A stretch of 63,945 bases of DNA, the filler included, from Lama guanicoe (taxonomy: Eukaryota), in NCBI GenBank assembly GCA_013239625.1. It is 82 parts of 79 records of this genome, joined end to end, with 100 filler letters (N's around TTAATTAATTAA, not from the genome) between each part and the next. Parts side by side here need not be neighbours in the genome. Positions count along the whole stretch, not along the records: positions 52,083 to 53,527 come from MU055668.1; 81 more parts are not named here. One strand, given 5' to 3'. The translations under genes were made by a program, and so were the position numbers. The notes under the pieces were generated by a model. The model did no database searches and was not told the DNA's origin. It worked only from the letters and a program-made list of their open reading frames with translations. Below are positions 1 to 63,945 of this stretch, one piece after another (positions within the stretch are counted from its first letter, which is position 1; each line of letters starts with the position of its first letter).

Positions 1-449
1 GTGTTAAGAGACGACAGTCACAGCGACACGGGGAGCAAAGACACTTGCAACAAAGTAAAATGATTTCACAAATATTGCATCAGAGCTGCAGGTGTGAGAG
101 AGCGTAAGCCTGTCTCAGAGTGCAGGGGGCAAGAGAAAAGGAATGGTAACATTAAAACTGACAATTGAAATTTTGTTAAATAGCCTGCTACCCTTAATTT
201 TATCACTTGAATGTATGCAGGTGTATTTCTATGAGCATTTATGGGTTCACACAACCCCACCAGCCACTCTTGCTCCCATCTGGGATGGGCTTTCTCAAGC
301 ACAGTGCCCCTCCTGCTTGGGTGGGCCACGCTGCGGGTCCTTGCCTGGGGCCGGACGATGGGTACAGGACACTGAGTCCCCAAGGCATGGCCTGGGAGAA
401 ATGACAGGAAAATCTCTGCTCTTGGCTGAGGGCCTCCTTTTCCCCCTGC

Positions 450-549
450 NNNNNNNNNNNNNNNNNNNNNNNNNNNNNNNNNNNNNNNNNNNNTTAATTA
501 ATTAANNNNNNNNNNNNNNNNNNNNNNNNNNNNNNNNNNNNNNNNNNNN
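450..549. other. Artificial scaffold-joining linker N44-TTAATTAATTAA-N44 (first of about 80 copies)
   Basis: An identical 100-bp unit separates unrelated sequences throughout the window. The palindromic core has TAA stops in all six frames. Confidence 0.98.
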
Positions 550-604
550 TTTCCCCTCAGTGTTTCCATTTATAAGAATTCATTATACAAAAGTACATGT
601 CTTT

Positions 605-862
605 AGAATACAAACTTGCGGTGGCCGGGGGAGGGGAGTGGGAAGGACAAGACTGGGAGTTTGAGGTTTATAGATACCGACATATAGTGAATAGATAAAC
701 AAGTTATACTGTATAGCACAGGGAAATAAATACAAGATCTTGTAGTAGCTCATGGTGAAAAAAATATGAAAATGAATGTATGTGTATATATATGTATTCA
801 TGTATGACTGAAAAATTGTGCTGTACACCAGAAATTGACACAACATTGGAAATTGACAAACA
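605..862 (+). mobile_element. L1 3' UTR end, 5'-truncated (camelid-like subfamily)
   Basis: Typical L1 tail motifs: ATACTGTATAGCACAGGGAA and TGCTGTACACCAGAAATTGACACAACATTG. Confidence 0.85.
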
Positions 863-1458
863 ATTTTCATAAGTGTACATATGTCTTTAAGATCACAGCA
901 TAATATGTAATAAACAAAGATTGGGACGCTTTATATAGATAATTGTTTTTAAATCATGGTTCTTTTATGAAATGGAATAATTTGTGGTTGATAATAAGTA
1001 TATAAATATACATGTGTTGATGTAGAAAAAAGTATGTTCATGCTTACATTTAAATGAACTTTTTTAAAATTGTAATTGTCTCCTCTAACAAAAAGTATAA
1101 ACAGCAAAAATATAGCCATTTTCAATCACTCTCTCAATGTCTTTATTATGTTTATGTGTTATATTTATAATTAAAACCCATCTCCCACATGGTTCCTCCA
1201 GCCACAAAGGCCCGTTTTTCCTTTTGCGTTTCTTGTCATGCATAATTGCTTAAGTCAGAATATGTCCAAGATTCATCTCTTATCTCTCCCCCTGTTATTT
1301 ACTCAATTCCATGTCTGCCTAGGTTGCTCAAAAATGTATTCCCCTCTTCATTCCCAAGNNNNNNNNNNNNNNNNNNNNNNNNNNNNNNNNNNNNNNNNNN
1401 NNTTAATTAATTAANNNNNNNNNNNNNNNNNNNNNNNNNNNNNNNNNNNNNNNNNNNN

Positions 1459-1650
1459 TACAACAAAAATAATGTAAAATATTTATTAATATGTTTTAAA
1501 AGTGTCAGTCACACTTTTGAAATGATAGTGTATTGATATTTTGGGATAAATGTAATTATTACTGGAATTAATTTCACTTGTTCCTTTTTATTTTCTAAAT
1601 GGGATTACTGGAAAATTGTGACTTGCACTATGTTTCTATTGACAGTGCTG
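1459..1650. mobile_element. hAT-Charlie MITE relic (MER3/MER33-like)
   Basis: AATTAATTTCACTTGTTCCTTTTTA...TTTCTATTGACAGTGCTG resembles a MER3/MER33 end (recognised from memory). Confidence 0.55.
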
Positions 1651-1699
1651 GCTTCTAACTTATTGCAAATAATATGAAAAGAAAACTTTGATTAAAAAT

Positions 1700-2135
1700 T
1701 TTGTAATTGAGTAGTTGATTTGATTACATCATATTCAGGTGTACAAAAGAGAGGCTCAACATTTTTATAGATTATATTCCATTTAAAGTCACCATAAAAT
1801 AATGGCTATATTTCCCTGTGCTGTATGATACAGCCCTGTAACCTAACCATTTTATACATAGTACTTTTTACCTCTCAATCCCCTGCCCCCTTCCTGTCTC
1901 CCCTCTTCTTCTCCCCATTGGTAACCACCAGTCTGTTCTGTGTAACTGTGAGTCTCTTTCTGTTTTATTATAGTCATTAATTTGTTTTATTTTTAGATAT
2001 ACATTTAAGTTAATACATAGAATATTTGTTTTTCTTTCTCTGACTTATTTCACTTAGCATAATACACTGCAGGTCCATCCATGTTATTGCAAATGACATT
2101 ATTTTAATTTTTAATGGCTGAACAGTATTCCATTT
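1700..2135 (-). mobile_element. L1 3' end
   Basis: TCTGACTTATTTCACTTAGCATAATAC...GGTCCATCCATGTT...TGGCTGAACAGTATTCCAT is an antisense L1 3' UTR signature. Confidence 0.85.
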
Positions 2136-2469
2136 GTGTGTGTGTNNNNNNNNNNNNNNNNNNNNNNNNNNNNNNNNNNNNNNNNNNNNTTAATTAATTA
2201 ANNNNNNNNNNNNNNNNNNNNNNNNNNNNNNNNNNNNNNNNNNNNTTTTTTTTTTTACATTTATATCACAATTTCCTGGACACTGGATATGAAGGGTGGA
2301 AATAGCCTACAGTTGTCTGACTTCAAGTTTTTGACCTTAGCCCACAGGTAAATGACAGTGCCAGGTACTGTAGTCGGGAAGCCTAGGAGAGAACCAGATT
2401 TGAGGGTAGGGTAAACATGCAATTTGTGAATCTGTAACTTTGAGACACCTGTTTTTCCTACATTGTTTT

Positions 2470-2731
2470 GTGTGGTAGCCTCTGGTACTTAGCAGAGACC
2501 AAATTTTACATTTTATTTAATCTACTGAAGTTAAACTTAAATTTAAAGCTGCTACTCAACTCACTGAAAAATTTTCCTTGTATTTGGATCAAATTAGGTT
2601 GTGACTCTACTTTCTGAACTGCAAATTTTATAAAATCCAATACAGATCAAGTAATTGATGAAAATCTAGTATCTGAATTGGGTATCTTTTAAGTGTAAAA
2701 TACATGCTAGTTTTCAAAAATTTGATTTGAG
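2470..2731. mobile_element. Charlie/MER33-like DNA transposon relic, preceded by an L2-like piece
   Basis: TACAGATCAAGTA...GAAAAT...TAAGTGTAAAATACA matches a remembered MER33/Charlie1 core. Confidence 0.55.
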
Positions 2732-2831
2732 NNNNNNNNNNNNNNNNNNNNNNNNNNNNNNNNNNNNNNNNNNNNTTAATTAATTAANNNNNNNNNNNNN
2801 NNNNNNNNNNNNNNNNNNNNNNNNNNNNNNN

Positions 2832-3406
2832 AGGTCATGAGAATTTCTCCAGAGTCAGGCAGAAACACTACACTGTTGCTTGCGGGGAGCCGCTCGTGAC
2901 GGAGGGCTGCCGAGCACAAACTTGGGCGTAAAACCCCAAAGTGCAGGGCGCCAGGCTCTGAGATTGAGGCTGCCGAGCACAAAGGATGGGCCTAAACTCA
3001 AACAGTGCGGGGCGCCCGGCTCAAAGGTCAATTGAGTTAGAACAATCTCTGTCCCGCCACCACTAAAGAATGCACCAGGTGCGCCTATGCCTGAGGAAAT
3101 ATCCTGAGCTATTAAGTCACAAAGGACCTTCAGAGGGAGAGATACAATCGGCACACAAGTCAGTGATCTTTTTAGAGAACAATCAATCACCTGAGTTAGA
3201 TATATACGAGTCACGATGCTAGTTTATAGTCACGATGTTAAGCTTAGAGAAACAATACCTAAGTTTATGACTTTGGTTTTATGATCCTGATAGTTGATCC
3301 GGGTTTTTGGGAACAGTAAACAATAATGATGTCTTTAAGTTAATGATTTTAGTACATGTTGTTAATGTACCCTAAAACAATACCGTTGCCTACGTGCAGG
3401 AATGTA
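2832..3406. mobile_element. Possible ERV LTR/leader fragment with a ~63-bp tandem duplication
   Basis: Retains CpGs. GGCTGCCGAGCACAAA...GGGCGCC.GGCTC occurs at 2905 and 2968. No protein motif is recognisable. Confidence 0.35.
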
Positions 3407-3679
3407 NNNNNNNNNNNNNNNNNNNNNNNNNNNNNNNNNNNNNNNNNNNNTTAATTAATTAANNNNNNNNNNNNNNNNNNNNNNNNNNNNNNNNNNNNNN
3501 NNNNNNTGGGTGGATATGGGGGCAGAGGTATGATGTAAAAGCAGGAGACATGGACTGCAGACCATGAGAAGGGGGCTAGCCCAGGCTGGTCACATAACCC
3601 CCTTAGCTTTGACTTTATCATCTTTAAAGTGGGACAGACTCTTGTGAGGTGAGCAGGATCCTGACCCATAGCCAGGCAC

Positions 3680-3848
3680 TGTCCTACACTCCTTAGAGAA
3701 GCTCACTGACTCCTCATGAAAATCTGTGGGGCAGGGACATGCATTATCACCCATTTCTGCAGAAGTAACTGAGGCAGAGAGAGAACAGCTGAGGTGACCA
3801 CCCCAGATTACAGAGCCCAGGTCATCTGGTTCCAGTGTCCAGGCTCAT
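3680..3848. mobile_element. MIR SINE relic
   Basis: ATTATCACCCATTT...AACTGAGGCAGAGAGAG is the MIR core. Confidence 0.6.
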
Positions 3849-4047
3849 TGTCAGTGCCCATTCTGGGTTTTCCTCCTCCCTTCATCCTCCACTGGGAACC
3901 ATGGCCGCAGCCTCATCTCAGTGTGATTGTTCATGGGGAGCAGGGTGNNNNNNNNNNNNNNNNNNNNNNNNNNNNNNNNNNNNNNNNNNNNTTAATTAAT
4001 TAANNNNNNNNNNNNNNNNNNNNNNNNNNNNNNNNNNNNNNNNNNNN

Positions 4048-4511
4048 GTTCTGCATTCCATGTTCTTAATACTGGGTTCAATATTCTTTATTCTCTGTTC
4101 TGTATTCTGTGTTCCTCATTCTATATCCTAAATTCTACATTCAGTATTCTGTATTCTATATTCTAAATAATGTTTTCTGCATTCCATGTTCAAAATTCTA
4201 TATCCAGTATTCTGTATTCTATATTCTAATACCTGTTTTCAGCATTCAATGTTCTAAATTCTATATTCAGTATTCTTTGTCCTATATACCAAATTCTGTG
4301 TTCTGCATTCCATGTTTAAATTCTGGGTGCTGTATTTTGTTTTCCATATTCTATATTCTGTGTTCTAGATTCTATATTCTGTATTTTATATTGTACATTC
4401 CGTATTCTATTTTCTATATTCTGTGAATCTACATTCTCTATTCTAAATTCTATATTCAGTAGACTGTATTCTATATTTAAAATTCTGTGTTCTGCATTCC
4501 ATGTTAAAATT
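4048..4511 (+). repeat. AT-rich heptamer (TTCTATA-like) satellite, family A
   Basis: Degenerate 7-mers TTCTATA, TTCTAAA, TTCTGTG, TTCTGCA, TTCCATG, TTCAGTA. Confidence 0.95.
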
Positions 4512-4861
4512 NNNNNNNNNNNNNNNNNNNNNNNNNNNNNNNNNNNNNNNNNNNNTTAATTAATTAANNNNNNNNNNNNNNNNNNNNNNNNNNNNNNNNN
4601 NNNNNNNNNNNTGAGCTGCGGGACTTGAAGGGTTACAGAATGGTACCGAGGCAGGTCTGCCACCTCTGGGTGCCCCAGAGGTTAAGCTTTTTCTCTCCAA
4701 CACCGCTACCACCCTCCCCTCTCCATATCCCTCCCTACTCTCTGCTCATCCTGTCCATCTGTATCCCTCCACTTTTCCCCTCTGCTCCACCTGCTCCCAA
4801 TTCTACCTCCCTCGCTGTCCCACCTTCTCTCACAGAACTCAGAGAGGATCCCTGGCCCTCC

Positions 4862-4873
4862 TGCGCATGCGCA
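4862..4873. promoter_or_regulatory. NRF1 consensus site in a GC-rich putative promoter
   Basis: Perfect palindrome TGCGCATGCGCA. A possible donor AAG|GTGGGG lies downstream at 5008/5009. Confidence 0.6.
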
Positions 4874-5260
4874 GTAGTGCCAGGTGGTCCGCTGGTTGGA
4901 AGCTCCATATCCGAGCCGGGGATCGGGCCCAAAGGCTTCTCAACTCTGTGGCCCATTAGGCCTTTGGTTCCTGCCTGGGGCTGGGGCCTCTGACTGTGGA
5001 AGTGCAAGGTGGGGGGCTCCCGGGAAAGGGATCAGGCGGCTGCGGGAGGGCGGTCAGCCTGTCACAGACCCATTGTGTTAAGCTGAATTGCCCAGGCCAG
5101 CCCCTCTCACAGCGCCACCTGCCCAGGCGCCCCGGCCACAGCTGTCCAGGGCCAGGTGTGNNNNNNNNNNNNNNNNNNNNNNNNNNNNNNNNNNNNNNNN
5201 NNNNTTAATTAATTAANNNNNNNNNNNNNNNNNNNNNNNNNNNNNNNNNNNNNNNNNNNN

Positions 5261-5705
5261 TTTTCTATATTCTGCATTCCGAATTCTATATTCTATTTTC
5301 AGTGTTCTAGATTGTATATTCGAAATTCTATGTTCCGTATTCTGTATTCAATATTCTAAATTCTGTGTCCTGCATTCCATGTTTTAAATTCTGGGTGCTA
5401 TATTCTCTACTCTATTCTATATTTTGTGTTTTTCATTCTTTATTCTACATTCTATATTCTGCATCCCGTATTCTCTATTCTGTATTATGTGTTCTACATT
5501 CTGTATTCTAAATTCTATATTCTGTATTCTGTATTCTAAATTCTGTGTTCTGCATTCCATTTTCTAAATACTGGGTTCTCTATTCTGTATTCTCTATTCT
5601 ATTTCTGTGTTCTACATTCTATATTCTTAATTATTTATTCAGTATACAATACTCTGTATTCTATATTCTATGTTCTGCATTCCATGTTCTATATTCTATA
5701 TTCAT
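5261..5705 (+). repeat. Heptamer satellite family A
   Basis: Same 7-mer vocabulary as 4048-4511. Confidence 0.95.
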
Positions 5706-5805
5706 NNNNNNNNNNNNNNNNNNNNNNNNNNNNNNNNNNNNNNNNNNNNTTAATTAATTAANNNNNNNNNNNNNNNNNNNNNNNNNNNNNNNNNNNNNNN
5801 NNNNN

Positions 5806-6279
5806 CCAAGTGGGCTTGTGCTGGATCATATTGTAGTTGTATTTTTAACTTTTTTAGGAACTTCCATTATACTTTCCATAGTGGGCATAACAACTTACCT
5901 TCCCACCATGTACTAGGGCTCCCTTTTCTCCACATCTTTGCCAACATGTATTATTTTTTGTCTTGTTAACAATAGCCATTCTAACAGGTTTGAGGGGATT
6001 TCTCATTGTGGACTTGGTGTGCATTTCCCTAATGATTAGAGATGTTGAGCATCCTTTATTTTCATATGTGGCCATCTGTGTGCCTTTTTTTGAAAAATAC
6101 CTGTTCTGATCTTCTGCCTATTTTTTGATTGGGTTGTTTGTTTTGTTGATACTGCTATATGAGCTCTTTATTTATTTTAATATCAAGCCCTTATCAGACA
6201 TGTTATTTGCAAACATATTCTCTCATTCCATAGGTTGTCTTTTCAATTTGTTGAGTATTTCCTTCACTGTGTGAAAGCT
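5806..6279 (-). mobile_element. L1 ORF2 C-terminal relic
   Basis: [10 protein letters not shown]...PVRMAI...CW..CGEKG matches the L1 ORF2 cysteine-rich region. Confidence 0.92.
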
Positions 6280-8090
6280 NNNNNNNNNNNNNNNNNNNNN
6301 NNNNNNNNNNNNNNNNNNNNNNNTTAATTAATTAANNNNNNNNNNNNNNNNNNNNNNNNNNNNNNNNNNNNNNNNNNNNGGTTTCTGGGAACAGTTTATG
6401 GTAATTAACCAACATTGACAAACGGTGGGACACATTGCATTTAAGAGCTGGCCGGCTCTAAACTTGTGTATTGGAAAGGTGGATTTCATAGGCAAGTGGT
6501 CAGGTGGATGGGAGAGAGATGGAGCCAAGGCCTGGGCCCAGATTCCGGTTTAAATCGCCATTTCATCACCATAGGGCCTTGGACTAGAATGTAACCTCTC
6601 TTAACCTGTTGGTGAATATGTGAAATGGGCGCGATAATATTCGTTTCTTCCTGGGATTGTTGTAAATTCTAAAGAGTATTATAGCACACATGAAGCACTT
6701 AACAAACACTTGCACAGTGTTCACTGTGTGGCGGCCACGCTTGGCGTGTGTCAGAGCCGGAAAGGCAGCATATGTCTATTGAGGACGCACTGGTAGCCCC
6801 TTGGCTAGGTTGTGAATTTGGTGATGTGATTTAATCCTTAAAACTCTACGTGCCATGGGCAGTTATTTTCATGGACAGATGATGAATTTCAGGGTAAAAA
6901 AGACGGTTATTTGCCCAAAGTCAGACCATAATTTTGGNNNNNNNNNNNNNNNNNNNNNNNNNNNNNNNNNNNNNNNNNNNNTTAATTAATTAANNNNNNN
7001 NNNNNNNNNNNNNNNNNNNNNNNNNNNNNNNNNNNNNCTGAGCCCCAGCATCTGCGTGCGGGGCCTGCTGTGCCCAGGAGGGGCCCAGGAAGGCTGGCCT
7101 CCCCCACGGGGGGCTGTGGGCCTGGGACTTGGGAAGGTGCCCTGACCCTAAGTGGAGGGAGCCCCCTTGTCCCCAGTCTCCAGGGAGGTTGGTCTGGGGT
7201 CACCCTCCCACCACGAGAGAGGAGACCCTGGACGCTGTTGCCTGGCTGTCAGGCAACGCATCACCAAGCCCCAGGGTGATTTTGGGAAACTGCGGTGTTG
7301 GCGTCAGAATATGCGGGCAAGGTCACTGCTGAAGTGATTCCCTCCCCGGGGGCAGCGCCTGTGTCCAGCCAGGAGTGGGGGAAGGGGCAGGAGTGGAATC
7401 CCACCCCAGCTGGGGTCCCCGTGTCCTGCTGTCCCCAACCTGGTGGGCCTGGGCCAGCCTGGCGCCTTCCTGCATCCTCCACTGGGGGCTCCCCTCACTC
7501 CTACCTCGGCCTCCAGCCAGTGGGGAGCTAGGGGCCAGGCCATTCCCACCTGCACAGGTGACCCCACCTGGGGACTGGAGCTGACCCTGTCATCCTCACA
7601 GCCCTCCCCCCACCCCCAGGACCAGGGAGACCCTGAGCTTCACGGGCGTCAGAACTGCAGGAGCCCCCATGGGACCTCGGGCAGGACTGCCGGCACCCAC
7701 CTCTCCCCTGACCCTCATGCCTCCTGGACTGAGACAGGACCAGGGAGATCCAGGACAGCAGGGGTCCTCCCACCGTCTCACCCTGCGTCCACACCCTCTC
7801 CCGGTCCCAGCCCACCTGAGGGACCCCACAGACAGGCAGAGCCACGGAGGATGCGGAAGCTCTTTATGTGAAGCCAGGAGAGGGGTGGGGGGCTAGGGGA
7901 GGAAGTGGGGGGGCCAGAGGGGGCGGAGCAGCCCAGGCCCCCGGGACAGGACCCCTTCCATGTCCTCCACGACAGAGGGTCCCGGTGGGGNNNNNNNNNN
8001 NNNNNNNNNNNNNNNNNNNNNNNNNNNNNNNNNNTTAATTAATTAANNNNNNNNNNNNNNNNNNNNNNNNNNNNNNNNNNNNNNNNNNNN

Positions 8091-8364
8091 CAAGGATGCC
8101 ACTCTCACCATTATATTCAATATAGTTTTGGAAGCCCTAGCCACAGCAATCAGAGCAGAAAAAGGGAATCCAAATCAGTAAAGAAGAAGTAAAAGTGTCA
8201 TTGTTTGTGGATGACATGGTACTATACATGGACAACCCTAAAGAAGCAACCAGAAAACTACTAGAGCTTATCAATGAATCTGGTAATGTTGCAGGATACA
8301 AAATTAATATACAGAAATCAGTGGCATTTCTATCCACTAATAACCAAATAGCAGAAAAAGAAAT
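8091..8364 (+). mobile_element. L1 ORF2 reverse transcriptase fragment
   Basis: Encodes [47 protein letters not shown] (the FADD region). Confidence 0.93.
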
Positions 8365-8880
8365 TATTTAAGAGAACTCTGGAACAATATGAAGCTTACT
8401 AATATTCTCATTATAGGGGTACCAGAAAGAGAAGAGAGAGAGAAAGAACCTGAGATATTTTTTGAAGAGATACTAAACCCAAAGAGGAACACACCAAGGC
8501 ACATAGTCAGCAAGCTGACAAAAATTAAGGATAAGGAGAAAGTATTAAAATTAACCAGAGAAAAGCAACAAATCACATACAAGGGAACTCCCATAAGGCC
8601 ATCAGCTGATTTTTTGGCCGAAACTCTACAGGCCAGGAGAGAGTGGCAAGATATAGTTAAGTGATGAAAGAGAAACCTACAACCAAGAATACTCTGCCCA
8701 GCAAGGCTCTCATTCAGATTTGATGGCAAATTCAAAAGCTTCACAGATAAGCAAAAGCTAAAAGAATTCAGCACCACCAAACCACCAAACCACCAAACAA
8801 GCTTTACCACAAATGTTAAAGAAACTTCTCTAGTAATCAAACTATAAGAAAAGAACAAAAAGAAGAAAGAGGGGGAAAAA
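8365..8880 (+). mobile_element. L1 ORF1 C-terminal fragment
   Basis: NILIIGVPEREERE...TPRHIV...QITYKGTPIRPSADFLAETLQARREW matches ORF1p RRM/CTD. Confidence 0.93.
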
Positions 8881-9208
8881 AGACCTTCAAAAGATTACTT
8901 TGGCAGTTTAGAGTCTCTTATNNNNNNNNNNNNNNNNNNNNNNNNNNNNNNNNNNNNNNNNNNNNTTAATTAATTAANNNNNNNNNNNNNNNNNNNNNNN
9001 NNNNNNNNNNNNNNNNNNNNNAAAATAAATATTGATGTATAAAAGTTAAAAATAGCTAGGAGATCAGCATACCCCAGAATAGAATATAGAATGTGATTAA
9101 ATAATCTAATTATATTCAAAGGTATGTAAAACCTCACTGAAGGGAAAAAGACCTAAGAAACTTTGATATGAGTGGAATCTGTGAGATTAACCCAACACAA
9201 TTAACAAA

Positions 9209-9597
9209 ATGGCAATAAGAATATATGTATTGATAATTACATTAACTATAAAGGGATTAACTGCTCTGACCAAAAGATACAGACTGACTGGATACAAAAA
9301 GAAGACCCATATGTATGCTGTCTACAAGAGACCCACTTCAGACCTAGAGGCACATGCAACCTGAAAGTTGGGGATGGGGATGGGGAAAAAAAACTCCATA
9401 CAAACAGAAACCAAAAAAATGGAGTAGCAATACTTCTATCTAACAGTATTAACCTTAAAATAAAGACTGTTATGAGAGTCACAATAGGATTCTACATAAT
9501 ACTCAAGATACCAATCCAAGAAGATATAACAACCATAAATATATATGCACCCAACAAATGAGCACCTCAATATATAAGGGAATTTTTAACAAACATA
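9209..9597 (+). mobile_element. L1 ORF2 endonuclease-domain relic
   Basis: Contains CCLQETHF-like (TGCTGTCTACAAGAGACCCACTTC) and NIYAPN-like (AATATATATGCACCCAAC) motifs. Confidence 0.9.
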
Positions 9598-9829
9598 NNN
9601 NNNNNNNNNNNNNNNNNNNNNNNNNNNNNNNNNNNNNNNNNTTAATTAATTAANNNNNNNNNNNNNNNNNNNNNNNNNNNNNNNNNNNNNNNNNNNNAGG
9701 AACTTGCATATTTTCTTCATTTTCAAGATTTCTGCCCATCTGTGATTGATGCCATCTGAGAGCATGTACACAAGAGTGGAACTTTTGTTCTGATTTTTAA
9801 GAATCTTTGTGCTTATTTTGTTGGGGTTT

Positions 9830-10140
9830 TTTTTATTGAAATGTAGTTGATTTATAATGTTAGTTTCAGATGTACAGCATAGTGATTCAGTTATACATAC
9901 ACATACATATATATTTTTTCTTTTCAAATTCTTTTCTATCATGTTATTACAAGAAACTGAATATAGTTCCCTGTGCTGTACAGTAGGTCCTTGTTGTTTA
10001 CCTATTTTAGGTATAGTAAATTTATAGTATATACATATATATTTTTACATATAGTAAATGTATATATATAATTTTATATATACTATATGTGATGTACCTG
10101 TTAATCCCAAACTCCTAATTTATCCCTCCCCCACCATCTC
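9830..10140 (-). mobile_element. L1 3' end
   Basis: AATATAGTTCCCTGTGCTGTACAGTAGGTCCTTGTTG, an artiodactyl-type L1 tail. Confidence 0.85.
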
Positions 10141-10519
10141 CTCACTACATGTGAAGTTAATGTCATGCAGATGCTTGCTAGCATCATGTTTGCCACCTGG
10201 ATATTTTGGTCTTTAATAAACTTTTGGATGTCCACTTCCAGTGCACAGTCTCGCAGTTGCCAGACTCTCAGGATATATTATATGTTAAAGAAGAGAAATG
10301 GTCATTGCCTTCAGGAAGCCTGGGTGGGGTTTTAATTATTCTTAACATTATGANNNNNNNNNNNNNNNNNNNNNNNNNNNNNNNNNNNNNNNNNNNNTTA
10401 ATTAATTAANNNNNNNNNNNNNNNNNNNNNNNNNNNNNNNNNNNNNNNNNNNNAAAAAAAAAAAAAAAACCCAAAAACCAAAAACCAAAAACCAAAAACC
10501 AAAACAAAACAAAAAACCA

Positions 10520-11341
10520 ACTCAATGTGGATTAAAGACTTAAAATACCTGAAACTGTTAACCTCTTAGAAGGAAACACAGGGGGAAGTGTTACTGACAT
10601 TGGCCTCGGCGATGATTTCTTGGAAAAGATACCAAAAGCACGTGCAACAAAAGGAAAAAAATGGAATAAGTTGAACTATATGAAACCAAAAGGCTTCTAC
10701 TTGGCAAAGAGCACCATCAAAAAAATGAAGATAAAACCTATAGCTTGGGAGGAAATATTTGCAAACCACGTATCCAGTAAGGGGTTAATATCCCAACTAT
10801 ATAGGGAAATCATATAACTCCATATTAAAACAAAACAAAATAAAACAAAAACAAAAACAAAAAACCCAGTTATCTAACTTAAAAATGGGCAAACAATCTG
10901 AACAGACATTTTTTCCAAAGAACACATACAGATGGCCAACAGTGCCACTGAAAGGTGCTCAACATCACTAATTATCAGGGAAACACAAATCAAAACCACA
11001 ATGAGGTATCACTTCACACCTGTTAGGATGGTTATTACTAAAAAGACAAGCAATCGGAAGTGTTGATAAGGATGTAGAGAAAAGGGAACCATTGTGCACT
11101 GTTGGTGGGAATGCGGACTGACCCTGTCATCCTGGAAAACAGTATGGAGGTTCCATGGAAATTAAAGATAGAGCAACCATATGACCCAGCAATTCCACTA
11201 CTGGAGATAGATACAGACATAAATTTACTTTTTAAAAAATTATTTATCAGGTACTCAGAACACTATATATTATGCATACATATTCACCGCAGCATGATTC
11301 ACAGGAGCCAAGCCATGGAAAGAACCTAAGTGTCTGTTCAG
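10520..11341 (+). mobile_element. L1 ORF2 3' region relic
   Basis: Encodes WEEIFANH and PYDPAIPLL motifs. Confidence 0.92.
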
Positions 11342-11441
11342 NNNNNNNNNNNNNNNNNNNNNNNNNNNNNNNNNNNNNNNNNNNNTTAATTAATTAANNN
11401 NNNNNNNNNNNNNNNNNNNNNNNNNNNNNNNNNNNNNNNNN

Positions 11442-11944
11442 CCCAGGGACAGAGGCTGCATCCCCAAGGTAAAGGAAGGTATTTCTCGGAACTCCCCAAA
11501 CAGGGAACACCTGTGGCTGAAGAGAGCTGCGTGGAGTTGTCTCTCGAGCTCCCCCACGCACTGACAATGGTTCCGGAATCCTGAGCGTGGGGAGGTTCCA
11601 CCAACGGTCGGCAGCGCGTGGGTTCNNNNNNNNNNNNNNNNNNNNNNNNNNNNNNNNNNNNNNNNNNNNNNNNNNNNNNNNNNNNNNNNNNNNNNNNNNN
11701 NNNNNNNNNNNNNNNNNNNNNNNNNNNNNNNNNNNNNNNNNNNNNNNNNNNNNNNNNNNNNNNNNNNNNNNNNNNNNNNNNNNNNNNNNNNNNNNNNNNN
11801 NNNNNNNNNNNNNNNNNNNNNNNNNNNNNNNNNNNNNNNNNNNNNNNNNNNNNNNNNCAAGGGTTCCCCTGAGCGTGTTGAGGTTCCACCAACGGTCGTC
11901 AGCGCGTGGGTTCTAACCGAGTGCCTAAGCTCGTCTCCCCTGAG
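11442..11944 (-). repeat. 267-bp GC-rich satellite, family B
   Basis: Reverse complement of the unit at 22316-22789. Confidence 0.93.
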
Positions 11945-12675
11945 NNNNNNNNNNNNNNNNNNNNNNNNNNNNNNNNNNNNNNNNNNNNTTAATTAATTAA
12001 NNNNNNNNNNNNNNNNNNNNNNNNNNNNNNNNNNNNNNNNNNNNACAATCCTTTCAGTGTATATAGTCAGATACATTAAGATCATACCCTTTTGATGTGC
12101 GGAGGAGATAAGATTATAATTTTCAAATAATTTCTAGTGAGAGTGTTGTAGTTGAAACCTAGTTTACATCAATCTTTGAAGATTTATGTTTTGGGAGCTT
12201 TGACTAAATAATACCTGTCTTTATTCAATAATGACAGCTAAATGCTCAAGCAACATGTAAGAGTTTGAGCAAACTGCCCCCGCCCCGTAGTGCTGGTTGG
12301 CTGCAGCTGTAAGTGGAGTCAGCGCTTACCTCTCCCAGTAGGCTTGTGCTGATCTGCTCAAAGGGGTTCGTCCAACAGTTTGTCGGTAGTCTTTTGGACA
12401 AAGCCATAAAGCATTGATTTAAGGTTGCTGGAATGGAATTTATTCTTATTAATATTAAGTAAGCACATATTGAGTACTTACTGTATGTTGGGAATTGTCC
12501 CTCAGCCTCACATGAACATTATTTCTCTTAAAACCTCTCATATTTCCTTGTTATTCTCACTTTACAGATAAGGAGNNNNNNNNNNNNNNNNNNNNNNNNN
12601 NNNNNNNNNNNNNNNNNNNTTAATTAATTAANNNNNNNNNNNNNNNNNNNNNNNNNNNNNNNNNNNNNNNNNNNN

Positions 12676-13380
12676 ACATCAACCTTCATCAGAATGTGCA
12701 AGTGGAGAAGGCAATGGAAAGTCAGCAAGACAGAAGTCCATCTTTCATAACCTGAACACAGAGTGACATCTTATCATTTTACCATATTCTATTTGTTTAA
12801 AGCAAGTCACTAGATCCATCCTACACCAAGGGAACTGATTACACAGCGCATGGAAAGCAGGAAGCAGGGGTCCCTGAGGTCTATCTAGAAAGCTGCTTAC
12901 TGCAGCAGCTTATACCAGGAAACCCAAATAACTGTAGTTTAAACAAACAGATTTATTTTTTCCCATGTAGAAGGAATCTGGAGACAGGAACTCAGAACTG
13001 GTGTGAGAGCTCTGTGGCAATCAGGGACCTAGGCTCTTTCTGTTTTTCCGCTTTGCCATGCTTAATGGGTGGCTACTTAATAGCCTCAAAGTTGCCTCAT
13101 AGTCTAAGAGAGCTGCCAGAGCTCCAGGCATCATGCCCACATTCCACACAAGAAGGAGAAAGTGGGAAGGCAAGAGGTATGTGCTAGCTCATTCAGTCCC
13201 TTTAAAGGGTTTCCTGCCCATTAACAAACTTTTTTTTTCTCTCCTGCCCATTAACATTCTTTTACATCTTATTGGCAACTGATCTGTGAGGGAGGCTGGG
13301 AAATGTAGTTTTTATCTGGGCACGTTAGCTCTCCCAGTGTTATAAGGGTTTTGTTAGTAAGGAAGGAGACACGAGATATT
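12676..13380. mobile_element. MaLR (MLT1-type) LTR relics
   Basis: GCAAGTCACTAG.TCCA and GGGAGGCTGGGAAATGTAGT are MLT1-like motifs. Confidence 0.65.
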
Positions 13381-14799
13381 GCAGATTCAACTAGAATTGA
13401 CTGCCACTCATGGCTCCACACCCTGAAGGTGTAAAGCCAGGTGTTTGGGTTTCACTGAGTCGTGTGGGCCNNNNNNNNNNNNNNNNNNNNNNNNNNNNNN
13501 NNNNNNNNNNNNNNTTAATTAATTAANNNNNNNNNNNNNNNNNNNNNNNNNNNNNNNNNNNNNNNNNNNNATTTTAATTTCTGAGGACTAGACTCAAACC
13601 CAAGATATGGTGATCAACTCAGACTTCTTAATGCAGTTAGAAAATGTAGGATTTTGACTGTTTTGAAACATCTTTGTGAATTACAGAGATAAGATTGAAA
13701 ATAAAAATCATCTTAATTCTCTGTTAAGAATAAATTTTGTGTTTTTTGAAACCTACAAAATATTCTGGCTTTTGTTAAAATACAGAGGATCCTCTCCTAT
13801 AAAGAACCAAACTTAGAGCAACCGATTTTTAGCTTAGGTTTTAAAGGGTGAAAGAGGAAAGTTAGAAAGACAAGAAGCCTAGAGCCAGTTTTGTGTCGAA
13901 AAAATATTTGAAAGAATCAAAATCTTTTATTTTTGTTCCATGACTTAATAATTAAATTGTACTTTTCTTTCTCCAAAACAAAGTCAGAAACGATGATTGC
14001 AATAGTTAAATAAGTAATTTTTTCTTTAAAAATGTTATAACACCTTTAGGATCAAATTACTTTCAAAATTAACTTGATTTCTTTCTGAATGAGAAATACC
14101 ACTTGAAAATGAAAATCTTGCATNNNNNNNNNNNNNNNNNNNNNNNNNNNNNNNNNNNNNNNNNNNNNNNNNNNNNNNNNNNNNNNNNNNNNNNNNNNNN
14201 NNNNNNNNNNNNNNNNNNNNNNNNNNNNNNNNNNNNNNNNNNNNNNNNNNNNNNNNNNNNNNNNNNNNNNNNNNNNNNNNNNNNNNNNNNNNNNNNNNNN
14301 NNNNNNNNNNNNNNNNNNNNNNNNNNNNNNNNNNNNNNNNNNNNNNNNNNNNNNNNNNNNNNNNNNNNNNNNNNNNNNNNNNNNNNNNNNNNNCCACTTG
14401 GCTTTTTCCACAGAGCACAATGAGATGAACTGGAAAAAATGTAGAAGAGTGGTCGGTCTGCGAAAGACATGTAAAATGCCAAGTCTCTGGACAAACCTGA
14501 GTGGTGAGCACATCATAGGTGTCTGTAGATTGCATCCAGGCTATGCGTGGGTGCTTTCCATTTGGAAAATGCAGTATCTTCTGTGCACACATGTCACTAA
14601 TAATGTGAGGATAAATGTGTTTTGTACATTGTGTTTTACCTCTTAACTTGNNNNNNNNNNNNNNNNNNNNNNNNNNNNNNNNNNNNNNNNNNNNTTAATT
14701 AATTAANNNNNNNNNNNNNNNNNNNNNNNNNNNNNNNNNNNNNNNNNNNNAGTTTTCTTTTTGTCTCTAATGTATATTTACACCTGTAATATTTAGGAT

Positions 14800-15179
14800 A
14801 ATTTTTTTTTTAATTTTTTTAAATTTTCATCGATTTACTGTCATTTTACAAAATTGTCTCCAATCCCAGTGTAGAGCACAGTTTTGCAGTTGCAATGAAC
14901 AAAAATACATTTTTTTGTCCCATTTTTTCCACTGTGGGCTTCCATAAGAACTTTTATATATTTCCCTGTGCTATACGGTATATACGGTACAATCCTGTTT
15001 ATCTATTATAAAATTTAGACCTCCTAGTCTATCCCTTCCCACACCCCGCCCCCTTGGCTAACAAAAGCTTGTATTCTACGTCTGCATGTCTATTTCTGTT
15101 ATGTATTTGTGCTTTTTTTGTTTTGTTTTCTTTGTTTTTTTGATTCCACTGATGAGCCATATCATATGGTATATTACTT
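14800..15179 (-). mobile_element. L1 3' end with poly(A) remnant
   Basis: Antisense homolog of the 605-862 tail, starting with a T tract. Confidence 0.8.
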
Positions 15180-15279
15180 NNNNNNNNNNNNNNNNNNNNN
15201 NNNNNNNNNNNNNNNNNNNNNNNTTAATTAATTAANNNNNNNNNNNNNNNNNNNNNNNNNNNNNNNNNNNNNNNNNNNN

Positions 15280-15772
15280 CAACAAATTTAAGAAGATAGA
15301 AATTATCTCAAGCATCTTTACTGACCACAATGCCATGAAACTGGAAATCAACAACAGAGAAACAAAGGAGAAGAAAAGAAAAGCGTGGAGATTAAACAAT
15401 ATGTTATTGAAAAACAAGTGGATCAATGAGGAAATCAAAGCTGAAATTAAAAAATACCTTGAGACAAATGATAATGAAAGCACAACGACTCAAAACCTAT
15501 GGGACACAGCAAAGGCAGTGCTAAGAGGGAAGTTTATAGCAATACAGGCCTTCCTCAAAAAAGAAGAACAATCTCAAATAAACAAGTTAACCCACCACCT
15601 GAATNNNNNNNNNNNNNNNNNNNNNNNNNNNNNNNNNNNNNNNNNTCGACAAACCCCAAACTCACAAAGAAGAAAAAAGAGAGAGCACAAATTAGCAAAA
15701 TAAGAAAGGAAAATGGAGAAATTACAACAAACAAAATAGAAATACAGAATATCATACGAGAATATAATATTT
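15280..15772 (+). mobile_element. L1 ORF2 fragment (after the endonuclease domain)
   Basis: [10 protein letters not shown]...WRLNNMLL...[18 protein letters not shown]. Confidence 0.95.
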
Positions 15773-15872
15773 NNNNNNNNNNNNNNNNNNNNNNNNNNNN
15801 NNNNNNNNNNNNNNNNTTAATTAATTAANNNNNNNNNNNNNNNNNNNNNNNNNNNNNNNNNNNNNNNNNNNN

Positions 15873-16395
15873 ATCAGTAATCCACAAGCTCACAACTCAG
15901 GAATGCATGTTTGTCGAATCCATCATTCATATATCATGTACGGAACACGGAATATCATGTTGGAGGAATCTATTCAAATTACATATCTCTAGGGTAGAAT
16001 TCACTCCAAGAGGGTTTTTCTGGGATCAAAGTGTGATTCTTGAAACTGGTGATAGGAGAAGCAACAAAGTCCAAGGAAATNNNNNNNNNNNNNNNNNNNN
16101 NNNNNNNNNNNNNNNNNNNNNNNNNNNNNNNNNNNNNNNNNNNNNNNNNNNNNNNNNNNNNNNNNNNNNNNNNNNNNNNNNNNNNNNNNNNNNNNNNNNN
16201 NNNNNNNNNTGGTTATGTAAACAATGTAAATTACATGTGTATTGGTGAGAATTCGCTCAAAGAGTGTTTTCTACTGCCAAATGTCCGATTTTAGACCCTG
16301 GTGATACAAAAAATTATGAAGTCAGAGTAAAAATTTCAAAGTGTATTATATTCCTTCTTTGGTGGATGAAAGTTCACTAATCCACATGCTCACAA
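15873..16395 (+). repeat. ~247-bp divergent-monomer satellite, family D
   Basis: TAATCCACA.GCTCACAA recurs 500 bp apart (15878 and 16378, across a gap). Homologous to 52083-53527. Confidence 0.88.
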
Positions 16396-16495
16396 NNNNN
16401 NNNNNNNNNNNNNNNNNNNNNNNNNNNNNNNNNNNNNNNTTAATTAATTAANNNNNNNNNNNNNNNNNNNNNNNNNNNNNNNNNNNNNNNNNNNN

Positions 16496-16921
16496 GTTGT
16501 TTTTTTTATTTAGTCAGTGGATTCCTTTGCTGTGCAGAAGCTTTCAAATATAATTAGGTCCCCGCTGTTTATTTTTCCTTTTATTTCCTTTGTTTTAGGA
16601 GATGGATCGAAAACGTTATTGCTTTAATTTACGTCAGAGAGGGTTCTGCCTATGTTTTCCTCTAGGAGTATTATAGTATCCAGTCTTGAATGTAGATCTT
16701 TAATCTATCTTGAGTTTATTTTTGTGTATGGTGTTAGAGAATGTTCTAAGTTCGTTCTTTGACAGGTAGCTGTCCAGTTTTCCCAGAACCACTTATTGAA
16801 GAGACTGTCTTTTGTCCATTCAATATCCTTGCTTCCTTTGTCGTAGATTAATTGACGGTAAGTGTGTGGGTTTACTTGTCGCCTCTTTATCCTGTTCCAT
16901 TGATCTGTGTGTCTGTTTGGG
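16496..16921 (-). mobile_element. L1 ORF2 relic
   Basis: GCTGTCCAGTTTTCCCAGAACCACTTATTGAAGAGACTGTC is an antisense L1 signature. Confidence 0.92.
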
Positions 16922-17363
16922 NNNNNNNNNNNNNNNNNNNNNNNNNNNNNNNNNNNNNNNNNNNNTTAATTAATTAANNNNNNNNNNNNNNNNNNNNNNN
17001 NNNNNNNNNNNNNNNNNNNNNTCCTAGCAACTATGAATCTTAAAAGAAATCTAAATGAAGGTATTAAAGCCTTTTTTTAAAAAGTTGCTTTCACCGTTGC
17101 TGCAAATGCTTACTTCTTAAATTTGATGACTATTCTATTTAAATGTGTATATTCCAAATATGGAATTTCAAAATATAGTCAGCATTGTACACATTTTTAT
17201 GATAATATCATTGCATAGTAAACGTGAAATCTGAGATTTTATAGGTTAGGCTTAATATAGTCTTGTGTTTTGTTTTAAAATATTACTAAAATTTTTCTCC
17301 TTTGGTTTTAGCTATAGTTCTGCCATAATCGAAATCTTAAACGAGGTTGTCCCCAGGTTTTAG

Positions 17364-17457
17364 TGAGAATAAAAAGAAGAGTTGTGAATAAAAATGGCTC
17401 TCTGGTATTATTGAGAATAAAAAGAAGAGTTGTGAATAAAAATGGCTCTCTAGTATT
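17364..17457. repeat. 48-bp tandem duplication
   Basis: TGAGAATAAAAAGAAGAGTTGTGAATAAAAATGGCTCTCT starts at both 17364 and 17412. Confidence 0.9.
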
Positions 17458-19903
17458 TTCATTGGCTTAAGATTTCAAAAAGAAGCACTTTAAAGCAGAG
17501 GNNNNNNNNNNNNNNNNNNNNNNNNNNNNNNNNNNNNNNNNNNNNTTAATTAATTAANNNNNNNNNNNNNNNNNNNNNNNNNNNNNNNNNNNNNNNNNNN
17601 NTGGCCTTATTTTTCAATAAAGCTTATATACACACAGGTATACATAGAATACTCACATGTGTGTAAATATGTATGTCATAGGCATAAAGGTCATGAAATA
17701 TATATACCAATTTTCAACAGCTTTTACTCTCAGGAAATAAGGGGAAGGGAGTTAGGGGCCTTCCTGTACCACCACAGTTCTCTTTTCTGTATTTCACTTA
17801 AGTATACTTGGAATTTAAAAGTTTATTTAAGTCCGAAGTAAAATGGACGATGCTTCCACAAGACAGAATGCTATACTGGTCATCAAAAATCATACCAGGG
17901 GAGATAGAATATTGTAGAAAAACATATAATAAGCTACATGGAAACTGGAGGTGTCCACACAGAAAACAGCCACAGAGTGCTCTCTGGTTTTTTATGACAG
18001 AGGTGATACTCAATGACGANNNNNNNNNNNNNNNNNNNNNNNNNNNNNNNNNNNNNNNNNNNNTTAATTAATTAANNNNNNNNNNNNNNNNNNNNNNNNN
18101 NNNNNNNNNNNNNNNNNNNAAAGCCATTTAACGCAACCAAGTCTGCACCCCCATGATATCGTGCCCCCAGGGGCTTGACTCAAGTGAAAGACGATCCACA
18201 TAAAGACACATAAGCTGCGTCTTTAATGTCATTGACGACTTTTACAGTAGAGTTCTCTTTCTGACTTGTAATATTTATTAATACTGTCTTGAAAAACTGA
18301 GGCCTAATACAGATTCAAGTTCAGTCAAAGATTCCCCTCACTTACCACAATCCCTTCACCCCAGGGAAGACATAAACACCACATTTGCTGAATCTAGCGG
18401 AAGGCCATCGTTTCTAGGTTTGNNNNNNNNNNNNNNNNNNNNNNNNNNNNNNNNNNNNNNNNNNNNNNNNNNNNNNNNNNNNNNNNNNNNNNNNNNNNNN
18501 NNNNNNNNNNNNNNNNNNNNNNNNNNNNNNNNNNNNNNNNNNNNNNNNNNNNNNNNNNNNNNNNNNNNNNNNNNNNNNNNNNNNNNNNNNNNNNNNNNNN
18601 NNNNNNNNNNNNNNNNNNNNNNNNNNNNNNNNNNNNNNNNNNNNNNNNNNNNNNNNNNNNNNNNNNNNNNNNNNNNNNNNNNNNNNNNNNNNNNNNNNNN
18701 NNNNNNNNNNNNNNNNNNNNNNNNNNNNNNNNNNNNNNNNNNNNNNNNNNNNNNNNNNNNNNNNNNNNNNNNNNNNNNNNNNNNNNNNNNNNNNCCCGTT
18801 CTTGGTGAATTGAGGAACTTCCTCAAGTCCCCGGTGGCAGTCCATAAGTTTCTACCAGTATCAGAGAGGTTCAATATGTCTCATGAATGTCTTTTGAGCC
18901 TGGNNNNNNNNNNNNNNNNNNNNNNNNNNNNNNNNNNNNNNNNNNNNTTAATTAATTAANNNNNNNNNNNNNNNNNNNNNNNNNNNNNNNNNNNNNNNNN
19001 NNNTCACTTAAAACAGGCAAGAATTGGTTGCATTCAGCACCAAGGGACAGCCTTGCTGAGCTGGGCCTTGTGGGTTTTTTCCAAGGAATAGCCTCCAAGC
19101 CTCTCCATCACAGGATTCCTGTGGACTTGGCTTTATCTGTGGGCAAGGGACCAGGCCCTGACAATCTAACTCCCTTCCCCAGAATAAGGAGAAGATTTGA
19201 AAAGCCACTTAGAAATAACTCGATCAACCAATTTTCCTCACCAGTGGGCCTTAGGGAAACTGCCTTCATTTCCCCCCGGGTCGGGGGGTGGTGTGTGGCT
19301 TATGGGGACTTCGGTGGCGTCTGCATGGCAGGATGCTCTCGCAGAGGGCCTGCAGCTGACAGCTCAGGTGCTGGCCCTGGAGGTCTTAGAAAAAATGGTT
19401 AGTTATGTTTTCGCTACAAGTCAGACCGAACCTAGAGGTGAGAAGACAATCAACAAAGCCACAAAGCTGAGACTCCTGAAATGGGAAACAGCTGTCTCCG
19501 AAGGAAACTTTGGCTGCCCCTCTGTACCACGGGCGGCTGAGGATTAGGACAAGCGAGACAGAGACACACAGAGAGACAGAGACACACAGAGATGGAAAGA
19601 CAGACTAAGTGCTGATCAGGCTACCTGGGAGGAGTGCAAAGGTGGACTGAGAAAGAGTAAAGGAAGAAACAAAGAAGGAAGAAGGCAATTCTGGAGGAAA
19701 AAACGCTATCAAGTTTAGTTATAAAGAAACCTCTCTGGCCATGCAAAAGAACGATCTGGAATTTGGTAACAGTGATCTCTTAAAGATAATAATTCTAGCC
19801 ATANNNNNNNNNNNNNNNNNNNNNNNNNNNNNNNNNNNNNNNNNNNNTTAATTAATTAANNNNNNNNNNNNNNNNNNNNNNNNNNNNNNNNNNNNNNNNN
19901 NNN

Positions 19904-21139
19904 ATCCAGCACAAAGGGAACGGGTTGCAGTATAAACCCTTTCTATGGTTTTTCAGTATGTTTCTTAGTGCCGGATTGAAGTGCCTGCCGTTTTCACTGT
20001 AAAACCGAGCTGGAGCTTGTACCTCCCCATATATATGTATGGGGTGGGGTTTGCAACTGAAAAGAAACTTTGTGTTCCCTTCAAGATAGCTGAAGGACGG
20101 CTTTCACACACACTTNNNNNNNNNNNNNNNNNNNNNNNNNNNNNNNNNNNNNNNNNNNNNNNNNNNNNNNNNNNNNNNNNNNNNNNNNNNNNNNNNNNNN
20201 NNNNNNNNNNNNNNNNNNNNNNNNNNNNNNNNNNNNNNNNNNNNNNNNNNNNNNNNNNNNNNNNNNNNNNNNNNNNNNNNNNNNNNNNNNNNNNNNNNNN
20301 NNNNNNNNNNNNNNNNNNNNNNNNNNNNNNNNNNNNNNNNNNNNNNNNNNNNNNNNNNNNNNNNNNNNNNNNNNNNNNNNNNNNNNNNNNNNNNNNNNNN
20401 NNNNNNNNNNNNNNNNNNNNNNNNNNNNNNNNNNNNNNNNNNNNNNNNNNNNNNNNNNNNNNNNNNNNNNNNNNNNNNNNNNNNNNNNNNNNNNNNNNNN
20501 NNNNNNNNNNNNNNNNNNNNNNNNNNNNNNNNNNNNNNNNNNNNNNNNNNNNNNNNNNNNNNNNNNNNNNNNNNNNNNNNNNNNNNNNNNNNNNNNNNNN
20601 NNNNNNNNNNNNNNNNNNNNNNNNNNNNNNNNNNNNNNNNNNNNNNNNNNNNNNNNNNNNNNNNNNNNNNNNNNNNNNNNNNNNNNNNNNNNNNNNNNNN
20701 NNNNNNNNNNNNNNNNNNNNNNNNNNNNNNNNNNNNNNNNNNNNNNNNNNNNNNNNNNNNNNNNNNNNNNNNNNNNNNNNNNNNNNNNNNNNNNNNNNNN
20801 NNNNNNNNNNNNNNNNNNNNNNNNNNNNNNNNNNNNNNNNNNNNNNNNNNNNNNNNNNNNNNNNNNNNNNNNNNNNNNNNNNNNNNNNNNNNNNNNNNNN
20901 NNNNNNNNNNNNNNNNNNNNNNNNNNNNNNNNNNNNNNNNNNNNNNNNNNNNNNNNNNNNNNNNNNNNNNNNNNNNNNNNNNNNNNNNNNNNNNNNNNNN
21001 NNNNNNNNNNNNNNNNNNNNNNNNNNNNNNNNNNNNNNNNNNNNNNNNNNNNNNNNNNNNNNNNNNNNNNNNACACACACTTATGTCTCTGAACTGAGCA
21101 TGTGGAGAGACGTTCTTTGATCCAGCACAAAGGGAACGG
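19904..21139 (-). repeat. ~248-bp satellite, family C
   Basis: GAAGGACGGCTTTCACACACACTT and GAACTGAGCATGTGGAGAGACG are shared with the 46862, 50891 and 58879 scaffolds. Confidence 0.93.
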
Positions 21140-21239
21140 NNNNNNNNNNNNNNNNNNNNNNNNNNNNNNNNNNNNNNNNNNNNTTAATTAATTAANNNNN
21201 NNNNNNNNNNNNNNNNNNNNNNNNNNNNNNNNNNNNNNN

Positions 21240-22215
21240 GCACACACACGAACAGTTGCACAGCTATCCTGAGAGTGGGCAGCCTCCTCCAACTGACAGC
21301 AGGGCCTGGGATCTAATAAAATCGCTTACCTTGTCTTCCCTGTTTGGTTGCCTGATACGGTGTGCGGGAGGAGGTTGGGGTTGGGCTCTAAAACCAAGTA
21401 TTAGCGAGTGCTTCTCCATGGGAAGTGGAGGTTATTAACCAAAAACCCACAACCTGGGAATACCTGTGCTCCTTTAAAGATGCGTGGACTCTGTTTCCCC
21501 ACTTCCAGCACACACATGAAGAAGTGTTCTGGTATCCTGAGTGTGGGGAGGCACCTCCCACTGACAGCAGCATCTGGGATCTAATAGGATCCCTTAGGTT
21601 GACTTCCCTGAGTGTTTTCCAAGGNNNNNNNNNNNNNNNNNNNNNNNNNNNNNNNNNNNNNNNNNNNNNNNNNNNNNNNNNNNNNNNNNNNNNNNNNNNN
21701 NNNNNNNNNNNNNNNNNNNNNNNNNNNNNNNNNNNNNNNNNNNNNNNNNNNNNNNNNNNNNNNNNNNNNNNNNNNNNNNNNNNNNNNNNNNNNNNNNNNN
21801 NNNNNNNNNNNNNNNNNNNNNNNNNNNNNNNNNNNNNNNNNNNNNNNNNNNNNNNNNNNNNNNNNNNNNCCTGATGGCATGCCTAGGCTGGAGAGTGGGG
21901 GAAAGTGGGGGTTGGGTTTGAAGTCCAAGTAGCAACGAGTGCCCCCCGATTTACTGAGGACGTACTTAGAGGATTTCACGCTAATGTGGAACACCTGTGC
22001 CCCCATTTAACTGTGTTGACTGGGTATCCACAACTCCACCACACACAAGGCAGGGACCCGGAATCATGAGTGTGTGGAAGTTCCTCCAACTGACAGCAGC
22101 ACCTGCGTTCTAATAGAATAACTCAGCTTGAATTCCCTAAGTTTTTTCCTAGACTTAGCAGTGAGTGATGGTGGGGAATGGGCTCTAAACCAAGAATAAG
22201 CGAGTGCATCTCTGT
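21240..22215 (-). repeat. Strongly diverged 267/268-bp satellite related to family B
   Basis: TATCCTGAG at 21265 and 21533 gives a 268-bp period. Motifs are colinear with B (TCCTGAG.GTGGGGAGG, GGGAA.ACCTGTG, TGCGTGGA). Confidence 0.8.
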
Positions 22216-22315
22216 NNNNNNNNNNNNNNNNNNNNNNNNNNNNNNNNNNNNNNNNNNNNTTAATTAATTAANNNNNNNNNNNNNNNNNNNNNNNNNNNNN
22301 NNNNNNNNNNNNNNN

Positions 22316-22789
22316 ACTTCCCTGACCTTGGGGAGGTAGCCTCTGTCACTGGGATTCCCTGCAACCCCCCCTAGCGTTCCCTCTCACAGTGACATGAGGA
22401 AAACCCTCAGGGGAGACGAGCACAGGCATGCCCTTAGAACCCACGCGCTGCCGACCGTTGGTGGAACCTCCCCACGCTCAGGATTCCGGAACCATTGTCA
22501 TTGAGTGGGGGAGCTCGAGAAAGAACTCCACGCAGCTCTCTTCAGTCACAGGTGTTCCCTCCTCGGGTAAGTCCGAGAAATAACTTCCCTGACCTTGGGG
22601 AGGTAGCCTCTGTCACTGGGATTCCCTGCAACCCCCCCTAGCGTTCCCTCTCACAGTGACATGAGGAAAACCCTCAGGGGAGACGAGCACAGATATTCCC
22701 TTAGATCCCACACGCTGCCGACCGTTGGTGTACCGTCCCCACGATCAGGATTCCGGAACCATTGTCATTGAGTGGGGGAGCTCGAGAAA
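22316..22789 (+). repeat. 267-bp GC-rich satellite, family B
   Basis: ACTTCCCTGACCTTGGGGAGGTAGCC at 22316 and 22583; the copies are near-identical. Confidence 0.96.
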
Positions 22790-22889
22790 NNNNNNNNNNN
22801 NNNNNNNNNNNNNNNNNNNNNNNNNNNNNNNNNTTAATTAATTAANNNNNNNNNNNNNNNNNNNNNNNNNNNNNNNNNNNNNNNNNNNN

Positions 22890-23325
22890 TAATACGGAAT
22901 GCAGAATATAGAATACAGAATATCGAATTTAGAAAACACTATATTTAATATGGAAAACAGAATACAGAACCCAGAATTTCGAATGGAACGCAGAACACAT
23001 AATGTAGAATATAGAATACAGAATACTGAATATAGAATTTAGAATATAGAATGTAAAACACAGAATATAGAATATAGTAAACGGAATGCAAAATATAGTA
23101 TGTAGAATGTAGAATGAAAAACACACAATATAGAATATTGAATAGAGAATGTATAACCCAGAATTAAGAACATGGAATGCAGAACACAGAATTTAGAATA
23201 TAGAATACATAATACTTAATATAGAATTTAGAATATAAAATGTAGAAAACAAAATTATGTATAAAATACAGAATGTTGAATATAGAGTTTAGAATAAAGA
23301 ATGTAGAACACAGAATATAAAATAT
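22890..23325 (-). repeat. Heptamer satellite family A
   Basis: TATAGAA-type 7-mers. Confidence 0.95.
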
Positions 23326-23425
23326 NNNNNNNNNNNNNNNNNNNNNNNNNNNNNNNNNNNNNNNNNNNNTTAATTAATTAANNNNNNNNNNNNNNNNNNN
23401 NNNNNNNNNNNNNNNNNNNNNNNNN

Positions 23426-24109
23426 TGAGAGGGGAGTTTATAGCGATGCAGGCCTTCCTCAAAAATGAAGACCAATCACAAATAAATAATTTAGCCCACT
23501 AGCAGAATGAATTAGGAAAAGAAGAAGAAAAATCCTCAAATGCAGCAGAATGAAGGAAATCATAGATATTGGGGAGGAAATAAATAAAATAGAGATTAAA
23601 AAGACCATAGAAAAAAATTCCACCAATCCAAAAGCTGTTTTTTCGAAAAACTATGTAAAATCGAAAAACCTCTGTCCAAACTCAAATAGTAGAATAGACA
23701 GAGAGCACAAATAAGCAAAATAAGAGAGAAGAATGGAGAAATTACAACAAATAAAAAAGAAATACAGAATACCATATGAAAATATTATGAAAAGTATATG
23801 GAAATGAAAAGTAAAACACACTGGATAACCTAGAGGAGATGGACAATATTCTGGAAACATACTGTCCACCAAGAATGAATCAAGAAGAAACTGACCCCTT
23901 GAACATGCAGAGCACTAGAAATGAAATCAAAATAGCAATATAAAACCTCCCTACATATAAAAGTCCAGGACCGGATGTCTTCACTGCGGAATTCTACCAA
24001 ACATACAAAGAAGAGCTCATACCAGTCCTTCTCAAAATCCTCCAGAAGATTAAATATGAAGGAATACTCCCATAGTGATACTATGAAGCCAAAATCACTC
24101 TCATACCAC
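23426..24109 (+). mobile_element. L1 ORF2 relic
   Basis: Disrupted [21 protein letters not shown] motif (AAAAGTCCAGGACCGGAT...GAATTCTACCAAACATACAAAGAAGAG). Confidence 0.93.
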
Positions 24110-25079
24110 NNNNNNNNNNNNNNNNNNNNNNNNNNNNNNNNNNNNNNNNNNNNTTAATTAATTAANNNNNNNNNNNNNNNNNNNNNNNNNNNNNNNNNNN
24201 NNNNNNNNNTAGTTACTTTTTAACAATCCATCTTCACACACACAATCAGTGGTAGACATATTTGTAATATTTAATAGGAAGAATTCAGTGTGTAGAGCTC
24301 AGAGAATAGTTTTCAAAGTACCAGAGAACTTTTGTACTTTTGCAAATAGTCTAGATTTTCCCAGGTAGATATCTACAGATGGACAAACAAACAATATTCT
24401 TCTTTAGAATTTCTAATTTTTAAAGTAAACTGTAGCTTCTGACTTATCAGTATAGAACCTTTTTAAGATGATCACGGTACAACCCACTGTCTGATAAGAG
24501 AGCTGGAAATTAACTGCTGAACCAACCCATCTGAACCCCAGTCTGCTAATATAAGCAACAACATACTCACCATCAGACATGAGCTGAAAAACATAAAAGA
24601 TTGATGTTTCTGTTGTAGGAATAACAACTAATTTCAAGAAACAGTCCTCATGCTGCAAGTGGGCTCTTTTCTTCTCTTGGTAAAGGTCATATAGGTGGGA
24701 TGTTGCTAGAATTTCTCTGGCCCATTTGCCCATTCTCCAGACTATCAAAGGATTTCTTCACAATTGGTGACACATTTTCTGGACTCAATGTTGCCATTCC
24801 AGTCTTATCGGCTGTCACTGGCAGTATGATTGTGAACAGAACACTTTAGGCTCCCTGACCTTGCCAATAATTTTTCCAGCATTCCAGGGCATTTTTCATT
24901 CTGAAAACGCTTCACCATTTATTTTAAAATAATGGGAAATTGTTANNNNNNNNNNNNNNNNNNNNNNNNNNNNNNNNNNNNNNNNNNNNTTAATTAATTA
25001 ANNNNNNNNNNNNNNNNNNNNNNNNNNNNNNNNNNNNNNNNNNNNAAAAAAAAAACTAAGGCCACAGGAGGGTATTGAA

Positions 25080-25819
25080 TGCAGATAGAAAATGAAGGGA
25101 AGCTGGCATTTGAAAGAAAGATAGAAAGCAAGAAAGAAAGAAAGAGAGGAAGGAAGGAATAATTGAATTCACACCTTTTACAGCTTTTAGCCTGAGGGCT
25201 TGTTCAGTGCCATGAGGACCAGCTAAAATTTCAGTAGAATCCTTTAGTATTTTTGAAGAACCACAGACTAGGTTTTAGGACAACCACTGTTCCTGGAATT
25301 TTAAGGGTAACATATAGAAAGGATACCACTGCAGAGGAACACCCCAAATTCCATGTAGAAAAATTTCCCTGTATGCTGAACTCTGAGTGTGCAGTTCAGA
25401 CTTATAAGCAGACCAGCTAAGTCCAAAAGAACTAATACAGTATTTAAGCTGCCACCCATCCCAGGGGTACCAAAATTTGCAATTTTAGTTCAACCCCATT
25501 AAGTGCTTGTTTAAAAAATAATAACACTCTTTGGAGAAACATAAGCAAATCAAGAGTTTTCTACAACATGAAATTCACTATTTCCAAGATAAAATTCTAA
25601 ATTGTTCAAAAGATGAACAAATGAGAAAACATAGTTTCTCAAGAGAAAAGACAAATAAGAGACAGAAACTTTGAGGTAGCCTAGATATTTGAATTAGCAA
25701 AATTTTAAAACAATGATCATTTGATTCTCAAGGACATCAAGGAAAGTATGCTATAATGCACAGAAATATCTCAGATGGGAAACAGAAACAATAAAAGTGA
25801 ACTAAGTTCTAGATTTGCT
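25080..25819 (+). mobile_element. Old L1 (L1M) 5' UTR/ORF1-start relic
   Basis: A-rich. CTCAAGAGAAAAGACAA...GAATTAGCA...GAAACAGAAACAATAAAA resembles the start of ancient L1 ORF1. Confidence 0.55.
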
Positions 25820-26766
25820 NNNNNNNNNNNNNNNNNNNNNNNNNNNNNNNNNNNNNNNNNNNNTTAATTAATTAANNNNNNNNNNNNNNNNNNNNNNNNN
25901 NNNNNNNNNNNNNNNNNNNCCGCTGCATCTCCCAGGAGCTGCTCCAGCCGGCGCGCCTAGCCTAGCGGTCGCCCAGCCACACCAAGACCTCAGCAGTAAG
26001 GAGGGGGCGCCAGGACCCCGCGCCGTTCCCGGGGGGCTGCATGTGAGCCCCCGGGTGCTCCACACCCTCCAAGCAACCGGCAGGCAGGAGTCGGGACCTA
26101 CCCCAGCCCAGGGACCGTGGACAATGTACAGGCGACGGAGCTATGCTCTCATTTCCTTTTGGAAACAGGACGGTAGAAGAACGTGAAAATGGAAATTAAG
26201 GATTTAAAAATTTTAGAATAATAATAAAATAAAATAACATAAAAGGAAAAAAACCTAGTTGAGTAAACCTATGAAATAAAAGGATAATAAGGTGTAATAG
26301 ACACACACGCAAAGCTCTGCATAAGGTATCACACACAAAGGAGCACTGGGAAGACTGCAGAACAGTGGTAAGAGTGTAACAGNNNNNNNNNNNNNNNNNN
26401 NNNNNNNNNNNNNNNNNNNNNNNNNNTTAATTAATTAANNNNNNNNNNNNNNNNNNNNNNNNNNNNNNNNNNNNNNNNNNNNAATACTTAATTTCTAAAA
26501 TAGAATTTAAAATGGAGCTTTTTAAGAATTTAAAAATTTGTCACTTAAGTTGCATTTATTGAATAAAGTTAATGACAGGTATCTCTTGAAAATTACAAGT
26601 CCTGGGACTTCAAAAATAAAATTTCTGTCTCCTTCATTAGCACGATTAATTATGGCTTTTACTTAGTGTGCATAAGTCAAATAAACAACTCAGAATCTCA
26701 TCAAATTAAAAACAAGAATTGTATCAGAAATCTGAAACCCAAGGGAAAGAAGATAACATAACTAAC

Positions 26767-27025
26767 CTTCAATAGATCGCTCACGCTCATGCTGGTTGTA
26801 GGGTGTGGAAAATCCCTGAAGCGCCTTTTTCGAGTAGGACGACTCCTTTCGGGCTCCACGCTAGTACTAGTACTTTCAGCAGTACTAGAACTTTCAGCAG
26901 TACTAGAACTTTCAGCAGGAGGCGGTCTGTCAACAGGCTGTGCGGGAACAGAGCCAAGGAAAGAACTCTTGTGCTGTTTCTCCAGCTGAAGTTCAGTGTT
27001 CATCTCAGCCAGCCTCTCATTAGCC
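26767..27025 (-). CDS. ANKRD26-like paralog, C-terminal coiled-coil exon (single exon)
   Basis: ANERLAEMNTELQLEKQHKSSFLGSVPAQPVDRPP resembles ANKRD26 TNERLAEVNTKLLVEKQQSRSL...RPVMEPP. Open frame between acceptor CGCAG| and donor AAG|GTTAGT. Confidence 0.8.
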
Positions 27026-27594
27026 CTGCGAGGATCGCAAAGCACAGATTTCATTCATTTTGTTTTCTTCCTAAGTGATGTGTATTTCTGAAGTTGCTAT
27101 AATTGTAAACAGATTGTCCCATTAAACTGCGTTTTAACACCAAAAATACGTCAGCAAAGACCTACTGTAAACGATTACAGTTTAAAACTGTCCTAAAGAA
27201 GGACACATGTCCCTGGGGGGGNNNNNNNNNNNNNNNNNNNNNNNNNNNNNNNNNNNNNNNNNNNNTTAATTAATTAANNNNNNNNNNNNNNNNNNNNNNN
27301 NNNNNNNNNNNNNNNNNNNNNATCAATTTGGAACAGATTACGATACTGACAATTGTTGACCTTGGATTTATGAGTTAGCTTGTTAGTCCAGTAAACTGAC
27401 AATAAACTTCAGATTTACGAGTTAGCCCAGAAAAACTTAGATCAGTAAACCAACACTTATCACACTTAGATTTGTGACTTAGATTGTTAGCCCAGCTGGG
27501 CTTTTCCTTCGCAGTGTCACTTATCTTTTCTATTTTTCTTTTTTTTTTACCAAATTTAATATCAAGGTTTTTTGGAAAAGAATTTCTCTTATTC

Positions 27595-27715
27595 TTTTCT
27601 TTGGGGCTCTTTTGGGGGTGTAGGTATTTAGGTGTATTTATCTGTTAGTGGAGGCCCTGGGGCTTAATCCCAGGACCCCATGCATGCTAAGCACATGCTC
27701 TACCACATGACCCAT
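27595..27715 (-). mobile_element. tRNA-Ala-derived SINE (camelid vic-1-like)
   Basis: CCCAGGACCCCATGCATGCTAAGCACATGCTCTACCAC is antisense to a tRNA-Ala(AGC)-like head and has a T-rich tail. Confidence 0.75.
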
Positions 27716-28831
27716 CATCTTTTTCTTTTTGCTTTAGCTGCCAAGAATCTTACAGCTGAATTTCTAGTCGGCCTTTAACACTTACCGTGACTTCATGGAA
27801 TCCATTTTTTTTTATGAGTTTATCTCCCCGTGGTTTCATTTAAGTATTGAATCTCCATTTTCTCTTCACTCTCAATTTTGCCTTTTTGTTGTTATGGTTG
27901 TTAAGCTGTGTTGAAAAAAATTGTTTAATTTCTCTTTTAGCAGGAGGCTCAAAGTGAATATGTAAACAAACAGCACACATAAATGGTTTTATACATTCTA
28001 AGCTGTTTAGTAGTTACTTAAAAGCCGGATTGAATATTAAAGTGATAACATTTTAAAATTATTTAATTTTTTATAAAGATACAGCTGATTTAAAATGATA
28101 TGTTTCAGGTGTACAATAGATGCTCCATTTATAGTTACTGTAANNNNNNNNNNNNNNNNNNNNNNNNNNNNNNNNNNNNNNNNNNNNTTAATTAATTAAN
28201 NNNNNNNNNNNNNNNNNNNNNNNNNNNNNNNNNNNNNNNNNNNGGGGGGTGAGAACTGCCCACCCACCCACGTCATTTTCCTGTGTGCCCATCTCTAGAA
28301 CAGTGGAGACTATCTGCTTATTAAAGCTCTCCAGATAAGATGATCCAGCCAAGAGTATAAACGTACCTGATGTTTAATAATTATGTTTAAATACCTTCCT
28401 TTTTATGTTTAACATAAATCCTCAAGTGCTATAGTCTCTGCTTATTAGCCCACCACTGGGGACTGACTGATCAGAGCCCATTGAGAGATGACCCTTTTTG
28501 GTGAGCTTAGTTTTCCCACAATTTCCTGCAAATTTCTCCTCCTTTTATATATGCATTTAAAAATCCATAACAGGAATTTGTTGAGTGCCTAGTAGGTGCT
28601 AGTCACTGTATTAAATGTTGTACATATATGTATGTGTGTGTATGTGTGTGTGTACAAGTTAATCACCCAAACAATCCTTATACTTATCTTCCTTTTGCAA
28701 ACGAAGATCCTGTGGCTTAAAGAGGGTAACTNNNNNNNNNNNNNNNNNNNNNNNNNNNNNNNNNNNNNNNNNNNNTTAATTAATTAANNNNNNNNNNNNN
28801 NNNNNNNNNNNNNNNNNNNNNNNNNNNNNNN

Positions 28832-29938
28832 CGTTTTGCAGTCTAGTTTTTTGAAAGCTTATCTTTTGGGCCTTCAATATTTTGGAACTGAAATTGGTAC
28901 TTCCGGTTTCTTTTATTATACTTTTTCATCTCTAATTGTCAGGTAATATCAGGTATTTAATGTAGACTTCTAGGGCTTGGTTAAGTGAAAATTTTAGACT
29001 CTTGGCTCTACGCAATTCCATGGGATTTCTGTGAGGACAAATTCTCCAAGACATTGATGCCATATTCTGTTCCTGTGTGTGTTGTCTGGTATATCTCCAA
29101 TTGCTGGTGTTGCATTTGTTGTGATGGACAACCCATACTATTTCGATTAGCATAACTTCATTTTGATTACGCTTATCTCACAATTCTGAAAGTGCGCAGG
29201 ACACTTCCTCTTGAGGAAATGAGGCTTCTAAAGGTTCTGAGCTCTGCATTCTGCTCTATGTCATTTTGGAGTGTTTCCAAACAGCAAACTGAGTGTGCGC
29301 TTGTGCTTTGTAGTGCCACTGNNNNNNNNNNNNNNNNNNNNNNNNNNNNNNNNNNNNNNNNNNNNNNNNNNNNNNNNNNNNNNNNNNNNNNNNNNNNNNN
29401 NNNNNNNNNNNNNNNNNNNNNNNNNNNNNNNNNNNNNNNNNNNNNNNNNNNNNNNNNNNNNNNNNNNNNNNNNNNNNNNNNNNNNNNNNNNNNNNNNNNN
29501 NNNNNNNNNNNNNNNNNNNNNNNNNNNNNNNNNNNNNNNNNNNNNNNNNNNNNNNNNNNNNNNNNNNNNNNNNNNNNNNNNNNNNNNNNNNNNNNNNNNN
29601 NNNNNNNNNNNNNNNNNNNNNNNNNNNNNNNNNNNNNNNNNNNNNNNNNNNNNNNNNNNNNNNNNNNNNNNNNNNNNNNNNNNNNNNNNNNNNNNNNNNC
29701 CCTCAGACCAGATGCACAATAGCTCTGATTCAGCCCCACATGTGCTCTATTGGCAAAATGCCCAATTGGTCCCTGGTCCTGCAGATGCACTGGGTGTGGC
29801 CATGGGACATATCGGTAATCTCAACCGCGCGACCAGTGTGGTTGATTTATCATTCGTACACTGTTTGGTTTGCTCTCTTGATTCGACCAACCACATCCTA
29901 CAACGCACTCCAGATCGCTGAGACTCAGCGTGTGCCAT
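28832..29938 (+). repeat. Long-unit unclassified repeat, copy 1
   Basis: 29089-29927 is colinear with 59539-60389. Confidence 0.85.
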
Positions 29939-30038
29939 NNNNNNNNNNNNNNNNNNNNNNNNNNNNNNNNNNNNNNNNNNNNTTAATTAATTAANNNNNN
30001 NNNNNNNNNNNNNNNNNNNNNNNNNNNNNNNNNNNNNN

Positions 30039-30462
30039 GGCCCAGTTTGATTATCTCACTTTTGCCTCTGAAATGGCTTATTTTCAGAAAAGTATAACTT
30101 ACCCCTAAAATTTTATTGGTTCCCTGAGCTAACTCCTGATTGTAGTACTTCATTTGCATTTAGCTCCCTCCTGATTGGTTATTTCTCTCACTCCTGATTG
30201 GTCCATTTCCCTCACTCATGATTGGTCCATTTCTACAATGCTTCTTACTGATTAGTCACCTTTGTTATACCTTATTTGCATTTGATGTTCCAAAATGTTG
30301 CAAAGTCTAGAGTGATAGCCTATAAAAGCCTATGTAAACCTGCAGATAGGGCCCAGAGCTCTCAGTGTTAACTCCTCTGGGTCAGCTGGTGTGATAAACA
30401 TGACTTCTCCAACTGTCCGAAGGCTGCTTGCTCTCTCACCTCGATCCAGGTTGCATTCACAA
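30039..30462 (+). mobile_element. ERV LTR (U3-R-U5 part)
   Basis: Repeated ATTGG boxes, TATAAAA at 30321, a degenerate polyA signal (GATAAA) and an LTR-like ...CACAA end. Confidence 0.7.
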
Positions 30463-32799
30463 CTGAAATGAGCTGAAATGACTTGTATTTTAAAGACATG
30501 AAAGTGGTTTTGTTTGAATGAACTTTATGGGGAAAATACAAAGGAAGCTGGCAGAGCCCTTGGGTTCCATGGTTCTTGTCGGAGCGCATGATGCAGAGTG
30601 GATAGTGACTGGGGCTTTCAGTATAGAGTTTTCAGATTGGCTGTCTCATTGGAAGTGGGGCATGAAGGAAGGGAAAGAGTTGGTGATGAATCCTGGAGGT
30701 TTCATTTTTCTCGTGGATTTGTGTGGGATATTTTACCTTTTTTAAAAAAATAGTTGTGTTTGTGAGAAGCATCAGCTTTAATCTGACCTCAGAGAAGTAG
30801 TTAAGAATAATTTTTTGTGTATTTCCAATTTCTCTGTTTTGTATCCATTGGCTATGAACAATAGTTTGTGCAAGTGGTCCTTTTTCCACCCCGTTGNNNN
30901 NNNNNNNNNNNNNNNNNNNNNNNNNNNNNNNNNNNNNNNNTTAATTAATTAANNNNNNNNNNNNNNNNNNNNNNNNNNNNNNNNNNNNNNNNNNNNGACA
31001 AGCTGAGGCCTGCAGAGCCCTCACCACGCCGGCTCGTGTCACCTGTCACCTGTGGGCCCGAAGAAGACACATTCCCTTCTGTCTTATTTGCCTTTGCATC
31101 CCCAGAACCTAGCCCAGACCTGGCACAGAGCAAATCCCACTAGGATGAAATGTCGGGAAAAAATAAAGCAGCCGCCATGGGCCCATGGGGCCAGTGGGAC
31201 AGGACCTGGAGTCCTGGGGGTTCCAGGACAGCCCTTCTGTCTCCTATGCCCCGCTCTCTCTCCACAGCCCAAGAGTCCTCGAGGTTTGGGGGTTGCAGAA
31301 GTGGGAGGGGAGGGGAGGGGAGGGCAGGAGAGAGGTGTGAGGAAGTGGGGAAGGCACTCCTGCCATGTGAGTGTTGTGTCATTAGCAGCAGCCTCTCCAG
31401 CATCGTGAGAGCAGCCAGATGGTCTGTGTGGCACCCAGATGAAAAGACAGAGAAGTTTGAGGGGAATTTCCTGTTCATGACATCCACTGGGCTCGAGCCT
31501 TCACTGTAAGTTCACNNNNNNNNNNNNNNNNNNNNNNNNNNNNNNNNNNNNNNNNNNNNNNNNNNNNNNNNNNNNNNNNNNNNNNNNNNNNNNNNNNNNN
31601 NNNNNNNNNNNNNNNNNNNNNNNNNNNNNNNNNNNNNNNNNNNNNNNNNNNNNNNNNNNNNNNNNNNNNNNNNNNNNNNNNNNNNNNNNNNNNNNNNNNN
31701 NNNNNNNNNNNNNNNNNNNNNNNNNNNNNNNNNNNNNNNNNNNNNNNNNNNNNNNNNNNNNNNNNNNNNNNNNNNNNNNNNNNNNNNNNNNNNNNNNNNN
31801 NNNNNNNNNNNNNNNNNNNNNNNNNNNNNNNNNNNNNNNNNNNNNNNNNNNNNNNNNNNNNNNNNNNNNNNNNNNNNNNNNNNNNNNNNNNNNNNNNNNN
31901 NNNNNNNNNNNNNNNNNNNNNNNNNNNNNNNNNNNNNNNNNNNNNNNNNNNNNNNNNNNNNNNNNNNNNNNNNNNNNNNNNNNNNNNNNNNNNNNNNNNN
32001 NNNNNNNNNNNNNNNNNNNNNNNNNNNNNNNNNNNNNNNNNNNNNNNNNNNNNNNNNNNNNNNNNNNNNNNNNNNNNNNNNNNNNNNNNNNNNNNNNNNN
32101 NNNNNNNNNNNNNNNNNNNNNNNNNNNNNNNNNNNNNNNNNNNNNNNNNNNNNNNNNNNNNNNNNNNNNNNNNNNNNNNNNNNNNNNNNNNNNNNNNNNN
32201 NNNNNNNNNNNNNNNNNNNNNNNNNNNNNNNNNNNNNNNNNNNNNNNNNNNNNNNNNNNNNNNNNNNNNNNNNNNNNNNNNNNNNNNNNNNNNNNNNNNN
32301 NNNNNNNNNNNNGAGGCAAGGATTCCTCCCCTCCCCGCCACCAGCACCAGTCAGCCTGGAGGGCATCTCCATCCACCAGTGGCCTCTCTGAACCTCACCT
32401 CCTTGCTGGGGCCTCACCCACATCATAGCCCCTTTGTAAGAAAGCCCCAAACAGGAGCCCCAAGCTGGAGAAATTTAGGGAAAGGGGCCTAGTACTAACC
32501 AAAGGGCCAAGCACAACGTATGGCAGGGAGGGAGGACGCACCACCTGGGAGCTCATGTAATGTAAATCCAGGGATGCTAACAGCGACGGCTGTCAATGCT
32601 TGAGCACTTCCTTGTCCCATGGCACAGCTAAGCCCTTTCGCACATTCTCACCCAACAGCCAAACACGCAAGGCAGGCAGGTCCTACTATCATCACCCTCN
32701 NNNNNNNNNNNNNNNNNNNNNNNNNNNNNNNNNNNNNNNNNNNTTAATTAATTAANNNNNNNNNNNNNNNNNNNNNNNNNNNNNNNNNNNNNNNNNNNN

Positions 32800-33262
32800 A
32801 TATAGAATTAAGAACACAAAATATTGAATATATAAAAGAGAATATAGACCTAGAATTTAGTAATGGAGTACAGAACACAGAATTTAAATATATAATACAA
32901 AATACTGAATATAGAATTTAGAATATAGAATGTAGAACACAAAATATAGAATATGGAAAACAGAATACAGAACCCAAAATTTAGAACATGGAATGCAGAA
33001 CACAGAATTTAGATTATAGAATACAGAATACTGAATATAGAATATAGAATATAGAATGTAAAACACAGAATATAGAATATAGTATACGGAATTCAGAATA
33101 GAGTATGTGGTATATAGAATTAAGAACCCAAAATATAGAATATATAATAGAAAATATAGAAGCCAGAATTTAGAATTTGGAATGCAGGCCACAGAATTTA
33201 GAATATAGAATACAGAATATTGAATATAGAATGTTGTATATAGAACGTAGAACAGAGAATTC
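32800..33262 (-). repeat. Heptamer satellite family A
   Basis: TATAGAA-type 7-mers. Confidence 0.95.
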
Positions 33263-34615
33263 NNNNNNNNNNNNNNNNNNNNNNNNNNNNNNNNNNNNNN
33301 NNNNNNTTAATTAATTAANNNNNNNNNNNNNNNNNNNNNNNNNNNNNNNNNNNNNNNNNNNNAGCTACAACAAAAACAAACGTCTCATTTGTGCAGCGTC
33401 GCCCTCTGGAGGCCAGAGGCAGAACCAGCGATCCGTGGGAGCTGAGTCCTTTTCGTTTCTGAGACATGAGCATCAAAATCAGCAGAATGTATTCCTTCCT
33501 TCCCCAATCTGTGATGATGTCATCGTCTGTAGTAGGCTGTATTAATACTAACATGAATGAGAAATGGGGGTTATGTAAAAATAGAAGAGTAATTTACTTC
33601 CCTGAGAAATGAGTCACAGAANNNNNNNNNNNNNNNNNNNNNNNNNNNNNNNNNNNNNNNNNNNNTTAATTAATTAANNNNNNNNNNNNNNNNNNNNNNN
33701 NNNNNNNNNNNNNNNNNNNNNCTGTGATGGTCTACAGCTGGGAGCAACCAGATCAGTGTCAGTCCCCTTGAAGCCACTGGCTGGGAGCCTGCATATTACC
33801 TGGAATGATATTTGAATCATGTCACACTAGCCGTGCCTTCGCTGTGGGCTGGGAGGCGAGTCAGTCAGAATCTGCATTATGGAATGTATGTTTCAGATCC
33901 ACAGCTAGGAGATCTTTTTTAATAGCCAGAGAATGTAGTCATAAATATATCTATTAATGTATTTATGTAAGAACTGTTTTAAAGATTTTTTTAAAAGTTA
34001 CCCCCCAAAATTGAAAATGAAAGAACAGTGGAAGAAAAAATCATCTGTACCTTAATTATACATAAAGAATCTTAAAATCCTTCTAAACATTTTTTTGTTC
34101 AAATGAAGATATTTTTCCCTTCCAAAAAGGAAAATTATCATTTCACATTTTTTGCTTTCTCCTTTTATTATATATTCCATTTGAATAAATATAATTCTTT
34201 TAAATCCCTTTTAATGGCTGTTTAACACTATATTGAACAGATATGTAAATAGTCCTAGGTTTCAGAAATTTATAAAATTGTCATTGCAATGCCACTGCAA
34301 AGAATATTTTGGTGTTTCTATTTTTAGTTACTAATTTGGACAAAAATTAACAAGTTTGCTTTTTCGTCTAAAACATTCGTTATTTTATGAATGAATTGTA
34401 AGGATTTTATATAACTTTTCAGTAATTTCAACAAAGAAATTATCTTTCAGGCAAAAATATATGATAGTTTGCAAATCTATTTTTATTATATCTTCACCTT
34501 TACCAGTGTCATATGNNNNNNNNNNNNNNNNNNNNNNNNNNNNNNNNNNNNNNNNNNNNTTAATTAATTAANNNNNNNNNNNNNNNNNNNNNNNNNNNNN
34601 NNNNNNNNNNNNNNN

Positions 34616-35020
34616 AGTTTTTGTGTGAATTCTTCAGGGTTTTCTATATATAATAGTATATCATTTGCATATAAGGACAGTTTTACCTCTTCTCTTCCAA
34701 CTTGGATCCCTTTTATTTCTTCTCCTTGTCTAATAGCTATGTCTAGGACTTCCAATACTGTATTGAATAGAAGTGGTGAGAGTGGACATCCTTGTTTTGT
34801 TCCAGATTTTAGGGGGGAAGCTTTCAGCTTTTCACCATTGAGTACTATGCTGGCTGTAGATTAAGATTTGTCATAAATAGCTTTTATTATGTCATGATAT
34901 ATTCCCTCTATACCCACTTTGGTAAAAGTTTTTATCATAAATGGGTGTTCAATTTTATCAAATGCTTTTTCTGCATCTGTTGAGATAATCATGTGATTTT
35001 TATTTGTCCTTTCTCTTGTT
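34616..35020 (-). mobile_element. L1 ORF2 reverse transcriptase relic
   Basis: [39 protein letters not shown]. Confidence 0.93.
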
Positions 35021-35725
35021 ATATCCTTTTATAATAAACTGGTAATCCAGTAAGTAAAATGTTTCNNNNNNNNNNNNNNNNNNNNNNNNNNNNNNNNNNN
35101 NNNNNNNNNTTAATTAATTAANNNNNNNNNNNNNNNNNNNNNNNNNNNNNNNNNNNNNNNNNNNNGATTGTCAAAGAAATACACTTTTAAGTATATTTGG
35201 GGTTGAAATCAAGATCCAGACAAGGTTCAGAAATTGCAGCTAGCATATCTCTCACGTGCATTCTAATCTATAATTTTCCTCTTTCTCATTTTCCTTGAAA
35301 CTGCTGAGGGGTTTCTCTATTTCCTGTTTGGCTGATTTCATTCTCCCCTGTGGTGTTAGACTTGTTTCTCCATCCTATGTATTTGCTTTAGCTAAGTGAT
35401 TTGATCGTCCCCTAAAAGCTTGATCTGATTGAGGTTCAACTTTGTGCAAAAATACTTGTTATGTGAAGTTTTAACTCCTGTCATAAGGTACATAATGTAC
35501 AGTTGACTCTCTTTTTTGTGATGACAGCAGCCAATAATGATTGTCACCTGGGACCATTATTTCATAAGGGATTTTATTTCATGTGGTCAAACTCTAATTT
35601 CCTCCCTCAAATATCAGCAGGATCACAGTCATGAAGAGGCACTTTCTCATTAACCTGGGTTATCCTGTGGAACACAGTTTTAAAAGAAGATATTTGTAAA
35701 TATGTAAATATTTAAAATTGATAAA

Positions 35726-35830
35726 TTTTTTTTTCTTTTTAATTTTTTATTCTAATGGAGGTACTGAAGTTTGAATCTAGGACCTTATGCCTACTGAGCA
35801 CACACTCTGCCACTGAGTGTACCCCATTCC
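35726..35830 (-). mobile_element. tRNA-Ala-derived SINE (vic-1-like)
   Basis: T tract followed by ATGGAGGTACTG...AGGACCT...CTCTGCCACTGAG. Confidence 0.7.
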
Positions 35831-35977
35831 CCTTGAGATTCATATTTATATGATATTTTCCTTCTGTTATTTTTGTTNNNNNNNNNNNNNNNNNNNNNNN
35901 NNNNNNNNNNNNNNNNNNNNNTTAATTAATTAANNNNNNNNNNNNNNNNNNNNNNNNNNNNNNNNNNNNNNNNNNNN

Positions 35978-36518
35978 CGCCACTTCTTTTTAACATGGTA
36001 CTGGAAGTCCTAGCCAAAGATTAGGCGAGAAAAATATATAAAAAGATTCTCAAATTGAAAAGGAAGAGAAAAAAACTGTCTCTATTTGCAAATGACATCT
36101 TATACATAGAAAACCCAAAAGACATCACATAAAAACTGTTAGAGAACTAAACATATTCAGTTTTCAGTTGCAGGATACAAACTATAGTGTTTTTATACCA
36201 ACAATAAACTAAAAAGAAATTAGAAAAACAATCCCATTTACAATAGCATCACAAGGAGTAAAAGTAAAATACAATAACCTTAATTATGGAGGTGAAAGAC
36301 TTGTACACTGAAAAGTATAAAACGTTGATGAAACAAATTAAAGATAACACAAATAAATGGAAAAACATCTGGTGCTTATGGCATGGAAGACTTATTGTTA
36401 AAATGTAATCTATAGATTCAGTGCAATCCCGATGGCATTTTTTACAGAAATAGAGAAAAACAATTCAAAGGCCAAAAATAATCTTTAGAAAAGTACAAGA
36501 AAGCTAGATGCATCAAAC
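35978..36518 (+). mobile_element. L1 ORF2 RT and post-RT relic
   Basis: CTGGAAGTCCTAGCC, CTGTCTCTATTTGCAAATGAC, CAATCCCATTTACAATAGCA. Confidence 0.9.
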
Positions 36519-36659
36519 NNNNNNNNNNNNNNNNNNNNNNNNNNNNNNNNNNNNNNNNNNNNTTAATTAATTAANNNNNNNNNNNNNNNNNNNNNNNNNN
36601 NNNNNNNNNNNNNNNNNNGAGACCACAGGCTCTTATCAATGACATAAAGACTATCCTAA

Positions 36660-36737
36660 AAAAATAACAATAATAATAACAACAGCAGCAACAACAACAA
36701 CAACAACAACAAAACAACAACAACAATAATAATAATA
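36660..36737. repeat. Compound (AAC/AAT)n microsatellite
   Basis: Read directly from the sequence. Confidence 0.9.
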
Positions 36738-36747
36738 CATCCTTTGT

Positions 36748-37148
36748 TTACCAAAGCCTTTGTTTGAGAAACTCTGCTCTATCTATCATTTTCCTCAGGG
36801 CATCTTTAACATCTTTATTCTTAAGCTGCAGATCAAGGGATTCAACATGGGAATCACCACCATGTAGAAACACCACTTTATCCCTTTCCAGGGCATAGCT
36901 AGTACTTGGCCGGGAGTGAATGAAGAGAATGGAACCATAGTACAAGGTGACAGCTGTCAAGTGAGAGCCACAGGTGGAGAAGGCCTTGAGGTGGCCTTGG
37001 GTGGGGTGGATCTTCAGGATGGCAGCAATGATGAAGAGATAGCAGGCCAGGATAAACACAGAGGGAGTGATGACATTGGAGGCAAGTATAAAATAGAGAA
37101 CCACCTGGTAACTCTCTTCCACATCACAAGCCAACTTGACAAGTGGAG
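36748..37148 (-). pseudogene. Olfactory receptor (OR9G-like) 3' half, frameshifted in TM7
   Basis: Contains KAFSTCGSHL and NKDVKDAL. PMLNPLI.SL is present only in a shifted frame. Confidence 0.9.
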
Positions 37149-38139
37149 NNNNNNNNNNNNNNNNNNNNNNNNNNNNNNNNNNNNNNNNNNNNTTAATTAA
37201 TTAANNNNNNNNNNNNNNNNNNNNNNNNNNNNNNNNNNNNNNNNNNNNGTGCAATTCACTCTTTCCTAATAATCATGAATAGGGAATTGATGTATGTAGA
37301 ATTGATGTAATTCTATTCTTTATATTGTTCCTATATTTTTGATCATACAGGCAGCATTTATACTCTACACAGTAAAGTTTATATGTAAATGGCTGTACAT
37401 TCCACAGCATATTTTGTTTAGAAATCACCTATGTGTAGTGATGGTCATTTGAAAGCCTCAATAATCTGAAAACATTATTGCAATAATACACTTTATCAAG
37501 AATCAAAACAAAATATCCCAGCATTTGGCCAAATGTGAATAATGAGCAACTTCAGATTTGAAAAAAAAGCACAATTATTGAATGATCTAAGAATCAGTTA
37601 GCCTTTGAGCTAGTGAGTTAAGGATGACACAGCCAAGTGACTTCTTTAGTCCCAAAAGGATGGAAAGGGCTCTGCCCTCAATGTACCAGAAAACCCATTC
37701 TAGAGACAAAAATTAACGTCCCACCCAGCTGTGCCAACATCTGTTTGCCTGTGCTCTGGGGAAGAATAAATGTTAAATAAAAGATGATGATGAATAGAAA
37801 CATTGCTAAGAAAACTGTGTAAGATAGTCACAGCATGAAGAGAAATCCTGTTTCGCTGAGACTTATGGTGGTTTTACAGGTGGGTATGATTTACTGATTT
37901 AAACTTTCTCCACCGTGTAAAAAGTAATATGAATGTAACACATTTTCTCCATGATTTTATGATATATAGCAAACTAAAATTTTTGCTTAACCCAAACTGT
38001 NNNNNNNNNNNNNNNNNNNNNNNNNNNNNNNNNNNNNNNNNNNNTTAATTAATTAANNNNNNNNNNNNNNNNNNNNNNNNNNNNNNNNNNNNNNNNNNNN
38101 TCAGGAAATGCACTTTAGTGTGAAATCCTGGAGGGAGAA

Positions 38140-38637
38140 GAAAGTTAGATTGTAGCTGATGGTTTATTTAAAGAAGTAATAGTTGATAACTTTCCAAACC
38201 TGTGTAAGGAACTGATATACAAGTCCGTGAGGCAACAAAACACCAATAACTTTAAGGCAAAGAGACCTTCAAGATACGTCAGATGCAAATTGACAACTCA
38301 ATGACAGAGGAAAATTTTAAACACAGCCAGAAAATATTATAATAATCTACAAAGGAACCACCATTAGGATTTCAGCAGATTTCTCAGCAGAAAACATTGG
38401 CCAAGGGTAAATAAAATGACATTTTCAAACTCCTGAAATAATAAACCTCTCACCCAAGAATACCCTACCATGCACATTTATCACGTAGGTATAAAGTGAA
38501 AATAAAGACTTTACCAGACAAAAAAACCTGAATGAGATTAAAAAACAAAACTGAGACACCTTACACGGGGTGCAGAAAATAGCTTTAGTAAGAAAAATAA
38601 AAGAGCAAAAATATGCAAAACATTGAACAAAATGCTA
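38140..38637 (+). mobile_element. L1/HAL1 ORF1 relic
   Basis: TACAAAGGAACCACCATTAGGATTTCAGCAGATTTCTCAGCAGAA (YKGTTIRISADFSAE) and CCAAGAATA (PRI). Confidence 0.8.
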
Positions 38638-39699
38638 NNNNNNNNNNNNNNNNNNNNNNNNNNNNNNNNNNNNNNNNNNNNTTAATTAATTAANNNNNNN
38701 NNNNNNNNNNNNNNNNNNNNNNNNNNNNNNNNNNNNNCGCTGTTTTATCCCTCTCTTGGGGAGACCCTGTCCAGGCCGCCGGCGGTCTCTGATCCAGTTG
38801 GAGGAAGAGACCCTTCGTGCTTCGGAGCAGCTCCAGCTGGGTCAGGGCCTCGGCTTGTGGGCTTCCTCTCTGGAGGGAAAGGAGCAGACGGGACAGAGAG
38901 GCTCCAGGTTGGGGGCCCAGGGCACAGGCAGTGCTCGGCACAGTTCCCAAGCGGAGCCCGCTCCGGGAAGGTCGGTGAATTACGGTGCTTGATACCTGCT
39001 CTGTGCCTTGGCCTTCTTCAGGGAGGGTTCCAAGAAAAGATGATTTGTGTGACCTTCCTCGATACTGTCAGGGGGTTTACGTAGACGCGCAGGACATAAC
39101 TCATTACACGTGAGGGGTATCTTAGGGTGTGAGGACTTAATTCTCCCGGAACTGGCTGGGAAGGGGGGCTGTGTCTTGGTATCAGAGAGTCTGTCTCCAA
39201 ACCGGGCTCTGCTAGCGCCGAGGAAATCACACAGCGCGCTGTTCTCTCCCGGGAGTGCGTGGTGGTCCTGTTCTTTCTGCCCACGCTGCTGACCTGCCTT
39301 CCCCTCGGTGGGTGAGAAAACAAGGGCCGAGACTGGGCACCTCCCGGAGGCGTGGGGACAGGACAGGGCTTTCTTGTCCCTTGAGAGCACTTTCTCACCA
39401 CTTACTCCCTGAATGCAAGACTCATTTATTCAGTTGCCTGTCAGTATGTATCTCAAAGTCAGCAGGTCTAAAAGGGAAGTCATCTCTCACGTCCTGTGTG
39501 CGACAAGCCACAAACCTGAGTATCTGACGGCTTCTTCACTCTCCTTAGCTAATTTATTACCCAGTCCTGCTCAGTTTGTCCTTCATTACCGTCTCTCATN
39601 NNNNNNNNNNNNNNNNNNNNNNNNNNNNNNNNNNNNNNNNNNNTTAATTAATTAANNNNNNNNNNNNNNNNNNNNNNNNNNNNNNNNNNNNNNNNNNNN

Positions 39700-40336
39700 A
39701 ATCAAGAGAAAGAAGTAAAAGGTAAAGGACTGGAAAAAAGAAACAAAAGCCTTGATTATTTTATAGATGATATGATTGCTTATATCAAAAATTTCAAAAA
39801 AGAAAGGTTAACACAGGGGTTAATAAATGTTTGCTGAGAAAAATAAGCAACAAAATAGTTGTGAGGATTAAGTAAAATAATCTATGTTGACTATTTGGCA
39901 CCTAGTAGCAACTTAGTAAATATTAATTTCCTTTCCCTTAAAATTTACTTTTAGGTATCTATGTCACATGGGAGAGGGATTTTTAAAAAGTAAAAATTTA
40001 AATTAATAAAAAAGGTATTAGATTCAAAATTAAAGATTCAAAAATGCAAAGTAAACTGCATTTCTAGATACCCACAACAATTGACTAAAAATGTAAATTT
40101 CTTTAAAGATGTAATTTAAAACAGTGATAAACATTTTAAATACTTATGATAAAATAAAAAATGTGTAAGTCTTCTGAAGAGAAAACTAATAAACTTTATT
40201 AAAGGAACATTAAAGAAGACCTAATAAATAGCGAGATCTGTCATCTTATTGGGTGGGAAGACTATCATAAAGCATACTATAATTCTTTCCAAACTGATCT
40301 AAAACATCCGTACAATTCAAATACAAATCCTATCAG
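39700..40336 (+). mobile_element. Ancient L1 ORF2 relic with a MIR-like insert
   Basis: TTATTTATAGATGATATGATTG (RT motif remnant) and ATTAAAGAAGACCTAAT. Confidence 0.65.
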
Positions 40337-41162
40337 NNNNNNNNNNNNNNNNNNNNNNNNNNNNNNNNNNNNNNNNNNNNTTAATTAATTAANNNNNNNN
40401 NNNNNNNNNNNNNNNNNNNNNNNNNNNNNNNNNNNNATAAATAATAATTAGTATTACTCAGGTTGGGTTCTCTGACTACCATGTCGAAAATTAGAAATCC
40501 CTGCATATCTCATGGGCACTGAGCCAATCTATGGGTCAAGTACTAATACCTTGAATATATTAGAATTTAATACCTCTGTGAGATAATCATAAGTGTATTT
40601 AAAAGATATTACTCAGGTGGTGGTGGTGATCATTATTTTACTGTTATCAATTTAAATGACATAAGATTTGCATCCAAATGTAGGTAGTCCTGATAATCTG
40701 TAAGAAAAATAAACCAAATATGTAAATATGTAACTGAGGATATGGGTAAGTAAAGAAAGTGGAAATAAGAATGACCACTTAACATATGGAAAAGGAGAAA
40801 AGGCTTAATCTGGCCAGTACTCAGGAAAATATATATTTGGTGTGCTTTGCGTNNNNNNNNNNNNNNNNNNNNNNNNNNNNNNNNNNNNNNNNNNNNTTAA
40901 TTAATTAANNNNNNNNNNNNNNNNNNNNNNNNNNNNNNNNNNNNNNNNNNNNTGGTTTACTCTATAAACATTTCCTGGCTAACTTGCATGATATATCTTT
41001 CCTCAGGGGCATATTTTTGTGGATATGGAGAAGTGGTTTATTGCTGTCATTGTGATATGTATGTTAAGGGTACATTTCCCACCATAGATGGTCATTAATA
41101 GTGATTTTTGGATACATAATTTTACATTTCTGGGCTCCAGTTTCCTCTTGAATAAAATCAAT

Positions 41163-41851
41163 TTTTTAACATTTTTTATCAAGTTATAATCATTTTATAA
41201 TGTTGTGTCAAATTCCATTGTAGAGCACAATTATTTCAGTTATACATGAACAAACCCATAATCATTGTCACATTTTTTTTCACTGTGAACTACCACAGGA
41301 TCTTGTATATAATTCCCTGTGCTATACAGTATAATCTTGTTTACCTATTCTGCATATGCCTGTCAGTATCTACAAATTTTGGACTCCCAGTGTGTCCCTT
41401 CCCACCATCCTCCCCCATAAATCTCTTTCTGGTTCATTTAGAATGACATTTTCCAGGGACATCCATGTTGCTGCAAATGGCATTATGCTGTCATTTTTAT
41501 GGCTGAATAGTATTCCATTGTATAAATATGCCACATCTTCTTTTCTTTANNNNNNNNNNNNNNNNNNNNNNNNNNNNNNNNNNNNNNNNNNNNNNNNNNN
41601 NNNNNNNNNNNNNNNNNNNNNNNNNNNNNNNNNNNNNNNNNNNNNNNNNNNNNNNNNNNNNNNNNNNNNNNNNNNNNNNNNNNNNNNNNNNNNNNNNNNN
41701 NNNNNNNNNNNNNNNNNNNNNNNNCTGGGTCATAAGTCTATTCCTAGTGTTTTCAGGAATTTCCATACTGTTTTCCACAGTGGCTGCACCAAACTAAATT
41801 CCCACCAGTAGTGTAGGAGGGTTCCCTTTCCTCCACAGCCTCTCCTCTCCA
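41163..41851 (-). mobile_element. L1 3' end
   Basis: CATCCATGTTGCTGCAAATGGCA and ACTGTTTTCCACAGTGGCTGCACCAAACT. Confidence 0.9.
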
Positions 41852-42714
41852 NNNNNNNNNNNNNNNNNNNNNNNNNNNNNNNNNNNNNNNNNNNNTTAAT
41901 TAATTAANNNNNNNNNNNNNNNNNNNNNNNNNNNNNNNNNNNNNNNNNNNNACTTTGCCAAAACCTGGGAGGTGTGCACATAGTGACTGTAACCTCAGCA
42001 ATATGTGAAGTTCAGCATCAGAGGGGTGGGAGACTCAGGAAAGGCTTTTTTAAGGTAACAAGGGGAAAGTGAAAGGACGCAGGCTGTGTGAGAAAGAAAC
42101 ATCTCGGTCACAGCCAGCAAGGCACCTGCATTCAGGATGGTGTGTGGAGANNNNNNNNNNNNNNNNNNNNNNNNNNNNNNNNNNNNNNNNNNNNNNNNNN
42201 NNNNNNNNNNNNNNNAAAGTGGGCTTTCCCTGGTTGAACAAGAGGATTGTGACATGATGTGTTTATATTTTGGAGAGAAGGGTTTCGTGGGGACACGCCT
42301 AGGAGAACGCTCACTGGCTGGGGAGTCAGCACGAAAGGAAACCACAGAGAACCGGACAGAACCCAACGCCCTGCTGGGGGAGAGGCTGCCCGCCAATTGG
42401 AGCCCTGGAGGCTGCTTCTGTCCCGTAGCTGGGGCCTCAGAGCTCCCTTCACAACCCAGTCCTGTTGATACAAGAAAAAAAAATGTGGGGCATGAGAAGG
42501 GCTGTGTCCCAGGCTTTGATTGAGCCCCTGGGATATGCCCCACTAGATTTTGTTTCTTGGCTTCATGCATTAAATAATTCAAGAGCAAGCCAGTGTTGAG
42601 TAAAGGTAGATTTANNNNNNNNNNNNNNNNNNNNNNNNNNNNNNNNNNNNNNNNNNNNTTAATTAATTAANNNNNNNNNNNNNNNNNNNNNNNNNNNNNN
42701 NNNNNNNNNNNNNN

Positions 42715-43602
42715 AGAATATAGATTATGGAAACAGAATACAGAACCCAGAATTTAGAACATTCGCTGCAGAACACAGAATTTAGAATATAGTATACAGA
42801 ATACTGAATATATAATTTAGAATATAGAATGTAGAACACAGAATATAGAATATAGAATATGGAATGCAAAATATAGTATGTAGAATATAGAATGAAAAAC
42901 ACACAATGTAGTATATAGAATAGAGAATGTAGAACCCAGAATTTAGAACATGGAATGCGTAACACAGAATTTAGAATATAGTATACTGAAAATTTAGAAC
43001 ATAGAATGCAGAACACAGAAATTAGAATATAGAATACTGAATGCAAAAATTAGAATGTAGAATCTAGAATGAAGAACACAGAATATAGAATATATAAAAG
43101 AAAAGATAGAACCCAGAATTTAGAAATCGAATGCAGAGAATAGAATTTACAATATAGAATACAAAATACTGACTACAAAATTTAGAATATGAAAGAGGAA
43201 CACAGAATATAAAATATAGGAAAGAGAATTTAGAATATGGAATGCAGAACACAGAATTTAGAAAAAGAATACAGAACGCTGAATATAGGATTTAGACTAT
43301 AAAATGTAGAACGCAGGATATAAAATATAGGAAAGAGAATATAGAATATGGAATGCAGAACACAGAATTTAGAAAAAGAATACAGAACGCTGAATATAGG
43401 ATTTAGACTATAAAATGTAGAACGCAGGATATAAAATATAGGAAAGAGAATATAGAATATGGAATGCAGAACACAGAATTTAGAAAAAGAATACAGAACG
43501 CTGAATATAGGATTTAGACTATAAAATGTAGAACGCAGGATATAAAATATAGGATAGAGGATATAGAAACCAGAATTTAGAACATGGAATGGAGAACACA
43601 GA
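42715..43602 (-). repeat. Heptamer satellite family A with a 111-bp near-perfect triplication
   Basis: ACGCTGAATATAGG at 43276, 43387 and 43498. Confidence 0.95.
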
Positions 43603-44880
43603 NNNNNNNNNNNNNNNNNNNNNNNNNNNNNNNNNNNNNNNNNNNNTTAATTAATTAANNNNNNNNNNNNNNNNNNNNNNNNNNNNNNNNNNNNNNNNNN
43701 NNCCCACACCTGACCTACCAGGTACTCAATGGCACTCACTCAGCACTGACTTTGTGCTGAGGACCACGCTGCACACTCTGCACAAGTTATCTCACTGGAT
43801 TTCCACAGCAGTCCTGGGAAGTCGGTACATCACTGCTTCAATTGATTAGGTAAATTGTTTCACTTCCTTGAGTGCGTCATCCAAAGTGACACGGCTACTG
43901 AGCCACAAACCTGGGACTGAAAATCACTTGAAAACTGAACACTGCTACACCTCGCAGCCACCCTACTCTGACTCACACATCATCTCCTGCCGAGCCTTCT
44001 AAATGTTTCTAAGCATTCTACAAGACAAATGTGATCTCCGAGAGCACCCAACTCCCCTACTTAAAATCTGTCAATGACGGTCCACTGCCCTTAGGAGAAT
44101 GCCCCACCGGGCCTGAGCACAACCCAATGGCCCAGCATCTGCGTTCCCTGTGCAGCCGTGCCACCTCACCCACCATGTAGCACTACATGTGCCATGTGCA
44201 GACAGGGATGCTGATTCCTTACAACCCGGGGCTCGTCACAAACAATGATCACCCTCTTCAGTGGTCACCCTCTAAAATGCTGACTCTCAGAAAAATGTTT
44301 TCTCAGGACGAATCAATATCTTTTTCCTTACAACCTCCCATCATTGCTAATGAGCTCCCCACAAAAGAGAGAAGACTTAATCCTCAGTCTCCTTATCTGT
44401 AAAGTGTGAATAACAAGGAAATATGAGAGGTTTTAAGAGAAATAATCTTCATGTGAGGCTGAGGGACAATTCCCAACATACAGTAAGCACTCAATATGTG
44501 CTTACTTAATATTAATAAGAATAGATTCCATTCCAGCCACCTTCAATCAAATTCCATTCCACTTCAATCAATGCTTTATGGCTTTGTCCAAAAGACCACC
44601 AACAAACTGTTCGGCAGACAGCTTTGAGCAGATCAGCACAAGCGTACTGGGAGAGGTAAGCGCTGACTCNNNNNNNNNNNNNNNNNNNNNNNNNNNNNNN
44701 NNNNNNNNNNNNNTTAATTAATTAANNNNNNNNNNNNNNNNNNNNNNNNNNNNNNNNNNNNNNNNNNNNCTTCCTCCCTGCCCCCCACTTCAGCTGGGGT
44801 CAGCACTGAATGAGGAGGGGTCCCTAAGTTCCCCTGGGGACCCCCTGGGGGCTGATAGTGGAGGGCTGGCCCACTGTTCC

Positions 44881-45203
44881 CTACTGGGTGCAGTGCCTCT
44901 TTCTCTTCCTCCTCCTCCTCCCTGCGACATACAGGTCACACCTTGTCTGTTTTGCCTGTGAGGGTCGAGCCAGCCCCAGAGTCAAGGCAGGCCCCCCAGA
45001 TCCTGAGGTCAGGCCTAGTCAGGGACAGCTTCCCAGCAGACACTGGGCCTCCACTAGAGGCCGTTTCCTCGACAGACTTTGAGGGGGCCTGGGGAGCCCC
45101 CCAACCTTCAGGGCAGCCAAATCTAAGGGCCCTGGGGCAGAGCTCTGGGACATCCCCCAGGGCCACAGGCAGGACTGAGAGGCCAAGAGGAAGGCCAGGC
45201 CAC
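44881..45203 (-). pseudogene. NUT-family (NUTM2-like) terminal exon, frameshifted
   Basis: GLAFLLASQ...PW, GGPVSAGK and LTLGLARPSQAKQTRCDLYVAGRRRRKRKRHCTQ* resemble NUTM1/NUTM2 C-termini but are spread over different frames. Confidence 0.78.
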
Positions 45204-45382
45204 NNNNNNNNNNNNNNNNNNNNNNNNNNNNNNNNNNNNNNNNNNNNTTAATTAATTAANNNNNNNNNNNNNNNNNNNNNNNNNNNNNNNNNNNNNNNNN
45301 NNNCCCGGCAGAACCCCTGTCCTGGTGCTGAGAGTGCCAGTCCCTGGAATCTTGCAGCCCCCAGGCTCCAGGCCCAGCCCAC

Positions 45383-45645
45383 CTTGGTGACGCAGGCTTC
45401 CTGGGAGCACAGCTTGTCAGTGTAGATCAGGAGATCCGAGTCCCTGTAAGTCCCGTTCTCTTCCTGCTTCAGTTCATTTCTGTCCTCTTTAAATTCTGCA
45501 TCTAGCTCCCCAGTGGCTGAGGGGACAGGCCCCACCAGCCCCTCCATGGTGTCCACATGCTCTTTCACAGCCTCAGGGGGAATCTCCTTAGGTGCCATGT
45601 TCTCCCAGGGACACTGGGATCTGTGTAGCTTCCTGGGCACACACA
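45383..45645 (-). CDS. NUT-family (NUTM1/NUTM2-like) internal exon
   Basis: APKEIPPEAVKEHVDTMEGLVG...DLLIYTDKLCSQEACVTK versus NUT APKEIPPEAVKEYVDIME...LLSYI..LCSQ..FV.K. Pyrimidine-rich acceptor CCCCCAG| and donor AAG|GTGGGC; open frame. Confidence 0.88.
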
Positions 45646-45942
45646 CTGGGGGAAAGCGGGAGGAGGAAATTAAGGTGAGGGGCTCCTGCGTCCAGCTTCT
45701 GACCACGCAGCACACATGTCGGTTCAGACAGTGTTTGAACAACATGGACGTGGGTGTCCTTCGAGTCAAGGCCAACTGTATCTTCACCCACAATGATGGG
45801 GAATGAGGAGGGAGAGGTAAGGGGGAGGTTCTAAGAGAGTCANNNNNNNNNNNNNNNNNNNNNNNNNNNNNNNNNNNNNNNNNNNNTTAATTAATTAANN
45901 NNNNNNNNNNNNNNNNNNNNNNNNNNNNNNNNNNNNNNNNNN

Positions 45943-46761
45943 GTTTTCATATTCTTTTTCATTGAAAGTTATTATAAGATATTGAACAGAGTTCCCAGTG
46001 CTATACCGAAGAAACTTGTTTTTATCCATTTTTATATAAAATCGCTAACATTTGCAAATCTAAAAATCCCAAATGTATCCTTTCCCATCCAATTTCCCCA
46101 AGTAACCATAAGTTTGATTATTCTGTCTGTGAAACTGTTTCTGTTTTGTAGATGAGTTCATCAGGGTCCACCTTTTTTCTTTTTTTAGATTCTGCTTATG
46201 AGTGATATACAGTAGTTTTCTTTCTCTTTCTAGCTTACTTCACTTGTGATGAAAATCTCCAGATCCATCCATGTTGCTGCAAATGACATTATTTCATTCT
46301 TTATTATGTCTGAGTAGTATTCCACTGTATAAATATACCACAACATTTTTATCCCATCATCTCTCAATGGACATTAGAGTTGTTTCCACGTCTTTGCTAT
46401 TGTAAATAGTGCTGCTATGATCGTTGGGGTGCATGTATCTTTTTGAATTAAGGTTAGCACTGGATATATGCCTAAAAGTGGAATTGCTGGATCATATGGT
46501 AATTCATTTTTTAGTTTTTTGAGGAATCTCCATACTGTTTTCCACATTGGCTACACCAAACTACATTCCCACCAACAGTGTAGGAGGGTTCCCTTTTCTC
46601 CACACCCTCTCCAGCATTTATCATTGTGGACTTTTGAATGACAGCCATTCTGACTGGTGTGAGGTGATACCTGAGTGTAGTTTTGACTTCCATTTCTCTA
46701 ATAATTAGCAAAATTGAGCATTTTTCGTGTGCCTATTGGTCACTTGTATGTCTTCATTGGA
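45943..46761 (-). mobile_element. L1 ORF2 end plus 3' UTR
   Basis: LIIREM...RYHLTPVRMA...[15 protein letters not shown]. Confidence 0.95.
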
Positions 46762-46861
46762 NNNNNNNNNNNNNNNNNNNNNNNNNNNNNNNNNNNNNNN
46801 NNNNNTTAATTAATTAANNNNNNNNNNNNNNNNNNNNNNNNNNNNNNNNNNNNNNNNNNNN

Positions 46862-47704
46862 TGTGTCTAATGCAACCTGTTCCCTTTTTGCTAGATGAAT
46901 GCTCGTTTCCACACATGCTCAGTTTTGAGCAATATGATGTATGAAAGCCGTCCTTTACCTAGCTTGTTGGGAACACAAAGTTTCTCTTCAGTTGCAAACT
47001 CCACTACATACAAATATATGGGGATGCACAAGCTCCAAATCGGATTTACATTGAAAACTGCAGGAACTTCAAACCGCCTCTTGGAAACAGACTGAGAAAC
47101 CAGAGAAATTGTTTCTCCTTCAACCTGTACCATTTGTGCAACATGAACGAACGTCTCTCCACATGCTCAGTTTTGAGAGTTAAGCGTGTGTGAAAGCCGC
47201 CCTTCACCTAGCTTGTTGGGAACACAAAGTTTCTCTTCAGTTGCAGACTCCACTCCATACAAATATANNNNNNNNNNNNNNNNNNNNNNNNNNNNNNNNN
47301 NNNNNNNNNNNNNNNNNNNNNNNNNNNNNNNNNNNNNNNNNNNNNNNNNNNNNNNNNNNNNNNNNNTCAACCGGCACTAGGAAATGCAGACTGAGGAAAC
47401 AGAGTAAGTTTTTCTCCTGCAACCTTTTCCTTTTGTGCTAATAGAAAGAATGGCTCTACACATGGTCCATTTTGAGAGTTAAGCGTGTGTAAAAACTGAG
47501 CTTCACATAGCTTGTTGGGAAAACCAAGTTCCTCTCCAGTTGCAAACTCCACTACATACATATATATTGGGAGGTACAAGCTCCAACTCGTTTTACAGTG
47601 AAAACTGAAGGAACATCAAAACGCACTTGGAAACAGACAGAGAAACCAGAGAAATTGTTTCTCCTGCAATCTGCTAAATTTGTGCTTGATGGACGAATGT
47701 CTCT
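46862..47704 (+). repeat. ~248-bp satellite, family C
   Basis: CATGCTCAGTTTTGAG at 46914 and 47162. Confidence 0.95.
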
Positions 47705-50700
47705 NNNNNNNNNNNNNNNNNNNNNNNNNNNNNNNNNNNNNNNNNNNNTTAATTAATTAANNNNNNNNNNNNNNNNNNNNNNNNNNNNNNNNNNNNNNNN
47801 NNNNGCGGTCCGGGCCCCACGCCTCTGCTTTCCCGGCTGCGAAACTCGGGAAGAAGCAGGGCTGTGTTGTGATCGGGGGCCGCGCGTCCTGTTCGGCTTC
47901 CTCTGAGCCACTCCCCACCCCTCTCCTCCTCTGGGCCAGGTGTAACATTTTGTCTTCCCTTTTCAACTGACGGTTTAAAACAGTGTTTCAGATATCTGTC
48001 AAAACACTGTACATGCAAAATANNNNNNNNNNNNNNNNNNNNNNNNNNNNNNNNNNNNNNNNNNNNNNNNNNNNNNNNNNNNNNNNNNNNNNNNNNNNNN
48101 NNNNNNNNNNNNNNNNNNNNNNNNNNNNNNNNNNNNNNNNNNNNNNNNNNNNNNNNNNNNNNNNNNNNNNNNNNNNNNNNNNNNNNNNNNNNNNNNNNNN
48201 NNNNNNNNNNNNNNNNNNNNNNNNNNNNNNNNNNNNNNNNNNNNNNNNNNNNNNNNNNNNNNNNNNNNNNNNNNNNNNNNNNNNNNNNNNNNNNNNNNNN
48301 NNNNNNNNNNNNNNNNNNNNNNNNNNNNNNNNNNNNNNNNNNNNNNNNNNNNNNNNNNNNNNNNNNNNNNNNNNNNNNNNNNNNNNNNNNNNNNNNNNNN
48401 NNNNNNNNNNNNNNNNNNNNNNNNNNNNNNNNNNNNNNNNNNNNNNNNNNNNNNNNNNNNNNNNNNNNNNNNNNNNNNNNNNNNNNNNNNNNNNNNNNNN
48501 NNNNNNNNNNNNNNNNNNNNNNNNNNNNNNNNNNNNNNNNNNNNNNNNNNNNNNNNNNNNNNNNNTTTTTAAAAAGTGTTTATTTAACTCAATTAGAACA
48601 GAGTTCCTTTAACATAGGAGACTTTATTATCTCATGTATTAATACCCTCTAGAGGTACACAATGAAAAATGTGATTTATAAACAGATACATACAGACACA
48701 AGGAAAACAGAGCATGTAGCTTCAGTAACAGTTTAAGAGAAAAGTCAGAAACAGAAATCTTCCCTGGTCAAAATACCAAAAAAAGCACCTGGGGCTTATA
48801 TCCCTTAATTGATTTGAGTTCTAAATGGACAAATACACATTTTTTTAAAAAACAAATTGCTAAGAACAAGATTCTTTTTCATGTTGAGTAATAATTTTGG
48901 AGNNNNNNNNNNNNNNNNNNNNNNNNNNNNNNNNNNNNNNNNNNNNTTAATTAATTAANNNNNNNNNNNNNNNNNNNNNNNNNNNNNNNNNNNNNNNNNN
49001 NNCAATGTAAGTTCACAAGAACCAAATACATTTTGCTTAATAATGTGGCTGTAACTTTTCTCCCCTTGACACTCAGAAGTGCACGTGTTATGAATAAATG
49101 AATGATGGGATGGGTCTCAAAGGGACAGACATACCTGCTCTCTCTCGTCCCGACCCTTCTGTCTGTAGAATATCAGAAGCAAAACCAGAAGTACCTTTCC
49201 TGNNNNNNNNNNNNNNNNNNNNNNNNNNNNNNNNNNNNNNNNNNNNNNNNNNNNNNNNNNNNNNNNNNNNNNNNNNNNNNNNNNNNNNTACACTCTCCAG
49301 TGTCCTCCCCAGCAGGGGCACCCTCCACCCTGGATCACACAGGGCACTCTCCACGGGTCCCCACACAAAAAGCCTCCAGGCCTCTGCCCGGGCTGCACCT
49401 GCCACCTGAGCCACATTCTTGACTCTTTCTCCTGGCTGACACTTACTCTGTCCTCACAACTGAATGTAGGGCCCATTTCTTCAAGGAAGTCCTCTCAGAT
49501 AATGTCCTTTAGGTCTTCGCTGGGCTCCATCTATAGCAGCAGTACATGGTGACCAACTGGTTGTTTGCCCACTCCTTTGAGACCACGAAATCTTGGGGGC
49601 CACGTGGGAAAGAGTGAGAAATTAAAAGAGGGGTGGGGGAAGCAAAAATCAAAAATCACAGTCCAAGTCCCAAATTCAAGGATACTTTCTCAGAAAAANN
49701 NNNNNNNNNNNNNNNNNNNNNNNNNNNNNNNNNNNNNNNNNNTTAATTAATTAANNNNNNNNNNNNNNNNNNNNNNNNNNNNNNNNNNNNNNNNNNNNGA
49801 AAAGACTAAAATTTTTCTATTATTTTAAATGGTTAATAACAAATTCTTTAGAATGGAACAAAGTCTCTTATTCTTTACCCTAAAATGACCCACTAAAATG
49901 TAACCTGTGAGTTACAGAGAATTTGGTAAATCTAAAAACTCACCTTGCTTTTTATTTTAACAACATTAAATTAAGATGAATGCAAAGAATCTTTAATCTG
50001 GAAATAAAGATGAGAGATGCATCAGTACATATTTGGAGATTGAAGCCAAAAAATTAGTAATTTTGGACATTAGGAAATTTAAATCCTAGGACATTATTTA
50101 AGAATGTACAACTGCTAGACTGACACTAAAACACAAACACTGGTGTGGAGGCTACCAATTGTAAAGCTATTATTCATAAACACTAAGGACTTCTCTCACA
50201 AAAGGACTTCTCTCACTTTGATATTTTTTTCCCTAAATTGTGACCATGGATAGAGTATTTATCGAGACTTAATTGTGATAATATCAGGATTATGTGTTTT
50301 TCTGAAAATCCATCATGAAACAGAATGAAATAATCTATAACCACTGATTTAATATTTCCCCCTGTTATTTGATTGTGAATATGGGGGTGGAGAATAAAAT
50401 TTAATAAAATTTCAATCACATAGACGCAATAGCATTCAATCTCAATATCCCAAATGAGTTGTTCAAAACGGATTGTCATATACCAAATCACTGATATGCT
50501 CATCCAGGACAATGACCTTAGCATTTGTCATCTTGTCACTCGTAAAAACCCTCAAGACCTCGAGGCAGAAATGTCCATTTTCCTGCCCACAAAGGCTTGT
50601 CTCAGATAGGTTGATTTAAATTCTCATGTATTTAGAATCAATTGGAGACTTTTCAATAAAACTAAAATTATATAGCAGTTTTGAAAAGAATTTTGCTATC

Positions 50701-50890
50701 AGAGGAAACACAGCAGTAATGAAATACACAGCAGTAATGAAAGAGAGAAAAAAATAATTAAAAAAACCCTTGCATTTACTTGACATTAGTNNNNNNNNNN
50801 NNNNNNNNNNNNNNNNNNNNNNNNNNNNNNNNNNTTAATTAATTAANNNNNNNNNNNNNNNNNNNNNNNNNNNNNNNNNNNNNNNNNNNN

Positions 50891-51432
50891 AAACACTTAC
50901 TCTGGTTTCTCAGTCTGTTTCCTAGTGCAGATTTGAAGTTCCTACGGTTTGTACTCTAAAACCGAGTTGGAGCTTGTTCCTCCCCATATATATGTATGGA
51001 GTGGTGTTTGACACTGACAAGAAATATGTGTTCTTTATACCTAGGTGAGGACGGCTTTCACACACACTTATCTCTCAGAACTGAGCATGTGGAGAGAGGT
51101 TCGTTCATCCAGCACAAAGGGAACGGGTTGCAGGAGAAACACTTACTCTGGTTTCTCAGTCTGTTTCCTNNNNNNNNNNNNNNNNNNNNNNNNNNNNNNN
51201 NNNNNNNNNGAGTTGAAACTTGTTCCTCCCCATATATATGTATGGAGTGGGGTTTGCAACTGACAAGAAACTTTGTGTTCCCTTCAAGCTCGGTGAAGGA
51301 CGGCTTTCACACACATTTATCTCTCAGAACTGAGCATGTGGAGAGACGTTCGTTCATCCAGCACTGAAGGCAAGGGTTGCAGTAGAAACCCTTACTCTGA
51401 TTTCTCAGTCTGTTTCCAAGTGCCGGTTTGAA
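50891..51432 (-). repeat. ~248-bp satellite, family C
   Basis: AAACACTTACTCTGGTTTCTCAG at 50891 and 51137. Confidence 0.95.
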
Positions 51433-51532
51433 NNNNNNNNNNNNNNNNNNNNNNNNNNNNNNNNNNNNNNNNNNNNTTAATTAATTAANNNNNNNNNNNN
51501 NNNNNNNNNNNNNNNNNNNNNNNNNNNNNNNN

Positions 51533-51982
51533 TTTCCCATTACACACGCGTCCCCGCTCCTGACCCTTGGTGTACACACCTGCGATCACACGGAGGAAGG
51601 GGGGACCCGGGCGGTGAGGACCAGGGGCGCGGACACCCCAGCGGCCCCGATGGACACGGACACTCACCCGCTCCCGGCGGGCGAGGAGAATAGTCGAAGC
51701 GGGCCCGCCAGCGCACCCGTCCCCTCCTGCCCTGCTGGCCGGGGCCCCAGCTCGGTCAGGTCCACACACACCCCGGCAGGAAGCGGGCTCAGGCCGTGGG
51801 AAACCGGCGTAACTTCAGACAGAGAGCGAGGAGCATCCTCCCGCAGACACGCAGGCAGCGCTGTCCCGGAGCCTCCTTGGCGCCGCCCGCTCAGTCCTGA
51901 GGAAAACAAGCTCCGCCACCAAGGAAGACGCTAGCTGCTGATGCGGACTGCGCATGCGCACCGCTACCTAAGACACGCTGGC
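51533..51982 (-). promoter_or_regulatory. CpG-island promoter and probable first exon
   Basis: CpG-dense. NRF1 palindrome TGCGCATGCGCA at 51949-51960. Minus-strand donor CGG|GTGAGT at 51668/51667. Confidence 0.65.
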
Positions 51983-52082
51983 NNNNNNNNNNNNNNNNNN
52001 NNNNNNNNNNNNNNNNNNNNNNNNNNTTAATTAATTAANNNNNNNNNNNNNNNNNNNNNNNNNNNNNNNNNNNNNNNNNNNN

Positions 52083-53527
52083 GATGGAATCTATTCAAAT
52101 TACATATCTCTAGGGTAGAGTTCGCTTCAAGCGGGTTTTTCTGGGATCAAATTGTGATTCGTAAACTTGGTGATAGGGAGAATCTACGAAGACAAAGAGT
52201 ATATATCAAAGTGCATAGGTAACTTGTAATCGTTTAAGCATCATTCATGAGCATATTCACAACTCACAAATGCACGTTTGAGGAATCGGTATTGCATGAA
52301 ACATTTTCGGAATGCAGAATGCCATGGTTATGTACAAAATGTAAATTACATGNNNNNNNNNNNNNNNNNNNNNNNNNNNNNNNNNNNNNNNNNNNNNNNN
52401 NNNNNNNNNNNNNNNNNNNNNNNNNNNNNNNNNNNNNNNNNNNNNNNNNNNNNNNNNNNNNNNNNNNNNNNNNNNNNNNNNNNNNNNNNNNNNNNNNNNN
52501 NNNNNNNNNNNNNNNNNNNNNNNNNNNNNNNNNNNNNNNNNNNNNNNNNNNNNNNNNNNNNNNNNNNNNNNNNNNNNNNNNNNNNNNNNNNNNNNNNNNN
52601 NNNNNNNNNNNNNNNNNNNNNNNNNNNNNNNNNNNNNNNNNNNNNNNNNNNNNNNNNNNNNNNNNNNNNNNNNNNNNNNNNNNNNNNNNNNNNNNNNNNN
52701 NNNNNNNNNNNNNNNNNNNNNNNNNNNNNNNNNNNNNNNNNNNNNNNNNNNNNNNNNNNNNNNNNNNNNNNNNNNNNNNNNNNNNNNNNNNNNNNNNNNN
52801 NNNNNNNNNNNNNNNNNNNNNNNNNNNNNNNNNNNNNNNNNNNNNNNNNNNNNNNNNNNNNNNNNNNNNNNNNNNNNNNNNNNNNNNNNNNNNNNNNNNN
52901 NNNNNNNNNNNNNNNNNNNNNNNNNNNNNNNNNNNNNNNNNNNNNNNNNNNNNNNNNNNNNNNNNNNNNNNNNNNNNNNNNNNNNNNNNNNNNNNNNNNN
53001 NNNNNNNNNNNNNNNNNNNNNNNNNNNNNNNNNNNNNNNNNNNNNNNNNNNNNNNNNNNNNNNNNNNNNNNNNNNNNNNNNNNNNNNNNNNNNNNNNNNN
53101 NNNNNNNNNNNNNNNNNNNNNNNNNNNNNNNNNNNNNNNNNNNNNNNNNNNNNNNNNNNNNNNNNNNNNNNNNNNNNNNNNNNNTGAAGTCTAAGTAAAT
53201 ATTTCAAAGTGTATATGTGCTTTGTTTGGTGGATGAAAGTTCAATAATCCACATGCTCACAACTCAGAAACGCATATTTCTCGAATCCGTCATGCATGTA
53301 TCATGTACGGAACCCGGAATGCCATGTTGATGGAATTCATGTAAATTATATATCTATTAGGTGGAAATCGCCCCAGAAGTAATTTTCTGTGAAAAATGAA
53401 CGAGTTCGAAACTGGTGTTAGGAAAAGTTTGTGAAAATGTGTACACGTGTCTAGATGAATATACTGTTTTTATAGAGAATGAAAGATCAGTAATCCACAT
53501 GACCTCAACTCAGGAATGCATGTTTGT
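52083..53527 (+). repeat. ~247-bp divergent-monomer satellite, family D
   Basis: TAATCCACATG at 53245 and 53491 (246 bp apart). Three distinct monomer types are visible. Confidence 0.9.
52120..52136 (+). promoter_or_regulatory. CENP-B box
   Basis: GTTCGCTTCAAGCGGGT matches NTTCGNNNNANNCGGGN at all 9 essential positions. Confidence 0.75.
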
Positions 53528-53627
53528 NNNNNNNNNNNNNNNNNNNNNNNNNNNNNNNNNNNNNNNNNNNNTTAATTAATTAANNNNNNNNNNNNNNNNN
53601 NNNNNNNNNNNNNNNNNNNNNNNNNNN

Positions 53628-54313
53628 TGTCTCTCGAGCTCCCCCACCCAATGACTATGGTTCCGGAATCCTGAGCCTGCAGAGGTTCCACCAACGGTCG
53701 GCAGCGCGTGGGTTCTAAGGGAATGCCTGTGCTCGTCTCCCCTGAGGGTTTTCCTCATGTCTCTGTGCCAGGGAATGCTAGGGGGGGTTGCAGGAAATCC
53801 CAGTGCCAGAGGTTGCCACCCTAATGTCAGGGAAGTTCTTCCTAGGACTTCCCCGAGCAGGGAACACCTGTGATTGAAGAGAGCTGCGTGGAGTTGTCTC
53901 TCGAGCTCTCCCACTCAATGACAATGTTTCCGGAATCCTGAGCGTTTGGAGGTTCCACCAACGGTCGGCAGCGCGTGGGTTCTAANNNNNNNNNNNNNNN
54001 NNNNNNNNNNNNNNNNNNNNNNNNNNNNNNNNNNNNNNNNNNNNNNNNNNNNNNNNNNNNNNNNNNNNNNNNNNNNNNNNNNNNNNNNNNNNNNNNNNNN
54101 NNNNNNNNNNNNNNNNNNNNNNNNNNNNNNNNNNNNNNNNNNNNNNNNNNNNNNNNNNNNNNNNNNNNNNNNNNNNNNNNNNNNNNNNNNNNNNNNNNNN
54201 NNNNNNNNNNNNNNNNNNNNNNNNNNNNNNNNNAAGGGAATGCCTGTGCTCGTCACCCCTGAGTGTTTTTCTCATGTCTCTGTGCCAGGGAATGCTAGGG
54301 GGGTTGCAGGAAA
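53628..54313 (-). repeat. 267-bp satellite, family B
   Basis: TGTCTCTCGAGCT at 53628 and 53895. Confidence 0.96.
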
Positions 54314-54516
54314 NNNNNNNNNNNNNNNNNNNNNNNNNNNNNNNNNNNNNNNNNNNNTTAATTAATTAANNNNNNNNNNNNNNNNNNNNNNNNNNNNNNN
54401 NNNNNNNNNNNNNGAACCAAGCCCTGCTTTCACCACTGTAATCCCTCTCACTATAAAAACACTTGACATCAACAAGCACAACCATCATAACTCCTGAAAG
54501 TGTTCAAAGTTCTTAC

Positions 54517-54639
54517 CTGCAGCAGAAACACTGAGGGAGGAGACAGAAGCTCCCTCAGCACTGATGCTCCCTTTTCCCGACTCCACCAGGTGAAGCTGGG
54601 CGATACACGGGGAGCAGCACACACGCCACTGAGCTGGTT
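54517..54639 (-). other. Candidate 123-nt exon next to a CpG-rich segment
   Basis: Acceptor TTTCCCTTTCACCCTCCTGCAG| and donor CAG|GTAAGA. Confidence 0.45.
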
Positions 54640-55551
54640 CTGCAGGAGGGTGAAAGGGAAAGGAGGGCAGCCCCTGGCGGAGGGAAAACTGGGGGGGACG
54701 CGGGCTGCAGCCCCGCTCGGAGGCCAGCCCCAGCCCCACCATAAGCAGTCCGCTCCCGTCCGGGTCCATAGACCACGCCCGCCCGGGACACAGCCCGCCC
54801 ATTGGTGGGGACGGGCAAGCGGCCGAGGAGAGGAAGCCCGGGAGGAGAGGACTCGCGGGCGTGAGAGGGGAAGGGGACACCAGCCTTGGACTGAGGGGAT
54901 CCCGGCTGGGTGAGAGGTGGCAGGCCCACAACTGGACCTGGACAGCTGTGGCCGGGGCNNNNNNNNNNNNNNNNNNNNNNNNNNNNNNNNNNNNNNNNNN
55001 NNTTAATTAATTAANNNNNNNNNNNNNNNNNNNNNNNNNNNNNNNNNNNNNNNNNNNNAATATGTCTTATTGGGGCTATTATCAGCATTAATAATAACAA
55101 AAACATTCTGAGGACAGCATATCATTTGGTATTTTAACACACACGAAAAAAGCCTTGGAAAAAAGTTATTGTTCTAATTAAGTCAAATGAAGGTCATTGA
55201 AAGGAAAAGTTTTAATCTTTTGGGAGAAATTGTTAGGACTTTTAGAACTTTATAGTCTCATTAAAATATCAATTAAATAATTCAGCCTAACTCTACCCTA
55301 CATAACAGGATGGAGTAACAGATATTCTAGAGAGATTTTTCAGATTTACTCGTTTTCCTATTATCTAAATAATCCCTAACGAATTAGAAAATTCAATCCA
55401 TTTCTGAGAGTAAGTAGTCTGTTATTCTGTATTCAACGCTGGAGTGAAACTTATTTCGTGTTCTTTTCGTTCATGGGAGATAGAATTTCCAAGTGCTTTT
55501 TGAATTATTTTTGTTCCTCTAAAATAAAGTGCCTTTGGTGGTGATGTCCTG

Positions 55552-55658
55552 ACTTCAGTTTCCTCCTCCCAGTTTTCCCCATGATCATTTATGACACCCC
55601 ACCTAACTTCAGTTTCCTCCTCCCAGTTTTCCCCATGATCATTCATGACACCCCACCT
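55552..55658. repeat. 54-bp tandem duplication
   Basis: ACTTCAGTTTCCTCCTCCCAGTTTTCCCCATGATC at 55552 and 55606. Confidence 0.9.
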
Positions 55659-57988
55659 GCCTTTTTAGTTATGCCTCTTAGCTGCTGAAGGGGAACAACT
55701 TCTGACAGATGACCCTGGAACCCTCCACCCATGGTTCGTTAGACGTCACACCCAGCCACCAACACTTGTCTCCTTCGCCTGAAGTACCTTTCTCTGCTTT
55801 TCTACCTGGAAGGAATCTTGCCAAGCCTTGGCAGGAAACCCTCCACCTTTTAGAGATCTTCTGCTCTCCTCTCTAGGTATGAATTGCACTTGATTCNNNN
55901 NNNNNNNNNNNNNNNNNNNNNNNNNNNNNNNNNNNNNNNNTTAATTAATTAANNNNNNNNNNNNNNNNNNNNNNNNNNNNNNNNNNNNNNNNNNNNATCT
56001 AACATTTATTCTCATATAATTTTCCCCATTTTTGCCTTTAGGATGTATTACCAAATCTCGATATTGTTCTTCATTTTTTTTTTTTTGTTTTTTCCTTTTT
56101 TTCTGCTATATTCTGCCACATTTCCTTTCTCCTTTCCCTCACGGTCCATTTGCAACTTTATTGAATTTTACTTATTTCTTTATGTAACCTAGGCTGTTTT
56201 TCAAATTATGATTGATCCATTTAAAATATCCTCTTCCTGCAATACTCTTACTACACCCACCCATCTACTCCAATTCAAAAATCTGTGTATTCCTATAATT
56301 TGAGTTTAATCATTTTTCTTCTGAGCACATTACCAGCTTCTCAGCTATGATGAATTACCTTCTGTATAAAGTTATTGCATTTTTCTTGTTTTTGGAATGT
56401 TTGTAATACTTTCTATTAGTTATGCTATATTTTCCTTCAGCTAATCAAACCAGTCCACAAAATCAGGGAATATGTTTGCCTTCCACATGTTGTATCTCAA
56501 ATATTAAGTCCATTTTTTGACTTGTGGCAGCAAGTTAGTAACCATGTGTTGAATGGATAAATGAATACATGGATAATAAATGTGAGAAACAAAATACATG
56601 GGAAAAGAAATCTAGGTCCATTCTGTAGATGTCGAGTTTTTGGTGCCTGTGATGCAACCGAGTTTGCATTTGATTTATGCAGAAAATATACACATTTGGA
56701 ATTTATGTCAGAATAGAAGTTGGAGAGTTCATGAAAATATCCATGGCAATTAATGTGGAGTTCAGTTTACATAGGTTAAGGGCCTAGACCCACAAGACTG
56801 CCTCACCCCATCTCAGACGCCAATCACAAAATAGTGCATTACTCACACTTCTGTGTGCTTCAGATATAAATTAAATTGNNNNNNNNNNNNNNNNNNNNNN
56901 NNNNNNNNNNNNNNNNNNNNNNTTAATTAATTAANNNNNNNNNNNNNNNNNNNNNNNNNNNNNNNNNNNNNNNNNNNNTGAATGGATAATACATGGATAA
57001 TAAATGCGAGAAACAAAATAAATGGGAAAAGAAATCTAGGTCCATTCTGTAGATGTTGAGTTTTTGGTGCCTGTGATGCAACCGAGTTTGCATTTGATTC
57101 ATGCAGAAAATATACACATTTGGAATTTATGTCAGAAGAGAAGTTGGAGAGTTCATGAAAATATCCGTGGCAATTGAAGTCGTGGGCACTGAATAGGTTA
57201 ACAATTCAATTCTGACATTACTTATGTGGAGTTAGCTTCAGTTTACATAGGTTAAGGGCTTAGACCCACAAGACTGCCTCACCCCATCTCAGAGGCCAAT
57301 CACAAAATAGTGCATTACTCACACTTCTGTGTGCTTCAGATATAAATTGGGAGTGAACTTGACCACTTCAAGTTTGATAATTTCTTAGAATGGCGCACAG
57401 TAAATAGTTACTGAAATATTTCGCACTGACTGTTAACTTTTCTAGTAAGAGTGTTGTAGCTCTGGTTTTATAACTTCTCCATCTTTTGGAGATACGTCAT
57501 GAAATACAAATGGGTGAAATGGTACTAGGTCTCAGGTTTTCTTTAAAATTAGCTTAGGTTGTGGCCAAGTGAGTGATGCAGGTGAAAACTTTTTAGAGCT
57601 ACCTACTTGAAATGGGCCGATAAACACACGGGGATTACTGTCTTCATATGTTTTAATTTTTTCATAATAAAATGATGTTTTAAAATTATGGGTCAGGGTT
57701 ACAGTTTCAGTTAAAATATAGTGAGGCTGACCCCTACCCATCTCTCCCAGTGAGTACAATTAAAAATCATGGAAAGAACATGGATGTGAGGGCTCTAAAA
57801 AGCAAATAGTAGCAGGTGGATTGGGAAAAAAATATATACATATATTTTGAAGTGCCACCTAACAAGGATGCTTGTCCCTTTGTTTTCCNNNNNNNNNNNN
57901 NNNNNNNNNNNNNNNNNNNNNNNNNNNNNNNNTTAATTAATTAANNNNNNNNNNNNNNNNNNNNNNNNNNNNNNNNNNNNNNNNNNNN

Positions 57989-58778
57989 TGCATTCCATGT
58001 TATAAATTCTGGTTTCTATATTCTCAATTCTATATTCCATATTCGTGTTCTACATTATATATTCTAAATTCTGTGTTCTGCATTCTATGTTCTAAATTCT
58101 ATATTCAGTATTCTATATTCTATATACTAAATTAGGTGTTCTGCATTCCATGTGCTTAATTCTGTATTCTATAATCTGTATTCTATGTTCTGTGTTCTAC
58201 ATTCTATAATCTAAATTCTATATTCAGTATTCTATATTCTATATACTAAATTAGGTGTTCTGCATTCCATGTGCTTAATTCTGTATTCTATAATCTGTAT
58301 TCTATGTTCTGTGTTCTACATTCTATAATCTAAATTCTATATTCAGTATTCTATATTCTATATACTAAATTAGGTGTTCTGCATTCCATGTGCTTAATTC
58401 TGTATTCTATAATCTGTATTCTATGTTCTGTGTTCTACATTCTATAATCTAAATTCTATATTCAGTATTCTATATTCTATATACTAAATTAGGTGTTCTG
58501 CATTCCATGTGCTTAATTCTGTATTCTATAATCTGTATTCTATGTTCTGTGTTCTACATTCTATAATCTAAATTCTATATTCAGTATTCTATATTCTAAA
58601 TTCTGTGTTCTGCATTCTATGTTCTAAATTTTTAATTCTAAATTCTATATTCAGTATTCTATATTTTATATACTAAATTTGGTGTTCTACATTCTATGTT
58701 TTAAATTCTATATTCAGTATTCTGTATTGTATTGTCTAAATTCTGTGTTCTGCATTACAAGTTCTAAATTCGGGGTTT
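57989..58778 (+). repeat. Heptamer satellite family A with about four identical 119-bp units
   Basis: TTAGGTG at 58132, 58251, 58370 and 58489. Confidence 0.96.
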
Positions 58779-58878
58779 NNNNNNNNNNNNNNNNNNNNNN
58801 NNNNNNNNNNNNNNNNNNNNNNTTAATTAATTAANNNNNNNNNNNNNNNNNNNNNNNNNNNNNNNNNNNNNNNNNNNN

Positions 58879-59438
58879 ACCGGCATTAGGAAACAGATTG
58901 AGAAAACTGAGTAATTGTCTCTCCTGCCACCTGTTCCCTTTGTGCTGAATGAACGAACGTCTTTCCACATGCTCCGTTCTGAGAGATAAGTGTGTGTGAA
59001 AGCCGTCCTTCACCTAGCTTGAAAAGAACACAAAGTTACTTTTCAGGTGCTATCTCCACTTCTCACATATATATGGGGAGGAACAAACTCCATCTCGTTT
59101 TACAGTGAAAACATGCAGGAATGCAGGAACTTCCAACCGGCACTAGGAAACAGACTGAGAAACCAGAGTAAATGTTTCACCTGCAACCCATTCCCTTTGT
59201 GCTAGATGAATGAACGTCTCTCCACATGCTCAGTTCTGAGACATAAGTGTTTGTGAAATCCGTCCTTCACATAGCTTGAAGGGAACACAAAGATTTTTTT
59301 GATTTTCAAACTCAACTAAATATATATATGTGTGGGGACGTACAAGCTCCAACTCGATTTTACAGTGAAAACTGCAGGAACTTCAATCAGGCACTTGGAA
59401 ACAGACTGAAAAACAGAGTAAGTGTTTCTCCTGCAACC
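58879..59438 (+). repeat. ~248-bp satellite, family C
   Basis: The GGCAC/TTAGGAAACAGA-type motif recurs at ~250-bp spacing. Confidence 0.95.
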
Positions 59439-59538
59439 NNNNNNNNNNNNNNNNNNNNNNNNNNNNNNNNNNNNNNNNNNNNTTAATTAATTAANNNNNN
59501 NNNNNNNNNNNNNNNNNNNNNNNNNNNNNNNNNNNNNN

Positions 59539-60389
59539 GTCTATCTCCAATTGCTGGTGTTGCCTTTGTTGTGATGAACCCCGCATAGTAATTCGATTAA
59601 GATAACCTCATTTTGATTACGCTTATCTCACAAATCTGAAAGAGCACAGGACACTTCCTCAGGTGGAAACGGAGCTTCTAAAGGTTCTCAGCTCGGCATT
59701 CTACTCTATGTTATTTTGGAGTGTTTCCAGAAGAGCAGAGTGTGAGTGCGCTTGTGCTTTGTAGTGCCACGGGAATGTCCCACTGAAACCACTTCTTCCA
59801 AGAGCTTCTCTGTCTACAGAAACACCAGTGGAAGCATATCTATGGATGTCACTTATCAGGGACTGCTGGAATGATCCCGCAGCCCGAAATTGGTGTCCTC
59901 GCTGCCGATCCCTGCCGGTGCCATCCAAAATATAGCATCCGCTTTTGAGAGATAAACTGAAGGAAATCCTTCCTCTTCTCACGCTGTGGTCTTGGACCAC
60001 ACTTCCTTGTCCTCTCATCCTTGTGGCACGGGTGCACGAAGGCAACCACAGAGCTGTTGCACATCCTGTGCCTCAAACCAAACCATAATCACAGCCCAGG
60101 TTATGAATGTAGCAGATCCTAAGGCTTTTCATTCTGAATTCAAACCCAAGGCCCCCTGGATCCCTCAGACCCGTTGCACAATATCTCTGATTCAGCCCCA
60201 CACATGCTCTATTGGCAAAATGCCAAATTGTTTTCTGGTCCTGCAGATGCACTGGGTGTGGCCATGGGACATATCGATAATTTCAACTGCGCACCCCAGG
60301 GTGGTTGATTGCTCATTGGGGTCCCAGGTCGGTTTGCTCCCTTTATAGGACCCACCACATCCCACAACGCACTCCAGATCCCTGAGACT
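59539..60389 (+). repeat. Long-unit unclassified repeat, copy 2
   Basis: Colinear with 29089-29927. Confidence 0.85.
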
Positions 60390-60489
60390 NNNNNNNNNNN
60401 NNNNNNNNNNNNNNNNNNNNNNNNNNNNNNNNNTTAATTAATTAANNNNNNNNNNNNNNNNNNNNNNNNNNNNNNNNNNNNNNNNNNNN

Positions 60490-61260
60490 GGAACAAAATA
60501 TTTTTGGTTATAAACAACACTACATAAATATATATGAGGAGATTCTAGCTCCAACTCAGCTTTACAGTGAAAACTGCAGGAACTTCAAACCTGCACTAGG
60601 AAACAGTCATAGAAATAAGAGTAAGTTTATCAATTTTAAACCATTCCCTTCATGCTAGAAGAACGACCGTCTCTCCACATGTTAATTTCTGAGAGATAAG
60701 TTTGTGTGAAAGCCGTCCTTCACCTAGCTTGCTGGCAAATAAAATAAAGTTTCATTTGGAAACTACAGTACATACATATATATGGGGAGGTACTAGTATC
60801 AACTCAGGCTTACATTCAAATTTGCAGAAACTTCAAACGGGCTGTAGGAATCATACTGAGAAAACAGAGACAGTGTGTCTTCTGCAACACGTTCCATTTG
60901 TGATACATGAAATATCATCTCTCCACATGCTAAACTCTTAGAGATAAGTATGTTTCAAAGCAAACTTCACCTGGATTCCTGGGAACACAAAGTTTCTTTT
61001 CATTTGGAAATTACACTAAAAACATATACATTGGAGACAATATTTTCAACTTGATTTTACACTGAAAGCTGCAGGAATTTGAAACCAGCACTTGAAAACA
61101 CACAGAGAAACAAGAGTAATTGTTTCTCCTTCCACCCGGTCCTTTTGTGCTAGATGAATGGAAATGTCTCCACATGCTAATTTCTGAGAGAAATTTGTAT
61201 GTGAATAACGTCCTAACAAGTTAGGAACACATAGCTTCTTTTAATATGGAAAGTGCAATA
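60490..61260 (+). repeat. Diverged, AT-shifted family C satellite
   Basis: CCACATG at 60675, 60923 and 61170. Confidence 0.9.
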
Positions 61261-61360
61261 NNNNNNNNNNNNNNNNNNNNNNNNNNNNNNNNNNNNNNNN
61301 NNNNTTAATTAATTAANNNNNNNNNNNNNNNNNNNNNNNNNNNNNNNNNNNNNNNNNNNN

Positions 61361-62086
61361 CGCGTTGCCGACTCTTGGTGGAAGCTCCCCTCGCTCAGGA
61401 TCCCGGAAAAATAATTAGTGCGTGGGGGAGCTCGAGAGACAACTCCACGGAGCTCTCTTCACTCACAGGTGTTCCCTGTTCGGGGAAGTCCGAGAAATAC
61501 CTTCCCTGACCTTGGGGAGGCAGCCTCTGTCCCTGGGACTTCCTGCAAACACCCCTAGCATTCCCTGGCACAGAGACATTAGGAAAACCCTCAGGGGAGA
61601 CGAGCTAAGATTAGAACCCACGCGCTACCGAAAGTTGGTGGAACCTTCCCACGCTCAGGATTCTGGAACCATAATCAGTGCGTGGTGGAGCTCGAGAGAC
61701 AATTCCACGCAGCTCTCTTCAGTCACTGGTGTTCCCGGTTCGCGGGAAGTCCGAGAAATAACTTCCTTAACCTTCGGGATGCAGCCTCAATAACTGGGAT
61801 TTCCTGAACCCCCCGCTAACATTCCCTGGCAGAGAGATATTAGGAAAACCATCAGGGGAGATGAGCTAAGGCATTCCCTTAGAACCCTCGCGCTGCCGAA
61901 TGTTGGTGGAACCTCCCCAAACTCAGGATTCAAGAGCCATTGTGTGTGCTTGGGGGAGCTCGAGAGACAACTCCACGCAGCTCCCTTCCGTCACAGGTTT
62001 TCCCTGCTACGGGTATGTCCCAGAAATATCTTAACTTTCCTTGGGGAGGAAACCGCTGACACTGGACATGCCAGCGCAGACCCCCA
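61361..62086 (+). repeat. 267-bp satellite, family B
   Basis: GAGCTCGAGAGACAA occurs three times. Confidence 0.95.
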
Positions 62087-62186
62087 NNNNNNNNNNNNNN
62101 NNNNNNNNNNNNNNNNNNNNNNNNNNNNNNTTAATTAATTAANNNNNNNNNNNNNNNNNNNNNNNNNNNNNNNNNNNNNNNNNNNN

Positions 62187-62979
62187 ATTTAGAATGTAGA
62201 ATGTAGAACACAGAATAAAGAATATAGAATCCAGATTACTGAATATTGAATTTAGAATATAGAATGTAGAACACTGTACATAGAAAAAAGAATACGGAAT
62301 GCAGAGTATAGAATGTAGAATATAGAATGAAGAACTAGAATTTAGAACATAGAATGTGGAACACAGAATTTAGACTATAGAATACAGAATACTGAATATA
62401 GAATTTAGAATATAAATTGTATAACACAGAATATAGAATATAGAATACTTAATGCAGTATATTTAATGTAAAACATTGAATGACTAACACAAAATTTAGA
62501 ATATAGAATAGAGAATATAGAAGCCAGAACATAGAACATGGAATGCAGAACACAGAATTTAGAATATACAATGCACAATACTTAATATAGAAATAAGAAT
62601 ATAGAAAGTAGAATACTGAATATAGAATATAGAATACAGAATACTGAATATAGAATTTTGAATAAAGAATGTAGAACACTGAATATAGAATATAGAATAA
62701 AGAAACAGAATACTGAATATAGAATTTAGAACATAGAATGCAGAACACAGAATTTAGAATATAGAATACAGAATACTGAATATAGAATTTAGAGCATGGA
62801 ATGCAGGAAACAGAATTTAGAATATAGAATATAGAATGATGAATATAGAATTTAAAATGTAGAATGTAGTACACAGAATATAGAATATAGTATATGAAAT
62901 GCAAAATATAGCATGTAGAATATTGAAAGTAAAACACACAGTATAGAATAGAGAATAGAGAATATAGACCCCAGAACTT
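62187..62979 (-). repeat. Heptamer satellite family A
   Basis: TATAGAA-type 7-mers. Confidence 0.95.
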
Positions 62980-63079
62980 NNNNNNNNNNNNNNNNNNNNN
63001 NNNNNNNNNNNNNNNNNNNNNNNTTAATTAATTAANNNNNNNNNNNNNNNNNNNNNNNNNNNNNNNNNNNNNNNNNNNN

Positions 63080-63292
63080 TATAACCCACACACATCCTCC
63101 TGTATACTTGAAATCACCTCTTGATTACTTATAATTTCTAATACAACATAAATGCTATGTAAATTGTAGCTGGAGCACAACAAATTCAAGTTTGCTTTTT
63201 GGAACTTTATGAAATTTTTTGCCCTGAGTATTTTGGATCTGTGTTCGGTTGAATCCACAAATGCAGACCCCACGGATAAAGAGGGCTGACTG
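63080..63292. mobile_element. TcMar-Tigger (MER2-like) MITE end
   Basis: GGTTGAATCCACAAATGCAGA.CCCACGGATA..GAGGGCTGACTG followed by a TA target site. Confidence 0.75.
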
Positions 63293-63726
63293 TACCATGA
63301 ATCATACTGGTCACTAGGACCACAGAGATACACAGGACATAGTCCTTCTCTCCAATAAGCTCCAGTCAGTAGAAGAAGTAGACATCCATGTGTAGCACCA
63401 GTAAGACATTGTAGTAAGCACAGAACAGAACAAATATAAGGTTCTGTGTTATTGTGGACAGAGACTTGTTATAATGAGGATCAAGGTGGGCAAGGCAGGC
63501 TTTTTAGTGAAGGTTATATTGAAGCCAAACCATCTCATTTACTTCTATGTATCTTTTGTTGCATTACATTCCAAAAGCCAAATGGGTCAAGCCCTCAGAA
63601 GATCTATTGATCTGTCATCAAATCTTNNNNNNNNNNNNNNNNNNNNNNNNNNNNNNNNNNNNNNNNNNNNTTAATTAATTAANNNNNNNNNNNNNNNNNN
63701 NNNNNNNNNNNNNNNNNNNNNNNNNN

Positions 63727-63792
63727 TGGGATTTACTGCAAACACCCCTAGCATTCCGAGGCACAGGGACATTAGGAAAACCATCAGGGGAG
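63727..63792 (+). repeat. Family B satellite fragment
   Basis: CCCCTAGCATTCC...GGAAAACCATCAGGGGAG. Confidence 0.85.
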
Positions 63793-63892
63793 NNNNNNNN
63801 NNNNNNNNNNNNNNNNNNNNNNNNNNNNNNNNNNNNTTAATTAATTAANNNNNNNNNNNNNNNNNNNNNNNNNNNNNNNNNNNNNNNNNNNN

Positions 63893-63945
63893 CCTGTAAT
63901 CTATATTCTGTGTACTACATTCTATATTCTAAAATCTATATTCAG
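63893..63945 (+). repeat. Family A satellite fragment
   Basis: TTCTATA-type 7-mers. Confidence 0.85.

What the first reader, a model, noticed from the sequence alone, without database searches (positions are those of the whole stretch)
52083..53527. Satellite D appears to be a three-monomer (~745 bp) higher-order repeat
Three divergent ~247-bp monomers recur in a fixed order in two independent scaffolds. D1 is marked by GATCAGTAATCC...GGAATCTATTCAAATTACATATCTCTAGGG and carries the box. D2 is marked by TGGTTATGTA.A.AATGTAAATTACATG...TGAAGTC. D3 is marked by GGATGAAAGTTCA.TAATCC. Scaffold 15873 reads D1-D2-D3; scaffold 52083 reads D1-D2-gap-D2-D3-D1. The spacing from ATTACATG to TGAAGTC is 80 bp in the first and 833 bp across the gap in the second. 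The ~750-bp difference equals three monomers. Same-type monomers resemble each other more than their neighbours, as in an alpha-satellite-like HOR.
Basis: partly seen in the sequence, partly recalled or inferred. Interest (0 to 1): 0.7.

Follow-up and report, generated by a model that had tools for sequence, protein, structure and literature searches.

The report
Camelid three-monomer satellite repeat
This is a real but ordinary kind of repetitive DNA: a camelid satellite whose ~740-base unit is built from three diverged ~247-base monomers, a distant sister of the llama's main candidate centromere repeat, and its apparent CENP-B protein-binding box is a peculiarity of this one copy.

Summary
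Four gap-free contigs carry three monomer types (same type 229/266 = 86% identical, different types 867/1323 = 66%). All three junctions, D1-D2, D2-D3 and D3-D1, occur in gap-free sequence, closing a 739-bp cycle. The 832-N gap exceeds the direct distance by 753 bp, and 5 of 6 other satellite gaps in the window keep phase within 20 bp. Contigs of four public runs (four coded organisms) continue the pieces as predicted, but the listed ones reach only 235 bp, so no whole unit was seen. The window is camelid. Satellite D is a distant, collinear sister (46-50% identical) of the 248-bp llama candidate centromere repeat of Melters 2013, for which no HOR was found. Correction: D1 does not typically carry a CENP-B box. 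The 9/9 match at 52121-52135 depends on a C that 97-99% of laid contig depth in each run, and all three other window monomers, read as A. Two D3 variants differ in share between the runs. Verdict: new member of a known kind (compare the Pithecia/Chiropotes trimer); centromeric role untested.

The parts
52083..52240 (+). D1 monomer, from about position 90 to its end; a diverged copy
   Evidence: 96/119 identical to D1 at 15873 against 70/118 to D3 and 73/119 to D2; many near-fixed differences from public contigs
52121..52135 (+). Perfect 9/9 CENP-B-box match, peculiar to this copy; the bulk of D1 is at most 8/9
   Evidence: Only exact match in the window; position 52132 reads A in 97-99.8% of laid depth in 4 of 4 runs
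52241..52352 (+). D2 monomer, first ~112 bases, joined gap-free to D1
   Evidence: 26/28 identical to D2 at 16210; loose ends behind 52352 continue as 16238-16267 in 4 of 4 runs
52353..53184 (.). 832-N scaffold gap; equals 79 missing bases of D2 plus 753 bp, about one more unit
   Evidence: gap-phase control
53185..53239 (+). D2 monomer, last 55 bases
   Evidence: 47/54 identical to D2 at 16317-16371 against 31/53 and 32/53 to D3 and D1
53240..53485 (+). D3 monomer, complete, 246 bp; one of two variants seen in public contigs
   Evidence: variant sites
53486..53527 (+). D1 monomer, first 42 bases, joined gap-free to D3
   Evidence: 38/42 identical to D1 at 15873 against 33/42 to D3
15873..16080 (+). 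Second scaffold: D1 monomer, first 208 bases (box position 7/9)
16081..16209 (.). 129-N gap; D1-to-D2 distance 245 bp against 239 bp in the gap-free copy
16210..16371 (+). Second scaffold: D2 monomer, from about position 87 to its end (box position 7/9)
16372..16395 (+). Second scaffold: D3 head, joined gap-free to D2
   Evidence: 22/23 identical to D3 at 53240
58879..59438 (+). Comparator, not part of D: best window copy of the major 248-bp satellite, to which D is homologous and collinear
   Evidence: motif of the published llama repeat found here; local alignment z 10.9 and 9.3 for two D contigs; alignment

Best explanation
Satellite D is a non-coding, AT-rich (33-38% GC), high-copy tandem satellite of camelids. 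Its unit of amplification is a ~740-bp trimer D1-D2-D3 of diverged ~247-bp monomers. It shares an ancestor with the 248-bp major camelid satellite. Most likely history (inferred): monomers of the old 248-bp family diverged, a block of three was fixed by unequal crossing-over and then amplified and homogenised as one unit, so that units now resemble each other more than neighbouring monomers do. Most likely role (inferred): structural (peri)centromeric heterochromatin, a secondary layer beside the major 248-bp array, not bound by CENP-B in bulk. The window's copies are diverged outliers, which would explain why they were assembled at all.
For: Shown: three types, 86% against 66%; three gap-free junctions; gap residuals of +6 and +14 bp with 5 of 6 control gaps within 20 bp. 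In 4 of 4 runs laid, the loose end behind 52352 matches the D2 sequence of the other scaffold, and the loose end behind 53459 runs through a D3 tail into a D1-type head. Contigs of 235 and 223 bp in X6 and X14 join 52352 to 53194, leaving by arithmetic the 88 bases that the other scaffold has there. At 23 of the 40 variant sites shown, at least 85% of depth in all four runs carries one same other base, so the bulk is more uniform than the window copies. Homology to the major satellite: 18 of 28 contig pairs exceed all 30 shuffles by z over 3.5 (best 10.9), while 20 control pairs with the 268-bp satellite reach at most z 3.1.
Against: No listed record spans a whole unit; the longest listed piece is 235 bp (32 of 50,640 pieces shown). 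Summed depth over the D1-tail/D2-head junction (52181-52278) is about 10- to 100-fold below the neighbouring bins, so that junction is thinly covered outside the window. A few low-depth joints switch between types at the same phase, such as 52159 to 53186; they may be cross-mapping or shorter unit variants. The contig 52083-52352 shows no clear homology to the major satellite (z at most 2.7). Nothing here tests chromosomal position or protein binding.
Confidence: 0.8

Rival explanations
1. The true unit is longer: a hexamer or other 3n-mer built from trimer variants (for example with both D3 variants), or it holds further monomer types not sampled in the window.
For: Two D3 variants co-occur in all four runs (sites 53224, 53363, 53384, 53414, 53448; loose ends at 53366 and 53373). 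Same-type window copies are only 81-96% alike. No record spans even one unit.
Against: The share of the second variant is 0.10-0.23 in X3, 0.53-0.75 in X1 and 0.77-0.94 in X6 and X14, not the constant half that a fixed hexamer would give; this fits two separate arrays better. Caveat: one run per organism, and summed contig depth is no copy number. The gap excess of 753 bp fits three monomers, not four or five.
Confidence: 0.12
2. D is a CENP-B-bound, functional centromeric HOR, with the box in one of three monomers as in human alpha satellite.
For: One exact 9/9 box in a D1 copy; bulk D1 appears to be 8/9 and D2 7/9 at the homologous place; D is related to the llama candidate centromere repeat.
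Against: The base that completes the box is A in 97-99.8% of laid depth in 4 of 4 runs and in 3 of 3 other window monomers. A match of 8/9 or better has a chance of about 0.06 per 739-bp unit, and the window holds 2 matches with up to one mismatch against 2.3 expected. Passages of 10.64898/2026.05.25.727640 report that CENP-B binds canonical boxes within alpha satellite, with weaker signal at degenerate motifs.
Confidence: 0.06
3. The order is a scaffolding artefact of collapsed monomeric satellite subfamilies.
For: The window is a string of short unplaced scaffolds joined by a fixed spacer; both D scaffolds contain estimated gaps.
Against: All three junctions lie inside gap-free contigs, and D2-D3 and D3-D1 recur in contigs of independent public runs.
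Confidence: 0.02

Closest known systems
Lama glama 248-bp candidate centromere repeat (Melters et al. 2013, PMC4053949, supplementary files 1 and 3)
   Same: Same monomer length; collinear and in phase with D; present in the same window as 7 contigs.
   Different: Only 46-50% column identity to D; 45% GC against 33-38%; listed with HOR 'not found', although the authors say trimers were rarely detectable in Sanger reads; no CENP-B-box-like motif at the homologous position.
S3-S4-S5 alpha-satellite trimer of Pithecia and Chiropotes (as reviewed in PMC7767330)
   Same: A trimer of diverged monomers that became the amplified unit, ascribed to unequal crossing-over; one monomer shares sequence with the other two. 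D1 likewise resembles D3 in its first 100 columns (80-82%) but not in its last 50 (39%).
   Different: Primate 171-bp lineage, no sequence homology claimed or tested; monomer 247 bp here.
Human alpha-satellite HORs
   Same: Fixed order of diverged monomers; same-position monomers more alike than neighbours.
   Different: Human HORs are over 95% identical; window copies of D are 81-96%. No consensus CENP-B box in D. Chromosome specificity untested.
Equid CENPB-sat and 37cen (PMC11804003)
   Same: A secondary satellite related to the major centromeric satellite and bearing box-like sequence where the major one has none.
   Different: CENPB-sat has a canonical box in its consensus and was found by CENP-B ChIP; D has at most 8/9 in bulk and no binding data.
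Alpaca satDNA catalogue VpaSat01-20 (PMC13751797)
   Same: Same animal group; a VpaSat11 primer matches another scaffold of this window at 19/20.
   Different: Units of 1.8-8.5 kb, centromeric satellites left aside by the authors; no D motif in the visible first 400 bases of the 14 consensus sequences.

Membership tests
Higher-order repeat (alpha-satellite type) | Several distinct monomer types, same type more alike than neighbours | tested here: met
   86% against 66%
Higher-order repeat (alpha-satellite type) | Fixed monomer order | tested here: met
   D1-D2, D2-D3 (twice) and D3-D1 in gap-free contigs; D2-D3 and D3-D1 also in public contigs. Tested for neighbours only.
Higher-order repeat (alpha-satellite type) | Multimer repeated head to tail on one molecule | tested here: inconclusive
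   Gap excess 753 bp against 739 bp, control gaps in phase 5 of 6; no record spans a unit
Higher-order repeat (alpha-satellite type) | Unit-to-unit identity over 95% (live human HORs) | tested here: inconclusive
   Window copies 81-96%; bulk looks more uniform at 23 of 40 sites shown but unit-to-unit identity was not measurable
CENP-B-box-bearing centromeric satellite | nTTCGnnnnAnnCGGGn in the consensus of at least one monomer | tested here: not met
   9/9 in one window copy only; A in place of the second C in 97-99.8% of laid depth in 4 of 4 runs; definition from PMC11804003
CENP-B-box-bearing centromeric satellite | CENP-B binding; CENP-A occupancy; centromeric position | not testable with these tools
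   No ChIP, FISH or chromosome-level assembly; no genome held for the window
Camelid major 248-bp satellite (Melters 2013) | Monomer of ~248 bp, homologous and collinear | tested here: met
   246-bp period; z up to 10.9 against shuffles; alignment in phase
Camelid major 248-bp satellite (Melters 2013) | Identity within the range of family members (79% among window copies) | tested here: not met
   D against major 46-50%: a sister family, not a member

The most novel reading that the evidence does not exclude
Satellite D is an older or parallel centromeric layer of camelids: a trimeric sister of the box-less 248-bp major satellite whose monomers sit one or two bases from a CENP-B box, with a rare boxed D1 sub-lineage (the window's copy) either newly gained or left over. 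Camelids would then be a second mammalian case, after equids, where CENP-B-box sequence is uncoupled from the major centromere repeat, and two D subfamilies would be turning over between species with an unchanged karyotype.
Probability: 0.12. Interest if true: 0.6.

Novelty: new member of a known kind. Interest (0 to 1): 0.27.

Why it matters
Multimeric satellites are common (76 of 171 species with Sanger data in PMC4053949), so the structure itself is no surprise. Its use is local: camelid centromeric satellites are nearly undescribed in the papers I could search, the 2026 alpaca catalogue leaves them aside, and the llama repeat was listed without a HOR. A defined 740-bp unit, its tie to the major 248-bp family and two subfamilies with different shares among related organisms give probes and markers for camelid centromere assembly and for tests of the satellite library model. 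The result on the box is a caution: a perfect motif in one assembled outlier copy does not describe the array.

Tried and rejected
Whole-genome search: no genome is held for this window, so array size and position are unknown. Tandem Repeats Finder lists no array at either D scaffold; the contigs hold under 1.4 monomers. Rfam at gathering score: 0 matches in 52083-53527. Homology of D to the 268-bp satellite: rejected, 20 pairs, z at most 3.1. D motifs in the alpaca satDNA supplement: 0 hits, but cells are cut at 400 characters, so this is weak. CENP-B box as a D1 marker: rejected. Summed contig depth as a measure of monomer stoichiometry: not used, the tool states it is no copy number. The uncovered gap (52353-53184) is N in the reference and tells nothing. 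Two rows were dropped as faulty: the 291/291 self-overlap for 60490 (redone: 173/245) and the 11/13 row for 52083. Rows with share 0.00 or none (X21-X24) were not used. The idea that D1 is a D3/D2 chimera is kept only as a hint: in the last 50 columns D1-D2 (59%) is no higher than D2-D3 (60%). The VicPac4 paper (10.1016/j.ygeno.2026.111212) is not held. Earlier notes e1-2576137 and e1-4022681 concern bacteria and have no bearing.

Full report
Setting. The window is a string of short scaffolds separated by a fixed spacer of 44 N, a 12-base AT motif and 44 N. It is camelid DNA: a published alpaca VpaSat11 primer matches at 29757-29776 with one mismatch, 0 expected by chance, and a 22-base motif of the published llama candidate centromere repeat occurs 7 times with up to 2 mismatches, 0 expected. 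The species was not determined. No whole genome is held.

The observation. An all-against-all search of the window's gap-free pieces puts satellite D in four contigs: 15873-16080, 16210-16395, 52083-52352 and 53185-53527. The period inside the last is 246 bp. Eight monomer pieces were aligned. The 5 same-type overlaps give 229/266 = 86% identity (range 81-96%), the 16 cross-type overlaps 867/1323 = 66%. Over matched columns each of 5 test pieces is closest to its own type, one of them by a single base. D1-D2 is gap-free at 52240, D2-D3 at 53239 and again at 16371, D3-D1 at 53485. The order is therefore a closed cycle without any use of gap lengths. Its length is 270+79+343+47 = 739 bp.

The gaps. 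In the first scaffold the D1-to-D2 distance is 245 bp against 239 bp in the gap-free copy. In the second the gap exceeds the direct distance by 753 bp, 14 more than one unit. As a control I asked whether the 6 gaps tested in the window's other satellite scaffolds keep monomer phase: the residuals are -16, +40, -8, +20, +2 and -18 bp. So these estimates carry phase information, and a D2 recurring three monomers on is the natural reading. It remains an estimate.

Public runs. Of 24 runs listed, 20 hold the stretch 53185-53527 or part of it; they come from 8 studies and 4 coded organisms, with assemblies of about 2 Gb. I laid 4 of the 20, one per organism (X1, X3, X6, X14), on 52083-53527 at 85% likeness; 12,762, 30,044, 3,064 and 4,681 records were laid. 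The tables were cut: 40 of 74 variant rows, 15 of 24 joints, 12 of 39 between-letter rows, 24 of 398 loose ends and 32 of 50,640 pieces were shown. In 4 of 4 runs the loose end behind 52352 agrees with window 16238-16267, the D2 continuation in the other scaffold (by eye 25/25, 30/30, 29/30, 27/30). In the 3 runs with such a row shown, the loose end before 52086 agrees with D1 in the other scaffold. In 4 of 4 runs the loose end behind 53459 runs through a D3 tail into a D1-type head. Two contigs (X6, 235 bp; X14, 223 bp) join 52352 to 53194; their lengths leave 88 bases between, as in the other scaffold (my arithmetic; the tool lists the letters between as not known). Against this: no listed piece is longer than 235 bp, the D1-tail/D2-head region has about 10- to 100-fold less summed depth than neighbouring bins, and some low-depth joints switch type at the same phase. 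One of these runs may share its source with the window.

The box. The only exact match to the nine essential bases in the window is 52121-52135 (definition in PMC11804003). At 52132 the laid contigs read A, not C, in 0.99, 0.97, 1.00 and 0.99 of depth, and the three other window monomers covering this column read A too. The homologous 15-mers score 9/9, 7/9 (other D1), 7/9 (D2) and 5/9 (D3). No row was shown for the other essential bases of D1, so bulk D1 is probably 8/9; 34 rows were hidden. A match of 8/9 or better has a chance of about 0.06 per unit. Contigs drop rare variants, so a small boxed subfamily is not excluded. The box is best read as a single-base change in a diverged copy.

Array structure. 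At 23 of the 40 sites shown, at least 85% of depth in all four runs carries the same other base: the window's copies are outliers of a more uniform bulk. At five sites in the D2 tail and D3 the share of the other base is 0.10-0.23 in X3, 0.53-0.75 in X1 and 0.77-0.94 in X6 and X14. This suggests two subfamilies whose amounts differ between organisms, and it speaks against a fixed hexamer with one of each. It rests on one run per organism and on summed depth, which is no copy number.

Origin. D is homologous to the window's major 248-bp satellite. Of 28 contig pairs, 18 score z over 3.5 against 30 shuffles, best 10.9; the contig 52083-52352 contributes none. Twenty control pairs with the 268-bp satellite reach at most 3.1. 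The families align in phase over the whole monomer at 46-50% column identity, against 79% within the major family and 63-66% between D types. The major satellite has no box-like motif at the homologous place. D1 and D3 are 80-82% alike in the first 100 columns and 39% in the last 50, a hint of unequal crossing-over in the birth of the trimer.

How it works. Shown: three types, fixed neighbours, high copy number in four related organisms, common ancestry with the major satellite, no consensus box. Inferred from general knowledge of satellite evolution: amplification and homogenisation of the trimer as one unit by unequal exchange or gene conversion, and a structural role in (peri)centromeric heterochromatin. 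I put 0.8 on this, 0.12 on a longer unit, 0.06 on a CENP-B-bound centromere core and 0.02 on artefact.

What is known. PMC4053949 (passages and supplement hits) lists the llama repeat as 248 bp, 45% GC, 2.9% of the genome, HOR not found, and notes that trimers were rarely detectable. PMC13751797 (parts 1-4 of 8 and the spreadsheet with cells cut at 400 characters; the slide supplement could not be read) covers non-centromeric units of 1.8-8.5 kb. PMC7767330 (passages) describes the Pithecia/Chiropotes trimer and the over-95% identity of human HORs. PMC11804003 (passages), PMC13477059 (passages) and 10.64898/2026.05.25.727640 (passages; supplements closed) supply the CENP-B background. Nine searches showed no description of a ~740-bp camelid trimer in their listings. 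The VicPac4 paper is not held; Vidal-Rioja 1987 and 1994 were seen only as citations; Repbase and Dfam could not be searched. D may therefore already be named. Three look-ups of earlier scan notes returned none on this repeat.

Verdict. A real trimeric satellite, a new member of a well-known kind, without a consensus CENP-B box. Interest 0.27.

Noticed in passing
window 19904-21139, 46862-47704, 50891-51432, 58879-59438, 60490-61260: Copies of the major 248-bp satellite, matching the llama candidate centromere repeat of PMC4053949; adjacent monomers 84% alike in two contigs and 71% in the degenerate one at 60490.
   Followed up: partly
window 11442-11944, 21240-22789, 53628-54313, 61361-62086, 63727-63792: A GC-rich ~268-bp satellite. 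From recall, the NOR-associated SAC-SAT has a unit of about this length; that paper was not held. By eye a stretch of the VpaSat16 consensus resembles it.
   Followed up: no
window 4048-4511, 5261-5705, 22890-23325, 32800-33262, 42715-43602, 57989-58778, 62187-62979: A 7-bp simple satellite with nested periods of 21 and 63 bp, and near-perfect higher periods of 111 bp (92%) and 119 bp (98%) in two contigs: a clearer nested HOR than satellite D.
   Followed up: no
window 28832-29938 and 59539-60389: Pieces of the ~5.3-kb VpaSat08/09/11/12 family, judged by a 19/20 primer match and shared sequence between the scaffolds.
   Followed up: partly
window 53240-53485: Two D3 variants whose shares differ strongly among the four coded organisms; possible species-diagnostic satellite markers.
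   Followed up: partly
whole window: Scaffolds are joined by 44 N, a 12-base motif with stops in all frames, and 44 N; neighbouring scaffolds are not physical neighbours.
   Followed up: yes
window 15280-15772: Fragments that read like LINE-1 ORF2 (recognised from recall, not tested) directly before the first D scaffold; adjacency is only an effect of concatenation.
   Followed up: no
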